The notes below the pieces were generated by a model. It was not told the origin of the DNA, did not search any database, and saw only the letters and a program-made list of their open reading frames with translations. The position numbers and the translations under genes were made by a program. Source: an uncultured Planctomycetia bacterium (GTDB lineage Bacteria; Omnitrophota; Gorgyraeia; JABMRG01). Taken from it: a stretch of DNA of 63,440 nucleotides. The stretch spans positions 1-63,440 of the forward strand of contig CAZWMG010000011.1 of assembly GCA_964634945.1 (NCBI GenBank), in the 5' to 3' direction. Positions 1-63,440 of this stretch are shown piece after piece. The first letter of the stretch is position 1; each line of letters begins with the position of its first letter.

Positions 1-17
1 AATTGCAATAAAACTTT

Positions 18-1238
18 CTATTCAAACCTCTTCTTAATAGAATCGATATGCTTATTCAAGCCTTCCAAGTTTGCTATCCTCTCTATGTCTTCCTTAACAG
101 ATTCGAGCGCTCTTTTTGAATAAGAGACAACATGGATGCCTTTTAGAAAATCCCAGATACTCAAGCCTGAAAAGAATCTGGCACTGCCTCCTGTTGGCAA
201 TACATGGCTTGGCCCAGCGATATAATCACTAAGCGCTGTCGGCGTATACTCACCCAGCAATATGCATCCGGCATTTTGTATCATCTTTGAAAGCTTCTTA
301 GGATCCTTTACCATAAGTTGTAAATGTTCCGGCGCGATTTTGTTCGCTATCTCCGCTGCCTCTTTCAGGCTCTTTACAAGGATCAAATACCCCTTAAATG
401 GCTGCTGCTGCATAAATTTAGCCAGTCTTTTAGATTTTGTTATTAATATTGACAGCCCCATAAGATGCTCGCACTGTGCTGCCATATCAGCCGCGACAAA
501 TTCACAGTTTACGCTGTCATCCGCGACAATTACAACTTCACTAGGGCCTGCTACCATATCTATGCCCACATAACCAAATACTTGTCTTTTTGCTTCTGAT
601 ACATATTGATTACCCGGGCCTACGATCTTGTCAACCCTTGGTATGCTCTTTGTACCAAACGCTAACGCGGCTATCGCCTGTGCGCCACCGACTTTATATA
701 TCTCTGTTATGCCAAGGAGATTCGCCATAACAAGTATGTAAGGATGAACGCTTCCATATTCATTAGGAGGAGTTACTATGACAATCCGTTTTACTCCGGC
801 AATCTTAGCAGGAAGGACCGTCATATAGACAGTTGAGGCAAGTGGCGCGGTACCGGCCGGGATGTATATCCCAACAGATTCTAGAGGCGTAATCCTTTCA
901 CCCAACATTATGCCTTCCTTATCTTTAATTTTCCAGGATTTCTTAAGTTGTTTCTTATAAAACTGGCTTACATTCTCGATCGCGACCTTAAAACTGCTAA
1001 CGAGGTTTGGATCCATATCCTGGTATGCTCCATTAACCTCTCCTGTGTTTACTTTAAGCTGGCGAGGCTTGATCTTGATATTATCAAACTGTTTTGTGTA
1101 TCTGACCAGGGCTTCATCGCCATGAGCTTGTACACCCTCAATGATATTTGAGACCTTATCACGCACACTCTTTTTTAGATCAATACCGCGATTGTATAAC
1201 TTTATAAGCTCTTTGCTATTTGGTTTTATGCTCTTCAT
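18..1238 (-). CDS. hisD: histidinol dehydrogenase
   Basis: 406-aa ORF. Family motifs GPGNQYV, AAQCEH and APEHL are seen in the translation. The start overlaps the alaS stop. Confidence 0.93.
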   Translation of the reverse strand: MKSIKPNSKELIKLYNRGIDLKKSVRDKVSNIIEGVQAHGDEALVRYTKQFDNIKIKPRQLKVNTGEVNGAYQDMDPNLVSSFKVAIENVSQFYKKQLKKSWKIKDKEGIMLGERITPLESVGIYIPAGTAPLASTVYMTVLPAKIAGVKRIVIVTPPNEYGSVHPYILVMANLLGITEIYKVGGAQAIAALAFGTKSIPRVDKIVGPGNQYVSEAKRQVFGYVGIDMVAGPSEVVIVADDSVNCEFVAADMAAQCEHLMGLSILITKSKRLAKFMQQQPFKGYLILVKSLKEAAEIANKIAPEHLQLMVKDPKKLSKMIQNAGCILLGEYTPTALSDYIAGPSHVLPTGGSARFFSGLSIWDFLKGIHVVSYSKRALESVKEDIERIANLEGLNKHIDSIKKRFE

Positions 1239-3850
1239 CCTAACTCCTTAACTAAAATTTTCTCAGCTATTTTCAAGACTTCTCCCATATCGTGCAGCTC
1301 TTTTATTCCGCCTTGTGCCATATTCGATCTGCCGCCTGCTTTACCATCAAAAGGCTTAAGGATCTCTGATAGTATTATTGACGCGTCAAGGCCTCTCTTG
1401 CTCAAGCTATCACTAAGCGAAAGGATCGTGCTTGCCTTGGACTGCTGTGAACTTACTAAAAATAAGAGGTATCCTTGTTTAAACTTGTTTTTTATTATAT
1501 CAGAGAGGCGTTTAAGTACGCCCATATTCTGATTATCAATACATTTTATTATAAGCCTTACATTATCTATATTTCGGCTATCTTCGATTATCTTATCTAC
1601 TGACCCCTCTAACTCCTTTAATCGTTTTTTCTCAAGAAGTTTTTCTTGTCTTTTCTCTTCCAAGATACGCTCTTTATCTTGTTCTTTTTTTCTATGCTCG
1701 GCCTCCCATTCTCTGGCCTTACCTGCTGTGCAGGCTTCTATTCTTCTGATGCCGGAGGCCACAGAACCTTCATGCGCGATTTTGAAAAGCTCTATATCCA
1801 AAGTATTCTCAAGATGTGTGCCGCCGCAGAGTTCCCTGCTATCTATACCGGCATGAACAACCCTTACTTTCTGATTATATTTATCGCCAAAAAACGCGAG
1901 CGCTCCGGAAGACTTTGCGTCCTGAAGCGATGCCTCTTCTACCTTTACGCTATGGTTGCCTTCTATGTCTTTGTTTACGATCTCTTCAACCCTATCTAAC
2001 TCATCGCCTGTTAAAGCCTTTGAATGCGTAAAATCAAATCGCAGCCTATCTGCCGTAACAAGTGAGCCTTGTTGCTTAACATGCTCACCCAACACCATCC
2101 TTAATGCCTTTTGCAAGAGATGTGTGGCTGTATGATTCCTTGCTATAGCTAGGCGATGATCTTTGTCTATCTCTGCCTTAACCTTATCACCTACCCTTAT
2201 ATCACCCTTCTCTATCTTACCTATCAAGACAATAGCATCCTGGACCTTGCCTGCCTTATTAATAATAACCTCCGCGCCGGGCTTGCTTATCTTTCCCTTA
2301 TCGCCTACCTGCCCACCAGACTCACCATAAAAAACAGATCTATCCAGAATGATCTCTACGAGGCCCGTAGATATGTTTGCGTTTTTTATGGATTTTCCAT
2401 TCCTATCCATCATCTCTATAACATTAGCCGATGACTCAAATTTATCATAACCAATAAATTCTGTCTTTGCCTTTATCAGGCCTGTCGCGAATATCTCTCC
2501 TTGCATCTTACTGGATTTTCTGGATGCCTCGCGCTGTTTTTGCATAAGGCTATTAAAACCGGCTTCATCAACTTCATAGCCCCGCGCAGCAGCTGTATCT
2601 TTAATAACCTCTAATGGTATCCCATGCGTATCATAGAGCTCAAAAGCTACGTTACCTGGCATACTTTTGACACCACCATCACTTAACATATTTAAAGCCT
2701 CTTCAACCATAGAGATGCCATTTTCCAGGGTCTTTAAGAATCTCTCCTCTTCGGTCTTTACCACTGCCGCTATATCATTATGCTCCTTCATAATTTCAGG
2801 ATACGGCTCCTTCATAGAGCGAGCTACAGTGTAAACCAACTTATATAAAAACGCTTTTTCTACGCCTATTCTCTTAGCGCACATCATCGCCCTGCGAATA
2901 AGGCTCCTTATGACATAACCTCGTTCCTCGTTTGAAGGAGCAACTCCATCAGCTATGGCAAATGTAATTGCGCGAATATGGTCAGCTATCTTGTATATGT
3001 CGGACTTATAATGCTCTTTCGCGGGCTTGGAACTATCTCCCAATTCGAACGATTTGCCATCTATTCCAGCCTCTAATATTATAGCCTTAATAATACCGGA
3101 GAATATATCTGTCTCAAAATTATTCTTTACTCCCTGCATAACGGCAGATAGGCGCTCTATGCCCATACCTGTATCTATATTCTTATTTGGTAAGGGGATC
3201 AAGTCGCCGCCATCTTTTCTTTCATATTGCGTAAAAACAAGATTCCAAACCTCTACAAATCTCCCACAGCTACATGCGGGAGAGCATTTCTCATCACCGC
3301 AACCGGTCTCTTTTCCGTAATCATAAAATATCTCAGAACATGGCCCACACGGCCCGTTAGGGCCTTTGTCTTTTGCCTCTGAGGGCCAAAAGTTATCTTT
3401 TTGCCCAAGTCTTACTATCCTCTTCTCAGGTATGCGTATCTCATCCTTCCATATATTGTAGGCCTCGTCATCCTCTTCATAGACAGATGCCCATAGCCTT
3501 TCTTCGGGGATATTAAGCGCGTCTTTTAAAAACTCCCATGCCCATGCTATCGCCTCGTCTTTGAAGTAATCACCAAAAGAAAAGTTTCCAAGCATTTCAA
3601 AAAATGTGTGGTGATATGCGGTCTTTCCTACATTATCCAGATCGCCTGTTCGCATACACTTCTGGCAGGTTACCGCGCGAGTAAAATCTTTTACATGCCC
3701 CATGAACTCATTCTTGAATTGAGCCATTCCCGCGCTTGTAAAAAGCAATGACTTGTCCCCTGCTGGTACAAGTGAATCACTTGGGACCAATGTATGCCCC
3801 TTCGATTTAAAAAAGTCTAAATATTTATTACGAATCTCTACATGCTTCAT
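1235..3850 (-). CDS. alaS: alanine--tRNA ligase
   Basis: 871-aa ORF with FTSAGM, HHTFFEMLGNFSFGDYFK and WNLVFTQY class II motifs. The editing-domain HxxxH (HTATHLL) and a C-terminal DHHA1-like tail are present. Confidence 0.96.
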   Translation of the reverse strand: MKHVEIRNKYLDFFKSKGHTLVPSDSLVPAGDKSLLFTSAGMAQFKNEFMGHVKDFTRAVTCQKCMRTGDLDNVGKTAYHHTFFEMLGNFSFGDYFKDEAIAWAWEFLKDALNIPEERLWASVYEEDDEAYNIWKDEIRIPEKRIVRLGQKDNFWPSEAKDKGPNGPCGPCSEIFYDYGKETGCGDEKCSPACSCGRFVEVWNLVFTQYERKDGGDLIPLPNKNIDTGMGIERLSAVMQGVKNNFETDIFSGIIKAIILEAGIDGKSFELGDSSKPAKEHYKSDIYKIADHIRAITFAIADGVAPSNEERGYVIRSLIRRAMMCAKRIGVEKAFLYKLVYTVARSMKEPYPEIMKEHNDIAAVVKTEEERFLKTLENGISMVEEALNMLSDGGVKSMPGNVAFELYDTHGIPLEVIKDTAAARGYEVDEAGFNSLMQKQREASRKSSKMQGEIFATGLIKAKTEFIGYDKFESSANVIEMMDRNGKSIKNANISTGLVEIILDRSVFYGESGGQVGDKGKISKPGAEVIINKAGKVQDAIVLIGKIEKGDIRVGDKVKAEIDKDHRLAIARNHTATHLLQKALRMVLGEHVKQQGSLVTADRLRFDFTHSKALTGDELDRVEEIVNKDIEGNHSVKVEEASLQDAKSSGALAFFGDKYNQKVRVVHAGIDSRELCGGTHLENTLDIELFKIAHEGSVASGIRRIEACTAGKAREWEAEHRKKEQDKERILEEKRQEKLLEKKRLKELEGSVDKIIEDSRNIDNVRLIIKCIDNQNMGVLKRLSDIIKNKFKQGYLLFLVSSQQSKASTILSLSDSLSKRGLDASIILSEILKPFDGKAGGRSNMAQGGIKELHDMGEVLKIAEKILVKELG

Positions 3851-4311
3851 ATTGTATCACTCAGTATTTTAAGGATTACCTCAGACGAGAACCCTCTTCT
3901 TTTAAGAAAACTATAAAGCCTCTGCTTAGCCTTCTGCTGATCTAGACCCGCAACAATAGATATCCTCTGCTTAACAATGGCCCTCACCATCTTTTCTTCA
4001 TCAAAATCAAGCGCAACCTCACCTAGCTGTTTTTCCGCTATATCCTCATCAATGCCTCTTGCCAGTAATTCATATTTAATCACTGAAAGGCTTCGCGGAT
4101 TATATTCTAGGCGTCTCCTTATCCAATCTGATGCGAACTTTTTGTCATCTACCAGGCCCTCATGCATTAGATCATTAACAACTCTGCTTGTTATCTTCTT
4201 GCTATAACCTTTGCCTGATATTTTCCTTTTTAGTTCTTTTTCAGAACGTGGACCAAAACCTAATAAACGGTACGCGTAATTCTTTGCCTTATCATAGAGA
4301 TCGCCTGTCAT
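3847..4311 (-). CDS. recX: RecA regulator RecX
   Basis: 154-aa helical-repeat ORF. It sits in the conserved recA...recX-alaS neighbourhood, overlaps the alaS start by 4 nt, and has RecX-typical size and charge pattern. Confidence 0.8.
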   Translation of the reverse strand: MTGDLYDKAKNYAYRLLGFGPRSEKELKRKISGKGYSKKITSRVVNDLMHEGLVDDKKFASDWIRRRLEYNPRSLSVIKYELLARGIDEDIAEKQLGEVALDFDEEKMVRAIVKQRISIVAGLDQQKAKQRLYSFLKRRGFSSEVILKILSDTI

Positions 4312-5819
4312 TGATCTTGCTTTGGAGCCTTTATGACTGAGTAACCTCTTCCGGTCTTTACAAGAACATCACCACTGACATTGGATGTTATGGTTCTATA
4401 ATCATCCATATTATTAACGATCTTGCTATCTATCTTGACTATGATATCGCCTGTGCTTATACCCGCTTCATCCGCAACAGAATCGATCTCTACATTGCTT
4501 ACAATAAGGCCGTTCTTATCATCTATGCGGTATCTTCTAGCAATATCGGGAGTAATCTGCATCACCTCTAACCCTCGCCATAATTCTGCCTTCTCATCCT
4601 CATCCTCTTCACCCGCGATCCCGGATGGCCTGTTTCCTATCTTTATTGTAACAGGCATATCCTCTCCATCCCTGATTATGCCTACAACAACACTCTTGCC
4701 TACGATAGCCTGGCCAACTATATCAAGGAGCGCTTTTAGATCTTTTATCCTCGCCCCATCCAATCTGCGTATCACATCCCCTTCTCTTAACCCACCTTTT
4801 TCAGCAGGGCTATCAGGGAGCACCTTGACAACAATCACGCCTTCTTCATCAGAGAAACCAAAATAATCAGCTAAGGCACTGTCTATATCCTGCACACTTA
4901 CCCCAAGCCAACCATAGAGCACTTTCTTTCCTTCAATCAGCGTCTTTAATATCTCCTTTGCGGCATTGATAGGTATAGCAAACCCGATCCCCTGATAACC
5001 GCCTGATGTTGAGAAGATAGCGACATTAACACCGATTACTTCACCGTTTATATCAACCAGAGGGCCGCCACTATTACCCGGGTTTATAGCCGCGTCTGTC
5101 TGAATAAGCCCCGAGTAATCTCTTCCCCTGCCAATGGCTGCTGGAAGCGACCTGTCTAGCGCGCTAACAACACCTACCGTTACTGTTGGTTTTGCGCTTG
5201 CTATAGCGTAACCAAATGGATTTCCAATCGCCATAGCCCACTGTCCTATCCGCGCCTTATCTGAATCACCAAGTTTTGCCACAGGAAGATTGCTTGATTT
5301 TATCTTAATAATCGCTAAGTCACTTCTCTCGTCTTTACCGCGTAACTCTCCCTCAAACTCCCTGCCATCTGTTAAAGTAACTGTAATCTTGTCAGCGTTG
5401 CGTATAACATGCTCATTTGTAAGTATATAGCCTGATTGATCGATTATAACTCCGGAGCCTAAACCTCGTTGCCTAAATTCACGTTCAGGTATATCGCCGA
5501 AAAAATCATTAAAAAATCTATCAAAAAAATTATCGCTGCCATATGGGTTGCTATACAAACCGCCTCTCATCTTTGTGATATGCTCTGTACTGATAGATAC
5601 GACCGCAAGGCCTACCTCTTGAGCGACCCTTATAAACGCGTTCTCATCCGATACATACGCCTGAGCACTTTTATCGGGTATTGATATGCTCGAAGCGCGC
5701 TCAACCACCTTTACTTCTTTAGTAGAAGATGGCGCCAAGCTGACTCTTGCTATCAATGCGACAATTATTAAGAGCCCGAATGCTAATACGGACAAAAAAA
5801 TAGCCTTTTTTGTGTTCAT
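4308..5819 (-). CDS. htrA: HtrA/DegP-family periplasmic serine protease with two PDZ domains
   Basis: N-terminal signal/anchor. Catalytic triad contexts TNEHV, DLAIIK and GNSGGPL are present. Two PDZ-like segments follow at the C-terminus. Confidence 0.9.
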   Translation of the reverse strand: MNTKKAIFLSVLAFGLLIIVALIARVSLAPSSTKEVKVVERASSISIPDKSAQAYVSDENAFIRVAQEVGLAVVSISTEHITKMRGGLYSNPYGSDNFFDRFFNDFFGDIPEREFRQRGLGSGVIIDQSGYILTNEHVIRNADKITVTLTDGREFEGELRGKDERSDLAIIKIKSSNLPVAKLGDSDKARIGQWAMAIGNPFGYAIASAKPTVTVGVVSALDRSLPAAIGRGRDYSGLIQTDAAINPGNSGGPLVDINGEVIGVNVAIFSTSGGYQGIGFAIPINAAKEILKTLIEGKKVLYGWLGVSVQDIDSALADYFGFSDEEGVIVVKVLPDSPAEKGGLREGDVIRRLDGARIKDLKALLDIVGQAIVGKSVVVGIIRDGEDMPVTIKIGNRPSGIAGEEDEDEKAELWRGLEVMQITPDIARRYRIDDKNGLIVSNVEIDSVADEAGISTGDIIVKIDSKIVNNMDDYRTITSNVSGDVLVKTGRGYSVIKAPKQDQ

Positions 5820-5891
5820 ATCTGTACCCTTATCTCTGTTTACGATCTTTAGTTACACCAAAGAGTCATTCGTGCCAAATATTCAGTTGCA

Positions 5892-6935
5892 CTATGCGAT
5901 ATACTCTTTAACCTTCTTTTCAATCTCCGCAGTAATCTTTGGATTCTCTTTTAGGAAGGTACGGGCGCTCTCTCTGCCCTGGCCTATCTTCATCTCGCCA
6001 TAAGAAAACCACGCCCCTTGTTTTTTAAGTATATCGTAAGTAATCGCTACGTCTAACAAGCTGCCTTCACGTGATATGCCCTCAGAATAAATAATATCAA
6101 ACTCCGCGCTTCTAAAGGGCGGGGCAACCTTATTTTTGACAACCTTTGCCTTTACGTGACTGCCAACTACAACATCGCCTGATTTCAGATAATCCTTTCT
6201 ACGGATATCAAGACGTACGGATGAGTAAAACTTGAGCGCTCTACCACCCGGGGTCGTCTCAGGGTTGCCAAACATGATACCGATCTTCATGCGTATCTGG
6301 TTTATAAATATAACGCAAGTCTTTGATTTATTTATTGCCCCTGAAAGCTTGCGCAATGCCTGACTCATAAGGCGCGCTTGTAGGCCCATCTGTGGCTGAC
6401 CCATAGCGCCTTCAATCTCAGCACGAGGAACAAGCGCCGCAACTGAATCTACAACTATAACATCAACGGCGTTGGAACGCACGAGCGTCTCAACGATTTC
6501 GAGAGCCTGCTCACCATCATCAGGCTGTGATATCAAAAGGTCATCTAAATTGACGCCTAATTTTCCGGCATAGGTTGAATCAAAGGCATTTTCAGCATCT
6601 ATAAAAGCCGCGATACCGCCTTTTTTTTGAGCCTGGGCAACAACACTAAGTGTCAACGTAGTCTTTCCGCTGGACTCCGGACCAAATATCTCAATGACCC
6701 TCCCTCTTGGTAAGCCACCTACTCCCAAGGCTAAATCCAAAGAGATCGCACCGGTAGAAATAGCGGGAACGGAACTTTTCATACTCTTATCGAGCTTCAT
6801 GATAGAGCCTTTGCCAAATTGCTTCTCGATCTGGGACATTGCCAGTTCAAGCGCCTTTGCGCGTCCTTGCTGAGATTTATCAGAATCCTCGAAAGACATA
6901 GTTTGTGGTGTTTTCTGCTTAATAGCTTTTACCAT
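5892..6935 (-). CDS. recA: recombinase RecA
   Basis: Walker [10 protein letters not shown] and the RecA core are present. I moved the start to ATG 6935 (MVKAIK...) because AAGGAGG lies 7 nt upstream. The ORF-track start at 7046 would read through the promoter and the REP palindrome. Confidence 0.95.
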
Positions 6936-6977
6936 TGTAGCCTCCTTATATAGTTTATATGTTAATATTAGTATTAA

Positions 6978-7006
6978 ATTATACCCTTTAGGGGCTCTAA
7001 TGTAAA
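6978..7006 (-). promoter_or_regulatory. sigma70-type promoter of recA
   Basis: On the minus strand: TTTACA (7006-7001), a 17-bp spacer, then TATAAT (6983-6978), about 40 nt upstream of the recA ATG. Confidence 0.6.
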
Positions 7007-7042
7007 GTGAAAACTCACCTCCTTTCTTTCTTATTTTCTTCT

Positions 7043-7092
7043 TCAAGACCGGTTCTTGAGCACGGGTACTTGTGCTTGAGAACCGGTCTTGA
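7043..7092. repeat. REP-like palindrome, copy 1
   Basis: tcaagaccggttcttgagcac-gggtacttg-tgcttgagaaccggtcttga. The stem is 20 bp with two G.T wobbles. It contains the rayT stop codon. Confidence 0.9.
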
Positions 7093-7624
7093 GCATGATC
7101 TCATAGTATATTCGCTTTCTTTCCAACTGATCCGCTCCTAATGTCAAATAAGTTGGATAAAAATCGATAATTCTATCCTTTGTCCTTTTAAACCGCTCAT
7201 AGCAGCTACTCCATTTATATAATTCCGGGCTCTTTGCTAATCCTGCCCTCACTTGATTCATTTCTGTATATGCCATACAATTAATAAAATCAGTATCACT
7301 TTTTATAATCCTACTTCTATATCTAGACTGCCATATATGGCCAACACAATCATAGCGCCTGTTATGCCACATTGTATAGGATAAGTTCAATGAACGCATT
7401 ATCTTGCAGAGGTCACCTATCAACTGTGGCTCTATCAGCAGGTGTAAGTGATTTGGCATTAATGAATAAGAATATAACTTGAATCCATATTTCTTCTTAT
7501 ATTTCAATAAATTGGCCTTATATTTTGCGTAATCACGCCCAACGTGAAACACCCTAACCTTATTATTCCCACGGCAATACACATGATAAACCGCTTCTTC
7601 TGCTAAGGATCTTGACACTCCCAT
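7043..7624 (-). CDS. rayT: REP-associated tyrosine transposase (RAYT; IS200-like HUH/Y1 family)
   Basis: HUH motif in [14 protein letters not shown] and a catalytic Tyr context [12 protein letters not shown]. Start taken at M46 ([21 protein letters not shown]), which matches the usual short N-terminus before YHV..RGN. The longer ORF to 7759 would translate the upstream palindrome. Confidence 0.8.
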
Positions 7625-7661
7625 CTTTGCCCCCTTTCTGTATAAAGCTTCTTTAAGTTCT

Positions 7662-7711
7662 TCAAGACCGGTTCTTGAGCACGGGTACTTGTGCTTGAGA
7701 ACCGGTCTTGA
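7662..7711. repeat. REP-like palindrome, copy 2
   Basis: Identical to copy 1 and in the same orientation (same wobble positions). Confidence 0.9.
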
Positions 7712-7786
7712 ATGCTTTAAGTGCGATTGAGTGTAGGCCTGAATTAATTTAGCCCTCATATATATAGACGTATGAAATGGGGGTTT

Positions 7787-7989
7787 TCTTTCAGAAAAGT
7801 GAAATAAAAAGGAAGAGCAAGGAATCTCACTAAGGTGATATTCTAAGACAATCGATTGCTTTCAAGAAAAGTAAAAAACAAGGAACCTTACTGAGACGAT
7901 GTTCTAAGACGACCGGTTTCTTACATAAAAGTAAAGCACAAACAAGGAACCTTACTGAGACGATGTTCTAAGACGACCGGTTTCTTACA
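7787..7989. repeat. intergenic tandem repeat, 3 units with a period of about 64 bp
   Basis: Units 2 and 3 share an identical 50-mer (7876-7925 = 7940-7989). Unit 1 (about 7787-7862) is diverged. Each unit ends in ttctaagac(g)accggtttctta, which resembles a REP arm. Confidence 0.85.
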
Positions 7990-8032
7990 AATATATGGAA
8001 AAAAATCCAATATATGCTATAATTGATTCATA

Positions 8033-9277
8033 ATGAAAGCGGAAATAATAGGCATCGGCACAGAGATACTCTTAGGCGGTATAGTAAATACGAACTCTGC
8101 ATACCTTTCTGCAAAATTAGCAGAGATAGGCATAGATTGTTACTACCATACAACCGTAGGCGACAATCATTTACGCCTTTATGGGGCTATAACGCAGGCT
8201 CTAGGCCGATCTGATATTGTAATAACAACCGGGGGATTGGGCCCTACGATTGATGATATCACTCTCAAGGTAATCGCGGAAGTAGCAAAAAAACCCCTTG
8301 TACAAAAAAAAGATATTGTCAGATTAATACGCGGGCATTTCAAAAAACGCCGCATAAAAATGGCTAGTAACAACCTGCGTCAAGGATACATACCAAAAGG
8401 CGCGTCATGGTTAAAAAATGATGTTGGCACAGCGCCGGGGATAATCATAAATATCAACAAAAAACTCTTAATCTCCCTTCCCGGCCCCCCTCGTGAAATG
8501 CGGCCAATGGTAGAAAGAGATCTACTACGATATCTGAAAAAATCTTCAACAAAAAGATCTGTAATATTATCGCGAACATTGAAAACAACCGGCCTTTCAG
8601 AATCCCGGTTACATACAAAGGTAAAAGAGTTTTTAGGATTATCAGGGGATACAACAGTCGGAATATACGCACACCCTTCACAAGTGGATCTAAAAATTAC
8701 ATCTAAAGCAAAGGATACAAAATCAGCAAAGAGAAAAATATTACTCATTGAAAAAAAGATACGCAAGGATTTGGGCAAATTAATTTTTGCCGCTGATAAA
8801 GAGACTATTGAAAAAAATGTTGCGGATCTTCTCGGCAAGAAGACTATGGCGATAGCGGAATCCTGTACCGGAGGACTAATATCAAGCCGATTGACAGATA
8901 TCGCAGGAGTATCAAAAAATCTATTGCTTACAGTTGTTGCTTATTCCAATAAAGCAAAGATGGGGCTGCTGGATGTCCCTGAAAAAAAAATACTCACTTA
9001 CGGAGCGGTAAGCGCGCAGGTGGCCAGGGCTATGGCAAGGAATATAAGAGAGTTAGCAGGTTCCGACATAAGTATTGCGACAACCGGAATAGCAGGCCCT
9101 TCAGGATCAACTATGGCAAAACCTGTAGGGCTCGTCTATATTGCCTTATCCACCCCCAAACAGACCACTGTTAAAAAATGCTATTTTGTAGGCGAAAGAA
9201 AAACAATAAAATTCCGTTCCAGTCAAGCAGCGCTTGATATGCTGCGCCTGCATCTTCTAAAAAATAGATACCGCTAA
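8033..9277 (+). CDS. cinA: competence/damage-inducible protein CinA (MoCF-type N-domain plus nicotinamide-nucleotide amidase C-domain)
   Basis: 414-aa ORF. The N-terminus MKAEIIGIGTEILLG..NTN and the C-terminal AESCTGG...TGIAGP signature of the CinA/PncC domain are present. Confidence 0.9.
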   Translation: MKAEIIGIGTEILLGGIVNTNSAYLSAKLAEIGIDCYYHTTVGDNHLRLYGAITQALGRSDIVITTGGLGPTIDDITLKVIAEVAKKPLVQKKDIVRLIRGHFKKRRIKMASNNLRQGYIPKGASWLKNDVGTAPGIIININKKLLISLPGPPREMRPMVERDLLRYLKKSSTKRSVILSRTLKTTGLSESRLHTKVKEFLGLSGDTTVGIYAHPSQVDLKITSKAKDTKSAKRKILLIEKKIRKDLGKLIFAADKETIEKNVADLLGKKTMAIAESCTGGLISSRLTDIAGVSKNLLLTVVAYSNKAKMGLLDVPEKKILTYGAVSAQVARAMARNIRELAGSDISIATTGIAGPSGSTMAKPVGLVYIALSTPKQTTVKKCYFVGERKTIKFRSSQAALDMLRLHLLKNRYR

Positions 9278-9307
9278 ACCGAACACCAAGCATCGAAAAC
9301 CTAGATA

Positions 9308-9868
9308 ATGAGAGCCTTTATAGCAATCTCCCTTAATCAGGAGCTAAATACTGAAATACTATTATTGCAGAGGAGATTAGATAGAAACGATCTCGCGATA
9401 AGATGGGTTAACCCCACCAATATACACCTAACCCTGAAATTTCTAGGCAATATTAATAATCAGGAATTAAAGGCTATATTATCATCATTATCAGATGCTG
9501 TGAAGTCGCACCAGGGGTTTTTTCTAAGTCTTTCGGGTATTGGGGTTTTTCCGGACCTATACTGTCCCAGAGCAATGTGGGCAGGGATTGAAAAAGGCAA
9601 AAAGGAGTGTATCTCGCTACAAAAAGATATTGATGGTTCTATTAATAGCGTAAAAAATAAACAAGAGAATCGCATCTTCTATCCTCATCTGACAATCGGT
9701 AGGTTTATTACTAAAGATCACAAGCCGGAGATTGGACAGATCATAGAAAAAGAGAAAAAATTCAGCTCTAAAGAATCAGCCCCTATTAACGCTATCATGC
9801 TCTTTGAATCAATATTGACGCCTAATGGCGCTATACATAAAATCGTGGAAAAATTCCCACTGCGCTAA
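9308..9868 (+). CDS. thpR: RNA 2',3'-cyclic phosphodiesterase (2H family, LigT/ThpR)
   Basis: Two HxT motifs (HLTLKF and HLTIGR) at the canonical spacing. Length is 186 aa. Confidence 0.85.
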   Translation: MRAFIAISLNQELNTEILLLQRRLDRNDLAIRWVNPTNIHLTLKFLGNINNQELKAILSSLSDAVKSHQGFFLSLSGIGVFPDLYCPRAMWAGIEKGKKECISLQKDIDGSINSVKNKQENRIFYPHLTIGRFITKDHKPEIGQIIEKEKKFSSKESAPINAIMLFESILTPNGAIHKIVEKFPLR

Positions 9869-10304
9869 GCAGATAAATAATAAAAAGAATAATTATCGTA
9901 TAAACTGCCGCTATAATATCATCAAGCATAATACCTAACGAGCCTGAAAGTTTTTCCACTTTTCTTATCGGTGGGGGCTTTGCGACATCGAAAAATCTAA
10001 AAAATAAAAACCCAACTATAAGCATAAACCATCCGGGCTTTAAAAAGAGAGATACGAGGCACATCGATGCTATCTCATCTATAACGATCTTTTTGGAATC
10101 TTTCTTATTAAAAACCTTTTCCGCTTTTCCACAGACAAGAAAACCGATAATAAACAAGCATATTGTCACAAGTATAAAGATATCCGGATACTTATACAAA
10201 AAAAGATAGATCAGAACGCCCAGTAAACTGCCCATTGTCCCAGGCGCAACAGGTGAGTAACCAAGATATAATCCGCTAGCCATTATCCTGATAATAGCCT
10301 TCAT
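9831..10304 (-). CDS. pgpA: phosphatidylglycerophosphatase A
   Basis: 157-aa membrane ORF with PGTMGSL and a D..DD..AAVY-type PgpA signature. Adjacent to pgsA. Confidence 0.85.
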   Translation of the reverse strand: MKAIIRIMASGLYLGYSPVAPGTMGSLLGVLIYLFLYKYPDIFILVTICLFIIGFLVCGKAEKVFNKKDSKKIVIDEIASMCLVSLFLKPGWFMLIVGFLFFRFFDVAKPPPIRKVEKLSGSLGIMLDDIIAAVYTIIILFIIYLLSAVGIFPRFYV

Positions 10305-10873
10305 TTAAAAAGCCTTCTATTTTTAGAGATATACGACACGCCGGAGATAAGCGTTAAAATAACAGTAATAAGCATCAAGGCAAATATCAGGTTTTTCGTC
10401 AGTGCGTCAAGCTGCTCTGTCCAGAGGCCAGCGCCTTGAGCATACTGTTTTAGCACAAGATAGATCAGCACAAAAAAGACAGTAACGATTTGCGAGATAG
10501 TCTTATGTTTGCCCGCGCGGGACGCGGCGATAATATGCCCTTTTATAATGCCTAATATCCTCAAACCCAGTATTACAAATTCACGGAATATTATAATAAC
10601 AACACTCCACGCAGGGATAAGCTTCATCTCTACAAAAGCCAAAAATGCCGCGAGGATAAGTATCTTGTCTGCGATAGGATCCATAAACTTACCAAAATCC
10701 GAGATAAGCCCTCTGCTCTTAGCTATCCTTCCGTCTAAATAATCTGTAAAAGAGGCCAAAGCGAAAACAAAAAGAGCTGTTATCTTTCCATAGGGCCAGT
10801 ATGTGAATAAGAAAAACATAAATACAAACGTCAACGCGATGCGCAATAATGTAAGCTTATTCGGTAAGTTCAT
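10301..10873 (-). CDS. pgsA: CDP-diacylglycerol--glycerol-3-phosphate 3-phosphatidyltransferase
   Basis: CDP-alcohol phosphatidyltransferase motif DYLDGRIAKSRGLISDFGKFMDPIADK. Start moved to M12 (MNLPNKLTLLRI), which has AGGAGA upstream. Confidence 0.9.
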   Translation of the reverse strand: MNLPNKLTLLRIALTFVFMFFLFTYWPYGKITALFVFALASFTDYLDGRIAKSRGLISDFGKFMDPIADKILILAAFLAFVEMKLIPAWSVVIIIFREFVILGLRILGIIKGHIIAASRAGKHKTISQIVTVFFVLIYLVLKQYAQGAGLWTEQLDALTKNLIFALMLITVILTLISGVSYISKNRRLFK

Positions 10874-10914
10874 TATTTCTCCTATTCTTTCTTTAAGTGG
10901 GCACAAACGAAAAA

Positions 10915-12252
10915 CTATAAAGCCTTGCCGACTAGATCGTACTCCAAAGTATCTATTATCTCTATATCCACAAATTGCCCGGGCACTAAACTCTTTTTTG
11001 AATGAATGAAAACCGTACCATCTACCTCAGGGGCATCATATTGAGTGCGGCCCGCATAAACACCTTTCTCTGACTTTGACTCAACTAGCGCCTCTATTTT
11101 TTTGCCTTGAAAGCCCGCATTTACCTTTGTTGAAATATCTTGCTGCAAAGTCATAATATCATCAAGTCGCCTATCCTTAACTTTTCGTGTTATCTGATTT
11201 TTAAAGCCATAGGCCGGCGTGCCTTCCTCTCTTGAATATATAAACGCGCCAAGCCTCTCAAACTGAAAAGTCTTGATAAAATCCAGCAGTTCCCTAAAGT
11301 TTCCCTCTGTTTCAGAAGGAAACCCTACTATGATCGATGTCCTTAAAGCAACGCCAGGGATCCTACTTCTTATCTTTTTTATAAGCTTCTCTATCGCCTT
11401 ACGCTTTATCCTTCGATTCATTCTCGTTAAGATCTTGTCATTTATATGCTGTATCGGAAGATCTATATATTTGCATATAGAAGCCTCGCTTGCTATAGTA
11501 TCTATTAGCTCATCGGTAAAGTGACGCGGATGTGTATATAATAGCCTTATCCAGTGAGCTGGTTTTAAGTGACAAATTTTCTTTAGTAATTGAGGCAACA
11601 TAAACTTGCCATATCTGTCTATTCCGTATGAAGTAATATCCTGTGCTATAACATTGAGTTCGGACTTTTTTTTCTTAAGAGAAAGGGCCTTTATCTCTGA
11701 GATGATGGAAGATACGGGCCTACTCCTAAGTCTGCCGCGGATATTATATATCGCGCAATAGCTGCAATGGTTCTGGCAACCTTCCGCTATCTTAACATAA
11801 GAATAATAAGATGGCGTTAAGGCCAATCTAGGATCTTTATCGGAATGAATAGCAACAGGGATATCTATCGCTGTAAATCTTTCATTACGCAGTACAGCGC
11901 TTACAGCCTTAGAGATAACCTTAAAATCATCCACACCTAGGATCGCGTCGATTTCCGGAATATCATTCTTTAATTGCTCGCTATATCGCTGGGCAAGACA
12001 GCCGCAAACAATGAGTTTCTTTATGCGCTTTTCATTCTTAAGGCTTACCGCCTTTAAGATGATATCGATAGCCTCTCGCTTCGCGTCCTCAATAAAACCG
12101 CACGTATTGATTATCACTATATCAGATAAATCAGCGTCCTCTACTATAATAAATCCTTGGGACTTAAGCTTGCCTATTATAAGTTCTGAGTCTACCAGGT
12201 TGCGCGCGCACCCTAAACTTATAATAGCTATTCTTTCTTTTGTAGATCGCAT
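10915..12252 (-). CDS. rimO: ribosomal protein S12 methylthiotransferase (radical SAM, MiaB/RimO family)
   Basis: N-terminal ISLGCARN, a radical-SAM CxxxCxxC (CQNHCSYC) and a C-terminal TRAM-like segment. Confidence 0.85.
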   Translation of the reverse strand: MRSTKERIAIISLGCARNLVDSELIIGKLKSQGFIIVEDADLSDIVIINTCGFIEDAKREAIDIILKAVSLKNEKRIKKLIVCGCLAQRYSEQLKNDIPEIDAILGVDDFKVISKAVSAVLRNERFTAIDIPVAIHSDKDPRLALTPSYYSYVKIAEGCQNHCSYCAIYNIRGRLRSRPVSSIISEIKALSLKKKKSELNVIAQDITSYGIDRYGKFMLPQLLKKICHLKPAHWIRLLYTHPRHFTDELIDTIASEASICKYIDLPIQHINDKILTRMNRRIKRKAIEKLIKKIRSRIPGVALRTSIIVGFPSETEGNFRELLDFIKTFQFERLGAFIYSREEGTPAYGFKNQITRKVKDRRLDDIMTLQQDISTKVNAGFQGKKIEALVESKSEKGVYAGRTQYDAPEVDGTVFIHSKKSLVPGQFVDIEIIDTLEYDLVGKAL

Positions 12253-12335
12253 CCGCGTTCTCTTCTTTTTTTGTTATCACTTAGTCAAATATATTTTTCT
12301 TATCGCGAAAGAGTTAAAATCGTAAACCAATTAAT

Positions 12336-12360
12336 AAAAAATCGGAATCCAGGTTCCGAT
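12336..12360 (-). terminator. intrinsic terminator after rodZ (bidirectional shape)
   Basis: ATCGGAAT-CCAG-GTTCCGAT hairpin flanked by an A-run and a T-run. On the minus strand the stem is followed by TTTTTT. Confidence 0.7.
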
Positions 12361-12390
12361 TTTTAAGCCTCTTATTTCTTACTTTCATGT

Positions 12391-13209
12391 TTAATCCTGG
12401 ATACCTCGCCTATTAATAATAATACCCTTTTTAACGCCCGTGCCAGGTGAGCCAAGGTTGTGTCCATTTAATGTGATGTTCATTGCCGCCGCGTTACCTG
12501 TCCAGAGCTCAAAATTATCATCTGCCTGCCAGGACTCCTGTGAGCCCTTCTTCAGGACATTCTTGAGTATTATCTTAGCATCTTTTTTAAGTTCTACCCA
12601 TACATCCTCTGTGGTCGTTATCAAAAGAGTGAGTTTTTCATCTTCTGGAATCAGGATACCTTTCTGCGTATCCTTAGCATCTATTTTTGGCTTTTTGACA
12701 ACAACCTTTATCTCTTTTTTCTTAACAGGCTTTGCCTTATTTGCTAACTCTATCTGGCTTACCTGTAATCTCTGTTCTGAGCGAGCCTTACGCCAGCTCA
12801 AAAACTTAAATTTAGCCCAACCCGTTGTTTTAATAAAAATTATTAATAAAAAAACTATCAGTATGAATTTGAATACGAGCTTTGATATGTTAGCGATCTT
12901 ATTCATATCAATCCTGCGAACAGGAGCCTTCTTTTTATCAATAACCGGCTCAGGCTCGCTTAAACCCTTTTGCATGTTCACACTGGAATATTGATTTAAT
13001 ATATCTTCAGCATTAAGGCCAAGATAAGATGAATACTTTCTTAAAAAACTCCTTATATAAGTAGGATTGGAGATTTTCGCGAAATTATCCTCCTCCATAG
13101 CGGATAGCATATCCGGAAGAATTCTAGTATACTGGTAAGCGTCATCAAGGCTTAACCGCTTCTGCTCTCTTGCTTTTTTAAGCTGATTTCCTATAGTCAT
13201 TTTATCCAT
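12391..13209 (-). CDS. rodZ: RodZ-like cytoskeleton protein (HTH, TM segment, DUF4115-like C-domain)
   Basis: N-terminal XRE-type HTH (IGNQLKKAREQKRLSLDD), one TM segment and a C-terminal beta-rich domain. Start moved to ATG 13209, just after the ftsK stop. Confidence 0.7.
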   Translation of the reverse strand: MDKMTIGNQLKKAREQKRLSLDDAYQYTRILPDMLSAMEEDNFAKISNPTYIRSFLRKYSSYLGLNAEDILNQYSSVNMQKGLSEPEPVIDKKKAPVRRIDMNKIANISKLVFKFILIVFLLIIFIKTTGWAKFKFLSWRKARSEQRLQVSQIELANKAKPVKKKEIKVVVKKPKIDAKDTQKGILIPEDEKLTLLITTTEDVWVELKKDAKIILKNVLKKGSQESWQADDNFELWTGNAAAMNITLNGHNLGSPGTGVKKGIIINRRGIQD

Positions 13210-13210
13210 T

Positions 13211-15490
13211 TCAAACAGCCTCACCCGCTGTCTCATCCTGCTCTTGTTCTTGTTTTTCAATGCCTAAGTATTCTTCGCGGTCAACTAGTATCTTGCGGGG
13301 TTTTGAGCCGCAATAAGGCCCTATAAGAGATTCCTCTTCCATGCTGTCAATTATCCTGGCTGCCCGTGTATAGCTTAAACGTAGTCTTCTTTGAAGAATA
13401 GAGACCGATGCCTGACCTGACTCCATTATCAATTGAACCGCGTCATCAAAAAGCTCATCTTTATCACTACTTTTACCAAAACTCTTCTTTTCCTGTTGCT
13501 TGGATATACCTTCATCAAATTCCATACCTCTCTGCGAAGATATAAAATCCATTACCCTCTCTATCTCTTTATCAGAAACCAGGCTCGATTGAGCACGTGT
13601 AGGCTTTGAAACACTCGGCTCCATAAATAACATATCTCCTCTTCCTAGGAGCTTATCAGCGCCATTTGTGTCAAGTACCGTACGGGAATCGACCTTTGAA
13701 GCCACCTTAAACGATATCCTTGCGGGGAAATTCGCCTTTATAACACCTGTTATAACATCAACTGACGGTCTTTGTGTCGCGAGTATAATATGGATACCTA
13801 CCGCGCGTGAAAGCTGGGCAAGGCGTGTTATAGCGCTCTCTATCTCATTAGACGCAACAGCCATAAGATCCGCAAGTTCATCTATAACAAGGACTATATA
13901 TGGTAGTCCATCAGGTACATCAGGATCATCCTTAAACTGGCCTTCTTTTGCCTTTTGATTGAAGATAGCGATATTTCTTGATGTAACCTTAGCTAATATC
14001 TTATAGCGAGATTCCATCTCATTTACAAGCCAGCTTAGAGCGCCCGACGCCTTCTTCGCATTGGTAATTACAGGACATATAAGGTGAGGCAACCTGTTAA
14101 ACATTGTCATCTCAACCATCTTAGGATCTACAAGTATAAATTTAAGCTCATCCGGTGACGCGTTATAGAGCATACTGAGTATAATGCTATTTACGCAGAC
14201 AGTCTTTCCAGCGCCTGTTGTTCCCGCAATCAGCATATGAGGCATCTTTGCCAGGTCACATACAACAGGCACCCCTGCTGTATCCTTTCCAAGAGCAAGT
14301 GTTAATTTAGATTTTGCACCTTGAAATTCATTTGACATAAGCACCTCTCTTAGAAAAACTAAGGAGGCTGTGCTATTTGGAACCTCTACCCCGACTCGTG
14401 ATTTGCCTGGGATAGGGGCGATTATCCTGACAGACTGCGCCTTCATAGCCAAGGCGATATCATCGCTTAAAACAGTAATCTTGTTTACCTTTACACCGGG
14501 TGCCGGATCGAGTTCATACCTGGTAATTACGGGCCCCTTCTCAACCTGCGAGACTCTTACATCTATGCCAAAATCTCGAAGGGTCTCCTCCAATATTGCG
14601 GAAGATGCCGTAAGGTCCTCTTTCATCTGCCGCTCTTCGGTCGGTGGTGGCGCATCCAGAAGATCAAGAGAGGGGAACTTATACTCACCCACTGACTTTG
14701 GCTCTATCTTTGCACTCGCCTTCTCTTTTTCATCAGCGGATTGAGTATGCTTCTTATCTATCTTTATTTTTGGAGAGACTAACTGCTCAGGCTTGGGGCT
14801 TTCTAAAATTGTGGGGGTTTTTTTGAGCGGTTTTAATTGGGCCTTAGCCTCATTGGTATTCACCGCTGGTTTTTTAGGAATAAGTTTTTCAGTTCGGATC
14901 TTTACTGGTGGTGGCTTTTGGGCCTTAGCCAATGATCTCTTCTCCTTGCCCTCTTGGTATAGCTCATTTACTTTATTAACAAGGATACCCAGGAAAGGTA
15001 TTATTAAAAATTCAGTTGCCAGTAGAATAGATAGCATCATCAATGTAATAACAATTACATATGAACCTACTGTGCCAAAATACTTATCCAGCAAAGACGA
15101 CAAGAACATGCCGGAGACGCCGCCCGCCTTCATTCTGGCTATGCTATCTCCATTAAAAACAAGCGCCAAAAATGAGCTTGTCGCGAGAAAGAGTACCGCT
15201 GTTCCTGAAAACTTAATAAGTGATCGCTGAGGCTGCTGTGATGTAAACCTATCTATTGCCCAAACAAAGCACAAAAACGGTATGATATAGGCGCTCTGTC
15301 CAATAACAAAAAATAGTATAGCCCCGATATAAGCGCCTATGATACCGACAAAATTATGCAAATTTGCGTTTGCTGTGGAGGCAAAAAATTCAAGGTCAGT
15401 TGGCTCATATGTCATGAGGCTTACAAGGACAAGTATCGCTATCGCTATATAAACAAAACCTACTATTTCATTTATTCTCTGCTGTGTCAT
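13211..15490 (-). CDS. ftsK: DNA translocase FtsK
   Basis: N-terminal TM segments, a long linker, Walker A GTTGAGKT, Walker B LVIDELADL and a C-terminal gamma (winged-helix) domain. Start at M12 forms an ATGA overlap with the uppP stop. Confidence 0.94.
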   Translation of the reverse strand: MTQQRINEIVGFVYIAIAILVLVSLMTYEPTDLEFFASTANANLHNFVGIIGAYIGAILFFVIGQSAYIIPFLCFVWAIDRFTSQQPQRSLIKFSGTAVLFLATSSFLALVFNGDSIARMKAGGVSGMFLSSLLDKYFGTVGSYVIVITLMMLSILLATEFLIIPFLGILVNKVNELYQEGKEKRSLAKAQKPPPVKIRTEKLIPKKPAVNTNEAKAQLKPLKKTPTILESPKPEQLVSPKIKIDKKHTQSADEKEKASAKIEPKSVGEYKFPSLDLLDAPPPTEERQMKEDLTASSAILEETLRDFGIDVRVSQVEKGPVITRYELDPAPGVKVNKITVLSDDIALAMKAQSVRIIAPIPGKSRVGVEVPNSTASLVFLREVLMSNEFQGAKSKLTLALGKDTAGVPVVCDLAKMPHMLIAGTTGAGKTVCVNSIILSMLYNASPDELKFILVDPKMVEMTMFNRLPHLICPVITNAKKASGALSWLVNEMESRYKILAKVTSRNIAIFNQKAKEGQFKDDPDVPDGLPYIVLVIDELADLMAVASNEIESAITRLAQLSRAVGIHIILATQRPSVDVITGVIKANFPARISFKVASKVDSRTVLDTNGADKLLGRGDMLFMEPSVSKPTRAQSSLVSDKEIERVMDFISSQRGMEFDEGISKQQEKKSFGKSSDKDELFDDAVQLIMESGQASVSILQRRLRLSYTRAARIIDSMEEESLIGPYCGSKPRKILVDREEYLGIEKQEQEQDETAGEAV

Positions 15491-16245
15491 AAAGCTAAGA
15501 TTACCCCTCCGGCTACAATACAATAAAAGCCAAAAAACTTAAGGTTACTGTTAACAACACACTTTATCAATAAATATATAGCTCCAAGCCCAAAAATAAA
15601 GGCAAAGAAAGCGCCGATTAGCATATTGATTGTAATAGATGCACCACCTGCTGCGCTTGCAAGTTTTAATACCAAGGCACCTATGATCACAGGTATAGAC
15701 AATAAAAAAGAATATCTTATGGCTTGTGCCTTATCTACCTTTAGTAAGATCGCACTCGATATCGTTGAACCGCTTCTTGAGATACCCGGTATTATTGCGA
15801 TGCCCTGGACAATGCCGATAATAAGTGATTTGAACCATGTAAGGCCACTCATTGGCGCAGCAACATACTTGCGCCTACCTGCCCAGTCCGCTATAAATAA
15901 AAATAGCGCGGTAACTATAAGCATTATACCAACAAGCTTGATATCAGTAAAGAAAGATTCTAATGTATCTTTAAAATAGTAACCTATTAAAACAGTTGGA
16001 ATTGTGCCGATTATTATAAGTAATAACAGTTTACGCTGCATTGTAATCAGTTTTATTATATCACGCCAAAAGTAAACTACAACAGCAAAAAGCGTTCCCA
16101 TGTGTAAAAATAGATCGAAGAGTAATTGAGGCTCTTTAAAGCCAAAAAAATGGTGGAGAATTACAAGATGACCTGATGAACTTATCGGAAGAAATTCTGT
16201 TATACCCTGGACTATGCCAGATATTATCGCTTCAAGATATGACAT
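15487..16245 (-). CDS. uppP: undecaprenyl-diphosphate phosphatase
   Basis: BacA/UppP signature ITEFLPISSSGHL and a polytopic membrane profile. Confidence 0.92.
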   Translation of the reverse strand: MSYLEAIISGIVQGITEFLPISSSGHLVILHHFFGFKEPQLLFDLFLHMGTLFAVVVYFWRDIIKLITMQRKLLLLIIIGTIPTVLIGYYFKDTLESFFTDIKLVGIMLIVTALFLFIADWAGRRKYVAAPMSGLTWFKSLIIGIVQGIAIIPGISRSGSTISSAILLKVDKAQAIRYSFLLSIPVIIGALVLKLASAAGGASITINMLIGAFFAFIFGLGAIYLLIKCVVNSNLKFFGFYCIVAGGVILAL

Positions 16246-16336
16246 TTATAGTTCTACGCCTGCCCCGTTGCTCCGAAAGAGCTTTACGGGGTTCTATGTT
16301 GTGCGTTTTACGTTGAAACTGTTTCGAATGTTTCTT

Positions 16337-16786
16337 CTAAACCCCGGTATGTCCGAATCCGCCTTGCGCGCGAACTGTTTCATCAAGCTCATCAACGATA
16401 GCGATATCCGCCTGAATCACCTTCTGCAGTATTATCTGCGCTATACGGTCCGCTCTTTTTACTACAAATGGGTCCTTGCCATGATTTATCAGTATTATAC
16501 CTACAAGCCCTCTGTAATCGCTATCTATGGTTCCGGGGGCATTTACAATGCTTATGCCATGTTTTATCGCAAGCCCACTCCGGGGCCTTACCTGTACCTC
16601 ATATCCGACAGGTATGCTCATATAAAAACCCGCGGAGATAAGTTTGATATCTCCCGGAGCCAATGTAACCTCGTTATCTACATCAGCATAAAGATCCATC
16701 CCACTGGCGCCATCACTCATATAACAAGGCGTAGGAAGATCCTGACAGCCTTCTTTTTTCTTTATATTTATAGTTATCTTATCCAT
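16337..16786 (-). CDS. dut: dUTP diphosphatase
   Basis: Trimeric dUTPase motifs RPRSG and GTIDSDYRG. Confidence 0.93.
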   Translation of the reverse strand: MDKITINIKKKEGCQDLPTPCYMSDGASGMDLYADVDNEVTLAPGDIKLISAGFYMSIPVGYEVQVRPRSGLAIKHGISIVNAPGTIDSDYRGLVGIILINHGKDPFVVKRADRIAQIILQKVIQADIAIVDELDETVRAQGGFGHTGV

Positions 16787-16805
16787 GAGTTCATCCTATT
16801 TATGT

Positions 16806-18923
16806 TTACTCAGTCGGTTTATCATTCTCTGTATCGCTATCTTTGGACATAGCTTTCTTACGTGAAAGATTAAGCCTGCCCTGCTGATCTACCTCAACCA
16901 ATTTAACCTCGATCTTATCCCCTACCTGTACGACATCTTCAACATTCTTAACATATTCATCGGAAAGCTCCGAAACATGGCAAAGGCCTTCTTTACCCGG
17001 CAATATCTCACAAAACGCACCGAAATTCATAAGTTTTTTTACTGTTGCCTGATATATCTTGCCAACCTCGGGTTCCGCTACAATACTGGATATAATATCA
17101 AGTGCCTTCTGAAGGGCTTCACCATCGCTTGAAGCAACGCTGACAGTACCATCGTCATCGACATTGATACTAGCGCCCGTATCCGCTATAATCTGTTTTA
17201 TTACCTTGCCACCGGGACCTATAACATCGCGTATCTTATCTGTGCTTATCTTTAAGGTCTCTATTCTTGGCGCGTAATCTGATAAACCATTCCTTGGATC
17301 AGCGATTGCTTTCGCCATATTGCCTAATATGCTAAGGCGCGCGGTCTTTGCCGCTTGCATAGCCTGTTTTATTATCTCGAAGGTAATACCGGTCTTCAAT
17401 TTAATATCGACCTGTAATGCTGTTATTCCGTCAGTGGTTCCTGCCACCTTAAAATCCATATCCCCATAATGATCTTCAAGCCCGGCAATATCAGTAAGTA
17501 TCGCGAAATTATCACCCTCTTTTACAAGGCCTATCGCTATACCCGCGACCGGCTTCTTAACAGGGACACCCGCATCCATAAGCGCGAGAGAGCCTGCGCA
17601 TACCGAAGCCATGCTTGATGATCCATTAGACTCTAAGATGTCTGAGACTATACGGATAGTATATGGAAAATCATCCTTTGAAGGCAACATAGATCCAAGT
17701 GACCTTTCCGCTAAAGCGCCATGGCCTATCTCGCGCCTTCCTACGCCCCTTATAGGCCTTGCCTCTCCAACACTAAAGGGTGGAAAATTATAATGAAGCA
17801 TAAAACATTTTTTTGATTCACCTTCCAATGACTCTATAAACTGTTCATCAGAAGCAGTGCCCAAGGTAACTACAGACATTGATTGCGTCTGCCCTCTGGT
17901 AAATAGCGCTGAACCATGGGTGCGTGGCAATATGCCGACCTCGGATTCTATATTTCTTATCTCATCAGAAGCCCTTCCATCCACACGCTTCTTATCAGTT
18001 AGAATCATATCGCGCACAGTCATCTTCTCGATCTTATTAAGCGCCGCTATAACATCAGATGCGCTTATCTCGTTTTCATCAGTAACAAGCTTTTCAACAA
18101 GCTCCTTGGATAAGAGATCTGTCAGCTCCATCCTCTCTTCCTTAGTAGCTTTTGAGTTTATTTGAGCGAGTTTATCAGCAGATAATGTTTTTACCTCTGA
18201 TACAAGGCTTGAATCTATCTCATTAATGACAGCCTTCTGCTCTTGCTTAGCGCATTTATCCGCAAGATCTTTTTGCATCTTAATAATCTTCTTGCATTCG
18301 TTTGACGCAAGCTCAATAGCCTCCTGGAATACCTCTTCAGAGACCTCCTTAGCGCCGGATTCTATCATAATAACACCTTCTTCTGTAGCGCAGACTACTA
18401 TATCAAGATCAGACTCTTCCATCTCTACATATGTAGGGTTTACTATTAAATTGCCGTCTTTGCGCCCTATCCTTACAGCGCCTACAGGGCCGAGATAGGG
18501 AATACCCGCTATCGAAACAGCGCATGACGCCCCGATAACTGCAAGCGTATCCGGATCGTTTTCTCCATCGCTTGATACAACCATAGCCATGATCTGCACT
18601 TCATTGGTCATGCCTTCAGGGAATAGCGGCCTTAAGGGCCTATCAATAAGCCTGGATGTCAATATCTCTCGTTCCGTGGGCCGGCCTTCTCTCTTAAAAT
18701 ACCCGCCTGGGATCCTTCCTGCCGCATATGTCCTTTCACGATAATCTACCATAAGTGGAAAAAAATCTATCCCCTCTCTAGGGGTATTTGACATAACAAC
18801 GGTTACCAATACAACAGTCTCGCCACAAGATACTGTTACAGCACCGTCAGCCTGTTTCGCGAGTTTTCCCGTTTCAATCACTATCTCATTATTGCCGATC
18901 ATTGTCTTTACATTATTTACCAT
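16806..18923 (-). CDS. pnp: polyribonucleotide nucleotidyltransferase (PNPase)
   Basis: 705 aa with two RNase PH domains, GLEDHYGDMDFKVAGT and C-terminal KH and S1 domains. Confidence 0.96.
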   Translation of the reverse strand: MVNNVKTMIGNNEIVIETGKLAKQADGAVTVSCGETVVLVTVVMSNTPREGIDFFPLMVDYRERTYAAGRIPGGYFKREGRPTEREILTSRLIDRPLRPLFPEGMTNEVQIMAMVVSSDGENDPDTLAVIGASCAVSIAGIPYLGPVGAVRIGRKDGNLIVNPTYVEMEESDLDIVVCATEEGVIMIESGAKEVSEEVFQEAIELASNECKKIIKMQKDLADKCAKQEQKAVINEIDSSLVSEVKTLSADKLAQINSKATKEERMELTDLLSKELVEKLVTDENEISASDVIAALNKIEKMTVRDMILTDKKRVDGRASDEIRNIESEVGILPRTHGSALFTRGQTQSMSVVTLGTASDEQFIESLEGESKKCFMLHYNFPPFSVGEARPIRGVGRREIGHGALAERSLGSMLPSKDDFPYTIRIVSDILESNGSSSMASVCAGSLALMDAGVPVKKPVAGIAIGLVKEGDNFAILTDIAGLEDHYGDMDFKVAGTTDGITALQVDIKLKTGITFEIIKQAMQAAKTARLSILGNMAKAIADPRNGLSDYAPRIETLKISTDKIRDVIGPGGKVIKQIIADTGASINVDDDGTVSVASSDGEALQKALDIISSIVAEPEVGKIYQATVKKLMNFGAFCEILPGKEGLCHVSELSDEYVKNVEDVVQVGDKIEVKLVEVDQQGRLNLSRKKAMSKDSDTENDKPTE

Positions 18924-19010
18924 TTTTTCCTACCTTTCATTTCGTTTTAATCTTTATGTATCTTTATCTGTAATAAAAAATTATTCAAAAAAACCGTACA
19001 AACACTGGCA

Positions 19011-19058
19011 TAAAAAAACACTCCCCTGCTAAATAATAGATGTTGCATATAGAGGGGA
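19011..19058 (-). terminator. rpsO terminator / pnp leader hairpin
   Basis: On the minus strand, CTCCCCT...AGGGGAG is followed by TGTTTTTTTAT, between the rpsO stop and the pnp start. The loop is long (24 nt). Confidence 0.55.
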
Positions 19059-19092
19059 GCGCGCTCCAAATACAATCAAAATAAAATTAATA

Positions 19093-19368
19093 TTATTTTC
19101 TGATCTTTAATTTATCAGTAAGCTTGTTATACTCATCCATCGCGTGTTTCTTTAAGTATTTTAAAAGCTTTCTGCGTAAAGAGACCATCTTAAGGAGTCC
19201 TCGCCTTGAATGGTGGTCCTTTTTATGAGTCTTGAAATGCTCAGCTAGGCTATTGATCCTCTCGGTAAGGAGAGCGACCTGTACCTGTACAGAGCCTGTA
19301 TCTTTCTCATTGATCTTATTGTCATTAATAACCGCTTGTTTCTTATCAGTAGTAAGTGCCATGACCAA
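19093..19368 (-). CDS. rpsO: 30S ribosomal protein S15
   Basis: [16 protein letters not shown] signature. The start is either TTG 19368 or ATG 19362. Confidence 0.93.
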
Positions 19369-19407
19369 ATCCTGTTTCTCCCTTCTCTTCTAGTTGAATG
19401 ATATTGG

Positions 19408-19436
19408 ATTATAACAGATAGCAATCTCTTTGTAAA
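19408..19436 (-). promoter_or_regulatory. sigma70-type promoter of rpsO
   Basis: On the minus strand: TTTACA, 17 bp, then TATAAT. Confidence 0.55.
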
Positions 19437-19479
19437 GGGAAATAATTTGCTTGGTTATATTAACTAAATATCGAAACCC

Positions 19480-20415
19480 CTAAAGAAGCCTTTTAGCTAT
19501 TAGAGAATCTTTCATAATCTGAGTACGAAGAATATCCTCATTCTCGAATTTTCTCTCAGGCCTTATCTTCTTTACAAAACTTACCTCTATATCTTTTCCG
19601 TAAAGGTCCTTATTGATTCCGAATATATGAGCCTCTATGCTTGGGTCTTTTTCGTTAAAGGTCGGTCTTGTGCCTATATTTAATACTGACTTATATGTAG
19701 ATTTACCTACTCTGGAATATACAGCATATACGCCGCTTGGCGGTATAGCTTCATGGTGTGGGTCAATATTCGCTGTCTTAAAACCTATGATTCTTCCTCT
19801 CTTCCTGCCATGGATTACTGTACCCAATACTGAAACAGGCCTGACTAGAAGTCTTGAAGCGATGCCTAGCTCGCCCTTCTCTATGAGATGACGTATAACA
19901 CTTGAACTTATCGCAGCTGATTTATAGCTCTTTGATCTTATAATCCTTACCTGAAATCCCAGTTTCTTTGATATGCTTCTTAGGCTCGCGGCATCTTTAA
20001 GGCGCTCTCTTCCAAATGAAAACTTATCTCCGATAACAAGTCTCTTCATATTCAATTTATCCACTAATAAATCTCTAAGGAATGACTCAGCGTCTTTTTC
20101 TATAAACTTTCTATTAAAATCTATAACAACGCATAACTCAACGCCAAGTTCTTCCAGAAGCCTTAGCCGATGCTGGAGCGAACTGAGCATAAGAACTCTG
20201 CCTCTCTGCTTGAGTAGTTTAGCTGGATGAGGGTCAAAGGTAATTACTACGGGCTTAAGATTATAAGCTTTAGCTTCTTTAAGCAGCTCGGTTATAATTT
20301 TCTTATGCCCTATATGAACACCATCAAAGACACCGACAGTTATTACTGATGGCGCAAACTTGCCCTTTAACTTTTTAATACCATATACTGTCTTCATAGA
20401 TTTAGTGCCTCGCAT
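19480..20415 (-). CDS. ribF: bifunctional riboflavin kinase / FMN adenylyltransferase
   Basis: N-terminal GVFDGVHIGH nucleotidyltransferase motif and a C-terminal riboflavin-kinase domain (GFKTANI). Confidence 0.92.
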   Translation of the reverse strand: MRGTKSMKTVYGIKKLKGKFAPSVITVGVFDGVHIGHKKIITELLKEAKAYNLKPVVITFDPHPAKLLKQRGRVLMLSSLQHRLRLLEELGVELCVVIDFNRKFIEKDAESFLRDLLVDKLNMKRLVIGDKFSFGRERLKDAASLRSISKKLGFQVRIIRSKSYKSAAISSSVIRHLIEKGELGIASRLLVRPVSVLGTVIHGRKRGRIIGFKTANIDPHHEAIPPSGVYAVYSRVGKSTYKSVLNIGTRPTFNEKDPSIEAHIFGINKDLYGKDIEVSFVKKIRPERKFENEDILRTQIMKDSLIAKRLL

Positions 20416-20462
20416 AGCTATTCCTGATATTCAATTTTATGTTATAGGTTATCCACTAGGCG

Positions 20463-20542
20463 CCAAAGATATACTTATCAGGGACACTGTCCTGATTAAA
20501 AATTAAACACTGTCCCGAGCAATCTGGTAACTATTTCGGTTT
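20463..20542 (+). repeat. 80-bp direct repeat DR1 flanking structured element A
   Basis: 71 of 80 positions are identical to 20791-20870. Contains the near-perfect palindrome ATCAGGGACACTGTCCTGAT and two ACACTGTCC boxes. Confidence 0.85.
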
Positions 20543-20569
20543 TTCTATGCCGATATAACAAGCTCTTAC

Positions 20570-20747
20570 AGTTGTGCAAAATCTAAGTGGCGATTACAGC
20601 AGGGCCTTTTCATTCCGAGCGGGCAAGGTTCGCCCTGATTAGGTCCTGCGCGAGAGCGAGGAATGAAGTGGAGCAACAATTTCACGCTGGGAAATTTTTG
20701 CATCCCTGCGTAATTGGCGCTTAGATTTTTAAATCACCTCGCACAAA
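20570..20747 (+). repeat. structured G+C-rich intergenic element A (candidate ncRNA or miniature mobile element)
   Basis: Long closing helix (20578-20603 with 20704-20730, extended by ttgtgc/gcacaa). Inner helices are cattcc/ggaatg and AATTTC-ACGCTGG-GAAATT. Shares conserved blocks with 34196-34345 and 33981-34143. Confidence 0.6.
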
Positions 20748-20790
20748 CCATTCTTGATATTCAGCTTCATATTACAAGTTACCAAAAAAA

Positions 20791-20870
20791 CAAAGATATA
20801 CTTATCAGGGGCACTGTCCTGATTGAATGTAAAACACTGTCCCGAACAATTTGGTAACTGTTTCGGTCTT
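20791..20870 (+). repeat. 80-bp direct repeat DR2 flanking structured element A
   Basis: Second copy of DR1. It ends 6 nt from the truB stop codon. Confidence 0.85.
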
Positions 20871-20875
20871 TACCA

Positions 20876-21517
20876 TTAAATGTCCTTAAGCGCGATAGCA
20901 TCTTTTATACAGAACTTACCTGAGCGGATTCTTCTCAACGCCTTCATATGCGCGCCACAGCCAAGCTCTTCACCTATATCATGGCAGAGCGTCCTAATAT
21001 ATGTGCCTTTTGAACATACCACCCTGAATTCCGCTTGATCATCTTTAATACTTATAATCTCAATATCCTTTATCTCTACCTCTACAGGGTCCCTTTCCAC
21101 GACAATGCCTTTTCTGGCAAGCTTGTAGAGCCTCTTTCCGTTGTGATGTTTTGCTGATATCATAGGCGGTATCTGCTGTTGTTTTCCATGAAACGATAAG
21201 ATAGTATCTTCAATGGCGGATTTACCAATAGCCTCTGTACTGTTAGTGCTGATAACTTCGCCTGTCGCGTCCTGCGTATCAGTGACAACACCTAACTTCA
21301 TCAGACAGAGATACTCCTTATCATCCGCACAGAGACTTGCTGATAGCTTAGTAGCCTTATTCATCACAAGAACAAGGACACCTGTTGCCATCGGATCAAG
21401 TGTGCCACAATGGCCTATCTTTTTTATCTTCAGCGTCCTACGCGCAATTGCCACAACATCATGCGATGTCATGCCGGAAGGTTTGTCTATTATTATAATG
21501 TCATTCATATAAGTCAA
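20876..21517 (-). CDS. truB: tRNA pseudouridine(55) synthase TruB (short form, no PUA domain)
   Basis: KPSGMTSHDVV and the catalytic-Asp context GHCGTLDPMATGVLVL. Only 213 aa. Confidence 0.9.
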   Translation of the reverse strand: MTYMNDIIIIDKPSGMTSHDVVAIARRTLKIKKIGHCGTLDPMATGVLVLVMNKATKLSASLCADDKEYLCLMKLGVVTDTQDATGEVISTNSTEAIGKSAIEDTILSFHGKQQQIPPMISAKHHNGKRLYKLARKGIVVERDPVEVEIKDIEIISIKDDQAEFRVVCSKGTYIRTLCHDIGEELGCGAHMKALRRIRSGKFCIKDAIALKDI

Positions 21518-21566
21518 CTCAGATAATATGTTACTAACCTAAAAAACTTTGAGCTACTTGTGATCT

Positions 21567-21660
21567 CTTATGGCTTTGCCTGGAGCAGCACTTTGGATTT
21601 TTTTGCCATGGATTTCAATAGATGGCAAAAATACCAGCGATGTGAAGGCAAGGGCATAAG
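21567..21660. repeat. long imperfect hairpin element C (shares blocks with the element family)
   Basis: cttatggctttgcc...ggcaagggcataag encloses tttttgccat...atggcaaaaa. Its minus-strand reading shares ccttatgccc..C..CGCT with 28380-28412. Confidence 0.5.
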
Positions 21661-21723
21661 GGATATTGCTATCCGCTGTTTTGCTTTTTTGTCTAATATA
21701 TATTTATTAATTAAATGAAATGC

Positions 21724-22701
21724 CTATTTACCATTAACAAGAAGCTTCTTTGCTCTTGATATAACTGCTTTTTCGACTTTGGAAATAGTCCCCTTTAATA
21801 CGCAGCCGCTTGCCGCGGCATGCCCTCCGCCATGAAAATGCCTTGCCAGCTTGTTCACATCTACTGCGCCATTAGAACGTAAGCTTACTTTCACAAGACC
21901 TTTTCGCACCTCACGAAAAGCAAGCGCTATCTTTACCCCTTTTATCATCCTGGGAAAATTAACAAGATCCTGCGTATCTTCAACGCTAACCCTATACTTA
22001 TTAAACATAGCTCTTGAGACATGGACCCATGCTATCTCCCCGCCCTTGGCAGTATTAAGCGTAGAAAGCGCTGAAGCGAGCAAACTCAGGCTTGGGAGTG
22101 TTGTCTGCTCATATATCTTGCGATAAATATCCGCGGCATCTATACCATGGAGCATAAGTTCCGCGATTATTCTGTGTGTCTCTGACGTTGCATTTGAATA
22201 ACGAAACGATCCTGTGTCAGTAAGTATAGCTATATAAATACATAAAGCCGTCCTCTTATTTATAGGAATATCCATCTTCTTGAAGAGATGATAAACCTGC
22301 TCACCGGAACACGACATAGCGGGTTCAACCCAGTTTACTGAACCAAAATATGTATTACTTATATGGTGGTCTATATTTAATATCGGCTTTTCAAGAGAGA
22401 TACCTGACTTAATATCACCTATTCTTTCGATACCTGTACAATCAAGGAGGCAGGCGACATCATAATCTATGCCTTCGATACGTGATCTGAGTTTTATCCC
22501 CGCGCTACCCGGTAAAAATTTATACATAGCGGGGATATCCTCAGGAGGAAAGAGAATAACCTTCTTGCCTGCTTGCTTTAGGAGTTCAGCCATAGCCAAC
22601 ATGCTTCCTATGGCATCTCCCTCCAAATTCTTGTGCGCTGAGATTAAGAACCTTTTACACTTCTTATCCCTTATGCACTTGATTACCTTATTCATCCCCA
22701 T
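21724..22701 (-). CDS. nrnA: DHH/DHHA1 phosphoesterase (NrnA-type oligoribonuclease / pAp phosphatase)
   Basis: DHH motif NIDHHISN and DHHA1 GGGHAAASG. Confidence 0.82.
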   Translation of the reverse strand: MGMNKVIKCIRDKKCKRFLISAHKNLEGDAIGSMLAMAELLKQAGKKVILFPPEDIPAMYKFLPGSAGIKLRSRIEGIDYDVACLLDCTGIERIGDIKSGISLEKPILNIDHHISNTYFGSVNWVEPAMSCSGEQVYHLFKKMDIPINKRTALCIYIAILTDTGSFRYSNATSETHRIIAELMLHGIDAADIYRKIYEQTTLPSLSLLASALSTLNTAKGGEIAWVHVSRAMFNKYRVSVEDTQDLVNFPRMIKGVKIALAFREVRKGLVKVSLRSNGAVDVNKLARHFHGGGHAAASGCVLKGTISKVEKAVISRAKKLLVNGK

Positions 22702-23062
22702 CTCTTGTCTCCTTATCTTTATGTATAATATCTATAATCTCATTTATCCTATTGCCTGCTTTTTTTGAATCATCACGAATAAAGGTTATCCGTGGAATAA
22801 ATTTTATTCTTATGCTCTTGGCAAGGAGCCTTCTGACAAGTCCCGCTGAAGCCTTAAGCGCCGCAAGCCCATCTTCATTTGTCTCGTCTTTATCGATACT
22901 TGTAAAAAATATATCCGCGGATCTCAGATCCGGTGACATATCAACCCTGGTAACGGTCACGAAACCTATGCGCGAATCTCGTATATCTCTTTGCAATATT
23001 ATACTTACCTGCTGCCGTATCTCTTCGCTGACTTTGTCTCTACGAAACATCTCTCTCTCCAA
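22688..23062 (-). CDS. rbfA: ribosome-binding factor A
   Basis: RbfA-size ORF with the KVSEEIRQ..ILQ N-terminus and a KH-like core. The start may be an internal Met. Confidence 0.88.
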   Translation of the reverse strand: MEREMFRRDKVSEEIRQQVSIILQRDIRDSRIGFVTVTRVDMSPDLRSADIFFTSIDKDETNEDGLAALKASAGLVRRLLAKSIRIKFIPRITFIRDDSKKAGNRINEIIDIIHKDKETRDGDE

Positions 23063-23798
23063 TAAACTGTTCTAACCTGTCAAAAACCTTTGATGGGTTT
23101 TTTTCAGCCTGAACAAGCGCCTTTTCTTTTTTAATCCTATATTCTGAGACCTTATTCAGCGCGCCAAGTTCTATCGCTTCTTTTATAAGCCGTTCTGTTT
23201 CATCGCATATTACAAAATCATACCTCTGTTCAAAACGCACGGCCCTATAAATACGGGTTGGGTCATCAATGAAGCTTTTGTTATGTAAAACCCTTATAAT
23301 ACCTTTTTCCAGATCCCGCTTACCATTAAAAGGGTCTAATAATCTGGACCATGGTACCTTGTTTAAGGAAAATGACATCGCGTTTATGGTAAAGTCTCTT
23401 CTTTGAAGGTCATCTTTTATCGAAGAAAAACTGACCCTTGGTAACGCTCCGGGGAATTCATAATGCTCTATCCTCGCGGTAGCGATATCAATTTTAAAAT
23501 TGTCTCTTGTAGCAACGGTAGCTGTGCCAAATCGCCTATATAAAACTAACGTGCCCTTAAGCAGAGATGATAATTCCTTCGCGAATTCCATGCCGTTGCC
23601 TTCAACAACGATATCAATATCAAGATTATGATAATGAAGCAAGGCATCTCTTACAAAACCCCCCACACAAAAAACCTTGATACACATGGAATCACCAATG
23701 CTGCCGGCAAGAAGTAATATATCCAAAACCTTTTTAGGTAAAACCTTATTTATATCCAGTAGAATCTCAGTCATAATGGGGCATTTTCTAAAATACAT
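23040..23798 (-). CDS. poly(A) polymerase / CCA-adding enzyme family nucleotidyltransferase (head-neck only, 252 aa)
   Basis: GGFVRDALL and DIDIVVEG (the GG..RD and DxD motifs of class II tRNA nucleotidyltransferases). The usual C-terminal body/tail is missing. Confidence 0.65.
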   Translation of the reverse strand: MYFRKCPIMTEILLDINKVLPKKVLDILLLAGSIGDSMCIKVFCVGGFVRDALLHYHNLDIDIVVEGNGMEFAKELSSLLKGTLVLYRRFGTATVATRDNFKIDIATARIEHYEFPGALPRVSFSSIKDDLQRRDFTINAMSFSLNKVPWSRLLDPFNGKRDLEKGIIRVLHNKSFIDDPTRIYRAVRFEQRYDFVICDETERLIKEAIELGALNKVSEYRIKKEKALVQAEKNPSKVFDRLEQFIGERDVS

Positions 23799-23859
23799 GT
23801 TTTTACGTATTAGCTTGCGGTTGCCGCAAACACCGAAAACCGATCACCGGACACCGAGT

Positions 23860-24756
23860 TCAGGCCCTTGGGTGGAATTTATGATGTATAGATTTTAAGC
23901 GCTCTTTATCTATATGCGTATATATCTGCGTTGTAGTGATATCAGCGTGGCCAAGCATCTCCTGGACAACCCTCAGGTCAGCGCCCCCCTCTAGTAAGTG
24001 CGTAGCAAAAGAGTGCCTTAACGTATGCGGCATAATATCTTTCTTTATCCCTGCCAAGCGTGCGTATTTTTTGATCATCTTCCAGAAACTCTGACGGGAT
24101 ATCTTCTTTCCGAGCCGTGACAAAAAAAGGCTGTTTACAGACTCTGATTTTGCAAGCTTGGTTCTCGACTTTTTTATGTAGCGATCCAATGCGGCTTGTG
24201 ATTGTCTGCCTATGGGGACTATCCTCTCTTTGCTCCCCTTTCCTACACACCTTACAAAACCGACATCAAGGTTTATATTTTCAATATTAAGATTTACAAT
24301 CTCGGATACGCGAAGGCCTGTCGCGTACATAAGCTCAAGCGCCGCTCTATCTCTTAAGCCCATCCAGTTTCTAACATTTGGTTTTTTTAATATCTCCTCT
24401 ACTTCGGATAAAGAAAGAGCCTCTGGAAGATGTTTCCAGAGCTTTGGCGAATCGAGAACACTGGTAATGTCCTCTTTTATATATTTTTCACGAAGGCAAA
24501 AACGATGGAATACTTTAATAGCGACAAGATTACGTGATACAGAATTTCCAGAGAGACCTTTATCTTTTTGAAACATCATATAATCGCGTATATCATCACG
24601 CGAAACCTCAGAGAGGTGAGATTTCTTTTTTTTCTGGTTAAGATAGTCAGCGTATTTATAAAGATCTGTTCTGTATGCTGAAATAGTATTTTTAGATAGC
24701 CCTCTTTCAACAATAAGATAGTCTAAAAACTCCTCTACAAAATCCTTCATTGCCAT
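23860..24756 (-). CDS. xerD: tyrosine recombinase XerC/XerD family
   Basis: R..HxxR..Y context: LRHSFATHLL and LGHADITTTQIYTH. N-terminal SAM-like core-binding domain present. Confidence 0.85.
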   Translation of the reverse strand: MAMKDFVEEFLDYLIVERGLSKNTISAYRTDLYKYADYLNQKKKKSHLSEVSRDDIRDYMMFQKDKGLSGNSVSRNLVAIKVFHRFCLREKYIKEDITSVLDSPKLWKHLPEALSLSEVEEILKKPNVRNWMGLRDRAALELMYATGLRVSEIVNLNIENINLDVGFVRCVGKGSKERIVPIGRQSQAALDRYIKKSRTKLAKSESVNSLFLSRLGKKISRQSFWKMIKKYARLAGIKKDIMPHTLRHSFATHLLEGGADLRVVQEMLGHADITTTQIYTHIDKERLKSIHHKFHPRA

Positions 24757-25382
24757 GAAATTTCCTGGCGTTCTTTTCCTATGGTAGTTCTTCCCCCATG
24801 ACCCGGCAAGACAAGAGTCTCCCCGTCAAGAATAAAGAGTTTCTCCTTTATCGAATTGATAATCTGCTTTGTACTCCCATATGGAAAATCCGTCCTACCG
24901 ATACCCGCGGCAAAAAGAGTATCCCCTGTAAAAACCATATCGCCATATTGAAGTGATATGCCACCAGGGGTATGTCCTGGGGTATGTATAACCTTTAGTG
25001 ATAAATCAGATATCACTATATCATCACCGTCTTCCAATATGCGAGTAGCAGGTGGGGACTTTTTAAGATTTCCGTAAAATACAGCCAAGCTTAAAAGAGG
25101 GTTTGTTAAAAAATTCGCATCATCCTTGTGTATATATATAGGCAGGTTAAAATCGGAATTCGCGCCTATATGATCTATGTGGCCATGTGTATTTATTATA
25201 AACTCAGGTACGAGCTTTTCATTATCCAGGAGCCCTTTAATCTTATCTGCATCGCCGCCAGGGTCTATTATCGCGACCTTTTTGGTCTTTTTTGAACCGA
25301 ATACATAGCAATTTGTACCGATCTGATCTATCAATATTTCGTGCAATACGCAATCACTATTTAATATCTTCTGCTCCTGCAT
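24747..25382 (-). CDS. MBL-fold metallo-hydrolase (glyoxalase II-like)
   Basis: HxHxDH motif THGHIDHIG plus downstream His/Asp ligands (HTPGHTPG, GDTLF). Confidence 0.85.
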   Translation of the reverse strand: MQEQKILNSDCVLHEILIDQIGTNCYVFGSKKTKKVAIIDPGGDADKIKGLLDNEKLVPEFIINTHGHIDHIGANSDFNLPIYIHKDDANFLTNPLLSLAVFYGNLKKSPPATRILEDGDDIVISDLSLKVIHTPGHTPGGISLQYGDMVFTGDTLFAAGIGRTDFPYGSTKQIINSIKEKLFILDGETLVLPGHGGRTTIGKERQEISWQ

Positions 25383-25890
25383 CAGTGGCCCCCTCCTGAG
25401 AGTCTATTACAAAGTGTTTCATGTGAAAATACGAAAATTGGTTGCTTACTGCCCTGTAATGCTTAGTCAGCTGTGAGACAATATGATTACTGTTCGAATC
25501 GAGGTAATTAGGCTGCTTTATCTTTTTTGTGATCTCCTCTAATTGCGTTACATATGGCTCCAACTGCGCTCTTTTCTCGTCATTTAAAAGACTGGCGAGC
25601 TTTCTTATCTCTACAAGCGAGTAATTCGCCTGGCTTTTGATCTTCTTATTATTTCCCTTAGCTTTTATAGAATTTATAAGCTCTGACTCTGAGTTTTTCC
25701 AGAAAGCATAATGATTCGCGTAGAGCTGTTTGTTTGTAAACTCTTTTTCATAATCATACGGCTGCAAGACAGGCCCCTGCTTGACCTCATCTTTCTTATT
25801 CCGTATAAATTTCTTCCTCCATGAGCCACTGCACCCAGCGGTAAGAAGAAGCGTCGCTACAAGAGCCGTGCTAATAATCCTTATATTCAT
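25357..25890 (-). CDS. hypothetical lipoprotein
   Basis: Signal peptide with the lipobox LTAGC. No recognisable domain. Confidence 0.5.
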   Translation of the reverse strand: MNIRIISTALVATLLLTAGCSGSWRKKFIRNKKDEVKQGPVLQPYDYEKEFTNKQLYANHYAFWKNSESELINSIKAKGNNKKIKSQANYSLVEIRKLASLLNDEKRAQLEPYVTQLEEITKKIKQPNYLDSNSNHIVSQLTKHYRAVSNQFSYFHMKHFVIDSQEGATDAGAEDIK

Positions 25891-25906
25891 AATACACCTC
25901 TTTTGT

Positions 25907-28187
<2,281 letters not shown>

Positions 28188-28214
28188 CTTTTCATCTATT
28201 TACTTAAAACCTCT

Positions 28215-28264
28215 TCAAGACCGGTTCTTGAGCACGAACACCTGTGCTCAAGAACCGGTCTTGA
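28215..28264. repeat. REP-like palindrome, copy 3
   Basis: tcaagaccggttcttgagcac-gaacacct-gtgctcaagaaccggtcttga. The 20-bp stem is perfect and the loop differs from copies 1 and 2. Confidence 0.9.
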
Positions 28265-28272
28265 AAATAATA

Positions 28273-28286
28273 ATGGTCGGGATGGC
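28273..28286 (-). other. 14-nt duplicate of the tRNA-Pro 3' end (att-like scar)
   Basis: atggtcgggatggc at 28273-28286 is identical to 28493-28506, which covers CCA, the discriminator, the 3' acceptor strand and 2 nt of the T-stem. Confidence 0.75.
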
Positions 28287-28492
28287 TCTGCTTCGCTCTT
28301 GCACAGTTGCTTTCCGGTGGAGCTTCGCAGGAGCTTTTCATTCCTTCGTAGCCGCACCTCGCTAATAGTACTCAATGCTCCTTATGCCCCTATACCACTC
28401 GCTACGCTCGGGTACAGGACTCATGAACCAATTTGATATTAAATGGCTTGCCATGAACCTGAGAAAAACCATAAGATTTTTTTAAATGGTTC
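28287..28492. repeat. 206-bp mosaic element D between the tRNA-Pro 3' end and its duplicate
   Basis: Contains GGTGGAGC and GCAGGAGCTTTTCATTCC (compare element A: GTGGAGC and GCAGGGCCTTTTCATTCC). Also contains ccttatgccc..CGCT, shared with element C, and TGAACCA/TGGTTCA inverted repeats. Confidence 0.55.
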
Positions 28493-28493
28493 A

Positions 28494-28571
28494 TGGTCGG
28501 GATGGCCGGATTTGAACCGGCGGCCTCTTCGTCCCGAACGAAGCGCGCTAGCCAAGCTGCGCTACACCCCG
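28494..28571 (-). tRNA. tRNA-Pro (anticodon CGG), CCA encoded
   Basis: Hand-folded cloverleaf. Acceptor CGGGGTG/CATCCCG, D-stem GCGC/GCGC, anticodon stem CTTCG/CGAAG with loop TTCGGGA (G37), T-arm GCCGG-TTCAAAT-CCGGC, then ACCA. Confidence 0.93.
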
Positions 28572-28707
28572 ACACTAAAATTGTCTATCTTGCCAAGTTA
28601 AATGAGCATATCGCTTACTGAGCCCGCAGGGCGATGTAAGTGATAAGTGCGAATTTAATCTCACCGAAGCCTTTGCCATTGTCTTAAAAAGCATAAGGCT
28701 AAGGTGG

Positions 28708-28723
28708 ATTGCGCTACATCCCG
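28708..28723 (-). other. 16-nt tRNA-Pro 5'-end-like fragment
   Basis: The minus strand reads CGGGATGTAGCGCAAT, against CGGGGTGTAGCGCAGC for the tRNA 5' end (13/16). No D, anticodon or T arms follow. Confidence 0.5.
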
Positions 28724-28851
28724 AACCAAAATTATAAACATCATTATAGAGCTTTTACTATAACATATATTGAGTTTTATTAGAATAGTGTATCACCTTG
28801 GAAGAGTATAATCAAGAAAATTTGAGGACTTATGTTAACTACAGCAGATTC

Positions 28852-29505
28852 CTAAGCGAAACCGTGCTTAGCAAGAAAATTTCTATCTACATGCGGCCTT
28901 ATCTCGGGCATAGACTTAGTTTGAACAGTAAGATTCTGGACATATTTTGCCAATACATCTGTCTCTATATTTACAATATTGCCAATACCCTTAAAATTAA
29001 GCGTTGTATTGGATAGTGTATGCGGTATTACCATAACCTTAAAGCTCCCATCTGAGACATTATTGACAGTAAGGCTTATGCCATCAACAGCAACGGAACC
29101 CTTTTTAACCAATAATATGCTATGCTCTTTAGGTATGCTTATCTCAAATTCAATAAAATCACCTTGAGAAGCTTTAGATACTATCTTTCCCATGCAATCA
29201 ATATGGCCTGTTACGAAATGTCCTCCTAATCGTCCTCCCTGCTTAAGAGAACGCTCCAGATTAACCCTGTCTGCCGGCTTCAAGGCTAATATATTGCTCA
29301 GGCCTGATGTCTCATCACTTACATCAAAAGACAATATATTACCTTCTCTGCTTGTTAGCGTAAGACATACTCCATTTACACTTATGCTATCACCTACAGA
29401 CGCATCTGAACCGCATACTGCGCTCTCTATGCTTAATCGTGCGCCTCTGCTTCTACGTGTTAGGCTTCTTATTGTTGCGAGTTCTTCGATTATCCCTGTA
29501 AACAT
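28852..29505 (-). CDS. ribE: riboflavin synthase (alpha chain)
   Basis: MFTGIIEE N-terminus and an internal duplication of the lumazine-binding domain. Confidence 0.92.
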   Translation of the reverse strand: MFTGIIEELATIRSLTRRSRGARLSIESAVCGSDASVGDSISVNGVCLTLTSREGNILSFDVSDETSGLSNILALKPADRVNLERSLKQGGRLGGHFVTGHIDCMGKIVSKASQGDFIEFEISIPKEHSILLVKKGSVAVDGISLTVNNVSDGSFKVMVIPHTLSNTTLNFKGIGNIVNIETDVLAKYVQNLTVQTKSMPEIRPHVDRNFLAKHGFA

Positions 29506-30590
29506 TTAGCCTCCACCAAGAGATCTTTACCAACTCTTCTTGCCTTTATATCCTTGAATCTTATCGCCTTGCTTATACTCTCTATACCTTTACCGCCGAT
29601 AGAACCGGGCGCTTCTTTTCCGCCTATTATAATAGGCGCGACAAACAGATACAGGTTATCGACCAATTCCTTTTCAAGTAAACTCGCCGCGATCTCACCA
29701 CCGCCCTCTACAAGAACGCTTCCTATCCCTTTAAGAAGTAATCGCTTCATCAATACCTTCAGATCAACTCTCTTGGGAGAACTACCAACGCGTACCAGAT
29801 CTACCCCCTTACGCCTTAAAGCGCTCTCTTTAGCTTTGGAGGAATACTCTGTAGTAGCGATAATGGTTTTTCCAGGAGAAAGCTTGGTGAGCACCTTTGC
29901 GGTAATTGGAATCTTAATTTCTGTATCTACTATTATCTTAAGCGGCTGCCTTTTTGAGTTGCGGATAGTAAGTATGGGGTCATCCTTAAGAAGCGTATTT
30001 ATGCCTATCAATATAGCATCGTGGTTTTTTCTTAAGCGCTGGACAAGCCTTCGGGATTTTGTGGAGCTTATCCATTTGGAGTCACCCTTACTCGTAGCTA
30101 TCTTTCCATCCAAACTCTGCGCTAATTTTAAAGTAACAAGAGGCCTCTGTCGCCTCATTATAGTAAAAAAATCTTTATTAAGGCCCTCTGCCTCTTTCTT
30201 AAGGATACCTGAAACAACCCTTACCCCTTTCTGCTTAAGGATCTTTAATCCCCTGCCGCTATTTAATGGATTAGGGTCCTTAGCCGCGCAGACAAGTTCT
30301 TTTACTCCTGAAGATATAATAGCATCTATGCAAGGCGGGGTCTTCCCGTAATAAGCGCATGGCTCAAGTGTTACATAGCATGTTGCGCCTTCAGCTTTAG
30401 CAGTTGCTTTTTTTAACGCGATTATCTCCGCGTGGGGCCCGCCAAATCGTTTATGATATCCGGCAGCTATTACCTTTTTATTCTTAACAATAACGCAGCC
30501 TACAAGCGGATTAGGATACGCCTTACTAGTACCTTTTTTCGCTTCCTTGATAGCAAGCCTCATATATTTCTCAGCTATTTTTATATCCAT
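29490..30590 (-). CDS. ribD: bifunctional pyrimidine deaminase / 5-amino-6-(5-phosphoribosylamino)uracil reductase
   Basis: CMP/dCMP deaminase Zn motifs HAEIIAL and PCAYYGKTPPC, followed by a RibD_C reductase domain. Confidence 0.92.
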   Translation of the reverse strand: MDIKIAEKYMRLAIKEAKKGTSKAYPNPLVGCVIVKNKKVIAAGYHKRFGGPHAEIIALKKATAKAEGATCYVTLEPCAYYGKTPPCIDAIISSGVKELVCAAKDPNPLNSGRGLKILKQKGVRVVSGILKKEAEGLNKDFFTIMRRQRPLVTLKLAQSLDGKIATSKGDSKWISSTKSRRLVQRLRKNHDAILIGINTLLKDDPILTIRNSKRQPLKIIVDTEIKIPITAKVLTKLSPGKTIIATTEYSSKAKESALRRKGVDLVRVGSSPKRVDLKVLMKRLLLKGIGSVLVEGGGEIAASLLEKELVDNLYLFVAPIIIGGKEAPGSIGGKGIESISKAIRFKDIKARRVGKDLLVEAKCLQG

Positions 30591-31398
30591 TCTTTAGAGC
30601 CTCAACATATGAATAAGGTATTGAAGTCTTACCTATTAGCATCGCGCCTTTGGCATCACCATGGCAATCAGAACCACCGGTTATTATCAAGTTATTATCT
30701 ATGGCAAATTTTTTATAACGCTTGGCTGTTGAACCTGACTGCTCGGTATGAAAGACCTCTACTCCTTGCAATCCTTCCTCTATCAGCCTTGGTAATATTG
30801 CATCAAGCCTATTAACCACAGGGTGAGCTACTACAGGCACGCCTTTGGCATTTTTTATAGCATCCATAACCATCTGTGACGTATATCTAAAGCTCGATAC
30901 ATAGCAGGGTTTTGTATCTCCAATATACTTTTTAAATGCGACTCGCCAATTGGATATCAGCGCCTTAGCTTCCATATATCTGGCGATGTGAAGCCTGCTG
31001 ATAGATATGTCACCTACAAATTTCAAAACATCTTCCGGATCGATATTAAAACCATGGCCATTAAGGGCCTCGATCATCTTATGTAACCTTTCTATCCTGT
31101 CCTGGCGTATCTTACCAAGGAATTCAAGAAAAATAGGGTCCTTATAATCCATGCAATAACCGAGCATATGCATCTCCTTATTGCCTTCTTCAGCGCTAAC
31201 CTCAACACCCGGTATCACCTCAATATCATATTTCTTGCCTGCTTTTATAGCCTCATCTATGCCGGATACGCTATCGTGGTCTGTAATAGCTATGCAGCAG
31301 AGCCCTCTTTCACTTGCGCATCGCACAACTTCCTCAGGAGACAAGGAACCATCTGAATACTTTGTATGGATATGCAAATCAGCAAGTAGCTCTCTCAC
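30571..31398 (-). CDS. PHP-domain phosphoesterase (TrpH/YciV-like)
   Basis: DLHIHTKYSDG N-terminal motif with later HP..., H and D ligands. Embedded in the rib-nusB operon. Confidence 0.8.
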   Translation of the reverse strand: MRELLADLHIHTKYSDGSLSPEEVVRCASERGLCCIAITDHDSVSGIDEAIKAGKKYDIEVIPGVEVSAEEGNKEMHMLGYCMDYKDPIFLEFLGKIRQDRIERLHKMIEALNGHGFNIDPEDVLKFVGDISISRLHIARYMEAKALISNWRVAFKKYIGDTKPCYVSSFRYTSQMVMDAIKNAKGVPVVAHPVVNRLDAILPRLIEEGLQGVEVFHTEQSGSTAKRYKKFAIDNNLIITGGSDCHGDAKGAMLIGKTSIPYSYVEALKNGYKNS

Positions 31399-31820
31399 TT
31401 TTTAATCTCTTTCTTGTTTATCTTATCCAATATGCCATTTACAAATTTACCTGATTCCAGATCACCATATTTCTTCGCTAGATCAACCGCCTCGTTTATT
31501 GATACCTTTGGGGGTACATCATCAAGAAAAAGTAGTTCATAGCAGCTCATGCGCATTATATTTCTGTCAATGATTGCCATCCTTTCAAGCTGCCAATTCT
31601 GAGCATATAACGATATTGTAGTGTCTATCTGTTTGATATTCTCCTGGGTACCCTGTGCAAGGCTTTCCGCAAACTCCATTATAGATGCCTCAATTTCTTC
31701 CGAAGCTTGAGACTGACTCTTCCAAAAATCACCTAATATGGATTTTATATCTTCATGGCGTATATCCGCCTGGTATAGAATCTGCAACGCGAACTCTCTT
31801 GCTCTGGTTCTTTTTCTCAT
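31395..31820 (-). CDS. nusB: transcription antitermination factor NusB
   Basis: 141 aa with RTRAREFALQILYQ. In the classic ribH-nusB arrangement. Confidence 0.9.
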   Translation of the reverse strand: MRKRTRAREFALQILYQADIRHEDIKSILGDFWKSQSQASEEIEASIMEFAESLAQGTQENIKQIDTTISLYAQNWQLERMAIIDRNIMRMSCYELLFLDDVPPKVSINEAVDLAKKYGDLESGKFVNGILDKINKKEIKK

Positions 31821-31918
31821 ATGCCTATTCCTGTTATTTTAAAGATCCCATATTGTAAATTTGATTACACAGCTTAAAGCACCACATCTTTAACAGTAGC
31901 TATAATCTATAGTCTCAT

Positions 31919-32386
31919 TTATTTTATTGCGCTTAAGAGATTGACCATCTCAATAGCTGATATAGCGGCATCCTTGCCCTTGTTCCCTTCTTTTGAGCCG
32001 GCACGCTTTATAGCCTGTTCGATATTATCAGCTGTAATCACACCAAAAATGGTAGGTATATTCGTATCCATGCCTACCTTAGCAACGCCCTTTGCTACCT
32101 CTGATGAAACATAGTCGAAATGCGGCGTCTCTCCGCGAATAACAGTACCGAGACAGATAACAGCATCATATTTCTTGGATATTGCCATTTTTTTGGCAAC
32201 AAGCGGGACCTCAAACGCGCCGGGGACCCAGGCTACAGCTATGTCCTCATCTTTTCCACCGTGCCTTATCAATGTGTCTATGCATGCCTCCAAGAGTTTC
32301 TTTGTGATAAAATCGTTAAAGCGTGATGTAACGATACCAAAACTCTTACCCTTTACTGTTAACGCGCCTTCTAATGTCCTTACCAT
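31919..32386 (-). CDS. ribH: 6,7-dimethyl-8-ribityllumazine synthase
   Basis: 155 aa with [13 protein letters not shown] and a typical lumazine synthase core. Confidence 0.93.
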
Positions 32387-32401
32387 CTTATTACCTCCTT
32401 G

Positions 32402-33610
32402 TTATATATTCTTTAGATAGTGACCAAGTTTATCTCTTTTGGTCTTTAGATATCTCTTGTTTTCCGTTGTTGTATTAATCTCAATCGGCACTCTTTCTAT
32501 GATCCTAAGGCCGTATCCTTCCAGTCCTATAATTTTTTGTGGATTATTTGTAAGCAACCTAATATTAGTTATACCTAGATCCGCTAATATCTGCGCCCCT
32601 ATGCCGTAATCCCTGAGATCTGCATCAAAACCGAGGGCATGATTCGCCTCCACAGTATCAAGGCCATCATCCTGTAATGAATAAGCCTTAACCTTATTAA
32701 CAAGGCCTATACCCCTGCCTTCCTGGCTCATATATAAAAGAACCCCGCAGCCCTGATCGCTTATTTTCTTAAGCGCGTGATGTAACTGGTCTCCGCAATC
32801 ACACCTCTTTGAACCAAATATGTCTCCTGTAAGACATTGAGAATGAACCCTTACAAGAACTCCGCTAATATCATTATGATCTATCTCACCTTTTACCAAA
32901 GCGACATGGTGATAATTATCTATCTTTGACTCATAGACATGTAATGTAAACTCACCAAACTGGGTAGGCAATTTTGTTTGCGCAAGATGCTTTACGAGCT
33001 TATCACACCTACGCCTGAATCCTATAAGTTCCTTTATGGAGCATATCTTTAAGCTATGCTCCTTGGCATATTCGAGTAATTCAGGCATTCGCGCCATTGT
33101 GCCATCATCATTCATTATCTCACATATAACAGCTGCCGGAGAGAGCCCAGCAAGTTTCGCAAAGTCAGTAGATGCCTCTGTGTGGCCAGCTCGTACCAAT
33201 ACGCCGCCTTCTTTTGAGCGTAGAGGAAATATATGCCCTGGACGCGCAAGATCTTCAGGCTTCGCATCCGGCGCTATCATAACCTTTATGGTTCGCGCTC
33301 TATCGTATGCGGATATCCCTGTTGTTATGCCTTCTGCCGCGTCTACCGAGATCGCCCATGCGGTACCATAGGGCGTATTTGAGCTATGTATCATCGGGTG
33401 TAGATCCAGTTTATCCATTAATTCGCCTTCAAGCGAAACGCAGACAAGGCCCCGGCCATATCTTGCCATAAAATTGATATTCTCCGGAGTCGCGAAAGAA
33501 GCGGCTACAACAAGGTCCCCTTCATTTTCACGCGATTCATCATCTACTACTATAACGACTTTGCCTTGCTTAATATCCTCTATTATCTCTGGTATTGTAT
33601 TTAATTTCAC
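32402..33610 (-). CDS. ribBA: bifunctional 3,4-dihydroxy-2-butanone-4-phosphate synthase / GTP cyclohydrolase II
   Basis: DHBP synthase [11 protein letters not shown] and the GCH II Zn site [20 protein letters not shown]. Confidence 0.94.
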
Positions 33611-33630
33611 TTTTATCGCCCCTTAAATAT

Positions 33631-33795
33631 AAAAATCCCGAAGTATAAACTTCGGGATAGAAAATAACAATAAAATATCTCCTCTTCTCTCATCTAGACT
33701 ATACTATTGGCAAAGGAATCACACCTTTTCTGCTCTTATTAGGGAGCTCGTCGGCTTTACGACCAGTAGGGAATCACACCCTATCCCGAAGACTT
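33631..33795 (-). promoter_or_regulatory. FMN riboswitch (RFN element) with terminator expression platform
   Basis: The minus strand reads GUCUUCGGGAUAGGGUGUGAUUCCCUACUGGUCGUAAAGCCGACGAGC...AAAAGGUGUGAUUCCUUUGCCAAUAGUAUAGUCUAGAUGAGAGAAGAGG. This is followed by the hairpin TCCCGAAGTTTATACTTCGGGA and a T-run directly before ribBA. Confidence 0.9.
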
Positions 33796-33799
33796 GATG

Positions 33800-33827
33800 A
33801 GTATACCACAATCCTTAAATCTGTCAA
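33800..33827 (-). promoter_or_regulatory. promoter of the FMN riboswitch / rib operon
   Basis: On the minus strand: TTGACA, 16 bp, then TGg-TATACT (extended -10), a few nt upstream of the riboswitch P1. Confidence 0.65.
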
Positions 33828-33980
33828 GCGAAAACAAAAAAGTTATTTGTAATCTCTCATCCGCCACTCTCCTCTAAGCTAAAAGTTTCGTAGCAACTCT
33901 CTCTTAGCTAGATAATCTAGGCGTGTCTTGCAAGTGCGCCCTTAATCAAGAACTGTTCTGAAAGTAAGCTTTTGAGTAAT

Positions 33981-34143
33981 GCAGCAGAACCTCTTTATTG
34001 CAAGCGAGCCCACCTGCCAGCGAGGCAAGCATGGTTCCCTGCGCTTTATTTTACAATGAAAAACAGCAGGGGGAGCGAGCAACAACGCGGAGTACAATTT
34101 TCTACGCTGGAGGAAATTGTACGTTCCTGCTCCGACTGCTGCT
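33981..34143 (+). repeat. structured element B1 (same family as A)
   Basis: Closed by GCAGCAG/CTGCTGC. Contains CAGCAGGG...GGAGCGAGCAACAA and the hairpin TACAATTTTC-TACGCTGGA-GGAAATTGTA, then TCCTGCTCC. Confidence 0.55.
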
Positions 34144-34195
34144 GAACTATCTCATAGCATCTTAAAGATAAAAAAAACAAGAGTAAAGATTGCCG

Positions 34196-34345
34196 CATGC
34201 TTTGGGTAATTGTAGCAGGGCCTTTTTGTTACGAATGGCACGGTTTTTCCACGCTTCCAAGTTTATATGAATGAGTAACAAAGTGGAGTGAAAAAAACCT
34301 CGCTGTGGTTTTTGAGCGTCCCTACGAAATTAGCCCAAAGTGTAC
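34196..34345 (+). repeat. structured element B2 (closest relative of A)
   Basis: Same block order as A: closing helix, AGCAGGGCCTTTT, helix tgttac/gtaaca, AAGTGGAG, hairpin AAAAACC-TCGCTGT-GGTTTTT, then CCCTACG. Confidence 0.6.
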
Positions 34346-34427
34346 GGGAATTAGCAACTAAATTGCTTCATAATCGATGTGCGCCATAAACCAAAACGAT
34401 TTCAAGGCCCTCTTTAATAATTGCAAC

Positions 34428-34455
34428 TTGACAATAACAGACATCGTTATATAAT
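34428..34455 (+). promoter_or_regulatory. promoter of the GAF-GGDEF gene
   Basis: TTGACA, 16 bp, then TATAAT. The ATG at 34466 lies only 10 nt after the -10 box, so the leader is very short or absent. Confidence 0.55.
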
Positions 34456-34465
34456 AATCCTTACT

Positions 34466-35635
34466 ATGGACAATAAAATAGAACAACTAAAAGCTGAGTT
34501 ACAAAAAACCAAATCCGAGCTTTGGTTCCTGTACGCGATATCTAATGCCATGAGAACCACATTAAACCTCCCTGAGGTGCTCTATGTCATATTAAGCGCT
34601 GTAACATCCCATGAAGGCCTTGGCTTTAATAGGGCGATGCTTTTTTTGGTAAACAAGAGCCGCTCCGCGCTTGAAGGTGTTATGGCCATAGGATCTACTA
34701 ATGCCGAAGACGCATACGCTATATGGAAAAAGATCGAAGAAGAGAAATTAAGCCTTGAAAGAATTGTAGATATGTTTCACCGTATCGATAGCCATGTAGT
34801 AAATGCGCCTTTGAATAATATCGTTAAGAAAATAAGGCTTCCGTTAAACGAGAATAGCGGGATACTCGCTATGTGTACGCTTGAAGGCATGAATTTCGAT
34901 ATCGCATCCAGGGAAACAAGAGACAGTATCTCTGATCCAATTCTTGATAAACTTAATATAGATCTCTTCGCGGCAGTGCCTCTTAAGGGAAAGCATGAAA
35001 TCCAAGGCGTTCTCGTTGTAGATAATATGGTAACAAAAAAACCTATTACCAAAGACGATATCCGCATACTCACTATGTTCGCGAATCAGGCGGGCCTCGC
35101 TATAGAAAATGCCCACCTCTATGAAACTACAAAATTCCAGGCACATACCGATTCCTTAACAAGATTATGGAACCATGGATATTTTCAGAACAGCTTAACC
35201 AAGGCTATAAAAACAGCCAGATTGCAAAAATCTACCGTCTCACTCGCGATGATAGACCTGGATAACTTCAAGATATACAATGATATTCTTGGTCACCAAA
35301 AAGGCGATGCTGCCCTGCGTGAAGTTGCGTCTATCCTAAAAAAAAGTACTCGCAGTCAGGATCTTGTCTGCAGGTATGGCGGCGAGGAATTTGCGGTTAT
35401 AATGCCCGGCATGGGCAAAGATAGCTCTCTTACTGCTGTCGAAAGGCTAAGGCAGGCAATCGAAAAAACTTTTAAGCGCATAGAAAAAAAGCGTTCATTT
35501 CCGCCACTAACAATAAGTTCAGGGCTGGCGTCTTTTCCCAATGATGCGCAAAAAAAAGAAAACCTCATCAAAAAAGCTGACGAAGCCCTCTATAGCGCTA
35601 AACATACCGGAAAAAATAAAGTAAGCTGCTGCTAA
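34466..35635 (+). CDS. GAF-domain diguanylate cyclase (GGDEF)
   Basis: Active-site GGEEF (RYGGEEFAVIM) with an RxxD I-site (RSQD) 5 residues upstream. N-terminal coiled coil plus GAF. Start moved to ATG 34466. Confidence 0.88.
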   Translation: MDNKIEQLKAELQKTKSELWFLYAISNAMRTTLNLPEVLYVILSAVTSHEGLGFNRAMLFLVNKSRSALEGVMAIGSTNAEDAYAIWKKIEEEKLSLERIVDMFHRIDSHVVNAPLNNIVKKIRLPLNENSGILAMCTLEGMNFDIASRETRDSISDPILDKLNIDLFAAVPLKGKHEIQGVLVVDNMVTKKPITKDDIRILTMFANQAGLAIENAHLYETTKFQAHTDSLTRLWNHGYFQNSLTKAIKTARLQKSTVSLAMIDLDNFKIYNDILGHQKGDAALREVASILKKSTRSQDLVCRYGGEEFAVIMPGMGKDSSLTAVERLRQAIEKTFKRIEKKRSFPPLTISSGLASFPNDAQKKENLIKKADEALYSAKHTGKNKVSCC

Positions 35636-38600
35636 ACCTTGCCATCTACTACAGGTTCTTCAAAAGCCTGCGTTGTAATCGGTTCTGTTGCGGAATCTTT
35701 TAGTCTTTTCGCTGTTAACTCTTCAGATGTCCTCTTCCTGTCCGCAATCTTCTCATCATCAACAAGCTGTACCGATACTATCTTAGATATGCCTGATCGC
35801 TCCATTGTAATACCATACATGATATCGCAAACAGAGATGGTCTTTTTATTGTGCGTAATTATGATAAATTGCGTTGTCTTTATAAACTCCTGCAGCATCC
35901 TGCTAAAACGATCGATATTTGCTTCGTCTAAAGGCGCGTCGATCTCATCTAAGATGCAAAATGGCGTTGGCCTTACTTTAAAAAGCGCAAAAAGTAGCGC
36001 AACAGAGGTAAGGGCCTTCTCACCTCCTGAGAGGAGTGAGATAGATTGAAGCTTTTTGCCCGGAGGACGAACTACTATCTCAATGCCGCTCTCTAATATA
36101 TCTGCCTGATCCATAAGGAAAAGCTCTGCAGTGCCGCCTCCAAAGAGGAGCTTAAAATATTCTTTAAAGGCAACTTGGATCTGTTCGAATGTCTCTATAA
36201 ACATCTTTCTTGTTGTGCGATTTATCTTATTAATAGCCTTATGAAGAGATTCTTTCGCGCTTAAGAGATCTTCCTGCTGACTGCTTAAAAAATCATACCT
36301 ATCCTGCAATTCCTTATGCTCCTCTATCGCTACAAGATTTACATGGCCCATCTTCTCGATCTTTGCCTTCAAAGACTCTACCTCCTCTGCCATCTGCTGA
36401 AAGTCTTCGGTCCCCTCAAATACAACCTGTTCCTGATCAAGATCGATCTTATACGCTAACTCCACCTTCTCTTTTATGCTGTTGGCCTTATATGTAAGTT
36501 CACTTATATTCAAATGAAAATTTGATATGCTACTTCTAACTTCATCGAGATTTTTTTGCATATTATGGGTCTTGCTCTCCCTCTCTTCTACCTGAATATA
36601 TGCCGCGGACCTTTCTTTCTGCAACTTTTCAAGCTCGCTGTTAACAACAGCGAATTTTTCCGCTAATTGACCGTTCTCTTTATCCGCGTATTCTATATCA
36701 GCTGTTAAAGATGCGGCCTTGGCATGTGCCTCTTGGAGCTGATTTTTTCTTTCTGATATTGATGTGTCCTCGTTCTGCAATGACTCTCTAAGCATATTTA
36801 GTGACGCATTCTGTGAATCATATTTCTCCGCGACAAGTGACATCTGAGTCCGTAGTTCTGTAAGATAGACTACGGACTTCTCTTTCTCTGTAGCCTGCAA
36901 GACAATAGTCTCCTGATTCTGGCCTATAAAGGCTTCTATTCTATTCTGCTCTGATTCAAGCTCAGTTAACTCTATGGCGAATGTCTCTTCTTGCTGCTTA
37001 AACGTAGTCTCTTCTTCTGCCGTCTCATCTAATTCAAGCTCTATGAGATCCAATTCCTCCTGCAATTTACTTTTTTGATCGTTAACCTTTCTCTTCTCAG
37101 ACTCTTTCTCATGAAGTTTTATCTCTTCTTTTTTCGCTACTTCTTCCTGGCTTGAAACATCTTTCTTCATCTGCTCAAGCCTGAATGCCATGGCTGAATG
37201 CTCTTTTTCGTAATCAAGGATCCGGCTCTTAAGGCTATCTACTTCTGCTTCAAGTTCTCTTATCTTCGCGTCTCTACCTATTATACTTGTATATTCATCC
37301 GCAAAATTTGATCCGCCGGAATAGATAATTCCGGCCTTCATGTCACCTTCTTCAGTAACTAATATCGCGGAAGAGTCTCTGCGCTCTAAGCCATCAGATA
37401 TAGACCCTACCAAATATGTTTGCCTTAAAAGATAATTTAATATATGCCTGCCCTCGTCTCTTGAGCCTATTAATTGAGATAGTTTTTTTGCCTCATCCAT
37501 TGGGGGCGGAATACTATCCACGCTTGAATCCATAGGGATATCTTCCGATACTATGAACTGCGCCCTGCCTTTTTTGTTTTCTTTAAGAAATGTCAGCGCT
37601 GCTTTACGTGCCGCTGCGTTCTTTACGATTATCGCTTGGCTCTTTTCACCCAAAACAGATTCCAGTGGCCTAATAAGGCTTTCCTTCGCTTCTATCATAT
37701 CAGCTACAATACCTACAAAAAGCTCTTTCTGTTCGGGGTTATTCTCTATAAACTCCATGTAGGCCTTTACCCCTTCGGAAAAACCTTCCTGATTTTGCTT
37801 AAGATCTTGCAAAACCTCTAGCTTTGAACCGGATGAAGCAAACTTCTGTTTCATCTTATCTATTATATCTGTCTTCTCCTTAAAATTAATGCCAAGTTGT
37901 GTAAACGCGTTTTTGAGTGAGTGTAAAAGCTGTAAGACATTTTCTAAAACTTTTCTCTGTTCTATAAGCGCGGTTTCGGCAGTCTGCAAACTAGTCTCAA
38001 CCAAATCCTTATCATTTACAATCTTATCTTTCTCAATACCTAATCTGCGATTACGCGATAAAGTAGCGGCAATACCTGCTGAAACCTTACTCAATTCATT
38101 CCTGACCCTTGACTGGTGTGACGCGTTCTCCATAACAGAGACCTTGCTATCTGATAGGGCCTTTTCGCACTCTTTTATAGTTTGTGTTATTTTTGTTAAC
38201 CCTTCTTCTGTTTGGGTTACTAGCGTTTGTTTCTTCTCACGCTCGTCATCTATCAAGTTAAACTCGTACTCTACGGAAGATATCTTTTGACGCATCTCAG
38301 ATGTCCTTCTAGATATCTCTTCTACCTCTTTTGTCAGCGACTCAGAACGCTGCTTCAATTCCTCTATGCGCTCGGTATTTACCCTTATGCTGTTTTTGCT
38401 CATCTCTATCGCGCCTGAGATCTCAGACGCGGACTGCCTTGTCTGCGCTATATTATCGTCCAGAGAATTTATCTTATCACGATATATACGCAACTCATCC
38501 TGTTGCAAATTAAGCTCCAGAGAAAGGTGCCCTTCTTTTTGCTTAAAAGATCCTGTGCTCTCCTTCTTGCTCTTCTCCTGCTCTCTAATTTCGCTGTATT

Positions 38601-39297
38601 CATGTAAGGTCAATTTGATATCGAGATTCTTCAATAAATCAAATTGCACACGAAATTTCTCCGCCTTCTGGGCCTGTCTCTCGATAGAATTTATCTGGCG
38701 TCTTACTTCGTTTACAATATCAGCGATCCTTACAAGGTTGTTATCTGTATGCTCTAATTTATTCAGCGCCTCTTTTCTCTTTGTCTTATATTTTGTAATA
38801 CCGCTTGCTTCTTCAAATATCTCACGACGGTCCTCCGGTTTCGCATGAAGCACACGGTCCATCTTGCCCTGCTCGGCTATAGAGTATGAACTTACACCAA
38901 TACCTGTACCGGCTAGAAGCGCTGTTATATCTTTAAGTCGTACCTGTGTCTTATTTAAGAGATATTCACTCTCGCCGGAACGAAATACTCTCCTTGTTAT
39001 AATAACTTCGTCGTAATCAACTGGAAGTACGCGATCAATATTTGAGAATGTAAGAGAGACCTCAGCAAGATTAACCGCCTCTGTACTATCGGTACCATTA
39101 AAAATTATATCCTCCATCTTTGAACCACGCAACTCCTTGGCGCTCTGTTCGCCAAGAACCCACTTCATGCTATCACTTATATTGGATTTTCCGCAGCCAT
39201 TAGGGCCTACTATAGCCGCGACACCGGGCTCAAAACTGAGGGTTGTCTTATTAGCAAAAGATTTGAATCCATGTAACTCAATTTTTTTAAGGTACAA
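35632..39297 (-). CDS. smc: chromosome segregation protein SMC
   Basis: 1221 aa. Walker A GPNGCGKSN, long coiled coils with a hinge, signature LSGGEKALTSVALLFA and Walker B ILDEIDAPLD. TTG start preceded by GGAAGGAG. Confidence 0.95.
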   Translation of the reverse strand: MYLKKIELHGFKSFANKTTLSFEPGVAAIVGPNGCGKSNISDSMKWVLGEQSAKELRGSKMEDIIFNGTDSTEAVNLAEVSLTFSNIDRVLPVDYDEVIITRRVFRSGESEYLLNKTQVRLKDITALLAGTGIGVSSYSIAEQGKMDRVLHAKPEDRREIFEEASGITKYKTKRKEALNKLEHTDNNLVRIADIVNEVRRQINSIERQAQKAEKFRVQFDLLKNLDIKLTLHEYSEIREQEKSKKESTGSFKQKEGHLSLELNLQQDELRIYRDKINSLDDNIAQTRQSASEISGAIEMSKNSIRVNTERIEELKQRSESLTKEVEEISRRTSEMRQKISSVEYEFNLIDDEREKKQTLVTQTEEGLTKITQTIKECEKALSDSKVSVMENASHQSRVRNELSKVSAGIAATLSRNRRLGIEKDKIVNDKDLVETSLQTAETALIEQRKVLENVLQLLHSLKNAFTQLGINFKEKTDIIDKMKQKFASSGSKLEVLQDLKQNQEGFSEGVKAYMEFIENNPEQKELFVGIVADMIEAKESLIRPLESVLGEKSQAIIVKNAAARKAALTFLKENKKGRAQFIVSEDIPMDSSVDSIPPPMDEAKKLSQLIGSRDEGRHILNYLLRQTYLVGSISDGLERRDSSAILVTEEGDMKAGIIYSGGSNFADEYTSIIGRDAKIRELEAEVDSLKSRILDYEKEHSAMAFRLEQMKKDVSSQEEVAKKEEIKLHEKESEKRKVNDQKSKLQEELDLIELELDETAEEETTFKQQEETFAIELTELESEQNRIEAFIGQNQETIVLQATEKEKSVVYLTELRTQMSLVAEKYDSQNASLNMLRESLQNEDTSISERKNQLQEAHAKAASLTADIEYADKENGQLAEKFAVVNSELEKLQKERSAAYIQVEERESKTHNMQKNLDEVRSSISNFHLNISELTYKANSIKEKVELAYKIDLDQEQVVFEGTEDFQQMAEEVESLKAKIEKMGHVNLVAIEEHKELQDRYDFLSSQQEDLLSAKESLHKAINKINRTTRKMFIETFEQIQVAFKEYFKLLFGGGTAELFLMDQADILESGIEIVVRPPGKKLQSISLLSGGEKALTSVALLFALFKVRPTPFCILDEIDAPLDEANIDRFSRMLQEFIKTTQFIIITHNKKTISVCDIMYGITMERSGISKIVSVQLVDDEKIADRKRTSEELTAKRLKDSATEPITTQAFEEPVVDGKV

Positions 39298-39342
39298 TTG
39301 TTACTCCTTCCGATTTATTAATATATTACGTCTCTGTATACT

Positions 39343-39367
39343 AAAAAACCTGCTTATCCGGCAGGTT
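39343..39367 (-). terminator. intrinsic terminator after etfA (bidirectional shape)
   Basis: AACCTGC-ttatccg-GCAGGTT flanked by A6 and T6. Confidence 0.75.
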
Positions 39368-39519
39368 TTTTCCGACGCAGAACAGGCGTATATATAAAAT
39401 TACCTGCCCTAGATTCAGACGAATGCAACCCCACCGATATAATTATTATTACAAAATATCGACGGATTGTCAAGATTAAACAATATGATTTTGGGGATTT
39501 TTTTCGCTGTAAATGACTA

Positions 39520-40713
39520 TTAAGATAGAATGGATTTGATTTTTTTGGTAAGAGCCGGTATTATTTCGAATAAATCACCCACTATACCGAAGTTTGCAAC
39601 CTGAAAGATCGGTGCGTCAGGATCTTTATTAATAGCTATGATTATATCAGAAGAGGACATTCCCGCCAGATGCTGTATCTGCCCTGAAATCCCGCATGCT
39701 ATATATATTTTTGGACAAACTGTCTTGCCTGTCTGTCCAACCTGGTGTGAATAAACTATCCAATCAGCATCTACGGCAGCTCGCGAAGCACCCACCGCAC
39801 CGCCTATCGCATCCGCTAACTCATGTAGGAGAGCAAAGTTCTCTGGCTTGCCCAGGCCCCTGCCGCCTGATACGATGATGTCTGCCTCAGATAGATTGAC
39901 ACTCTGGCCTTCCTCCTCCATAACGCTAATGACCTTTGTTCTTGATGATAATACACTATCACCATAAGATTTTTCTATAACTTCTCCGCTCCTTGCGGTA
40001 TCGACTTCAGCCTCCTTCATAACCTTATGTCTTACTGTTGCCATCTGTGGCCTATGTTTTGGACAGATAATAGTAGCCATTATATTACCGCCAAAAGCAG
40101 GGCGTGTCTGCAAAAGAAGTGCCTTTTCCTGATCTATATCAAGGCCCGTACAGTCTGCTGTCAATCCGGCATCGATTTTTACAGCAACCCTTGCTATCAA
40201 TGAACGCCCTGTCGAAGTAGCGCCGCATAAGACAACCTCCGGCTTATACTCATTGATAAGCTCTATGAGAACCTTGGAATAAGGTTCACTCTGATACTGC
40301 AAAAGCTTTGGGGAATCTACAAGGTATACCTTCTCAGCGCCGCGATGTATAAGCTCATCTGTTTTTGCCTGCATATCCTTGCCCAAAAGTACAACAGAGA
40401 GCTCAGCGCCTAATTTATCGGCAAGCTCTCTGCCTTTTCCCAGAAGCTCGTATGTAATACTCTGTATATTGCCCTTATACTGCTCTGCCACAACCCAGAC
40501 ACCTTTATAGGCCGTGATATCCTGCGCAATTACCTCATCTTTTCTTAAGAGTATCGCTTCAAACTTGCATGAATCAACACATCCGCCGCATAGAGTACAT
40601 TTATCAAAATCTATAACAGCGAGATTTCCATCCATAGATATAGCGCCAAAAGGACATGACTGCAAACATGCCTGGCAACCAACACACTGTTCTGTAATTA
40701 TCTCTATGCCCAT
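39520..40713 (-). CDS. etfA: electron transfer flavoprotein alpha subunit with N-terminal 2x[4Fe-4S] ferredoxin domain
   Basis: CVGCQACLQSCP and CTLCGGCVDSCK cluster motifs, followed by the EtfA FAD-binding C-domain. Confidence 0.9.
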   Translation of the reverse strand: MGIEIITEQCVGCQACLQSCPFGAISMDGNLAVIDFDKCTLCGGCVDSCKFEAILLRKDEVIAQDITAYKGVWVVAEQYKGNIQSITYELLGKGRELADKLGAELSVVLLGKDMQAKTDELIHRGAEKVYLVDSPKLLQYQSEPYSKVLIELINEYKPEVVLCGATSTGRSLIARVAVKIDAGLTADCTGLDIDQEKALLLQTRPAFGGNIMATIICPKHRPQMATVRHKVMKEAEVDTARSGEVIEKSYGDSVLSSRTKVISVMEEEGQSVNLSEADIIVSGGRGLGKPENFALLHELADAIGGAVGASRAAVDADWIVYSHQVGQTGKTVCPKIYIACGISGQIQHLAGMSSSDIIIAINKDPDAPIFQVANFGIVGDLFEIIPALTKKIKSILS

Positions 40714-40715
40714 GA

Positions 40716-41507
40716 TTATATCTTACTTTTACATTCGTCTTTAAGGACTTCTACTAGCTTATCGACTATCTCTTCTGTCGAACCTGTAAGCATCTGGCCT
40801 CCTTCTCGCGGAGGAGGGGTAAATATTTTAACAACCTGTGTAGGTGAGCCATTTAACCCCAATGACTTTTCATCAGCATCAATATCTTTAGCAATCAGAG
40901 TCCTTATCTGCGCGGATTTGGACCTCATCTTACCCTTTAGTGACGGTATGCGCGGATCATTAATCTCTTTAACGACCGTAAACAAGACAGGCAAAGGGGC
41001 CTCAACGACCTCATAACCTTCCTCTGTCATGCGCTCTACCCTGGCATATTCCGTAGTCACCTCTTCTATCTTCTTTACATATGTAACCTGCGGAATATCA
41101 AGATGCATTGATACTCCGGGGCCTACCTGAGCTGTATCGCCATCCGCAGCCTGTTTGCCACAAAATATAATATCAAACTTACCTATCTTTTTTATGGCGC
41201 ATGCTAGGGTATAGCTTGTTGCCCACGTATCACTTCCCGCAAAGGCCCTGTCTGAAACAAGAACAGCTTCATCCACACCCATAGATATAGCCTCACGAAG
41301 AGCGGCATCTGCCTGTGGAGGCCCCATTGTAACGGCGATCACACTTCCCCCGAGCTTCTCTTTGGTGCGTACCGCCTCTTCGATAGCATACATATCAAAG
41401 GGGTTTATAATAGACTCTACGCCTTCACGGATCAAGGTGTTGGTCTGAGGATCTATCTTTACATTAGCGGTATCTGGTACCTGTTTTATACAAACGATTA
41501 TATTCAT
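40716..41507 (-). CDS. etfB: electron transfer flavoprotein beta subunit
   Basis: MNIIVCIKQVPD N-terminus typical of EtfB. 263 aa. Confidence 0.92.
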   Translation of the reverse strand: MNIIVCIKQVPDTANVKIDPQTNTLIREGVESIINPFDMYAIEEAVRTKEKLGGSVIAVTMGPPQADAALREAISMGVDEAVLVSDRAFAGSDTWATSYTLACAIKKIGKFDIIFCGKQAADGDTAQVGPGVSMHLDIPQVTYVKKIEEVTTEYARVERMTEEGYEVVEAPLPVLFTVVKEINDPRIPSLKGKMRSKSAQIRTLIAKDIDADEKSLGLNGSPTQVVKIFTPPPREGGQMLTGSTEEIVDKLVEVLKDECKSKI

Positions 41508-41515
41508 ATTCTCTG

Positions 41516-42670
41516 CTATTTCTTAAGCATCTCCTTAATCATCTCCGATGCTATTATTCCCCGCTGTATCTGATTAGTACCTTCGTATATCTGCGTGATC
41601 TTCGCGTCACGCATATACTTTTCTACCGGGTACTCACGCATATAGCCGTATCCACCAAAAATCTGAACAGCATCTGTTGTGACCTTCATCGCGACATCTG
41701 AAGCAAAAAGCTTTGACATCGCGGATAATTTTGATATATCCTTTGCTCCGGAATCTATCAACTTAGCGGTAGAATAAACAAGCGCTCGCGCAGCCTCTAC
41801 CTGTGTACCCATATCAGCAAGCATGAACTGCACCCCCTGAAAACTCGATACAGGCTTTCCGAACTGCACACGCTCCTTAGCGTATTTTAACGCGTGGTCA
41901 AGCGCGCCCTGGGCAATGCCTACTGCCTGCGCGCCTATCCCCGGACGTGATTTATCAAATGTCTTCATGGCTACTATAAATCCTAAGCCTTCTTTGCCGA
42001 GTAGATTTTCCTTGGGGACCTTGCAGTTTGTAAATATGAGCTCTCTTGTCGCGGAACTCCTTATGCCAAGTTTCTTCTCCTTTTTACCAAATTCAAAACC
42101 AGGCGTGCCTTTTTCCACTATAAAAGTACTTGCGCCACGGCTGCCCTTTGATTTGTCCGTCATAGCTACAACAGTGTATGTCTCTGCTTCACCGCCGTTT
42201 GTGATCCACTGCTTTACACCGTTTAGAACGTAATAATCGCCATCTTTCGTAGCAGTAGTACTTAAAGCGCCCGCGTCACTTCCCGCGCCAGCCTCTGTTA
42301 ATCCAAAAGCAGCCAATTTCTTACCACTGGCGATATCAGGAAGATACTTCTTCTTCTGCTCTTCTGACCCATAAAGTATAATCGGATATGATCCTAGCGC
42401 GCTTGCCGCATAGCTAACCGCAATACCGCCACAGGCCTTTGAGAATTCCTCTGTAGCTATACAGAGTTCTGTCACGCCGCCGCCCATACCACCATATGCC
42501 TCTTCTATATAGATACCCGAGAGGTCACTCTCCGCTATAACCTTGAGTATTGACCAAGGAAACTCTTCTTTCTCATCATGCTCAGCAGCAACAGGGCGTA
42601 TCTTCTCATCAGCTATCTGACGCGCCAGATCCCTAATCATTTTCTGCTCTTCAGTCAATAAATAATCCAT
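41516..42670 (-). CDS. acyl-CoA dehydrogenase (short/butyryl-CoA type)
   Basis: ACAD fold with the C-terminal QIFGGYGYMREYPVEKYMRDAKITQIYEGTNQIQR. Start moved to M17 (MDYLLTEEQ), which has AGGAGA upstream. Confidence 0.92.
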   Translation of the reverse strand: MDYLLTEEQKMIRDLARQIADEKIRPVAAEHDEKEEFPWSILKVIAESDLSGIYIEEAYGGMGGGVTELCIATEEFSKACGGIAVSYAASALGSYPIILYGSEEQKKKYLPDIASGKKLAAFGLTEAGAGSDAGALSTTATKDGDYYVLNGVKQWITNGGEAETYTVVAMTDKSKGSRGASTFIVEKGTPGFEFGKKEKKLGIRSSATRELIFTNCKVPKENLLGKEGLGFIVAMKTFDKSRPGIGAQAVGIAQGALDHALKYAKERVQFGKPVSSFQGVQFMLADMGTQVEAARALVYSTAKLIDSGAKDISKLSAMSKLFASDVAMKVTTDAVQIFGGYGYMREYPVEKYMRDAKITQIYEGTNQIQRGIIASEMIKEMLKK

Positions 42671-42815
42671 TTTTTCTCCTTTGGATAAAATAAAACGGAT
42701 AGCATATAGTAGAATCACCTAATTCACTATCTGCTACCCCTGCCTGCCTACCATAAGGCGGACCTGTCAACATCAGAAAAGAACTGTCTACTAATAAGTA
42801 AGTGTTATCTGCTAC

Positions 42816-44054
42816 TTAAATAATCTTTTTTATCGCGATTGTAGCGTTATGTCCGCCAAAACCGAAACTGTTAGATATGGCTATGTCCATCTCAACCTCT
42901 CTGGCTTTGTTGGGCACATAGTCCAGATCGCAATTCGGATCAGGGTATTCATAATTTATAGTAGGCGCAATTATATTATTAGATAATGATAAAACCGTAG
43001 CCGCGAGCTCCGCGCCTCCGGCAGCACCAAGCATGTGGCCTGTCATGGATTTCGTGGAACTGATTGGTATTTTTTTAGCATGTTCACCAAATACAGATTT
43101 AATAGCCTTTGTCTCCATAGCATCATTAAGCATAGTTGATGTTCCATGTGCGTTTATATAAGTTACATCTTTCGGATTAATAGACGCGTCCTTTAAGGTC
43201 TCCTGCATACATCTTATAGCTCCTTCCCCGTTCGGGTTAGGAGCTGTCATGTGGTAAGCATCACAACTCATGCCATAACCTATAACTTCCGCGTAGATCT
43301 CAGCGCCTCTTTGCTTAGCGTGCTCATATTCCTCTAAAAGAATAATGCCTGAGCCTTCTGCCATTACAAAACCGTTTCTTTGAGCGTCAAATGGCCTTGA
43401 TGCCTTCTGAGGGTCATCATTTCTTGTTGATAACGCCCTTGCCGCGCAAAAACCACCGATACCCATGGGGCTTATAGCTGCTTCACTTCCTCCTGCAAAC
43501 ATGATCTCGGCATATCCATGTTGTATAATCCTCATTGCCTCACCTATACAATGATTACCAGAGGCACAAGCGGTCACAGAACATGAATTAGGGCCCTTAA
43601 GCCCAAGATTGATTCCAACCATGCCTGATGCCATATTAACAATAATCATAGGGATAAAAAACGGGGATACGCGGGAGGGCCCATCTTTGATAAGTATTTG
43701 GTGCTCTTTCTCAATAGTATGTATACCCCCTATTCCGGATCCTATAATAGATCCTGCCCTATAAGGATCTACAGCAGAAAAGTCAATACAAGAGTCCTCT
43801 AGTGCCATCTTAGCTGCGGCAACGGCAAATTGAGTAAACCTATCGCTCCTCTTGATATCCTTTTTAGACATATAAGGGGTAAGATCGAAATCCGGCACTA
43901 CTCCCGCAATGCGGGATGTATATGCAGAAGCATCAAAACTGGTTATCTCTGTTACACCGGATCTCCCGGATTTCAGAGCTTGCCAATAATTATCTTTACC
44001 ATTGCCTATTGGAGATACTATACCAAGGCCTGTAATTACTACGCGTCTTTTCAT
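42816..44054 (-). CDS. fabF: beta-ketoacyl-ACP synthase II
   Basis: Active-site Cys in SVTACASG and His contexts HGTSTMLND and GHMLGAAG. Confidence 0.95.
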   Translation of the reverse strand: MKRRVVITGLGIVSPIGNGKDNYWQALKSGRSGVTEITSFDASAYTSRIAGVVPDFDLTPYMSKKDIKRSDRFTQFAVAAAKMALEDSCIDFSAVDPYRAGSIIGSGIGGIHTIEKEHQILIKDGPSRVSPFFIPMIIVNMASGMVGINLGLKGPNSCSVTACASGNHCIGEAMRIIQHGYAEIMFAGGSEAAISPMGIGGFCAARALSTRNDDPQKASRPFDAQRNGFVMAEGSGIILLEEYEHAKQRGAEIYAEVIGYGMSCDAYHMTAPNPNGEGAIRCMQETLKDASINPKDVTYINAHGTSTMLNDAMETKAIKSVFGEHAKKIPISSTKSMTGHMLGAAGGAELAATVLSLSNNIIAPTINYEYPDPNCDLDYVPNKAREVEMDIAISNSFGFGGHNATIAIKKII

Positions 44055-44077
44055 GTATGTATTTGCGGGGATTTAGA

Positions 44078-44320
44078 TTAGCTCTTTGCGGAGACTTTGC
44101 TCTCAATATATTTGATAGCTTCGGAAACCTTGCTCATCTTTTCTGCGTCTTCATCTGGTATCTCAATACCAAATTCTTCTTCAAGCGCCATAACAAGCTC
44201 TACTGTATCAAGAGAGTCAGCACCTAGATCATCAATAAAAGACGCTTCTGCAGTTACCTCATCAGGCTTAACACCCAACTGTTCTGCAATTATAGATTTT
44301 ACCTTTTCATCTGTTGCCAT
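44078..44320 (-). CDS. acpP: acyl carrier protein
   Basis: 80 aa with the phosphopantetheine site [12 protein letters not shown]. Confidence 0.95.
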
Positions 44321-44348
44321 ATTACTTCCTCCTTTTCTTTTGCTTTTA

Positions 44349-44528
44349 CTGTCATTCTGAGGCGCAGTCGCCTGCCCGCCTACGGCGGGAAGAATCTAGC
44401 TTTTAGATCCCTGCCTACCGGCAGGCAGGCTTCGAATACTCCATTTTGTCGTATTCTCAGGATAAACTCACATATATGAGTTACGTCTCTTTGGATCCTT
44501 CTGATGCTTCGCATCCTCAGGATAAATT
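44349..44528. repeat. composite palindromic repeat element E in the fabG-acpP spacer
   Basis: ATTCT[AGGCG-cagt-CGCCT][CCCGCC-tac-GGCGGG]AGAAT three-way structure (44354-44395). Two further (a)t(t/c)ctcaggataaa units at 44453 and 44513 are inverted relative to tgtcattctgagg. Confidence 0.6.
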
Positions 44529-44579
44529 CGCCCTATGCAATTTATCTCGCACGTTGCGCTCCATAAATTGTAGGCTCAC

Positions 44580-45320
44580 TTACATTACCATGCCGCCATC
44601 AACCTTTATCACCTCACCGGTTATATAAGATGAGGTATCGCTAACCAGAAACAGCACAAGATCAGCAACATCTTTTGCCTCCCCAAGAGATCCAAGAGGT
44701 ATAAGCTTCAACATCGCGTCTTTTTGATCTTCTGTAAGCTTATCTGTCATAGGGGTTTGTATAAAACCCGGGGCAATTGCATTAACATTGATGGACCGCG
44801 AAGCTAACTCCTTTGCACTACTCTTGGTAAGCCCTATAAGCCCTGCCTTACTTGCCGCATAATTGGCCTGACCCGCGTTACCCATAATTCCGATAATTGA
44901 AGCGATATTAACAATCTTGCCATAGCGCTGTTTAATCATCGGCCTGCAAACCGCCTTTGTAAAATTAAAAGCGCCTTTTAGGTTTACGGTAAGAACTGCA
45001 TCCCAGTCAACTTCTTTCATGCGCATCAGCAATGTATCCCTGGTAATGCCAGCATTGTTGACGAGTATATCAATTTTACTAAATTTGTCAAGTGTTTTAT
45101 TAGCCATATCCTCACACGAAGCGGTTTTTCCTACATCAACAACCTCTATCAGACACTCTCTGCCTAGGGCCTCTATCTCGGATTTAGCCTGTTCAAGCGC
45201 GTCTTTATCTATATCGCATATTGCTATATTCGCGCCTTCACCGGCTAAAGCAAGAGCTATCTCTTTTCCGATGCCCCTTGCCGCTCCTGTAACTATGGCT
45301 ACCTTCTGATCTAATTTCAT
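44580..45320 (-). CDS. fabG: 3-oxoacyl-ACP reductase
   Basis: SDR motifs TGAARGIGKEIA and YAASKAG. Canonical neighbour of acpP. Confidence 0.94.
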   Translation of the reverse strand: MKLDQKVAIVTGAARGIGKEIALALAGEGANIAICDIDKDALEQAKSEIEALGRECLIEVVDVGKTASCEDMANKTLDKFSKIDILVNNAGITRDTLLMRMKEVDWDAVLTVNLKGAFNFTKAVCRPMIKQRYGKIVNIASIIGIMGNAGQANYAASKAGLIGLTKSSAKELASRSINVNAIAPGFIQTPMTDKLTEDQKDAMLKLIPLGSLGEAKDVADLVLFLVSDTSSYITGEVIKVDGGMVM

Positions 45321-45383
45321 AATATAATATGATTAACACATTAAATGGTACATAGTCAAGTAAAATCTTACAGATTTAGAATA

Positions 45384-45758
45384 TTAATTCTGATAGACCT
45401 GCTCCCAGTCGCTGAGTTGTCCATCCTTATTGAAGAAGAAATATATCTTTTCACCCTTAAAAAAAGTAGATGTTGGTGGCTTGTAGACCCATCTTAAGCC
45501 ATTATCTGCCTCTACTACGGGATTACCGCACTGTTTTATTAGGTCATCTCCTGAAAGGCCCTCTGCTATATCAGGCCCCTGGATAAACTCTTTTGCCTTT
45601 TGGTAATTCTCCCCCTCTACCTTCTTTTCCTTGGCCATCCTATCCATGCTGGCAGATAGGCCCGTAAGCTTTCTTATCTCGCCAGCCGCAAAAAGGGGCT
45701 TGATAGCTATACATATAAATACAAAAAGGATTGTTATGGAAACGGCTATCTGTCTCAT
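45384..45758 (-). CDS. small exported protein (BamE/SmpA_OmlA-like fold suspected)
   Basis: Signal peptide after M14. The C-terminal pattern ...QCGNPV...WVY....GEKIYFFFNKDGQL resembles SmpA/OmlA, but this is weak. Confidence 0.4.
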   Translation of the reverse strand: MRQIAVSITILFVFICIAIKPLFAAGEIRKLTGLSASMDRMAKEKKVEGENYQKAKEFIQGPDIAEGLSGDDLIKQCGNPVVEADNGLRWVYKPPTSTFFKGEKIYFFFNKDGQLSDWEQVYQN

Positions 45759-45857
45759 ATGGAAGGTTATTCTATCATTATATGGGCTAATTATCAATAG
45801 AAAAATATCTGGAATATCAGGATTTTATCTGAGAGGGAATAAGCCACTAATAGGGTT

Positions 45858-48800
45858 TTAAGCGGCTGATTTTATAGCAGAGAGCCTCTTCTTATCGCTT
45901 CTTAGTAAATCAGCGACACCTGTCTCGCTAGCCTTATCTAAGGGCCATACCTTAATATCGCCATTGTCGAATATTAACTGGAACGATCCGGCACCTCTAA
46001 TTAACTCAATGTCCTTGCTTGTCAGTGTGGCATTTGCGCGATCACGTTCGTTAATTAAGCGCGATATTGTGTTACCTATAGAATAGTATTCTATCAAAGC
46101 TCTAACAATATTGTCAGTGAAATCCATGATCTCTAATGTTATCAATGCTTTTTCTTTAATAAGATCTACATCCTTGATATTGACATCAAGGCCTTCCAAT
46201 CTTGTGTCTATCATATCGAGCACTATTGACCTCAATAAAGCTGACCTCTCGTCCCTTGAGAGAACATCCAGAAGATAAGCAAGCACATCTCCATATCTCT
46301 CTGCCTGTTTTGTCTGAATGCGCCTCTTAGAACAATGGTATAGAAATGAGTTAAAACCTTCCTTGCTTGAGCGCACTCTCCTGAATGAATCAAGAAAAGA
46401 TAAGAGGCTCTTTTTTGTATCAACATCCAGACTAAGCTTCCACTCCGCTGTCGGGTATTTCTTGTACTTCCATACAAAACCTTCATTACCTGTGGATTGT
46501 GACATCTTTTCAATAGCGTTATTAGCTATGAAGCGCTTTATCAGGCCCGTAAGATTCTCACGTTTCTTAATAATATCTCTCCATATATGTATATGAGCGC
46601 GGGCCTGTGACCTTTCCATGTCGACACGATATGAATTTGCCAGAACATCAAAAATCAGCCCCCTTCTATCTCCTTCATTCTTATAGGTTGTTCCGATAGA
46701 TATGATTGATTTTAAAAGACTGGCCGCGCTTGGCCTTCTTTCCCCTAGTTTCTCGTTGCTTCTTTCATTAGAAAGAGGGGAATACAACACAAGATAGCCA
46801 TTTGTTATTATATACTTGCCGTTTTCTAAACCTGACTCAATATCATCATATGCAATATCCTGACTAAGTACATCTATGGATCCCCTTGTCTCTGTATCTA
46901 TAATATCAAACAACTCCGGCATGGCTCCACCGAATACACCTATAAGCGCTGCCGCGTTTGTTACGCCTTTCATCATACTTGTCGCGGATGCCTCAAGAAA
47001 TTCATCTGAGAGCATTATTGTTGCCGCTACACCCTTAAAAATATTAGGCGCGTCAGCGATATTATAATTCTCAATAAAGGCTATCCTATCCTCCAGTCCG
47101 AGCCTCTTGGCGATATGCTTTAACTCTTTTTCAAAAAGATATCTTACTCCAGAATCAAATATCCTGCCTCCTATTATAAGCATTGTACCGGATGATTTGA
47201 ATTCATCAAGAGCCTCTTTATCCGCTTCAAAATATCTTAACATCTCAAGATATTTATCCGGACCCTTATACACAACCTGTCTCCTTACATTTGCTATCAT
47301 AGGGGCGCTTAGGACAGATTCTATAAGTCTAGCGAACTTTCTGTGTAAGTTGGGCCATGATCTACTGTGCCCTGATAACCCCCTATATATAAAGGCTCGA
47401 TACTGATCTAAAATCTTGTCTATATCTTTTAATTCTAATCCTGAATCTTTAAGTATCTCATTTAACCAATTGCTTCCACCCATATCCTGTCTCTGGGTCT
47501 TATAAAGCATGTTAAGCAACTCTAATGAATATAAGACCTTTATCATTTCAAATCTTTTAAGAAATGACGTTTTATTTCTTTTTGATTTATCAAGAACTGA
47601 ATAAAACTCTCTATCATCTACTATTTTATCGAGGCCTAGCTTATCCTTATATTGGTTAATAAGCATCCTAACCTCTTCCCCCTGCCACTGGTCTAATAGC
47701 GCACCATTTGTATTTCGCATACCATCGTCTGAATGTTGCGCTATCTTATGCCGATAAGACCGAAATATCTTATCCTTTAGTACGCCTGTGTGCTCATATA
47801 GCCCCACACCTGATATGGCGTCCGCTGTCAATGAAGCATATTCTGCTATGTTTATTCTCCCGTCAGTTACAATGAGTTCTCTTATTGACTCATCAAACCC
47901 CATAAGACTAAAAGCGTATTCAGGCGGCTTGTGCATGCCGGGCTCCCAGACTGTGTGGTTTATATGATGCCTTATAGTATTTGGAAATTGTTTTTTAGGA
48001 AGAGCTACAACAACTTCATTCTCAACAAACAATATATTCCTTTTAACGATATCTTGTTTCTGTAATATTTTAAGCAGGCATTGTTGAGCTTCATTAAATA
48101 CAACCATCTGGAAGTCTCTAAAATCATTATCAGGATACACCTGGTCAAATATGTATTCCTTGGTACCACCATCATTGAGATAATAAGCATCCAGATAATA
48201 AATCGGTGCATTACCATATTTTGTAACTGTCTCATATACGTGCGTATGAATAGTTCGGCCAGCAATATCTTTTGCTCTCGCGCTATTAACGTGTTCCATA
48301 AATTCCTGCGAATCAAATGTAAGGTCGAATGATATGCCTGTATTATCTAAGACATTTTTTATCTTACCCCCGAGGCTCTTTCCATCCTCTGGAGCGGGCA
48401 TGCCAGGCTGCATCTGGCCCGTTTCCTTATCATAATGAACCACATCACCTTTAATATAACTGTTATATAGAGGGTTAATTGAAACAACGTCAACACCATT
48501 CTTCTTCCATGCGCAAGGCAGATCATGCATAAGAGCACCTAAACCTCCTGTCATGGTAACCTGCGCTATAAACCGGGCAAAATTATCATCCTCCATAATT
48601 AGCTTTTCAAGTAGCCCCCTATCAAGGCCCGCCTCAAACTGCAGGCTTACTACTGTATAATCATTAAGCTCCGGGGCTTGCTGATTTACATAACTATGAG
48701 CACTATTAGCTGACTCATCATATTCTTTCATGCGGGATAAGAGCTCTTGCCTTATCTCATTCTGAGGCATATCAGTAGGATCAGACTGACCGGATGAAGA

Positions 48801-48956
48801 AGCCTTATCAATGGTATCATTTGAAATTGCGACAGGCCTGAGAGCGCTATGATCTGCTTTTTGAGTATAAGCTGTCGCTGAAAAAGATATGCCTGTATGA
48901 GATAATGCGGTGATTAGGATAATTATAAGACTTCTTTTTATTATTGCCCTACACAT
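45858..48956 (-). CDS. divergent alpha-glucan phosphorylase (GT35)-like protein with N-terminal signal/anchor and about 300-aa C-terminal extension
   Basis: MTGGLGALMHDL aligns with the GGLG motif. HHINHTVWEPG, NTNGALLDQW and ENYNIADAPNIFKGVAATIMLSDEFLEASATSMMKG match the ENYD...EASGTSGMK block of archaeal-type glucan phosphorylases. The N-terminus is hydrophobic. Confidence 0.6.
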   Translation of the reverse strand: MCRAIIKRSLIIILITALSHTGISFSATAYTQKADHSALRPVAISNDTIDKASSSGQSDPTDMPQNEIRQELLSRMKEYDESANSAHSYVNQQAPELNDYTVVSLQFEAGLDRGLLEKLIMEDDNFARFIAQVTMTGGLGALMHDLPCAWKKNGVDVVSINPLYNSYIKGDVVHYDKETGQMQPGMPAPEDGKSLGGKIKNVLDNTGISFDLTFDSQEFMEHVNSARAKDIAGRTIHTHVYETVTKYGNAPIYYLDAYYLNDGGTKEYIFDQVYPDNDFRDFQMVVFNEAQQCLLKILQKQDIVKRNILFVENEVVVALPKKQFPNTIRHHINHTVWEPGMHKPPEYAFSLMGFDESIRELIVTDGRINIAEYASLTADAISGVGLYEHTGVLKDKIFRSYRHKIAQHSDDGMRNTNGALLDQWQGEEVRMLINQYKDKLGLDKIVDDREFYSVLDKSKRNKTSFLKRFEMIKVLYSLELLNMLYKTQRQDMGGSNWLNEILKDSGLELKDIDKILDQYRAFIYRGLSGHSRSWPNLHRKFARLIESVLSAPMIANVRRQVVYKGPDKYLEMLRYFEADKEALDEFKSSGTMLIIGGRIFDSGVRYLFEKELKHIAKRLGLEDRIAFIENYNIADAPNIFKGVAATIMLSDEFLEASATSMMKGVTNAAALIGVFGGAMPELFDIIDTETRGSIDVLSQDIAYDDIESGLENGKYIITNGYLVLYSPLSNERSNEKLGERRPSAASLLKSIISIGTTYKNEGDRRGLIFDVLANSYRVDMERSQARAHIHIWRDIIKKRENLTGLIKRFIANNAIEKMSQSTGNEGFVWKYKKYPTAEWKLSLDVDTKKSLLSFLDSFRRVRSSKEGFNSFLYHCSKRRIQTKQAERYGDVLAYLLDVLSRDERSALLRSIVLDMIDTRLEGLDVNIKDVDLIKEKALITLEIMDFTDNIVRALIEYYSIGNTISRLINERDRANATLTSKDIELIRGAGSFQLIFDNGDIKVWPLDKASETGVADLLRSDKKRLSAIKSAA

Positions 48957-48960
48957 AAAT

Positions 48961-48990
48961 AAACCCCCTCGTTGATTGCCAGGGGGTTTT
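48961..48990 (-). promoter_or_regulatory. hairpin abutting the start codon of the GT35-like gene (terminator of the upstream gene and/or SD-sequestering stem)
   Basis: The minus strand reads AAAAACCCCCTggcaatcaacgAGGGGGTTTATTT-ATG. The 3' arm, GAGGGGG, is also the only SD-like sequence for this gene. Confidence 0.5.
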
Positions 48991-49070
48991 TCATGTCTTA
49001 TTAATAGAAATATACCACTATATCATCATAATGTCAATACAGTAAGTATGCAAAAACATAAAAAAACTCA

Positions 49071-50726
49071 TTACAAATTCTCTGACAGGTACCCTCCGGT
49101 AAGTCCATCGATATTCGCTGTGAGCTCATCAAATCGTAGCTGCTTAAGGGCTCTTTTACTGCTATCCTCTGTTGGATCTCGCGAAAGTTCTACTTGAAGC
49201 CTCTTTCTCTCAAAATAGAGCTTTGTCACTTCATCAAGTACATCATTTCTAAGCTGTACCATAAGACGGGAACGCACATCAATATTAGTCTGATCGTCAT
49301 TCCAGATAAGCTCTCCAAGGTCCCACGAAAGATCGACTCCCCATCCGAAGCTCCTCTCTCGCGGGCCTTCAATATAGAAGTCAGGATCGTTAGTCCCTCC
49401 TCTATCGAGATCTATGGTTCTGTCTATATCTCTGTCAAACCCAAGGCTTACCTTTGGCAACAACGCCTTATGCTGAGCTGATCTACGCATCCACCTTATC
49501 TTATCAGGTGAGACTTCCGCATAATCAATAGTAGCCTGCTGTATCTCTAATATACCTGGTTCTTTATTGTAGGTAGCGCTGCACTCTTTTCCATCATCTC
49601 TGCTCAGATTAATATTCGCCTTATCTAATTCAGCCCTGAACAATCCTCTATCTGTCGCGGCATAGATAACCCCCTTGGCAGAAGAGGCATCAATCATATT
49701 TATTCTTAAGGTAGTTAATCCGCCTGAGATGCTTCTCCACATATCTGCCTTACCGCTATACTCAAATACGCCTTTCTCTGTTGCCACAAAAATTCTCGCG
49801 TTAAAAGCCAAAACAACCTCTACCTGCCTAGTCAATAACCCTTCGCAAGTGATTATTTGCCAGTCTCGCGCGCCTAAAAGGGAAGTATATAGGCCATAAT
49901 CAGTAGCGAGGTAGACCCTCTTGCCGTCAATCGCCAAATAGTTAAGCTCGCTATGCTCTTCTTCTTTATCTGTATTAGCACTATATATATCCTGGGCTAT
50001 TTCATTGTACGCCTTTGCCACATATATCCTGTCCCATGTAATATGGTCTTTCTTAGTATAATAGACACCATCGATCGCGCTTGCGTAGAAATAATTCTCA
50101 CCTACTGCTATGGAACGTATCTGCTTGTTAATAAAGGTCTTTTCTGCGACCCAGCTCTTTGCCCTATCATGGCTTATAAAAAGCCCTCTCCCTGTGCCTA
50201 TCAACATCATATCGCTATCCGGACTAATCTCAATACAATTTACATGCCTCTGCAGATCATCCATGCCCTTAAAAACTCTGTGCCAGGTTTCGCCTTCATC
50301 CTGGCTCATATACAACCCATCAGATGTAGCAGCAAATACATTGGATGTATCCTTCATATCATAAGAGATGCAATTTATGCCTTTTCTTTCCCCTTTTAGC
50401 ACTAATACCCTTGTCCAATTAGCGCCTGAATCAGTACTCTTATATATGCTTCTCTTTGCTCCCGCAAATACAATATTGGACCTACCCCTAAACGCGCATA
50501 TGGCCGTTACTCTATTTTCGTCTATTCCATTATCGGAATCATGCCATAAAAATTCTGTATCAGCAAAACCTCCTGGACCAAAAGAAATATAAAAGAGTAA
50601 AATTAACAGACCGCTAATCCATCTTTTAAACCTTATAAATCTTGGGTCAATATATCTACGGCATTTCTTTTTACTATCTCTCTTTTGTTTTTTTCTCATC
50701 ATTGATCCTTCTCTTTTATTCTTCAT
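49071..50726 (-). CDS. membrane-anchored Asp-box (BNR/Ycf48-like) beta-propeller protein with TolC-repeat-like C-terminal region
   Basis: K/R-rich N-terminus plus a TM segment. Repeated SxDxGxxW boxes (STDSGANW, SQDEGETW, SHDRAKSW). The C-terminal 150 aa has an ALLPKVSL...LSWDLGEL... pattern reminiscent of outer-membrane-efflux repeats. Confidence 0.5.
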   Translation of the reverse strand: MKNKREGSMMRKKQKRDSKKKCRRYIDPRFIRFKRWISGLLILLFYISFGPGGFADTEFLWHDSDNGIDENRVTAICAFRGRSNIVFAGAKRSIYKSTDSGANWTRVLVLKGERKGINCISYDMKDTSNVFAATSDGLYMSQDEGETWHRVFKGMDDLQRHVNCIEISPDSDMMLIGTGRGLFISHDRAKSWVAEKTFINKQIRSIAVGENYFYASAIDGVYYTKKDHITWDRIYVAKAYNEIAQDIYSANTDKEEEHSELNYLAIDGKRVYLATDYGLYTSLLGARDWQIITCEGLLTRQVEVVLAFNARIFVATEKGVFEYSGKADMWRSISGGLTTLRINMIDASSAKGVIYAATDRGLFRAELDKANINLSRDDGKECSATYNKEPGILEIQQATIDYAEVSPDKIRWMRRSAQHKALLPKVSLGFDRDIDRTIDLDRGGTNDPDFYIEGPRERSFGWGVDLSWDLGELIWNDDQTNIDVRSRLMVQLRNDVLDEVTKLYFERKRLQVELSRDPTEDSSKRALKQLRFDELTANIDGLTGGYLSENL

Positions 50727-50780
50727 AACAATCTATTCCTATCATGATTTTAAAGCTGTCGTATATGGCAAATCCTCTAA

Positions 50781-50847
50781 CCCCCCTGCCTTGAGGCACA
50801 ATCCGCGGCCCCAAGACTGTAATCCCCCACAGCGCAAAACAGGGAGG
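50781..50847 (-). promoter_or_regulatory. G-rich structured 5' leader of the propeller gene
   Basis: On the minus strand, CCTCCCTG...CAGGGGGG closes a G-run-rich segment between the predicted promoter and the ATG at 50726. No match to any riboswitch I can recall. Confidence 0.3.
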
Positions 50848-50855
50848 CATAAGTT

Positions 50856-50884
50856 CTTATATCAATAATTTGACTATTTGTCAA
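50856..50884 (-). promoter_or_regulatory. promoter of the propeller gene
   Basis: On the minus strand: TTGACA, 17 bp, then TATAAG. Divergent from the XRE-cupin promoter. Confidence 0.5.
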
Positions 50885-50943
50885 CATAAATTTCATTAAA
50901 TATCAAATTAGTATCTGTTTTTTGCGGTTTCGTCAAATTCTTC

Positions 50944-50972
50944 TTGACATTGTGTCGCTTATCCGCTATATT
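50944..50972 (+). promoter_or_regulatory. promoter of the XRE-cupin regulator (predicts a leaderless mRNA)
   Basis: TTGACA, 17 bp, then TATATT. The ATG at 50979 is 7 nt after the -10 box and no SD is present. Confidence 0.55.
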
Positions 50973-50978
50973 ATTAAC

Positions 50979-51530
50979 ATGGATATTGCGAAAAAGATAC
51001 GCACCCTGCGCAAAGAGATGAAGATGACACTTAGAGAACTCTCTGAAGCAAGCAATGTCGCTCTTGCTACTCTAAGTAGGATTGAAACAGGTAAGATGAT
51101 AGGAACTATAGAATCCCACCAATCAATCGCTTCCGCGCTTGGTAAAAATCTATCCCAACTCTACAGCGATACAGATATTGAGGAAAACCCTGTTGAATAC
51201 CAATCTGTGAAGAATCGTACTGACCGATTTCTTCATAATGATAAAGCATCTTGCTATATGCTGACTAACAAGGTTTTATCTAAGAAAATGATGCCTCTGA
51301 TGCTAAAGATAGCGCCGGGCGGCCAGAGCACAACAGAACAGCTTCCAAAAGATACTGAAAAATTCATATACCTGCTAAAAGGTAAACTTGCTATCACTAC
51401 CAGCGATCAGACGCATACCCTGACAAAGGGTGAAACGCTATATTTTGACGCATCATCCTCCCACTACTTTAAAAACTTAAGTGCCGAAGAAACTCAGGCA
51501 ATATGTGTTATTACCCCACCCGCCTTATAG
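50979..51530 (+). CDS. XRE-family HTH transcriptional regulator with C-terminal cupin domain
   Basis: HTH MTLRELSEASNVALATLSRIETGK and a C-terminal cupin_2-like barrel (GETLYFDASSSHYF). Start moved to M20. Confidence 0.8.
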   Translation: MDIAKKIRTLRKEMKMTLRELSEASNVALATLSRIETGKMIGTIESHQSIASALGKNLSQLYSDTDIEENPVEYQSVKNRTDRFLHNDKASCYMLTNKVLSKKMMPLMLKIAPGGQSTTEQLPKDTEKFIYLLKGKLAITTSDQTHTLTKGETLYFDASSSHYFKNLSAEETQAICVITPPAL

Positions 51531-51542
51531 GAGACTATTGTT

Positions 51543-51902
51543 ATGAATAGCAATAAGATACTTGTATGTGATGATGAAAAAGGCGTCCGTGAATCGCTCA
51601 GGCTCATACTCTCTGATAAATACGATCTACTTTTTGCCGAAAACGGTAAAGAAACGATGGATTTGCTTCAAGACAATCCTGACATAAAAGCTATACTCTT
51701 AGATATTAAAATGCCGGAAATAAACGGCATGGATACATTAAAACAGATCAGAGCAAGTAACAATGATATAGCAGTCATAATTATTACCGGATATCAGAGC
51801 GTTGAGACCGCGTCACAATCCATAAATACAGGCGCGACTTATTATATAACAAAACCTTTTGAATCAAAAACCATAATCGATACTGTTAAAAAAGCCATAT
51901 AG
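51543..51902 (+). CDS. single-domain response regulator (CheY-like receiver)
   Basis: DD acidic pocket (VCDDE), phospho-acceptor context LLDIKMPEINGMD, T (ITG) and K (KPF). Confidence 0.88.
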   Translation: MNSNKILVCDDEKGVRESLRLILSDKYDLLFAENGKETMDLLQDNPDIKAILLDIKMPEINGMDTLKQIRASNNDIAVIIITGYQSVETASQSINTGATYYITKPFESKTIIDTVKKAI

Positions 51903-51907
51903 TCATT

Positions 51908-53482
51908 ATGGGCCCCTATTACATAACCTCTCTGTTAACCTCCTTAACATCTCTTGGCTTAGGTTTCTTTGTATTCTTTAAGAACCCAAAGAGCCGGCTC
52001 CATTGCTCTCTCTTCCGCCTTAATGGAGCTGTTGCCCTGTGGAGCTTCTCTCTATTCCTTCACTACATAGCAAAAGACCACTCTTTGGCTATGATAACAC
52101 TTTATATGCTCCACAGCGTTGTAGTCTTTATACCAACCTGCTATCTAGGATTTGTAACAGACCTCTTAAATGTAGATAAGAAAAATATTATAAAAACAGC
52201 TTATGCTATCAGCATAATATTTCTATGCCTAAGCTATACCCCTTATTTTATAACAGGCATAAGACCTAAACTCTTCTTTAGTTTCTACGCGACTGCGGGA
52301 CCATTATACGCGCTCTGGATAACAGCTTATCTTGTGATTGCGGGTTATGGCATCTATCTGCTCATTAGCAATTATAGCGGCTCCTCACCTATAAAAAAGA
52401 TTCAGATAAGATATGTCCTCTTCGCATCCTTAATCGGATTTGCAGGAGGCATGACAATTTACCCTCTCTTTTATGATATCCTAGTGCCACCATGGGGCGA
52501 ACATATCATATTTCTTTATCCTATAATATTCTCTGTAGCGGTCCTAAAACATGATGCCCTTGAACTTAATATAGTAATAAGAAAGACTCTCATCTATTCA
52601 GTTTCAATTGTCCTGATAATGCTTGCGTATCTAGTAACAGTGCTATTATCGGAAAGGCTCTTGCGTAACGCGCTGGGATATCAATCAATATGGGTTACAG
52701 TGGCAGCTGCGGCAGGAATAGCGCTTCTTTTTAACCCGTTAAAAAACAGGGTCGAAACTATTGTCGAAAGATTTTACACACGTAATACGTATCAAAAACT
52801 TCAGAAGGAACTAATTGAATCGGATAAGTCCAAGGCGCTCGCGCAGCTCGCGGCAGGCCTTGCGCATGAGATACGAAATCCCTTAACCGCTATAAAGACC
52901 TTTAGCGAATTTTTGCCTGAAAAATATAATGACAAGGCCTTTAGGGATAACTTCTCCCAAATAGTCAAGGTTGAGGCACAAAGGATAGACTCCCTGGTAA
53001 GCCAACTCCTTGAATTCGCGAAACCATCTACTTTAAATATTAAGCATTGCGATATCCATGAAGCCTTAGACTATACCTTAAGCCTGCTCTCAGGAGATAT
53101 TCTGAAATCTGAGATAAGAATTATAAAAAACTACGATAGGGCCTGCGATACCGTAGCCGCTGATCCGGAAAAACTCAAACACGTATTCTTTAATCTGATA
53201 AGAAACAGTATAGAGGCCATAAATAAGAATGGCAGGATTATCATCTCGACAAGATTATCAGGAAATTATTTTAACATAGAGATAAGCGACACTGGGTATG
53301 GCATAAAGAAAAAGGATTTGAACAAGGTATTCGAGCCTTTCTTCTCTTCTAAGGAGAGTGGTACAGGCCTTGGGCTCTGTGTGGTCCAGAGCATCGTTGC
53401 CGAACATGGCGGAAATATCTCCGCTAAAAGCGCTCCGGGGGAAGGCACGACTTTTACCGTATCCCTGCCATATAAACGATAA
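51908..53482 (+). CDS. sensor histidine kinase with multi-TM (7TM-type) N-terminal sensor
   Basis: About 7 TM helices, H-box LAHEIRNPLTAI, then N and G1/G2 boxes (NLIRNSIEA, DTGYGI, GTGLGL). Confidence 0.88.
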   Translation: MGPYYITSLLTSLTSLGLGFFVFFKNPKSRLHCSLFRLNGAVALWSFSLFLHYIAKDHSLAMITLYMLHSVVVFIPTCYLGFVTDLLNVDKKNIIKTAYAISIIFLCLSYTPYFITGIRPKLFFSFYATAGPLYALWITAYLVIAGYGIYLLISNYSGSSPIKKIQIRYVLFASLIGFAGGMTIYPLFYDILVPPWGEHIIFLYPIIFSVAVLKHDALELNIVIRKTLIYSVSIVLIMLAYLVTVLLSERLLRNALGYQSIWVTVAAAAGIALLFNPLKNRVETIVERFYTRNTYQKLQKELIESDKSKALAQLAAGLAHEIRNPLTAIKTFSEFLPEKYNDKAFRDNFSQIVKVEAQRIDSLVSQLLEFAKPSTLNIKHCDIHEALDYTLSLLSGDILKSEIRIIKNYDRACDTVAADPEKLKHVFFNLIRNSIEAINKNGRIIISTRLSGNYFNIEISDTGYGIKKKDLNKVFEPFFSSKESGTGLGLCVVQSIVAEHGGNISAKSAPGEGTTFTVSLPYKR

Positions 53483-53487
53483 AAACT

Positions 53488-54720
53488 TTATGCAGCAGCG
53501 GCTATCGCCTTAGCTTTTTTATGATGCTTAAGCAACGCACCCTCATGGAGATTGAACGCATTATGCCCCTTAATTAATAAATGTTTTACCATGAATTCTC
53601 CCCCTGCTGTGCCATCCCATCCTGCAGAAGGTGCCCCGAGATTACCCTGTGAGATATTAACACCTCCTATTTTAAGATTAGAACTGCCATCGGGCAGATT
53701 TCTGGCTCTCTTTTCCCGCGCCGCAACCTCTTCCAATCTTCTCGTATATCCGTCAAAAAAACCATAATCTAAGGCGTCTGTATTATGCATAAAATCTTCT
53801 ACTATATCCAAAATCTCATTTAGCAGGCCTTCGTTATATGGACCTTTGGCAGAGAGCATCACGCTATCTTCATCTTTTATTCTAAGAGTAATAAGTTTAA
53901 ATTCTTTAGATAGATCAGAATATCCCTGTGTAAGCAATCTCATTACACCTATATCGATTTTGAGCCCTTTAGCCTTAACAGCCTTTGCAAATTTACTTAG
54001 ATGAGTTGACGGACGTACGTGGATCCCAAGAGAGTTTTCTACTATAATCTCTCTCTGGACTGCGTTCATTCCTCCTTCAAGTGCATTGGCCTCTCCTGCT
54101 AAGGGCGGCTTGAAACTGCCTGGCAAAAGATAGGCGCCTTCTTTTTCAGGTTGGGGGCTATCATCAGATAGGCGTATAGCATTTTTCTGCGATGCTGCAA
54201 TCTTATCCAATTTGTTGACATACTCTTCCCTATCATCAAATTTCAATGCGTCTGTATCCTGCAAAAAATCCTCTATCAAATCCAGGATGCTATTTAACGT
54301 ATCTTTACTATAAGGGCCGTTTGCGGTCAGCTTCACTTTCTCCTTATCCAATATTCCAAGGCCGATAAAATCCGAAGCCCTTGACAGGTCGCTATCCTTT
54401 CCCGTACGTAAATTCATTATGTTTATATCTATTTTTAATCCATTTTCTTTTATGGATCTTGTAAAGAGCACAATATATAATAACGCATGTCTATGTGTTC
54501 CCAAAGAGCCATCCAAAACAGACTCCCGCTCAACAATATTATACTCTCCTACTAAGAGTCTCTTAAGATTGCCTGCTAAACCATTGTCTGTGCTTTTTAA
54601 TATAAGCCTTGCAGCTATTGGCCTGAGGGTATCTATCGGCACAGCATGAAGGGATCTATTATCTCCCGCGCAGGTAAGTGCATAAATAATGATTATTATA
54701 AGTAGTATTATTTTTTTCAT
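53488..54720 (-). CDS. exported protein with two tandem HPr-like domains
   Basis: N-terminal signal peptide. Internal duplication: SLGTHRHA...GLKIDINIMNL...TANGPYSKDTLNSILDLIEDFLQDTDAL matches SLGIHVRPS...GLKIDIGVMRL...SAKGPYNEGLLNEILDIVEDFMHNTDAL. The second copy matches the HPr GIHARPA His-15 loop and the SA.G.DE...L helix. Confidence 0.6.
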   Translation of the reverse strand: MKKIILLIIIIIYALTCAGDNRSLHAVPIDTLRPIAARLILKSTDNGLAGNLKRLLVGEYNIVERESVLDGSLGTHRHALLYIVLFTRSIKENGLKIDINIMNLRTGKDSDLSRASDFIGLGILDKEKVKLTANGPYSKDTLNSILDLIEDFLQDTDALKFDDREEYVNKLDKIAASQKNAIRLSDDSPQPEKEGAYLLPGSFKPPLAGEANALEGGMNAVQREIIVENSLGIHVRPSTHLSKFAKAVKAKGLKIDIGVMRLLTQGYSDLSKEFKLITLRIKDEDSVMLSAKGPYNEGLLNEILDIVEDFMHNTDALDYGFFDGYTRRLEEVAAREKRARNLPDGSSNLKIGGVNISQGNLGAPSAGWDGTAGGEFMVKHLLIKGHNAFNLHEGALLKHHKKAKAIAAAA

Positions 54721-54747
54721 AAAAAAACTCTTCTAGGCTTAAGGGGC

Positions 54748-54801
54748 AAAAAAATAGACCTCTGGCTATTTCCCGCCAAAGACGGGCAGGTGCCAGGGGT
54801 C
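54748..54801 (-). terminator. intrinsic terminator after the 2TM gene cluster
   Basis: On the minus strand, GACCCCTGGC...GCCAGAGGTC (with inner CCCG/CGGG) is followed by TATTTTTTTG. Confidence 0.7.
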
Positions 54802-54876
54802 CTCTTATAAAAAATATTATATCACAAGATTATAATCAAGTCAAGTTTAAGCAGCACATATGTCAAGACGATATGT

Positions 54877-54925
54877 TAAGACCGGTTCTCAAGCACGGGT
54901 ACCCGTGCTTGAGAACCGGTCTTGA
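54877..54925. repeat. REP-like palindrome, copy 4
   Basis: aagaccggttctcaagcacgggta|tacccgtgcttgagaaccggtctt. This is a perfect 46-bp palindrome immediately after the stop of the 2TM gene. Confidence 0.9.
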
Positions 54926-54927
54926 AG

Positions 54928-55197
54928 CTATTCCTTATCCATAAGCTCTTTTACCTTCTTCTCTTCCCATTCCCTGCCTAAAAACTTCCCCTTGATAGTA
55001 AAGACATGTACAGCTTCAAAAAGTATAGCTATGCCCCAAAATATACTAACCCAGTAAAACCACAGCGCGTCAGGGCTTGTAATGAGATTAATAACGATAA
55101 GTATAAGATTTACCACGATATATGATATCAGGTTTGAGTAAAACCCCTTGAGCTGTCTTACCCTTTGCTGTGCCCTTTTAAGCTTATCATCTTCCAT
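54928..55197 (-). CDS. 2TM-domain membrane protein
   Basis: 89 aa with the pattern QRVRQLKGFYSNL.SY..VN followed by two TM helices, typical of the 2TM family. Confidence 0.6.
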   Translation of the reverse strand: MEDDKLKRAQQRVRQLKGFYSNLISYIVVNLILIVINLITSPDALWFYWVSIFWGIAILFEAVHVFTIKGKFLGREWEEKKVKELMDKE

Positions 55198-55224
55198 AAT
55201 ATCTCCTTTTTATTTTTATCTCCA

Positions 55225-55527
55225 TCATAGAGACAATATCTGCTGGTAATATTGGATAAGATTTTGTAGAGAATTTATTAACAGGACTCCAAAGAGATAA
55301 CTCACAATAACAACGGCCACGGATATAATAATCTTATTTCTGTTACTAAACCGTGGATTAAGCCATAAAAGAATAAGAACAAGTGGGCCTACACATAAAA
55401 AACCGATAACCAGCCAGTATGAGCTGAAGCACCACTTCTCCTTTGGCTTTTTATTTAAAAATTCACCGCAATATCTACATTTGATAGCTTCGTCTTTTAT
55501 CTCTTCCACGCAATACGGGCAAAGCAA
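55225..55527 (-). CDS. zinc-ribbon membrane protein
   Basis: CPYC-x12-CRYCG ribbon followed by 2 TM helices. Confidence 0.55.
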   Translation of the reverse strand: MLCPYCVEEIKDEAIKCRYCGEFLNKKPKEKWCFSSYWLVIGFLCVGPLVLILLWLNPRFSNRNKIIISVAVVIVSYLFGVLLINSLQNLIQYYQQILSL

Positions 55528-55545
55528 TTAAAGCGCCTCCTTTTA

Positions 55546-55737
55546 TTAGAGTCTAATGACATAAATGACTATAAAGCTTAGCAATAAAATTAATATAAGA
55601 GCAGTCGCTACATGAGAATACCTGATATCGCTTAGGAAGCCTATTCTACGGTTTAAAAACTCCCCACAATATATACATCTTAAGGCATCATCGTCAAGAT
55701 TAGGTTTTTTGCAATGTGGGCAGACATATGTAGCCAT
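55546..55737 (-). CDS. zinc-ribbon membrane protein (small)
   Basis: CPHC-x11-CIYCG ribbon plus 1 TM helix. Start at M38 with GGAGAG upstream. The longer ORF would overlap the upstream gene. Confidence 0.5.
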   Translation of the reverse strand: MATYVCPHCKKPNLDDDALRCIYCGEFLNRRIGFLSDIRYSHVATALILILLLSFIVIYVIRL

Positions 55738-55738
55738 T

Positions 55739-56401
55739 TTACTCTCCCTGCTTTCTCGTACCACATCTACCGCAACTCTTATCGTTAACGGGGTTTTTAT
55801 AATTGCAATTATCGCATATCCATATCTTTTCGAACAATACATCTGCATTAGGTGTTTTCGCGCTATTGCAGTTATCGCATTCCGTCAGCAAGTTGCTATT
55901 TTCTATGCCGCATTTTCTGCAAATCCAATAATCCGGGGAAGAAGGCTTTCCAAATTTTTTAGCATACATATCCTTAAAAATAGGTTTTAAATAAATATAA
56001 AGTATAAAAAGGATAGTAATTGGGATTAATAAAATGAAAATAATACTCGAACTGACATAATAGAGATAAAGGCATAATGCGATCGCGATAATTCCTGCAC
56101 ATACCTTTGCAATAAGGTCTTCGATATGATCCGGCAGCAAACCTCCTCCGCCAATCTCAAATATAATTAACAGCAAAAGCGCGAAACCGGATAATGTTCC
56201 GAATAACATAAGCCATTTTTTTATAGGAAGCTGCCTCTCCTGCTGGGCGCTCTCTTCATAATCTGACCTATGCTGCTGATAAGATGCGCGTGAATCGAGG
56301 TAATTATCCTGCGAGAATGCAGTCACGGGGGTAACTATATTGCCAGGGGCTAATACTAAAAAAGCGAACAATACTGTAAAAATAGATATTATCTTCTTCA
56401 T
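55739..56401 (-). CDS. membrane protein with two C-terminal RanBP2-type zinc fingers
   Basis: Signal peptide, 3-4 TM helices, then WICRKCGIENSNLLTECDNC and WICDNCNYKNPVNDKSCGRC. Both fit W-x-C-x2-C-x3-N-x6-C-x2-C exactly. Confidence 0.55.
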   Translation of the reverse strand: MKKIISIFTVLFAFLVLAPGNIVTPVTAFSQDNYLDSRASYQQHRSDYEESAQQERQLPIKKWLMLFGTLSGFALLLLIIFEIGGGGLLPDHIEDLIAKVCAGIIAIALCLYLYYVSSSIIFILLIPITILFILYIYLKPIFKDMYAKKFGKPSSPDYWICRKCGIENSNLLTECDNCNSAKTPNADVLFEKIWICDNCNYKNPVNDKSCGRCGTRKQGE

Positions 56402-56411
56402 TAGCTAAAAT

Positions 56412-56448
56412 AAATGAGGCCGCTCCCTTTTTAGGCGCGGCCTCATTT
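56412..56448 (-). terminator. hairpin between the polytopic membrane gene and the RanBP2-finger gene
   Basis: AAATGAGGCCGC...GCGGCCTCATTT. On the minus strand it is followed by TATTTTAGC. Confidence 0.5.
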
Positions 56449-56461
56449 TCTTTCTTATATG

Positions 56462-57100
56462 TTAAACCTGATTTTCTTCATCTTTCGCATCAGCAAAAGG
56501 GCGATCTTCTGAAACAACAACTTCTGCCTGAGGAACCTGCTGTAAAAAACCAGAGGTTATAAGCAGTATCGCGAAAGGCACCACAAAAAGGCTAACTACC
56601 CAACCGATTACCGGGATCTGTCCGGATATACCGCTTAAGAGAATATATATAGCTGCAAGCGCGAGATTCATCCAAAAACCCTTGCCAGAGACCAGTTGCC
56701 AGCTCGCCTTCATGGAATCTATTACGCCTTTATCCTGATCTACCATAATAAAATAGGTATAAAGCCACAGCGTCATCAATATAACACCGGGTATAATCAG
56801 TAATAGTAGGCCTGTAAACACGGCTAAGCCCTGCAAAAAGAAAAGCCCTACTAATGGCCAAAATTTGGTAAGCATCTTAAACATATCATTCAATTCTATC
56901 TTCTTGTCTTCTCTTCGCAGAGCATTCATTGTCATAAGACAGTAACCGCCAAATAGAGGCCCTGCTAGTATGAGCAATGTAAATAGAGATATGACCTGAA
57001 AAAGTAGAACCGAAAGCAGCAACATTAATACGTTAACCTTATACACTTCCAACGCATCTGTAAAACACTTGCTTATATCAAGCTGTTTTCCTTCCATCAT
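56462..57100 (-). CDS. polytopic integral membrane protein (unknown family)
   Basis: 212 aa with about 5 TM helices. No catalytic motif recognised. Confidence 0.5.
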   Translation of the reverse strand: MMEGKQLDISKCFTDALEVYKVNVLMLLLSVLLFQVISLFTLLILAGPLFGGYCLMTMNALRREDKKIELNDMFKMLTKFWPLVGLFFLQGLAVFTGLLLLIIPGVILMTLWLYTYFIMVDQDKGVIDSMKASWQLVSGKGFWMNLALAAIYILLSGISGQIPVIGWVVSLFVVPFAILLITSGFLQQVPQAEVVVSEDRPFADAKDEENQV

Positions 57101-57194
57101 ATGCCTCCAATCTGTCCTCGTTCCAACTCATAGATTACCTAACTTTGGTCAGGTTAATATCTATCTCGCTAAAACAAAAACAATGTGATTTACC

Positions 57195-57995
57195 CTAAAA
57201 CCTTAATGTTGTGCCTGCGGAAAACGCAGTCTCATCGATAAAACGGCCTTCCAGATTTACTGACAAAGAATCGAATGCTAATATATCAAGTCCCGCGAAT
57301 ATACCAAAATTTGATTTTGGATTAAAGTCATACTGATATGATTGACCGGAGACCACAGCCTTAGCTGAACCGCTTGCGTCTGAGTACTTAACACCTGCAT
57401 AAGGAGAGAACGTATCAAACTGATATGAAACACCTAAAGCGACCTGCCATTCATCGCAATTATATTTCTTCTCAGTAAGCTGGGCATCTGTTGAATTATA
57501 TACTGCATTATTGACCTTAACCTTATCCACGCCAAGATCTGAACTCCTATACTTACCATCTATGCCTACGCGAAGTACCGCTTTGCTATCGGCATACTGT
57601 ACATCCTTCTCATATATAACAGCTGTACCTCCAACACCCCAGGCAAGGTCTGTTTTTGTATCCCACTCTACTTGATCACTAGATATCTTGTATTTCTGAT
57701 CCGCCTCCGCGCCGCCTACAAGACCATATACAAATGCCTTATCAGCTATTGTTACTCCAGCCTTGCCGCCATAAAAGAAGTATTCTGTATCTTTTGCCTG
57801 ATGTTTCATATTGCGATCGGAGTTAAGATCCACCTCGGCACCGAGAATAAAACCGAACTTACTATTTTCGTCCTTGATAATCAGGCCCTTTTTTAGTGTT
57901 GCCGGAGCCCCTATATTTCCTACAGGCATAGCATAAGATGGAATTGTGCTGGCTACGACCGCAAAACATACAACATATAACAATAAACGTTTCAT
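57195..57995 (-). CDS. outer-membrane beta-barrel protein
   Basis: Signal peptide (..IPSYA/MP), alternating amphipathic beta-strands, and a C-terminal ...TTLRF aromatic terminus. Confidence 0.6.
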   Translation of the reverse strand: MKRLLLYVVCFAVVASTIPSYAMPVGNIGAPATLKKGLIIKDENSKFGFILGAEVDLNSDRNMKHQAKDTEYFFYGGKAGVTIADKAFVYGLVGGAEADQKYKISSDQVEWDTKTDLAWGVGGTAVIYEKDVQYADSKAVLRVGIDGKYRSSDLGVDKVKVNNAVYNSTDAQLTEKKYNCDEWQVALGVSYQFDTFSPYAGVKYSDASGSAKAVVSGQSYQYDFNPKSNFGIFAGLDILAFDSLSVNLEGRFIDETAFSAGTTLRF

Positions 57996-58011
57996 GCATC
58001 CCTCCTCTTTT

Positions 58012-58902
58012 TTAAGCTGATATATTATGACAAATAATCTTAGTGTCTATGCGGCGCAATAACCCCTTTAAGACTGTACCGGGACCTATCTCTAAAAAAG
58101 TATTGATTCCACGGGAAACAACATTCTTTATAGATTCTTCCCAAAAAGTTGTTGAGCTGATCTGATCCACAAGATTTTCCTTTATCTGATCCGGGTCATC
58201 TTGCGAATATGTCATTACATTACTTATAACAGGGATCTTAGGTGGAAGCACTAAAACATCATCCAAAGCCTTTTTAAGCTTATGCGAAGCCTCTGCCATA
58301 AGAGCCGAATGAAATGGCCCGCTTACATCAAGCATTATCGCTCGTTTCGCCCCTGCTTTCTTTGCGCGCAATACCGCGTTATCAACAGCATCTAAGGCAC
58401 CTGAGATAACTATCTGCCCCGGGCAATTTAGATTCGCGATCTCCGCACCTGTTTCTTCACAGATATTCTTTGCGCTCTCTAGGTCAAGGCCAAGTAGGGA
58501 TGCCATCTTACCTGGGTTTGCCCTTGACGCGTCCTCCATGAACTCTCCTCTCAAACGCACCAATCTTACCGCGTCACTAAATGACAATGATTCCGCGGCA
58601 ACCAATGCTGTATACTCACCCAAGCTGAGCCCTAGCGTTACCTGAGGAGTAAACTCCGATCTCTCTAAAAGGTGCGCACGCAATGCCGCGATAGATGTAA
58701 CAAGAATAGCAACCTGGCAATTTTGCGTCTTTGTCAATTCCTCTGAAGGGCCTTCAAAACAGAGGCGAGCTAAATCAAACTTTAAAATATCATTCGCCTG
58801 ATTATATGTCTTCTTAACGATATCGTGCTTCTCATAAAGAGCCTTGCCCATGCCTACATACTGGGCGCCTTGGCCCGGGAATATAAACGCCGTCTCTACC
58901 AT
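58012..58902 (-). CDS. fabD: malonyl CoA-ACP transacylase
   Basis: FPGQGAQYVGMG and the active-site GLSLGEYTA. Start taken at M8 (MVETAFIFPGQG); 58923 is an alternative. Confidence 0.93.
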   Translation of the reverse strand: MVETAFIFPGQGAQYVGMGKALYEKHDIVKKTYNQANDILKFDLARLCFEGPSEELTKTQNCQVAILVTSIAALRAHLLERSEFTPQVTLGLSLGEYTALVAAESLSFSDAVRLVRLRGEFMEDASRANPGKMASLLGLDLESAKNICEETGAEIANLNCPGQIVISGALDAVDNAVLRAKKAGAKRAIMLDVSGPFHSALMAEASHKLKKALDDVLVLPPKIPVISNVMTYSQDDPDQIKENLVDQISSTTFWEESIKNVVSRGINTFLEIGPGTVLKGLLRRIDTKIICHNISA

Positions 58903-59882
58903 TTTAGAACTATTGACCCCCATGTAAAACCAGCTCCAAAAGCTACCAAAACAACGATATCGCCCTTTTTAATCCTCTTCTCTTTTACTGCTTCACATAA
59001 TGCTATTATAGTAGATGCGGCTGAGACATTACCATATTTTGCGACATTAAGATATACCTTATCCTCGGGAAGGCCAATTCTCTTTCTTACAGAGTTTATA
59101 ATCCTTATATTCGCCTGATGAGGTATCAAAAGAGATATATCTTTACATCCCAAATTAGCGTCACAAACAGCATGCGTCGCGGCATCCGTCATAAGCCTAA
59201 CAGCAGATTTAAAGACTTCACTGCCGCTCATTTTTATATAATGGAGCCTGTTTTTTAATGTATCCTTTGAGGCGGGGTTACGTGAACCGCCTCCCGGGAG
59301 ATACAACAAATTCGATAAATCGCCATCAGATCCGAGATAATGTGATAATATCCCACCTGAAGCTACAGGCTGAAGTATAGCCGCCCCAGCGCCATCTCCA
59401 AAGAGCACACATGTATTTCTGTCAGTATAATCTGTAACTGATGTAAGCACCTCAACGCCTATTACAAGGGCATTCTTATACATTCCCGAATCTATAAAAT
59501 GCCTTGCTGTAACCAAACCATAAATAAATCCTGAGCAGGCTGCGCCAATATCGAAACAAGCGGCGTTCTTTGCACCTATCTTAGATTGGACAAAACATGC
59601 TGTTGAGGGAAATGGCATATCGGGAGTTATGGTAGCAACTATGATTAATTCGATATCTTCGGGTTTAAGTTTTGCCGACTCAAGGGCTTTTTTTGCAGCC
59701 TTTGCGGCAAGCGTACTAGAGGGCGTACCAGGCTGTGCAACCCTGCGCTTTTTAATGCCTGTCCTACTAGTTATCCATTCATCTGATGTATCAACCATCT
59801 TTTCAAGATCTTGATTCGTAAGGACCTTTTTGGGTACATACATACCTAGTCCTGTAATACCGACCAGTTTCTTTTGTGTCAT
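58896..59882 (-). CDS. fabH: beta-ketoacyl-ACP synthase III
   Basis: Cys-His-Asn contexts GAACSGF, HQANIRI and GNVSAAS. Confidence 0.94.
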   Translation of the reverse strand: MTQKKLVGITGLGMYVPKKVLTNQDLEKMVDTSDEWITSRTGIKKRRVAQPGTPSSTLAAKAAKKALESAKLKPEDIELIIVATITPDMPFPSTACFVQSKIGAKNAACFDIGAACSGFIYGLVTARHFIDSGMYKNALVIGVEVLTSVTDYTDRNTCVLFGDGAGAAILQPVASGGILSHYLGSDGDLSNLLYLPGGGSRNPASKDTLKNRLHYIKMSGSEVFKSAVRLMTDAATHAVCDANLGCKDISLLIPHQANIRIINSVRKRIGLPEDKVYLNVAKYGNVSAASTIIALCEAVKEKRIKKGDIVVLVAFGAGFTWGSIVLKW

Positions 59883-59897
59883 GTAAAAAAATCCTTT

Positions 59898-60887
59898 CTA
59901 CAATGCTATAGCGTCCATAATGTGTTGATTGATCTGCAACTCCACAAATGCCGCGGCTTCTCTGATCGCGTTCTTTATAGCCTTTGCTGAGGAGCCACCG
60001 TGCCCGATAATTGTAACACCGTTGACGCCAAGAAGTGGGGCGCCCCCATATTCAGAATAATCTATCTCTTTCTTCAGCGCGTTAAATGCCGGCATACTGA
60101 GAAACGCGCCAATCTGTGTTATTATGCCTTCTTTCAATTTTCTTTTTAAAAATATGCTGAGAGTATGCGCGAGTGACTCCGATACCTTTAATACCACATT
60201 GCCGACAAATCCATCGCAGACTATAACATCATACTCACCCGTATAAATATCGCCGCCTTCAACATTACCTATAAATTTTAGGGCGCTTGAATTAAGCAAC
60301 CGATGAGTCTCTTTTATAAAATCTGTGCCCTTAGCTTCCTCTCCTCCTACATTTAAAAGCCCTACTTTAACAACCTTTTTATTTAGTAAGTATCTCTGCA
60401 GCGTATCGCCCATTATACCATACTGCAAAAGGTGTTCCGGCTTAGGATTAATATTAGCGCCGACATCGATGAGCAGGCAGAGATCCTTTAAAGTAGGATA
60501 TATCATGCTTATACCGGGACGGTGCACACCCTTTAAAAGCCCCATCCTTAATGCTACCGCACAGACAACAGCACCGGTATTACCTGCTGATACAAAAGCG
60601 TCAACCTTACCGTCACGCAAGAGCCGTGCCCCTACGTTGACAGAGGAGTCTCTTTTCCTGCGAACACTCAATGCCGCAGGTTCATCCATGCCAATAACCT
60701 CGGAAGCATGGCAGACAGAGATACTCTTCGGCGCGTTTACGCCTTTCTTAAAGAGTTCCTGCTGAATAATAGTATTATCACCTACAAGAACTATGTCATA
60801 TCCGAATTCACGGGCTGCCATGACCGCACCTTCTATATTTATATAAGGTGCTTTATCGCCGCCCATCGCATCTATTGCGATACGCAT
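59898..60887 (-). CDS. plsX: phosphate acyltransferase PlsX
   Basis: MRIAIDAMGGD N-terminus. Conserved rpmF-plsX-fabH order. Confidence 0.94.
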   Translation of the reverse strand: MRIAIDAMGGDKAPYINIEGAVMAAREFGYDIVLVGDNTIIQQELFKKGVNAPKSISVCHASEVIGMDEPAALSVRRKRDSSVNVGARLLRDGKVDAFVSAGNTGAVVCAVALRMGLLKGVHRPGISMIYPTLKDLCLLIDVGANINPKPEHLLQYGIMGDTLQRYLLNKKVVKVGLLNVGGEEAKGTDFIKETHRLLNSSALKFIGNVEGGDIYTGEYDVIVCDGFVGNVVLKVSESLAHTLSIFLKRKLKEGIITQIGAFLSMPAFNALKKEIDYSEYGGAPLLGVNGVTIIGHGGSSAKAIKNAIREAAAFVELQINQHIMDAIAL

Positions 60888-60904
60888 ATTTATTTTTTAC
60901 TCCT

Positions 60905-61105
60905 CTACTTCTTCGGTTTTTTAGTCTTCTCTTTTTTTACTATAATCTGCCTGCCCTTATAATAGCCGCACTTTGCGCAAACGTGGTGGGGAAGAACCGC
61001 GCTGCCGCAATTGGAACACTTCGCGACAGACGGCTCATCGAGCTTATAATGAGTGCGTCTCTTTTTTCCTCTTGTCTTTGAATGTCTTCTTTTTGGTGTG
61101 CTCAC
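60905..61105 (-). CDS. rpmF: 50S ribosomal protein L32
   Basis: 66 aa with PKRRHSKTR and the Zn-ribbon CSNCG...CAKCG. Confidence 0.93.
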   Translation of the reverse strand: MSTPKRRHSKTRGKKRRTHYKLDEPSVAKCSNCGSAVLPHHVCAKCGYYKGRQIIVKKEKTKKPKK

Positions 61106-61206
61106 TTTTTAGCGCCTCCATTTAGATTGCATTGATAATTGTGCTGTTTGTTTTTTTATGCACGATTAAACATTTCTACTTAATCCTTAATTCTTACAAC
61201 TTAATT

Positions 61207-61428
61207 CTAACTATTTATTTCAATTATCTTATTACGGCTTGTACTGCCTGTTATAATACGTATACTGGATTTTTTGACCTTGTAATGCCCGGATAAAACC
61301 GCAATCAATGCCTTGTTGGCTTTTCCATCAACGGGCGACTGTCTTACATAGACCTTCAGGTCACCATCGTTGCCGATAACAACTTCTTCCCTCGATGAAC
61401 CGGGATAGGCCCTTAAAAAAACTCTCAC
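61207..61428 (-). CDS. yggU: DUF167 (YggU) family protein
   Basis: [23 protein letters not shown]...[11 protein letters not shown] matches the DUF167 core. I prefer GTG 61428, which forms a GTGA overlap with the yggT stop. The ORF-track ATG at 61491 is the alternative. Confidence 0.7.
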
Positions 61429-61724
61429 CTTAGTTTTAAAGCTAGATCTGTAAGGGTCCGAACCAGAAAACCTTGAATAAATAGCAGGCAAAGTACCGCT
61501 ATAATTGGCGATATATCAACGGCCCAAAACTGCATCTTAAATATCCTTCTTATCGGAGCTAAGATAGGATCTGTTGTCCGTTGTAAAAATTGCACAATCG
61601 GATTAAAAGGATCAGGGTTTACCCAGCTAATAAGCGACCTGATTATTATAATCCAGTACAGAAGTGTAATTATAATGTCAAGAAGACGCGCAACACTTAA
61701 TAATAGATTCCCCAATATAAACAT
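61425..61724 (-). CDS. yggT: YggT family membrane protein
   Basis: 99 aa with 2-3 TM helices and ...DPILAPIRR.... In the conserved yggS-proC-yggT cluster. Confidence 0.8.
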
Positions 61725-61738
61725 CTTTGCCCCTTCCT

Positions 61739-62542
61739 TTACTGATGAGAGAGCTGCCTTGACCTCTTAGCAGCTGCCTTCAATGCTACTTTTACAGTTG
61801 AGTTAAAGCCCTTTTTCTTAAAAATTTTTATTGCCGCTTCTGTTGTTCCGCCCTCTGATGTCACATTCTTCCGCAATATTGCAGGCTCCCCTGCTAAAGA
61901 ATATTGCAATAAACTTGCTCCAAATGCTGTCTGCGTAACAAGTTTTAAGGCTATTGATTTTTTTAAGCCTAAGGATTGAGCCGCTTCAACCATAGCCTCC
62001 ATAAGTAGAAAAAAATATGCAGGCCCACTTCCCGATACAGCAGTCACGGCATCCATGTCTTTTTCATTCAGCAGTATCGTTTCACCGACACAGCCATAAA
62101 TACTTTCAGCTATTCTGGTATCAGGGCTTTTAATCTTTTTACTTGACGCGATCGCGGTCATTGCGAAACCTATTAACGCGGGGGTATTAGGCATTACCCT
62201 TATTACCCTCTTTGCGCCTGTTTTTCTTTTTATAAAATCTACCTTAACGCCCGCTACCTTTGATATAATAAGTTTTGATTTAATAGCTTCCGCTATCTCA
62301 CTAAGTACGGTTGCCATATCCTTGGGCTTAATTGCTAAAATTATTATATCTGAAACGTTCACAGCTTCAACATTGGAAACGGTAACTCTTACGCGATAAG
62401 TCTTCTTTAAATATCTTAACCGTGAATTACGGTTATCAGAGATAGTTATATGCGATCTAGTAAATAATCTTTTTGAGACAAGCCCCTTCAACAAGGCCTC
62501 GCCCATGTTGCCACACCCTATTATTGCTATTTTTTTATTCAC
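61739..62542 (-). CDS. proC: pyrroline-5-carboxylate reductase
   Basis: Rossmann IGCGNMGEAL and the C-terminal SEGGTTEAA motif. GTG start. Confidence 0.92.
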   Translation of the reverse strand: MNKKIAIIGCGNMGEALLKGLVSKRLFTRSHITISDNRNSRLRYLKKTYRVRVTVSNVEAVNVSDIIILAIKPKDMATVLSEIAEAIKSKLIISKVAGVKVDFIKRKTGAKRVIRVMPNTPALIGFAMTAIASSKKIKSPDTRIAESIYGCVGETILLNEKDMDAVTAVSGSGPAYFFLLMEAMVEAAQSLGLKKSIALKLVTQTAFGASLLQYSLAGEPAILRKNVTSEGGTTEAAIKIFKKKGFNSTVKVALKAAAKRSRQLSHQ

Positions 62543-62632
62543 TTAAACCCTTATGCTTTCCTATCATATGCAAAAGCAGAAGCAAAGGTAAGATTATTAC
62601 TTCTGCTTCTTCTGCCTTCATCTTTTTCTCTT

Positions 62633-63325
62633 TCAATCCGAGGCAGAAAACAGGGCAGTGCCGATTCGTACGCAAGTAGCACCCTCTTCTATCGCTACCT
62701 CGAAATCCTGAGTCATGCCCATGGAAAGCTCTCTTATGTCCGTATTGGGGACATCTGCTCTTAATAACTCGTCTCTTAATGCGAACAAGCTCTTAAAATA
62801 CGGCCTTGCGTCTTCTGATACTTCTGAAAAAGGCGCCATTGTCATAAGGCCTATTATATGCAAATTCGATAGCAGGGCTATCTCCTTAATAAAACTAAGG
62901 GTATCGCCCGGGCTAACGCCATATTTTGCTCTTTCCCCAGAGACATTAACCTCTACAAAACAGTCTATCTTTTTTTTCATTATTTTAGCCTGTTTATCTA
63001 ACTCTGCGGCAAGCTTTATGCTGTCCAAGGAATGGATTGTATCAAAGATCTTTAAGAACTTCTTGACCTTGTTGGTCTGAAGGTGGCCTATCATATGCCA
63101 CTTTACGCCTGTAAACTCCTTGCCCAGATTATTAAACTTTGAAAAAGCGTCATTAACCCTATTTTCACCGATATCTGTCACACCAAGGGCCAAGGCTTGC
63201 CTTATCTGATCTGTTCCAACGCTCTTTGTAACACAGATTAGTTTGATCTCTTTGGGGTCTCGGCCTGCCCGGTTGGTTGAGTTTATTACTCTCTGCTTAA
63301 TTTGAGCGAGATTCTGAGCAATCAT
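62633..63325 (-). CDS. yggS: YggS-family pyridoxal-phosphate homeostasis protein
   Basis: PLP Lys context LICVTKS and the alanine-racemase N-terminal-like barrel (HMIGHLQTNK). Confidence 0.9.
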   Translation of the reverse strand: MIAQNLAQIKQRVINSTNRAGRDPKEIKLICVTKSVGTDQIRQALALGVTDIGENRVNDAFSKFNNLGKEFTGVKWHMIGHLQTNKVKKFLKIFDTIHSLDSIKLAAELDKQAKIMKKKIDCFVEVNVSGERAKYGVSPGDTLSFIKEIALLSNLHIIGLMTMAPFSEVSEDARPYFKSLFALRDELLRADVPNTDIRELSMGMTQDFEVAIEEGATCVRIGTALFSASD

Positions 63326-63440
63326 TTTTCATACTTTATCATAATATAATACTCAAGTCAATATGTTTTAGAATTGCTGTCGATAACGGTGAATTGTAAC
63401 TCATACTGCAACAAAGTCAAGTCCGAAGTTGCTGTTATTT

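Follow-up and report, generated by a model that had tools for sequence, protein, structure and literature searches.

The spacer between truB and ribF in the genome studied here is probably a lineage-specific insertion of about 470 nt into a former ATGA overlap of the two genes, a mosaic of two families of non-coding repeats that includes a local partial duplication. One of these families, element A, would be a non-autonomous mobile element moved by an enzyme acting in trans, and its folded single strand, more likely as RNA than as DNA, may be the object of selection. The stretch under study is contig C11 of an assembly of 1.78 Mb in 31 contigs; we call the whole 63,440-nt stretch the window.

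Insertion at the truB-ribF junction

Both genes are on the minus strand. ribF (19480-20415) encodes a bifunctional FAD synthetase/riboflavin kinase, with the Pfam domains FAD_syn and Flavokinase, and truB (20876-21517) encodes a protein of 213 amino acids with TruB_N and a partial TruB_C_2, but without a PUA domain. Because the RibF alignments of relatives begin at residue 7, the ATG at 20397, which is the one used in relatives, is probably the true and ancestral start of ribF, and the inserted block would thus comprise the 478 nt from 20398 to 20875, a block that is absent in the five closest relatives and takes the place of their ATGA stop/start overlap. The initial annotation had described a spacer of 460 bp without an ORF; its size has to be revised to 478 nt with this start codon, while its non-coding nature was borne out, as only chance ORFs of 40-48 amino acids are present. 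It had also regarded truB as unusually short. This does not hold, since in the nearest relative (L009), which is devoid of the insertion, TruB has 211 amino acids and the same Pfam domains. The C-terminus is intact, ending in DAIALKDI before the stop codon at 20876-20878, as compared with DAIALEDIS in L009. The short TruB is therefore a trait of the clade rather than the result of a truncation by the insertion.

Relatives were scanned for RibF with one genome per species; 496 loci were found and the best 80 of these were retained. In the five closest relatives (L009-L013), with RibF proteins 81, 74, 69, 60 and 60% identical to the present one, the stop codon of truB and the start codon of ribF overlap in an ATGA, without any spacer, which is why we consider the whole gap to be an insertion. 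Element A was found at none of the best 80 of the 496 ribF loci, and the repeat that surrounds it here was absent from them but for one marginal exception. It had been suggested that A was inserted with duplicated, att-like flanks, and that relatives might offer an empty site with a single repeat copy. The insertion itself is supported by the spacer-less junctions, yet the att-like nature of the flanks is not, since the empty sites are ATGA overlaps devoid of any copy of the repeat.

The truB-side junction reads ATTTAATGGTAAAGAC and the ribF-side junction ATCTATGAAGAC, for an empty site reading ATTTTATGAAGAC. When judged against the empty sites of L010 (GATATTTTATGAAGAC) and L009 (GATATTTCATGAAAAC), they offer a possible target-site duplication, with ATGAAGAC at 20390-20397 as the ribF-side copy and ATGGTAAAGAC at 20866-20876 as the truB-side copy (both on the gene strand). 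These candidates are degenerate with respect to each other, and the truB-side copy is ambiguous, as it overlaps the T-run of the second box element described below. The junctions would nevertheless be consistent with a short target duplication in which the stop/start overlap was copied, leaving each gene with its own signal. Insertion may thus have duplicated the few bases that hold the truB stop and the ribF start, allowing both genes to survive, and ribF would now be translated via a ribosome-binding region belonging to the block. In an order-level relative (L017; CP070655.1), a different element of about 215 nt, bounded by 33-nt inverted repeats with related boxes, lies at the truB-ribF junction, indicating that this junction has been colonised more than once.

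Direct repeats and the box element

The direct repeats reported in the initial annotation are real: positions 20464-20544 and 20791-20871 (81 nt) are identical at 72 of 81 positions (89%), and the second copy ends 5-6 nt from the truB stop, close to it as had been stated. The best local alignment extends further, matching 20397-20544 with 20722-20871, both on the plus strand, with 118 identities out of 145 (81%), three small indels and a BLAST E value of 8e-30; it includes a second matching block (20420-20451 versus 20750-20781) that is 78% identical. The repeat opens with TAGATTT, the final 7 nt of the closing stem (P1) of element A. In the first copy, which abuts the ribF start, this heptamer is followed by a trailer of about 65 nt and by box element 1, and in the second copy the same 7 nt, still part of P1, are followed by the trailer and by box element 2. 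The layout is therefore [7 nt, trailer and box], [leader and core of A], [7 nt, trailer and box]. Because the repeat starts inside the closing stem of A, the alignment shows the direct repeats to be, as far as can be read from present-day sequence, a 148-nt segmental duplication leaving about 1.45 tandem copies of a composite unit of about 325 nt (A, trailer and box), rather than att sites.

Long flanking repeats were sought at the 36 other copies of A and found at none of them, except for tandem duplications on contigs C28 (a plain tandem duplication with a period of about 410 and 87-98% identity) and C16 (tandem fragments). Duplication of units containing A thus recurs in this genome, and the partial duplication at truB-ribF would have arisen locally after the insertion, as at these two other loci. 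The 325-nt period was not reported by Tandem Repeats Finder; the locus has no more than 1.45 copies, which are 81% identical. Identity between the two local copies is 89% in the box core and about 68% in the trailer (an estimate from the alignment), which could mean either that the core is under constraint or that the two parts have different histories. Furthermore, the 89% identity of the two cores is only modestly higher than the 78-86% that they share with copies in other genomes, so that the two box copies may also represent independent insertions.

Box element 1 (20464-20544, plus strand) consists of the palindrome ATCAGGGACACTGTCCTGAT at 20477-20496, a half-box ACACTGTCC at 20507-20515 and a hairpin at 20515-20539 followed by T5, these three related sites being centred at 20487, 20510 and 20531. 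Box element 2 (20791-20871, plus strand) has its palindrome (ATCAGGGGCACTGTCCTGAT) at 20804-20823 and its half-box at 20834-20842, followed by the hairpin and TCTTT. The palindromes, the second ACACTGTCC box and the CCGA...TCGG hairpin preceding Ts, all noted previously, are indeed present in the sequence. The consensus of the family is CGGGACAnTGTCCCG, an A-rich linker, AAAACACTGTCCCGA, and then GGAAACTGTTTCGG with T5, with spacings of 23 and 21 nt between the centres of the three sites. A search of the genome for other copies of the repeat, as had been proposed, was positive: the box core recurs at C10:5175-5235 and a fragment of it at C10:33373-33421. Three copies were found in one genome of the same genus (G001) and five in another (G002), and none in 14 more distant genomes. 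Judged by this distribution, the repeat core of about 80 nt is a separate, genus-restricted family of small repeats. Like A, box copies lie antisense between co-directional genes, directly past a stop codon.

We considered the possibility that the box hairpin and its T-run form an intrinsic terminator and do not adopt it, as the stems are weak (-3.0 and -4.8 kcal/mol here, and up to -8.4 kcal/mol in other copies) and a terminator scan of 20300-21000 disclosed no terminator-like site.

Element A: fold, distribution and mobility

Element A occupies positions 20576-20731 on the plus strand (covariance-model match of 136 bits, E = 1.6e-44). Its closing stem P1, in which 20578-20597 pairs with 20710-20729, encloses P2, a P3 arm whose internal loop is a double tandem G.A and which also bears a variable hairpin, and a P5 hairpin whose loop reads CGCUGGG. 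The 5' leader that precedes it (GATATAACAAGCTCTTACAGTTG, 20553-20575, plus strand) is common only to its closest paralogue (C21:26562-26740), and the BLAST match between the two, with 81% identity over 179 nt, starts 23 nt ahead of the closing stem. Two further copies are present in the window, both on the plus strand: a type I copy with a GC-hairpin insert at 33962-34152 (58 bits) and a type II copy at 34192-34346 (129 bits). The genome yielded about 38-40 copies in BLAST and iterated nhmmer searches and 39 with a covariance model trained on 20 copies, with a unit length of about 155-190 nt. At some 160 nt per copy, the family would account for about 0.35% of the 1.78-Mb genome (an estimate). 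The same model detected the family in 22 of 41 relatives, at 1-32 copies each: each of three congeneric genomes has 12-15 copies, members of the family have 0-32 and members of the order 5-11, and the model was also positive in 8 of 25 genomes belonging to other families in the class.

P1 is 20-28 bp long and is paired in every copy, though its sequence differs among copies. Inside it, P2 has 6 bp and P3 often carries an extra GCCTGCC...GGCAGGC hairpin. The internal loop of P3 has a covarying 2-bp step set between G-A and A-G (GAGCG...GAGCGAG or GAAUG...UAAUGAG): columns 45-46, which pair with columns 84-85, read AU/UA instead of GC/CG in 10 of 20 copies, and the adjacent G and A, which presumably form sheared G.A pairs, do not change. 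Among 25 copies from 12 genomes, 95.4% of the cells were paired and 22 of 28 pairs were changed on both sides, values that were reached in none of 500 shuffles; sliding the partners lowered the proportion of paired cells to 43-56%. These data show that the three-armed fold of A is maintained by compensatory changes on one strand. Invariant unpaired bases (GCAYGG, GGAG and the CGCUGGG loop) and a conserved U.G pair are found in addition.

The earlier prediction that this element is structured was confirmed, with a folding energy of -71.8 kcal/mol (z = -3.6) for the plus strand and of -60.9 kcal/mol (z = -2.1) for the minus strand. Across the family, 30 of 31 copies are more stable when folded as the A-sense strand than as the complementary one, the mean difference being 12 kcal/mol (Wilcoxon p = 1e-6), and the A-sense strand contains more G than C on either replication strand. 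It had also been proposed that the spacer holds a plus-strand transcription unit antisense to the operon; the folding strand agrees with this proposal, which received no support beyond that point. The conserved unpaired bases and the strand specificity of the fold suggest a function beyond selfish spread. No match to Rfam 15 was found at the gathering threshold with the region or the whole window, and A alone, searched at E ≤ 10, yielded only chance matches to microRNA, snoRNA and flavi_FSE families, at 16 bits or less. A literature search retrieved no paper on repeats or non-coding RNAs of Omnitrophota.

Insertion polymorphism of A was observed at six loci besides truB-ribF, four of which are filled in this genome only (C25:9054, C5:10336, C7:78736 and C17:13479); two others are filled in relatives (L090 and L095) and are empty or differently occupied here. 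The clearest situation is that of C25:9054. In four relatives, the flanking genes nearly abut, the spacer being limited to a ribosome-binding stretch, and the present genome has a tract of about 235 nt with A in it, on both sides of which the same 9 bp (ATAAAGGAA) occur without a mismatch; this duplication includes the stop codon of the upstream gene and the ribosome-binding site of the downstream one. A clean target duplication was seen in only this one of about seven comparisons of filled and empty sites; at C5, C7 and C17, as at truB-ribF, any such duplication is degenerate or indistinct. The inserted tracts at C25, C7 and C17 reach 30-65 nt past the stem of A on each side. At C21:26567 and C6:79530, relatives of the same genus hold other hairpin elements together with 3' remnants of A, indicating that these sites turn over.

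Several more specific ideas on the origin and maintenance of A were considered and abandoned. Purifying selection on an orthologous copy at C21:26567 was one of them, since what lies at this position in the three congeneric genomes is another hairpin element together with 3' remnants of A, a sign of turnover rather than of conservation. The closing stem could have been derived from the target, through insertion into an existing hairpin, but neither arm of the stem is found in the empty sites. A retroposed (SINE-like) element or a partner reverse transcriptase was rejected because the phylogenetic profile of reverse transcriptases did not track that of A: PF00078 is absent from G001-G003, G005, G007, G010 and G013-G015, each of which has 5-15 copies of A. 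The sole reverse transcriptase gene of the present genome has a motif that we take to be typical of diversity-generating retroelements. By strand logic, a mechanism like that of IS200/IS605, in which the lagging-strand template folds while single-stranded, is disfavoured, since 96% of the genes are co-oriented with replication and the better-folding strand would mostly be the leading-strand template. Among the matches to the covariance model, no longer, gene-bearing version of A was seen.

The orientation of the copies is biased. In this genome, 96% of the gene length is co-oriented with the sign of the GC skew (r = 0.97), and A is antisense to the local direction of the genes in 29 of 38 copies (p = 0.0017), single copies being located 5-90 nt past the stop codon of the upstream gene and pointing towards it. 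Because gene direction and replication direction coincide here, this bias cannot be assigned to one cause. Classification of the copies by eye from the alignment into type I (GAGCG-GGCA) and type II (GAAUG-GCA) indicated that 23 type I copies are antisense and 2 sense, versus 6 antisense and 7 sense for type II (Fisher p = 0.003). In six head-to-head pairs, type I adjoins the upstream gene and type II the downstream gene; the 5' ends are mostly 16-46 nt apart (254 nt in one pair), and down to 2-12 nt apart in relatives. The antisense rule is not universal, as 4 of 7 single copies sampled in family-level relatives are sense.

Alternative readings, known repeat systems and significance

We considered the possibility that A, perhaps together with the boxes, is the gene of a small RNA with its own promoter, transcribed from the plus strand antisense to the operon and functional through its fold, for instance as a ribonucleoprotein scaffold or a ribozyme. 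Mobility would then be secondary, though compatible with this function. The strand specificity of the fold (30 of 31 copies), the excess of G over C in the A-sense strand irrespective of the replication strand, the invariant unpaired GCAYGG, GGAG and CGCUGGG loop with the conserved U.G pair and the antisense orientation of 29 of 38 copies (p = 0.0017) would all be accounted for. Furthermore, the closing stem of the truB-ribF subfamily ends in T5, and TATAAT-like hexamers are found 0-7 nt ahead of the stem in about 11 of 31 copies. Yet, a consensus scan of the spacer revealed no promoter or terminator, and a position-anchored scan of 31 copies revealed no promoter at a fixed distance from A. 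In addition, head-to-head pairs as close as 2-18 nt are too tight for two promoters, and 4 of the 7 single copies in family-level relatives are sense. We therefore regard a small-RNA gene as possible, though doubtful. A benefit to the host of a different kind, with A and the boxes acting as insulators that stop antisense transcription running head-on to replication, placed between a stop codon and the next promoter, appears unlikely. It would agree with the co-orientation of 96% of the gene length with GC skew, with the location of the elements 5-90 nt past stop codons at which they point, with the T-runs, which follow the box hairpin and P1 only on the antisense strand, and with the situation in L095, where a consensus promoter on the opposite strand has its -35 box about 20 nt away from the element. 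However, the box hairpins have little stability (-3 to -8 kcal/mol) and not one was called in the terminator scan, the conserved junction and loops of A are not needed for such a role, the closest relatives manage without the spacer, and the orientation rule breaks in family-level relatives.

The boxes might also serve as operators or as an attenuator for ribF, their sites, 23 and 21 nt apart, binding a dimeric protein or refolding as RNA. Indeed, the palindrome CGGGACAnTGTCCCG, the half-site and the GGAAACTGTTTC variant are on one face of the helix, the left half of box 1 can pair with either box to give alternative folds, and the order-level relative L017 has related boxes upstream of ribF. 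The boxes of L017 are, however, opposite in orientation to ribF and correspond to the inverted ends of the element of about 215 nt; the same box follows unrelated genes and precedes a tRNA gene elsewhere, it is absent at ribF of the closest relatives, and GGACAnTGTCC occurs only twice in the genome, here and at one other locus, so that no regulon is visible. This makes a regulatory role on ribF quite improbable. Least of all do we believe that A was inserted into a single repeat and duplicated a target of 80-148 nt, which would make the repeats target-site duplications or att-like sequences. The repeat-A-repeat layout and the 81-89% identity of the copies invite this interpretation. It is largely refuted by the lack of a repeat at the empty site of relatives, by the presence in the repeat of the last 7 nt of A itself, by the lack of such flanks, save for tandem duplications, at the 36 other copies, by the finding that the sole clean target duplication of the A family is 9 bp long, and by the independence of the repeat core as a repeat family. 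The reading that we favour remains that of a lineage-specific mosaic insertion.

Several known systems resemble this mosaic in part. ERIC sequences, or IRU (RU-1), and related enterobacterial units are non-coding imperfect palindromes of 100-170 nt present in many copies (PMC2229807, PMC3184786). Element A is similar in that it is intergenic in operons, has many copies, is present or absent depending on the genome and has no identified enzyme of its own. It differs by its unrelated sequence and its distribution in Omnitrophota, by a three-way junction with conserved unpaired bases in place of a simple hairpin, by a closing stem that varies freely among copies and by a fold that is clearly stronger on one strand. 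The combination of different small repeats in one spacer (box, A, box) is reminiscent of BIMEs, the mosaics of REP/PU sequences, and the head-to-head pairs of A are comparable to the inverted doublets of REPINs, which are mobilised by RAYTs. Yet, REP units have 20-40 nt and A is far larger (about 155-190 nt), and the pairs of A mix type I with type II whereas REPIN doublets are near-identical. MITEs, such as Correia, Nezha and QMITE of Coxiella (PMC5896051), are non-coding elements of 100-400 nt. Like A, they lack coding capacity, show insertion polymorphism and end in inverted sequences able to pair; a 9-bp target duplication is seen at one copy of A. The terminal repeats of MITEs are, however, conserved in sequence, being read by a transposase, whereas the terminal stem of A covaries; furthermore, no parent insertion sequence was found for A, and C25:9054 is its only site with a clean target duplication. 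What is recognised in the attC sites of integrons is not their sequence but the fold of a single strand, and, like A, these sites follow the ends of genes. Unlike attC, A lies outside cassette arrays and among housekeeping genes, is devoid of R' and R'' core sites and has a three-way junction. The bcr1 elements of the Bacillus cereus group are dispersed repeats of about 155 nt with compensatory changes supporting a transcribed RNA structure. They are comparable to A in size and in these changes, but their lineage and sequence are unrelated and their fold is simpler.

A bolder interpretation is that A, an element of about 160 nt with a three-way junction, a double tandem G.A loop and an invariant CGCUGGG loop, represents a novel type of structured, functional RNA which is at the same time propagated in the manner of a mobile element. 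We consider this rather unlikely. If it were true, the fold would be the catalytic or protein-recruiting part of a mechanism of mobility or RNA processing, for example through self-cleavage or ligation, or as an RNA that works with a recombinase yet to be recognised; copies of type I and type II would form a head-to-head heterotypic pair, and the composite of A, trailer and box would be a full transcription unit.

At truB-ribF, tightly packed genes, translationally coupled through an ATGA overlap, have absorbed half a kilobase of repeat DNA with neither gene being lost, and the analysis of this locus removes the tempting view that the repeats on either side of A are att sites. The A family is abundant and occurs widely across an uncultivated phylum; Rfam has no entry for it, and we found no paper describing it. 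Its strand-specific fold, its invariant unpaired bases and its heterotypic head-to-head pairs exceed the needs of a simple selfish palindrome, which makes it a good candidate for structure probing, for self-cleavage assays and for the search for a partner enzyme.

Head-to-head pairs of element A

Copies of element A, the structured intergenic repeat, are frequently arranged head to head in G000, the genome to which the window belongs. Such pairs were found at C10:21581-21936, C10:56798-57166 and C20:4602-4942 and, at further sites, at C21:15111-15453, C6:36418-36768 and C5:14511-15070 (C numbers denote contigs). Each pair consists of one type I (GAGCG-GGCA) and one type II (GAAUG-GCA) copy, the type I member being antisense and adjoining the upstream stop codon, and the type II member being sense and adjoining the downstream gene. 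The 5' ends are separated by 16-46 nt in most pairs. The pair at C10:56798 is kept in a same-genus genome (L091).

Insertions at the truB-ribF junction

The truB-ribF junction is also filled in an order-level relative (L017, CP070655.1), where an element of about 215 nt lies at 3780-4000, upstream of ribF. Inverted repeats of 33 nt, with the sequence ACAGACGTTTAGAAAATCGTTCGGGAAACTGTC and its complement, bound this element and resemble the box element of the window. The L017 element is a separate, independent colonisation of the same junction.

In the window, ribF has two candidate start codons (20397-20415). The ATG at 20415 is preceded by AGGA at good spacing, yet lies within the inserted block; translation ancestrally began at the other ATG, at 20397. 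Six RibF residues (MRGTKS) may have been gained through the insertion.

Other repeats and the genomic setting

A perfect 48-nt palindrome, CAAGACCGGTTCTTGAGCACGAGTACTCGTGCTCAAGAACCGGTCTTG, was observed at about C7:78586-78633, where it flanks the A copy at 78736 on the left. The same-genus genome G001 has seven or more near-identical copies of this palindrome, which represents a third repeat family. At C7:42450-42625, a different element occupies the site where G002, another genome of the genus, carries an A pair. In this element, GGGGACACCCCTGAG and its complement flank about 110 nt, and a T-run follows; a consensus promoter (TTGAAA-16-TATAAT with TG) lies downstream of it and is conserved in G000 and G002.

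G000 as a whole shows an extreme strand bias, in that genes making up 96% of the total gene length run in the direction given by the sign of the GC skew. The local skew is about +/-0.15 and correlates with the plus-strand gene fraction (r = 0.97). The genome also encodes a 347-aa reverse transcriptase and, directly downstream, a 3367-aa repeat-rich protein (C8:7181-18374). The reverse transcriptase contains an IGNLTSQ motif, which is typical of diversity-generating retroelements.

Modular make-up and remnants of A

When aligned and compared by eye, the copies at C14:37158 and C5:14925 appeared near-identical in their cores and widely divergent in their closing stems (P1). This contrast suggests modular exchange, gene conversion of the core, or a P1 stem that undergoes rapid compensatory change. 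The P3 arm of many A copies (e.g. C12:28010 and C17:13479) contains an optional insert, the GC-rich hairpin GCCTGCC(n)GGCAGGC; since this hairpin also stands alone in the truB-ribF spacer of the relative L014 (about 2100-2175), it has the look of a small module that is itself mobile. At the site orthologous to C21:26541-26760, three same-genus genomes (L122, L131 and L129) carry a different hairpin element of about 150 nt, and only the 3' end of A (P2'/P1'/trailer) is left. As a similar 3' remnant is present in G001 at the C6:79530 site, 5'-truncated remnants of A are recurrent.

Follow-up and report, generated by a model that had tools for sequence, protein, structure and literature searches.

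E1, a structured interspersed repeat of about 150 nt with a branched fold in Candidatus Omnitrophota

E1 is a previously undescribed repeat of ~150 nt, to which three elements, A, B1 and B2, all belong in the 63,440-nt stretch of DNA analysed here (hereafter, the window). Nine copies are known from three genomes, including six in related Candidatus Omnitrophota contigs in addition to the three of the window. E1 is a dispersed, insertion-type repeat with a selected structure and no conserved locus. The explanation that we favour, and for which belief and doubt are about evenly balanced, is that E1 represents a non-autonomous structured interspersed (REPIN/BIME-like) repeat selected to fold on one strand.

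The E1 family and its members

The copies in the window and in two related contigs, together with a short sequence upstream of B2, are as follows.

20578-20729, plus strand: copy A, with closing helix AAAATCTAAG.../...CTTAGATTTT, a three-way junction and P3 loop ACGCTGG; 178.6 bits with covariance model R1
33981-34146, plus strand: copy B1, with a P2 tip ~55 nt longer, a 10-bp P3 and loop TACGCTGGA
34193-34347, plus strand: copy B2, of a divergent subfamily; 134.6 bits with covariance model R1
34160-34172: CATCTTAAAGAT(A), containing the palindrome ATCTTAAAGAT, common to the upstream regions of B2 and C2
Contig L044, 4500-4652, minus strand: copy C1
Contig L044, 322-478, plus strand: copy C2
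Contig L044, 1-72, minus strand: copy C3, truncated
Contig L049 (a more distant relative), 12006-12169, minus strand: copy F1; 118 bits with covariance model R2

Related contigs were sampled by homology to three of the window's gene products: the GGDEF protein, ribF and lpdA. The two remaining copies, L13a and L13b, lie on metagenome contig L013, the one true locus among the matches listed in a metagenome scan. Covariance model R1 was trained on A, B2 and the two L013 copies, leaving B1 out, and covariance model R2 was built without F1. A covariance search of the kind proposed in the initial annotation of this DNA recovered B1 blind (model R1, 43.6 bits, E = 2.4e-10; 33981-34132 with filters off), and with filters off the census of the window comes to A, B1 and B2 only. 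The initial annotation had placed B1 in the family through its P3 hairpin; B1 does belong there, as a complete copy whose P2 tip is enlarged, and shares more than that hairpin.

A and B2, which had been described as collinear, are so in an end-to-end alignment, and the only exact matches to the 13-mer AGCAGGGCCTTTT are at 20598 (in A) and 34214 (in B2). By pairwise identity, the nearest relative of B2 is C2 (69%), and the same 12-13 nt stand 20-25 nt upstream of the closing helix in both, suggesting that the B2/C2 subfamily reaches 5' of the hairpin. L044 was taken as the window's own species because its sequencing runs also yielded contigs that match the window exactly (the organism is assembled in SRR29008690, SRR29008691, SRR24302413 and SRR31802794-6); counted in this way, the copies of a single genome (A, B1, B2, C1 and C2) are 45-69% identical to one another.

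Homologues of the window's proteins carry the names Omnitrophota or Omnitrophica, the closest named relative being 'Candidatus Orphnella occulta' (ribF, 89% identical), and the range of E1 so far is the Orphnella-like lineage of Candidatus Omnitrophota. From ~3 copies per 63 kb, a genome would carry on the order of 100. A scan of genome contigs with a pattern derived from A and B2 returned four matches among those listed, all of them coding or chance matches that fail the model, and this pattern, being too narrow for the C1, C2 and F1 types, says little on the true spread of E1. Likewise, two scans of viral contigs gave only chance matches among those listed, all of which fail the model. Finally, a full-text literature search returned nothing relevant on non-coding repeats of Omnitrophota, an uncultured phylum.

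A covarying three-way junction

The predicted fold of E1 is Y-shaped, a three-way junction with 46 pairs (RNAalifold, four copies). P1 is a long closing helix, variable in its outer sequence and with the inner part GCAGGG:CCCUGC. P2 opens with CC:GG and UUU:AAG and continues as a variable 6-bp helix; its middle holds a tandem G.A that does not vary (5'-GA-3' opposite 5'-GA-3'), flanked by two base pairs that are either GC/GC or AU/AU, and its distal part holds a conserved bulge, GGCAnGGUU, and then a tip that varies in length and sequence. P3 is a hairpin of 7-11 bp with the loop nCGCUGG. The segments AGCAGGG and CCCTGCG, which the initial annotation took for single-stranded conserved blocks, in fact base-pair and so lengthen the closing helix.

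The proposal that the stems of the family co-vary is upheld by copies that are both more numerous and more divergent than those from which it was drawn. In an eight-copy alignment, both partners vary at 30 of the 46 pairs, and a covariation score as high as the observed one is reached in 0 of 500 shuffles. This alignment was fitted to the covariance model, which biases it towards the structure; MAFFT/RNAalifold on four copies, independent of the model fit, gives the same structure, and the covariation also holds on a seven-copy alignment. The internal hairpins P2 and P3 co-vary in addition to the terminal arms, and both hairpins differ between A and B2 by compensatory changes exactly as previously described. 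Since pairing is kept at 45-69% identity within one genome, the structure has been maintained across deep divergence. F1, on our reading, has altered junction sequences (GGAGC:GCUCC and CAGG:CCUG) and retains the three-helix topology.

That the copies are neutral, decaying duplicates, their covariation a product of chance or of palindromic symmetry, is scarcely credible. Some copies are clearly decaying, but standard pairs fill 92.5% of the 362 cells of the eight-copy alignment, as against 41-49% when the partners are slid by 1-3 columns, and the shuffle result, the internal covariation of P2 and P3 and the asymmetry between strands described below all argue against this explanation.

The folding strand and its orientation

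The same strand is the more stable one in all eight full copies, by a margin of 0.1-15.5 kcal/mol; for A, the minimum free energy is -65.8 kcal/mol, compared with -50.9 on the opposite strand. In a wobble test, G.U cells number 23 and A.C cells 7. The plus strand had been named as the folded strand in the window, and it is indeed the better folder in A, B1 and B2 (3/3). Together with the covariation, these results show that selection maintains both the fold of E1 and the strand that adopts it.

The folding strand is rich in G (GC skew +0.12 to +0.22). The plus strand of the window is C-rich throughout, with a third-codon-position skew of -0.13 in plus-strand genes and -0.21 in minus-strand genes, and by the usual rule it is therefore the lagging-strand sequence (i.e., the leading-strand template). 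Relative to the direction of the neighbouring genes, the folding strand is opposite in eight of the nine copies, and in the transcribed spacers (A, C1, F1 and L13b) it is always antisense to the flanking genes.

Such orientation might be expected of an ssDNA replication or priming signal (sso- or ssi-like), an explanation to which the strand-specific fold, the bias relative to replication-associated skew (3/3 in the window) and the bias relative to gene direction (8/9) all lend themselves. The opposite strand of the P3 loop, CCAGCG(T/A), also resembles what we take to be the CS-6 motif of ssoA origins. However, this resemblance extends over 5 nt and lies on the worse-folding strand, BLASTN of A found no match in 72,556 plasmids or 50,697 phages, and the patchy, lineage-specific presence of E1 is unlike that of a core replication signal. 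E1 is thus very unlikely to be such a signal.

Insertion, absence in relatives and decay

B1 and B2 lie between ribBA and a GAF-GGDEF gene, in a spacer bordered by the following features.

33678-33797, minus strand: FMN riboswitch of ribBA (RF00050, 98.3 bits), not part of E1
33827-33800, minus strand: near-consensus promoter
33946-33961: degenerate half-REP palindrome TCAAGAACTGTTCTGA, adjoining B1 and resembling the D1 arms TCAAGACCGGTTCTTGA / TTGAGAACCGGTCTTGA
34428-34455, plus strand: promoter of the GAF-GGDEF gene, TTGACA-16-TATAAT, 12/12 consensus

Both promoters and the riboswitch were located where the initial annotation had them, on either side of an interval (33831-34427) whose longest ORF has 57 aa, consistent with its statement that none reaches 60 aa. 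The palindrome that it reported at 33946-33961 is likewise real, and resembles the arms of the window's 54-nt REP-like family. The GGDEF promoter lies downstream of B2 (the start codon is at 34466), and B2 is therefore outside the GGDEF mRNA. This promoter is conserved in relatives without B1 and B2; closer relatives keep it behind unrelated upstream DNA, and in relative L019 (74% identity) the ribBA-GGDEF spacer measures 474 nt and contains no E1. The view of E1 as a regulatory element of this spacer, or as a non-coding gene conserved there, is not supported. The known promoters of this genome are near-perfect or near-consensus, and no sigma-70-like promoter was found next to any E1 copy.

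Copy A sits between truB and ribF, within a composite insertion.

20398-20873: insertion of 476 nt separating the truB stop from the ribF start, made up of direct repeat R1, copy A and direct repeat R2
20420-20544: direct repeat R1, ~125 nt, on the ribF side of A, supplying a new ribF ribosome-binding region
20749-20871: direct repeat R2, abutting the truB stop codon

In three related species (L023, L033 and L043), truB and ribF overlap (...ACATTTCATGAAGAC...), and the window has its 476 extra nt exactly at this overlap, which the insertion splits. The two direct repeats are 80% identical, with 327 nt from start to start, and no other copy of them as a further repeat family was found in the ~460 kb of DNA examined. 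This is the single clean junction available; it belongs to the composite R-A-R and not to bare E1, and it is ambiguous, with ATG on both sides.

A third case is seen in the mdh-lpdA spacer, which holds C1 in the window's species and is 63 nt long and empty in L049. In L013, the same spacer carries a truncated C1 orthologue (arm 91% and flank 96% identical), adjoined by an A-type copy and a second repeat, E2. This is the sole orthologous pair available, and it therefore speaks for decay and not for retention. Every E1 copy open to such a comparison is missing from the corresponding site of a related genome, showing that many intergenic sites acquired a copy once the lineages had diverged.

The initial annotation had set a selected structure against a decaying repeat. 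The selected structure stands; the contrast does not, since absence in relatives, mosaics, decayed fragments and the absence of a promoter or terminator make "structure rather than repeat" a false choice.

These observations also bear on whether E1 could be a cis-regulatory RNA (a riboswitch or leader) of the flavin or cofactor genes ribBA, ribF, lpdA and btuB. Several copies do lie beside flavin- or cofactor-related genes or riboswitches, but the folding strand is antisense in the transcribed spacers, B2 and C2 lie upstream of promoters, and relatives lack the elements at these genes. Such a regulatory role is accordingly most improbable.

Other repeats and a transposase in the company of E1

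Two further elements of the window are of note.

7043-7759, minus strand: RAYT-like Y1 transposase gene (Pfam Y1_Tnp, 3.6e-13)
21563-21663: E2, another structured hairpin repeat found together with E1, here in inverted orientation compared with the relatives

The RAYT-like gene scores 63.7 bits against NCBIfam REP_Tyr_transpos, under the model cut-off of 80. It is flanked by identical 54-nt REP-type palindromes, D1 (7039-7092 and 7658-7711), and further D1 palindromes lie at 28211 and 54872, with one at the end of contigs L044-L046. No E1 was found at the RAYT flanks. E2 is a rod-like hairpin of ~95 nt with compensatory changes at 8 of 34 pairs; its other sites adjoin L13a in L013 and lie between C3 and C2 in L044. 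E1 copies also occur in pairs (B1-B2 and C3-E2-C2), and a mosaic at L013:2486-2570 joins 22/22 nt of the C1 arm to 21 nt of an E2 arm and then to half a REP. The pairing of copies and their mosaics with REP and E2 follow the pattern of BIME-like mosaics of mobile intergenic repeats.

A possible role of E1 as an RNA

The initial annotation could assign the element to no known ncRNA class, and Rfam 15 likewise provides none. At the gathering threshold, the whole window yields FMN and tRNA matches only, and permissive searches (33600-34500 with E up to 10; 20380-21730 with E up to 5) give chance-level matches outside E1 only. ARAGORN identified no tRNA- or tmRNA-like gene at E1. Ribozymes (hammerhead, twister and others), suggested by CUGAU and AAGUGGAG, have no Rfam support. 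As regards a peptide, A contains a 16-codon ORF (MKWSNNFTLGNFCIPA) behind GAGG; B2 is without a start codon and the frame is not conserved.

The E1 copies could nonetheless be genes or processed segments for paralogous small structured RNAs, with spread by insertion as a secondary matter, which we regard as possible and yet doubtful. On this account, the RNA would be protected by the pairing of its 5' and 3' ends, and its conserved bulge, its junction and the loop of P3 would serve to bind a protein. A three-way junction in which every helix co-varies while the tandem G.A, GGCAnGGUU and nCGCUGG stay invariant is what one would look for in such an RNA, as is a structure held at 50% sequence identity. 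The G.U bias and one-strand stability fit as well, and compared with its surroundings the folding strand is rich in G, in the manner of a gene carried by the opposite strand. Against this, neither a scan nor inspection by eye revealed a sigma-70-like promoter or an intrinsic terminator adjoining any copy, in a genome with near-consensus promoters; the ~100 copies per genome inferred above would be high for a family of RNA genes; decayed copies and fragments exist, and copies are absent at syntenic sites of relatives; and an orientation against both replication and neighbouring genes is unusual for expressed stable RNAs.

A related possibility, which we consider unlikely, is that E1 constitutes a new class of ~150-nt structured ncRNA that rides on, or is, an Omnitrophota mobile element, its diverged copies being functional paralogues and its junction and loops a platform for a transposition or defence enzyme. 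There is precedent for structured motifs on mobile elements: those of HEARO and IS605 later proved to be guide RNAs (HEARO/omega RNAs).

E1 might, by extension, be what remains of the RNA module of a mobile element guided by RNA (IS110 bridge RNA or IS200/IS605 omega-RNA type), with its variable parts as guides. A conserved scaffold with variable arms and P2 tip on an insertion-type element would suit such an origin, and a member of the Y1 transposase family is present in the window. We nevertheless judge this improbable. None of the nine copies has a recombinase, reverse transcriptase, nuclease, TnpB or IscB gene beside it, the neighbours being housekeeping genes (truB, ribF, ribBA, GGDEF, mdh, lpdA, lplA and btuB); the core is no more complementary to the flanks than shuffled sequence is; and the variable arms pair with each other and so are not free.

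Comparison with known systems

REPINs are among the closest comparisons. Compensatory changes in hairpins formed by ssDNA or mRNA are documented and common in REPINs (PMC3116915). Like these, E1 is extragenic, non-coding and ~100-150 nt long, and folds in ssDNA or mRNA; its hairpin is kept by compensatory changes, its copies are clustered and mosaic with other repeats, and a RAYT with flanking REP palindromes occurs in the same window. Unlike REPINs, E1 has arms that vary by subfamily and are unrelated to the D1 REP sequence, and it conserves the core where REPINs conserve the arms and leave the spacer free. E1 is also branched, no E1 copies flank the RAYT, and its copies are far more diverged than typical REPIN populations.

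REPIN and MITE families usually comprise many near-identical copies. Compared with MITEs, E1 also differs at its ends: the closing helices of the A type, the B2/C2 type, C1 and F1 differ, and terminal inverted repeats are not conserved. ERIC/IRU, Correia, BOX and the bcr1 of Bacillus cereus are intergenic repeats of ~100-160 bp that can fold as RNA and show insertion polymorphism between strains; at fixed points they carry internal insertions that vary, their terminal inverted repeats are conserved, and most have a target-site duplication. Compared with these, E1 is alike in size, RNA foldability, insertion polymorphism and internal insertions, and differs in having neither conserved ends nor a clear target-site duplication and in a deeper divergence with pairing preserved.

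Integron attC sites resemble E1 as strand-specific folded ssDNA of similar size that conserves structure and not sequence, with possible branched tips. Direct reading revealed no R'' (RYYYAAC) or R' (GTTRRRY) boxes at the base of the helix, and E1 further differs from attC in lacking a cassette array and an adjacent integrase and in possessing conserved internal blocks. Y RNA/YrlA and 6S RNA share with E1 a long helix that closes the 5' and 3' ends and internal loops that could bind protein; E1 differs in having no Rfam match, many diverged or decayed copies and no promoter. Among the part of the window's genes that was scanned with Pfam, neither Ro/Rsr nor any other partner gene appeared. A retron msr-msd was rejected, there being no reverse transcriptase gene adjacent to any copy, where the housekeeping genes named above are found.

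Taken as a whole, E1 lacks defining features of REPIN, MITE, attC, bridge or omega RNA, retron RNA and riboswitch. It belongs in kind with the structured interspersed repeats of bacteria, and stands apart from them by its branched fold, its conserved core with free arms and its deep divergence in which pairing is nonetheless kept.

A possible mode of propagation

If E1 is a REPIN/BIME-like repeat as favoured here, selection would act mainly at the level of the element, with only those copies that are able to fold being propagated, as has been argued for REPINs. A protein acting in trans would probably recognise the folded strand, most likely as ssDNA, by its conserved junction and loops, the putative recognition surface being formed by the junction, the tandem G.A, the bulge and the P3 loop; the arms would need only to pair. 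A candidate for this protein is an HUH/Y1 transposase like the RAYT of the window, acting on folded ssDNA, and such an enzyme is the most economical candidate because a system of this type is present in the window.

Several observations weigh against this mobile-repeat reading. The RAYT is flanked by D1 palindromes, and nothing links E1 to a transposase. The termini of E1 exhibit no conserved terminal repeats, clear target-site duplication or common target motif, and the only clean junction is that of the composite R-A-R. The copies are old and diverged, which would fit a function at the level of the host too, and they number nine, from three genomes only. Protein-binding RNAs typically have features such as a conserved junction, a tandem G.A and conserved loops. 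Finally, IS200/IS605 elements reportedly (Ton-Hoang et al. 2010) prefer the strand arrangement opposite to that of E1 in the window, where the folding strand is the lagging-strand sequence.

Significance

For a dispersed repeat, E1 displays unusually clean covariation, with pairing kept at ~50% identity, and its invariant junction and loops point to a specific protein partner. Should the ssDNA fold prove correct, Y1/HUH-type systems would mobilise more than simple REP hairpins. E1, E2 and REP palindromes sit at contig ends and probably break the assemblies of these genomes. These repeats also remodel operons, as is seen in the window, where the overlapping truB-ribF pair has been split by an insertion.

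E1 insertion between truB and ribF

One copy of the ~150-nt folded repeat E1, copy A, lies inside a 476-nt insert, where it is flanked by two ~125-nt direct repeats (window 20420-20544 and 20749-20871). These repeats are 80% identical, with a period of 327 nt, and apparently continue into the first ~7 nt of the copy A arm (AAATCTA); the layout looks like ~1.5 tandem units of 327 nt each. The insertion has uncoupled the overlapping truB-ribF pair (window 20874-20878, 20395-20397), such that truB now ends at a stop (TAA) one codon earlier and the region upstream of ribF is new, with a GAGG supplied by the first direct repeat, R1.

Several E1 copies have flavin-related genes as neighbours, namely ribF, lpdA and ribBA, the last of which carries an FMN riboswitch (L numbers denote contigs of related Omnitrophota; L044 is taken as the window's own species).

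E1 copies beside flavin-related genes
window 20578-20729, copy A
window 33981-34347, copies B1 and B2
L044:4500-4652, minus strand, copy C1
L013:1-148

This proximity is probably coincidental, because E1 is antisense and is missing in relatives. The GAF-GGDEF gene has a perfect promoter, TTGACA-16-TATAAT (window 34428-34468), which is kept in relatives. Only 10 nt separate the end of the -10 box from the ATG, and the mRNA is therefore probably leaderless, or nearly so.

The stretch L013:10362-10972 begins with a Cobalamin riboswitch (103 bits) and its terminator-like hairpin. Next in order come a copy of E1 in antisense orientation, an AdoCbl-II riboswitch scoring 36.8 bits, and the gene for a TonB-dependent receptor. 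Two B12 riboswitch classes in tandem, with E1 in between, is an unusual arrangement.

Other dispersed repeats

The second repeat, E2, is a rod-like hairpin of ~95 nt, with 14-nt inverted repeats (CTTATGCCCnTGCC / GGCAnGGGCATAAG) at its bounds.

E2 copies
window 21563-21663
L023:9201-9295
L033
L043
L013:293-385
L044:~103-233

The nrnA (DHH)/truB spacer holds E2 in all relatives, and the interior of the window's E2 is precisely inverted relative to theirs, as an invertible segment or re-insertion would produce.

Between recA and cinA lies a RAYT-like Y1 transposase gene (window 7039-7759, including palindromes), which matches Pfam Y1_Tnp and scores below the cut-off of the NCBIfam model REP_Tyr_transpos. 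One 54-nt palindrome sits on each side of the gene, the two being 100% identical. Together, gene and palindromes look like a REPIN-RAYT system in Omnitrophota.

Other copies of the 54-nt palindrome
window 28211-28264
window 54872-54925
L044:6800-6833

The DNA that separates the RAYT-like gene from cinA also contains three tandem ~62-nt repeats (window 7815-7989), two of the three identical.

Directly after lplA, L013:2486-2570 is a mosaic of repeat fragments, consisting of 22 nt identical to the 3' arm of C1, then the E2 right arm, then half a REP palindrome. Several contigs of the window's lineage (L014, L016-L018, L044-L048) end in or beside E1, E2, or REP copies, and these repeats are probably a cause of breaks in the assemblies.

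Follow-up and report, generated by a model that had tools for sequence, protein, structure and literature searches.

A leader-tagged protein with two HPr-like cassettes in an uncultured Omnitrophota-type bacterium, and recurrence of the cassette in giant proteins

We establish that P0001, from an uncultured marine bacterium of the Omnitrophota type, contains an extended HPr-type fold twice and is the smallest member of a leader- and tail-tagged protein class of its genome, and that this divergent, extended HPr-like cassette is a recurrent building block of Omnitrophota giant proteins, a finding that is new here. HPr is a textbook cytoplasmic protein, the phosphate carrier of the sugar system, and we give an even chance to P0001 being a leader-tagged phosphocarrier cassette protein that works through phosphotransfer at His234. 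Two published questions about the giants, whether their cytoplasm-type domains are truly outside the cell and whether they are cut into pieces, are brought to bench size by P0001, which has 410 residues, one leader and one tail.

The P0001 frame and its leader

The P0001 gene (Table 1) has an ATG start and lies in a window of 63,440 nucleotides, the whole stretch of DNA analysed. Contigs from four metagenome runs match positions 53400–54907, each without a single difference. Alternative starts are a GTG at codon 27, which lacks a purine-rich tract, and two TTG codons (69 and 73) within the first strand. A mis-called start is not behind the hydrophobic N-terminus described in the original prediction: 13 proteins of the genome bear this type of leader, as do, in other genera, orthologues of one of the 13. 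By eye the leader (M-K-K, then I4–T16, then C-A-G or T-C-A) fits a Sec-type signal peptide, for which we looked for a positive n-region, an h-region of 7–15 hydrophobic residues and small residues at −3 and −1, and P0001 would be exported by it.

Table 1. Positions of P0001, its parts and its neighbours in the window
Feature	Position	Strand	Evidence
P0001 open reading frame, 410 residues, stop codon included	53488..54720	-	ORF call and identical contigs in four metagenome runs
Signal-peptide-like leader, residues 1–19 (MKK, 13 hydrophobic residues, TCAG)	54664..54720	-	Sequence reading
Post-leader motif I-D-T-L-R-P, residues 29–34	54619..54636	-	Shared with the class; conserved in orthologues of the 921-residue EI-like protein
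GARLA-like A-A-R-L-I, residues 36–40, ahead of cassette 1	54601..54615	-	Likeness by eye
Repeat copy 1, residues 56–188, HPr-like, degraded His loop LGTHRHA at 54484–54504	54157..54555	-	Repeat alignment
A-I-R-L-S, residues 181–185, 14 residues past the conserved Tyr; the G023 module has G-A-R-L-A there	54166..54180	-	By eye
Repeat copy 2, residues 214–346, HPr fold with two-helix extension, intact LGIHVRP at 54010–54030	53683..54081	-	Pfam (35 bits), AF2, Foldseek
Degenerate boundary stretch A-R-N-L-P, residues 339–343, after cassette 2	53692..53706	-	By eye
Tail, residues 347–410, Gly-rich then basic, end A-I-A-A-A-A (53491–53508)	53491..53682	-	Pfam: no match
Convergent 7TM histidine kinase (neighbour only, outside the feature)	51908..53482	+	Pfam; synteny
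Terminator-like hairpin and T-run, between promoter-like site and start codon	54748..54783	-	Sequence; no Rfam family
Promoter-like TTGACT-17-TATAAT with TG, 11/12	54816..54844	-	Consensus match only
Perfect palindrome of 46 nt behind the upstream 2TM gene; dispersed-repeat copy	54878..54923	.	Similar copies elsewhere in the genome

Proteins with a shared leader and tail

An Ala-Ala ending is found on 13 of the 453 long frames of the genome, against 2.5 expected (P = 2.6e-6), and all 13 have an N-terminal hydrophobic 12-mer, against 36% of the other 440. Behind the leader most of the Ala-Ala-tailed frames carry (A/T)-L-R-P (the wider L-R motif, (A/T)-L-R-(P/S/E), is in 11/13 by eye), and five of the 13 occurrences of [DE]xLRP in the genome stand directly behind such a leader. 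The C-terminus often reads (A/F)-I-x-(S/A)-A-A, in P0001 A-I-A-A-A-A. Class members in this genome are mostly separate genes of 400–2,300 residues, and P0001 shares the tags with about a dozen other enzymes that normally work inside the cell. They include an EI-like enzyme of 921 residues, with leader and Ala-Ala tail, whose orthologues (29–72% identity) have kept both; a PPDK-like protein of 1,062 residues has the class leader, but ends in Ser-Ser. Other members (radical SAM, PPDK_N, RelA/SpoT, methyltransferase, GT9) are enzymes that depend on cofactors, and the class taken together therefore seems to act in a place that contains nucleotides.

Two HPr-like cassettes

An internal duplication with a repeat of about 110 residues had been predicted. 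The duplication is real and its units are longer: residues 56–188 and 214–346 align without a gap over 133 residues, with 56/133 identical (42%, E = 9e-35), at a period of about 158 residues. The prediction of two HPr-like domains is upheld by the repeat alignment together with the match of the whole protein to PF00381 (PTS-HPr; E = 3.2e-11, 43.6 bits, cut-off 23). Copy 2 alone is above that cut-off (35.0 bits, E = 1.5e-8) and copy 1 alone below it (13.6 bits, E = 0.072); since this weak match is confined to the C-terminal half of the profile, copy 1 is taken as HPr from its likeness to copy 2. The profile match to solved HPr structures has E = 1e-16. The AF2 model of copy 2, built from alignment A3 (pLDDT 91.6, pTM 0.84), has the order beta-alpha-beta-beta-alpha-beta-alpha, and in a Foldseek search with it ranks 1–37 were all HPr, Crh or NPr, the TM score, normalised to the target, being 0.77–0.86 and the rmsd 2.0–2.9 Å against HPr-type structures. 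The single-sequence AF2 model of whole P0001 reached pLDDT 33.8.

The two His loops are as first described, LGIHVRP at residues 231–237 of copy 2 and a degenerate LGTHRHA at residues 73–79 of copy 1, and (T/S)A(N/K)GPY...LN.ILD..EDF is present in both copies of the repeat alignment. His234 (in G-I-H-V-R-P) is residue 30 of the model, directly ahead of helix A (31–46); in E. coli HPr numbering the active-site residues are His15 and, two residues later, Arg17. In the copy 1 loop, G-T-H-R-H-A, the His is retained and the Arg and Pro positions are lost.

With the HPr/NPr/Crh family (PF00381, TIGR01003) P0001 has in common the fold, as modelled for copy 2, and the G-x-H-x-R-P loop of copy 2, located at the helix A N-cap. 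It differs from that family in its tandem duplication, in two extra helices per fold (about 45 residues after each, conserved across the cassette family), in its TIGR01003 score (33.1 bits, below the cut-off of 47.9), and in having an export-type leader and an Ala-Ala tail; moreover, it is not encoded with ptsI, and the genome already has a canonical HPr next to EI. It also differs in lacking a Ser46-type site, no conserved Ser being present at that column of the cassette alignment, and the genome (97.6% complete) gave no match to HprK (PF07475); a Ser46-type site with HprK/P is a Firmicutes-type feature of HPr and not a universal one. We took a resemblance between the helix extension and sigma-70 region 4 (E = 0.18) to be chance.

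At the borders of the P0001 cassettes there is no strict G-A-R-L-A, only degenerate stretches (Table 1). Giants in other genomes have [AG]ARLA on either side of the same module, and a 14,048-residue frame of genome G023 has 27 GARLA by manual count. Within the present genome [AGS]ARL[AS] is absent from every frame of at least 2,000 residues, and its own 14,309-residue frame has neither GARLA nor R-S-E-x-R punctuation. We also considered the tail as a truncated third repeat; aligned in register with the beginning of copy 2, it agrees at 13/50 positions (E = 0.2), which is not significant, and the reading is weakened further because the Ala-Ala end is a signature of the class.

The cassette in giant proteins

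Of 56 cassette places, 26 lie in frames of at least 1,500 residues, in 24 of 401 genomes (manual table count), and the cassette is also present in large frames of nine genomes from other classes. The giant open frames that bear it within the same class and phylum span 2,000–44,145 residues. Its neighbours there are GNAT, HATPase_c, methyltransferase, HAD, HEAT and PEP-utilising domains, types that match descriptions in bioRxiv 10.1101/2023.11.21.568195, bioRxiv 10.64898/2026.06.07.730766 and PMC10066038. The main texts of West-Roberts 2023, bioRxiv 10.64898/2026.06.07.730766 and Seymour 2023 do not name HPr, nor do those of the two giant-gene preprints contain PTS-HPr or PF00381; their supplementary domain tables may list it. 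P0001 shares its cassette with these Omnitrophota giants ('Archaeovorins'), as well as the arrangement of cytoplasm-type domains behind signal peptides, and differs from them in having 410 residues and a single domain type. TM-like segments around the cassettes in giant fragments gave no usable topology.

In a 2,649-residue frame of genome G382, PEP-utilizers (1466–1514), PEP-utilizers_C (1611–1961) and PTS-HPr (2110–2195) follow one another, so that the HPr-like cassette stands directly behind an EI-like PEP-utilising unit. PEP-utilizers_C shares a frame with the cassette in 3/24 genomes, a weak co-occurrence because PEP-utilising domains are common in Omnitrophota giants anyway (West-Roberts et al. 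2023, bioRxiv 10.1101/2023.11.21.568195). The 921-residue EI-like protein matches residues of a G023 giant that also holds an HPr-like cassette. A relation of this genome's 2,610-residue PPDK-like protein to the G382 frame was rejected, the two having only domains in common.

Multiphosphoryl transfer (FPr/DTP-type) fusions likewise join an HPr-type domain to PTS-type units, and like them the G382 frame has a swivel domain, a PEP-binding domain and an HPr-like cassette in a row; the look-alikes of P0001 in the Atlas are clusters of this type (score 0.78–0.80, a lead only). In contrast to these fusions, the giants examined lack both EIIA and the N-terminal HPr-binding domain of EI and comprise thousands of residues with unrelated enzymes, and P0001 itself consists of HPr-like units only.

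Whole-length relatives of P0001 are few, with five homologues among 1.84 billion representatives. A homologous-protein search with whole P0001 returned only itself, and one with the cassette alignment found, among longer lengths, only P0005 and P0006; no related loci appeared in genome and metagenome contigs with P0001 or alignment A4 as query.

Phosphotransfer or binding

P0001 is laid out as a Sec-type signal-peptide-like leader, the (A/T)-L-R-P motif, two extended HPr cassettes and the Ala-Ala tail of the class, and we suggest that His234 of cassette 2 would take a phosphoryl group from a PEP-utilising enzyme and hand it on to an acceptor, in a compartment set by the shared leader and tail. 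Cassette 1, with Arg and Pro of its loop lost, would probably be a non-catalytic partner. Candidate donors are the leader-tagged 921-residue EI-like protein (C4:49472–52234) and the canonical EI (C10:2677–4425). In relatives the cassette is one of the beads that make up giant multi-enzyme proteins, some of which also contain a PEP-utilising unit of EI/PPDK-like type, and here the EI-like and PPDK-like units are separate genes with the same leader, the 921-residue one also Ala-Ala-tailed. An unusual phospho-relay outside the normal PTS had been raised earlier as an idea, and these two proteins lend it unexpected support.

As first described, no PTS enzyme I or II gene is in the window (no EI or EIIA-2 match on the contig). 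That the organism might lack a PTS is not supported, since contig C10 of the same genome encodes EI, EIIA-Ntr (EIIA-2) and a canonical 96-residue HPr, the HPr next to the EI.

Among 30 aligned cassettes (identity 14–41%) the His is kept in 28/30 and the Pro in 25/30, and this retention in such divergent cassettes argues for retained chemistry and not for fold alone; the Arg is kept in 15/30 and the full H-x-R-P in 12/30. It is somewhat unlikely, in our estimate, that P0001 is instead an exported HPr-fold protein without phosphotransfer, the cassettes being binding or spacer modules outside the cytoplasm that dock other leader-tagged proteins, hold an anionic ligand at the His/Arg site or resemble structural beads in the giants. 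A pure spacer would need neither the His nor the Pro that persist at about 20% identity, the G382 cassette lies directly behind an EI-like unit, and fellow class members are cofactor-dependent enzymes. The binding reading draws on the leader, which follows the n-h-c rules and is class-wide, on the equivalent of Arg17 being kept in just half of the cassettes, on the extra two-helix extension conserved in the family, and on H-x-H in place of H-x-R in copy 1, in a P0001 remnant of genome G002, in fragment P0003 and in P0006, which bears a signal peptide (the remnant and P0003 have G-I-H-x-H-P at the copy 1 loop position). Nor is a phosphoryl donor known outside the cytoplasm, which favours binding and counts against phosphotransfer by a Sec-exported P0001.

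Further points that we count against the phosphocarrier reading are that the EI N-terminal HPr-binding domain PF05524 occurs in canonical EI genes of five genomes only and not in giants, that Pfam finds none in the 921-residue protein, and that the giants have no EIIA-2 domain; so too are the dispensability of the gene (see below), the degraded loop of copy 1, the rarity of whole-protein homologues and the terminator-like hairpin ahead of the start codon.

A bolder variant, which we regard as very unlikely, is that the shared address label exports a complete PEP-driven set (PPDK-like, EI-like and double HPr-like) from the cytoplasm, either into an energised periplasm-like space or into a prey or host cell. 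In the latter case PEP would be available, and by mimicking HPr the carrier could tap the PTS signalling of the victim or rewire it; this would fit a predatory or parasitic way of life, as has been proposed for the phylum, and the giants of relatives would be the same toolkit sent as a single chain. The phosphocarrier reading has a simple, classic assay, PEP-dependent histidine phosphorylation, with candidate partners that carry the same leader in the genome, and the location and phosphorylation state of P0001 would inform on the whole leader- and tail-tagged class.

A dispensable gene

The P0001 gene is dispensable and loosely constrained: two of three congeners lack it, and the third has it in broken form. 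G001 and G003 have no match to either P0001 or the EI-like gene; G002 has the EI-like gene and, at the same site, only a frameshifted remnant of P0001, and G000 has both genes. The omega of copy 1 against the G002 remnant is 0.49, to which the pseudogene branch of G002 contributes in part, and that of the neighbouring kinase is 0.08 at the same dS. These losses and values, together with the degraded copy 1 loop, the hairpin and T-run in the 5' leader and a stretch (residues 347–404) that has no family match and aligns weakly in register with a cassette start, are what would be expected of a decaying relic, left over from a cassette array and dispensable, whose frame is still open in this strain although it no longer has a function. 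We judge this to be unlikely because the frame is open over 410 codons with class signatures intact at both ends, which a truncated fragment would not keep, and the fold of copy 2 is modelled with high confidence and its active-site loop is complete. Moreover, between copy 1 and copy 2 dN is 0.50 with dS saturated, giving an omega of about 0.18, and therefore selection acted after the duplication.

The histidine kinase neighbourhood

The stop codons of P0001 and the convergent histidine kinase gene are indeed 5 bp apart. This adjacency is all that speaks for a partnership in which the HPr-like domains receive phosphate from the kinase or from its relay, to which we attach a negligible likelihood. 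The genes converge and do not share a transcript, upstream of the kinase lie a response regulator of its own and an HTH-cupin gene, and no such neighbour defines the other cassette-bearing frames examined. By synteny the predicted link fails: G001, G002 and G003 all conserve the kinase, and none has an intact HPr-like gene next to it. In G001 the kinase is 90% identical and is followed after about 30 bp by the next gene (identity is 90–92% across G001 and G002), and in G003 it is 65% identical. The neighbourhood is coincidental.

The 5' region

A 33-nt portion of the 5' hairpin is found again at C2:91712–91744. Against Rfam the 5' region of P0001 gave chance hairpin matches only, with no c-di-GMP or other riboswitch. 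Farther upstream, the contigs of all four metagenome runs end at the 46-nt palindrome, which has look-alikes in about 20 further places on 10 contigs (counted by reading the listing). A tmRNA, for which Aragorn gave none, was matched by Rfam RF00023.

Fold and duplication of P0001

P0001, the leader-bearing protein with two HPr-like repeats, is by our reading a small stand-alone member of a leader- and tail-tagged class that is fused into giant proteins in relatives. The stretch encoding it is no assembly artefact: in 4 of 4 metagenome runs, from four studies, one contig spans 53400-54907 with 0 differences, although some of these runs may be the source of this assembly. The duplication is real, since an ungapped alignment of residues 56-188 with 214-346 gives 42% identity (E 9e-35); the original prediction was thus right about the duplication and wrong about its length of about 110 aa, the repeat being longer.

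The whole protein matches Pfam PTS-HPr (E 3.2e-11, 43.6 bits, cut-off 23) and scores 33.1 bits against a cut-off of 47.9 with the NCBIfam HPr model. When the repeats were scanned separately with the Pfam profile, the HPr assignment that had been proposed for both held for copy 2 (35.0 bits), and copy 1 scored below the cut-off (13.6 bits, E 0.072, over the profile's second half only). Solved HPr structures were matched at E 1e-16 by a profile of 31 cassettes (HPr fold plus two-helix extension; one canonical HPr is among the 31) and at E 0.08-0.7 by copy 2 alone, and a search with copy 1 alone gave no match to them. AlphaFold2 with alignment A3 modelled copy 2 (residues 205-350) with pLDDT 91.6 and pTM 0.84, in the order beta-alpha-beta-beta-alpha-beta-alpha followed by two additional helices, and Foldseek with this model returned HPr, Crh or NPr at every rank from 1 to 37 (TM 0.77-0.86 on target), bearing out the predicted HPr fold for this repeat; modelling the full-length protein from the single sequence gave no useful result. 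In the copy 2 model His234 lies immediately ahead of helix A, the position of the active histidine in HPr. Residues 300-333, in the extension behind the second cassette, gave a non-significant match (E 0.18-0.26) to sigma-70 region 4 of solved RpoD fragments.

Since the source genome, G000 (1.78 Mb, 31 contigs, 97.6% complete), has a canonical 96-aa HPr adjoining EI on contig C10, P0001 is an extra, divergent paralogue rather than the HPr of the organism. Contig C10 also carries an EIIA-Ntr-type gene and a transporter fused to an EIIA-2 domain; a search of this genome for HprK found none.

A shared leader and Ala-Ala tail

In P0001, I-D-T-L-R-P occupies residues 29-34 and the C terminus reads A-I-A-A-A-A, and a 921-aa EI-like protein of the same genome, with a PEP-utilizers domain and PEP-utilizers_C, has a signal-peptide-like start, then F-D-A-L-R-P, and ends in A-I-S-S-A-A; its orthologues in G002, a congener, and in G006 and G008 (29-72% identity) keep both leader motif and tail. 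Among G000 frames of at least 100 aa, [DE]xLRP directly follows an N-terminal hydrophobic stretch in 5 of its 13 occurrences. Ala-Ala endings were found in 13 of the 453 frames of at least 400 aa, against 2.5 expected (binomial P 2.6e-6), and in 6/29 of those of at least 1,000 aa. All 13 tailed frames carry an N-terminal hydrophobic 12-mer (36% of the other 440 do), soon followed, as judged by eye, by (A/T)-L-R-(P/S/E) in 11 of them. These frames, of 414-2,329 aa, have interiors unrelated to each other and include, with the EI-like protein, a radical-SAM protein (2,329 aa), a metallo-beta-lactamase plus cNMP-binding protein, an HD plus RelA/SpoT protein, a methyltransferase, a GT9 glycosyltransferase and a phosphorylase-like protein. 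A PPDK_N-like protein of 1,062 aa shares the leader of the class, yet ends in Ser-Ser instead of Ala-Ala.

Because P0001 has both class-type ends, we take the ATG at 54720 as its true start and the protein as a complete unit, not a fragment. The alternatives are poor (codon 27 is a GTG that lacks a purine tract, and the TTGs fall within the first strand), and the hydrophobic N terminus does not stem from a mis-called start. G000 also has a tmRNA, assigned by Rfam (147.5 bits) and not found by ARAGORN, whose tag, by reading of the DNA, ends in Leu-Ala-Ala, so that the native Ala-Ala tails look like the last residues of the degradation tag.

Relatives and giant frames

Whole-protein homologues of P0001 are very rare: phmmer against 1.84 billion representatives returned five (42-825 aa), which hold a single cassette apiece, all in different contexts. 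The cassette itself was surveyed with a profile from alignment A2, which includes the G023 cassette, so that G023's own score arises by construction. Within the class 50 of 401 genomes matched at E 1e-5 or better. By our count from the table, 26 of the 56 listed places fall within open frames of 1,500-44,145 aa (24 genomes), 7 in frames of 361-858 aa (5 genomes, G000 included) and 23 in frames below 150 aa; two of the last are the G002 remnant, and the others, mostly HPr-sized, we take to be canonical HPr genes. Across the phylum 52/401 genomes matched; 10 belong to other classes, and in nine of these the cassette lies within frames of 2,979-10,310 aa. With their small genomes and giant frames, these relatives fit the published account (Seymour et al. 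2023, PMC10066038).

Most cassettes share the C-terminal extension, which near-canonical ones (e.g. in G026 and G064) lack. In the giants, the roughly 500 residues on each side of the cassette contain GNAT, HATPase_c, PrmA-type methyltransferase, ARMT1, GDE_C, ECF sigma factor, HAD, GDPD and HEAT domains. PEP-utilizers_C and the cassette occur together in one open frame in 3 of 24 genomes (G023, G056 and G382). The G382 frame (2,649 aa, open at the contig start) has a swivel (PEP-utilizers mobile) domain, a PEP-binding domain (PEP-utilizers_C) and the HPr-like cassette in this order within 730 residues, and is an EI-like/HPr-like fusion that lacks the N-terminal domain of EI. In the five cassette-bearing genomes searched, the HPr-binding N-domain of EI was found in ordinary-sized frames only and in no giant. 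A search for EIIA-2 likewise found it in ordinary-sized frames and in no giant. The 14,048-aa frame of G023 starts with a signal peptide, ends in A-I-G-T-A-A and holds both an HPr-like cassette and an EI-like region, the latter matched by the 921-aa protein of G000. Exact G-A-R-L-A motifs occur 27 times in it, at intervals of about 120-1,100 residues; around the cassette, where such giants have G-A-R-L-A, P0001 has A-A-R-L-I, A-I-R-L-S and A-R-N-L-P, a likeness by eye only, and a motif search of G000's own large frames found no punctuation of this type.

Further proteins were seen in these genomes. A 496-aa frame of G026, with two tandem near-canonical HPr domains (142.6 bits) and Asp-Gly-Gly-containing linkers between, is a further multi-HPr protein in the class. 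In G000, a 2,610-aa protein has a complete, though divergent, set of PPDK domains with 1,270 residues behind it that lack a domain assignment, and a 14,309-aa frame has no delimiter motif and ends in A-T-Q-A.

Coordinates of the features discussed (C2, C4 and C14 are contigs of G000)
Feature	Location	Strand
P0001 ORF, 410 codons	window 53488-54720	minus
P0001 residues 300-333	window 53722-53823	
Promoter-like site and hairpin	window 54748-54844	
Partial recurrence of that element	C2:91712-91744	
46-nt palindrome	window 54878-54923	
Row of small membrane proteins	window 54928-56401	minus
Phosphorylase-like protein	window 45858-48956	minus
921-aa EI-like protein	C4:49472-52234	
2,610-aa PPDK-type protein (L050)	C2:83345-91174	
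14,309-aa frame	C2:106153-149079	
tmRNA (L052)	C14:569-952	
Tandem HPr frame (L036)	G026:C1:32190-32732	
EI-like/HPr-like fusion (L049)	G382:C72:3-7949	
14,048-aa frame (L078-L081)	G023:C1:50182-92325	

The giant-gene preprints mention neither 'HPr', 'phosphocarrier', 'PF00381' nor 'PTS-HPr' in their main texts, although supplementary tables may list the domain; 'phosphotransferase' is absent from the main text of the first (West-Roberts et al. 2023, bioRxiv 10.1101/2023.11.21.568195) and occurs once in the second, solely as 'a kinase / phosphotransferase cluster' (bioRxiv 10.64898/2026.06.07.730766). Seymour et al. (2023) nowhere use 'HPr', 'PTS' or 'phosphotransferase'. A full-text search found no paper joining Omnitrophota with 'phosphotransferase system' and 'HPr', and a search on HPr-like, signal peptide and periplasmic yielded two papers that look unrelated by title and start of abstract.

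Possible function

In a 30-cassette alignment 28 sequences have the histidine, 25 the Pro that follows it and 15 the Arg; 12 carry H-x-R-P in full. Because the H-x-R-P loop of copy 2 is intact, the histidine is conserved across very divergent cassettes and EI-like and HPr-like units adjoin in G382, we suggest that P0001 may act as a phosphocarrier with a PEP-utilising partner; among the functions weighed this is the likeliest, with prospects that we consider evenly balanced. Its leader predicts export and, to our knowledge, no phosphoryl donor is known outside the cytoplasm. This conflict between predicted export and the need for a donor is common to the whole class of cofactor-dependent enzymes, and the same question, of export versus cytoplasm-type enzymes, is raised for the giants in the two preprints (bioRxiv 10.1101/2023.11.21.568195; bioRxiv 10.64898/2026.06.07.730766). 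That P0001 might instead be a non-catalytic exported module would accord with the leader, and the conserved histidine speaks against it; we regard it as doubtful.

Gene neighbourhood and congeners

The gene ends 5 bp from a convergent 7TM histidine kinase gene, as had been observed, and the proposal that the two proteins are partners drew on this arrangement, which is not kept within the genus: G001 retains the kinase at 90% identity, has no P0001 gene, and places the 2TM gene found upstream of P0001 in G000 about 30 bp behind the kinase; synteny comparison shows the gene to be absent from G003 too, and G002 has only a remnant. We therefore hold partnership with the kinase to be very improbable.

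The G002 remnant is single-copy, split over three frames and 79% identical in DNA to copy 1. By Nei-Gojobori estimates, dS, dN and omega are 0.47, 0.23 and 0.49 for copy 1 against this remnant, and 0.45, 0.038 and 0.08 for the neighbouring kinase between G000 and G002; between copies 1 and 2 dS is saturated, dN is 0.50 and omega about 0.18. Since the remnant and the 42-aa database fragment P0003 both have G-I-H-x-H-P at the site of copy 1's G-T-H-R-H-A, the loop of copy 1 has degraded in this lineage. That P0001 as a whole is a decaying relic would suit this loop and the broken G002 gene; copy 2 keeps its loop, and we judge the relic reading improbable.

Upstream, several small membrane proteins are encoded in a row: one that has a 2TM domain and whose gene is absent from G002, two 100-aa proteins, and a 220-aa protein bearing zinc-ribbon-like Cys pairs. 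The perfect palindrome behind the 2TM gene belongs to a dispersed repeat: by our reading about 20 other places on 10 contigs carry similar copies, and the metagenome contigs of 4/4 runs break there. Ahead of the P0001 start codon stands a strong promoter-like site of the TTGACT-17-TGTATAAT type, and no more than about 35 nt beyond it comes a terminator-like hairpin ending in a T-run; the element may represent an attenuator or a small RNA, or may simply be an inserted repeat, and part of it recurs on contig C2.
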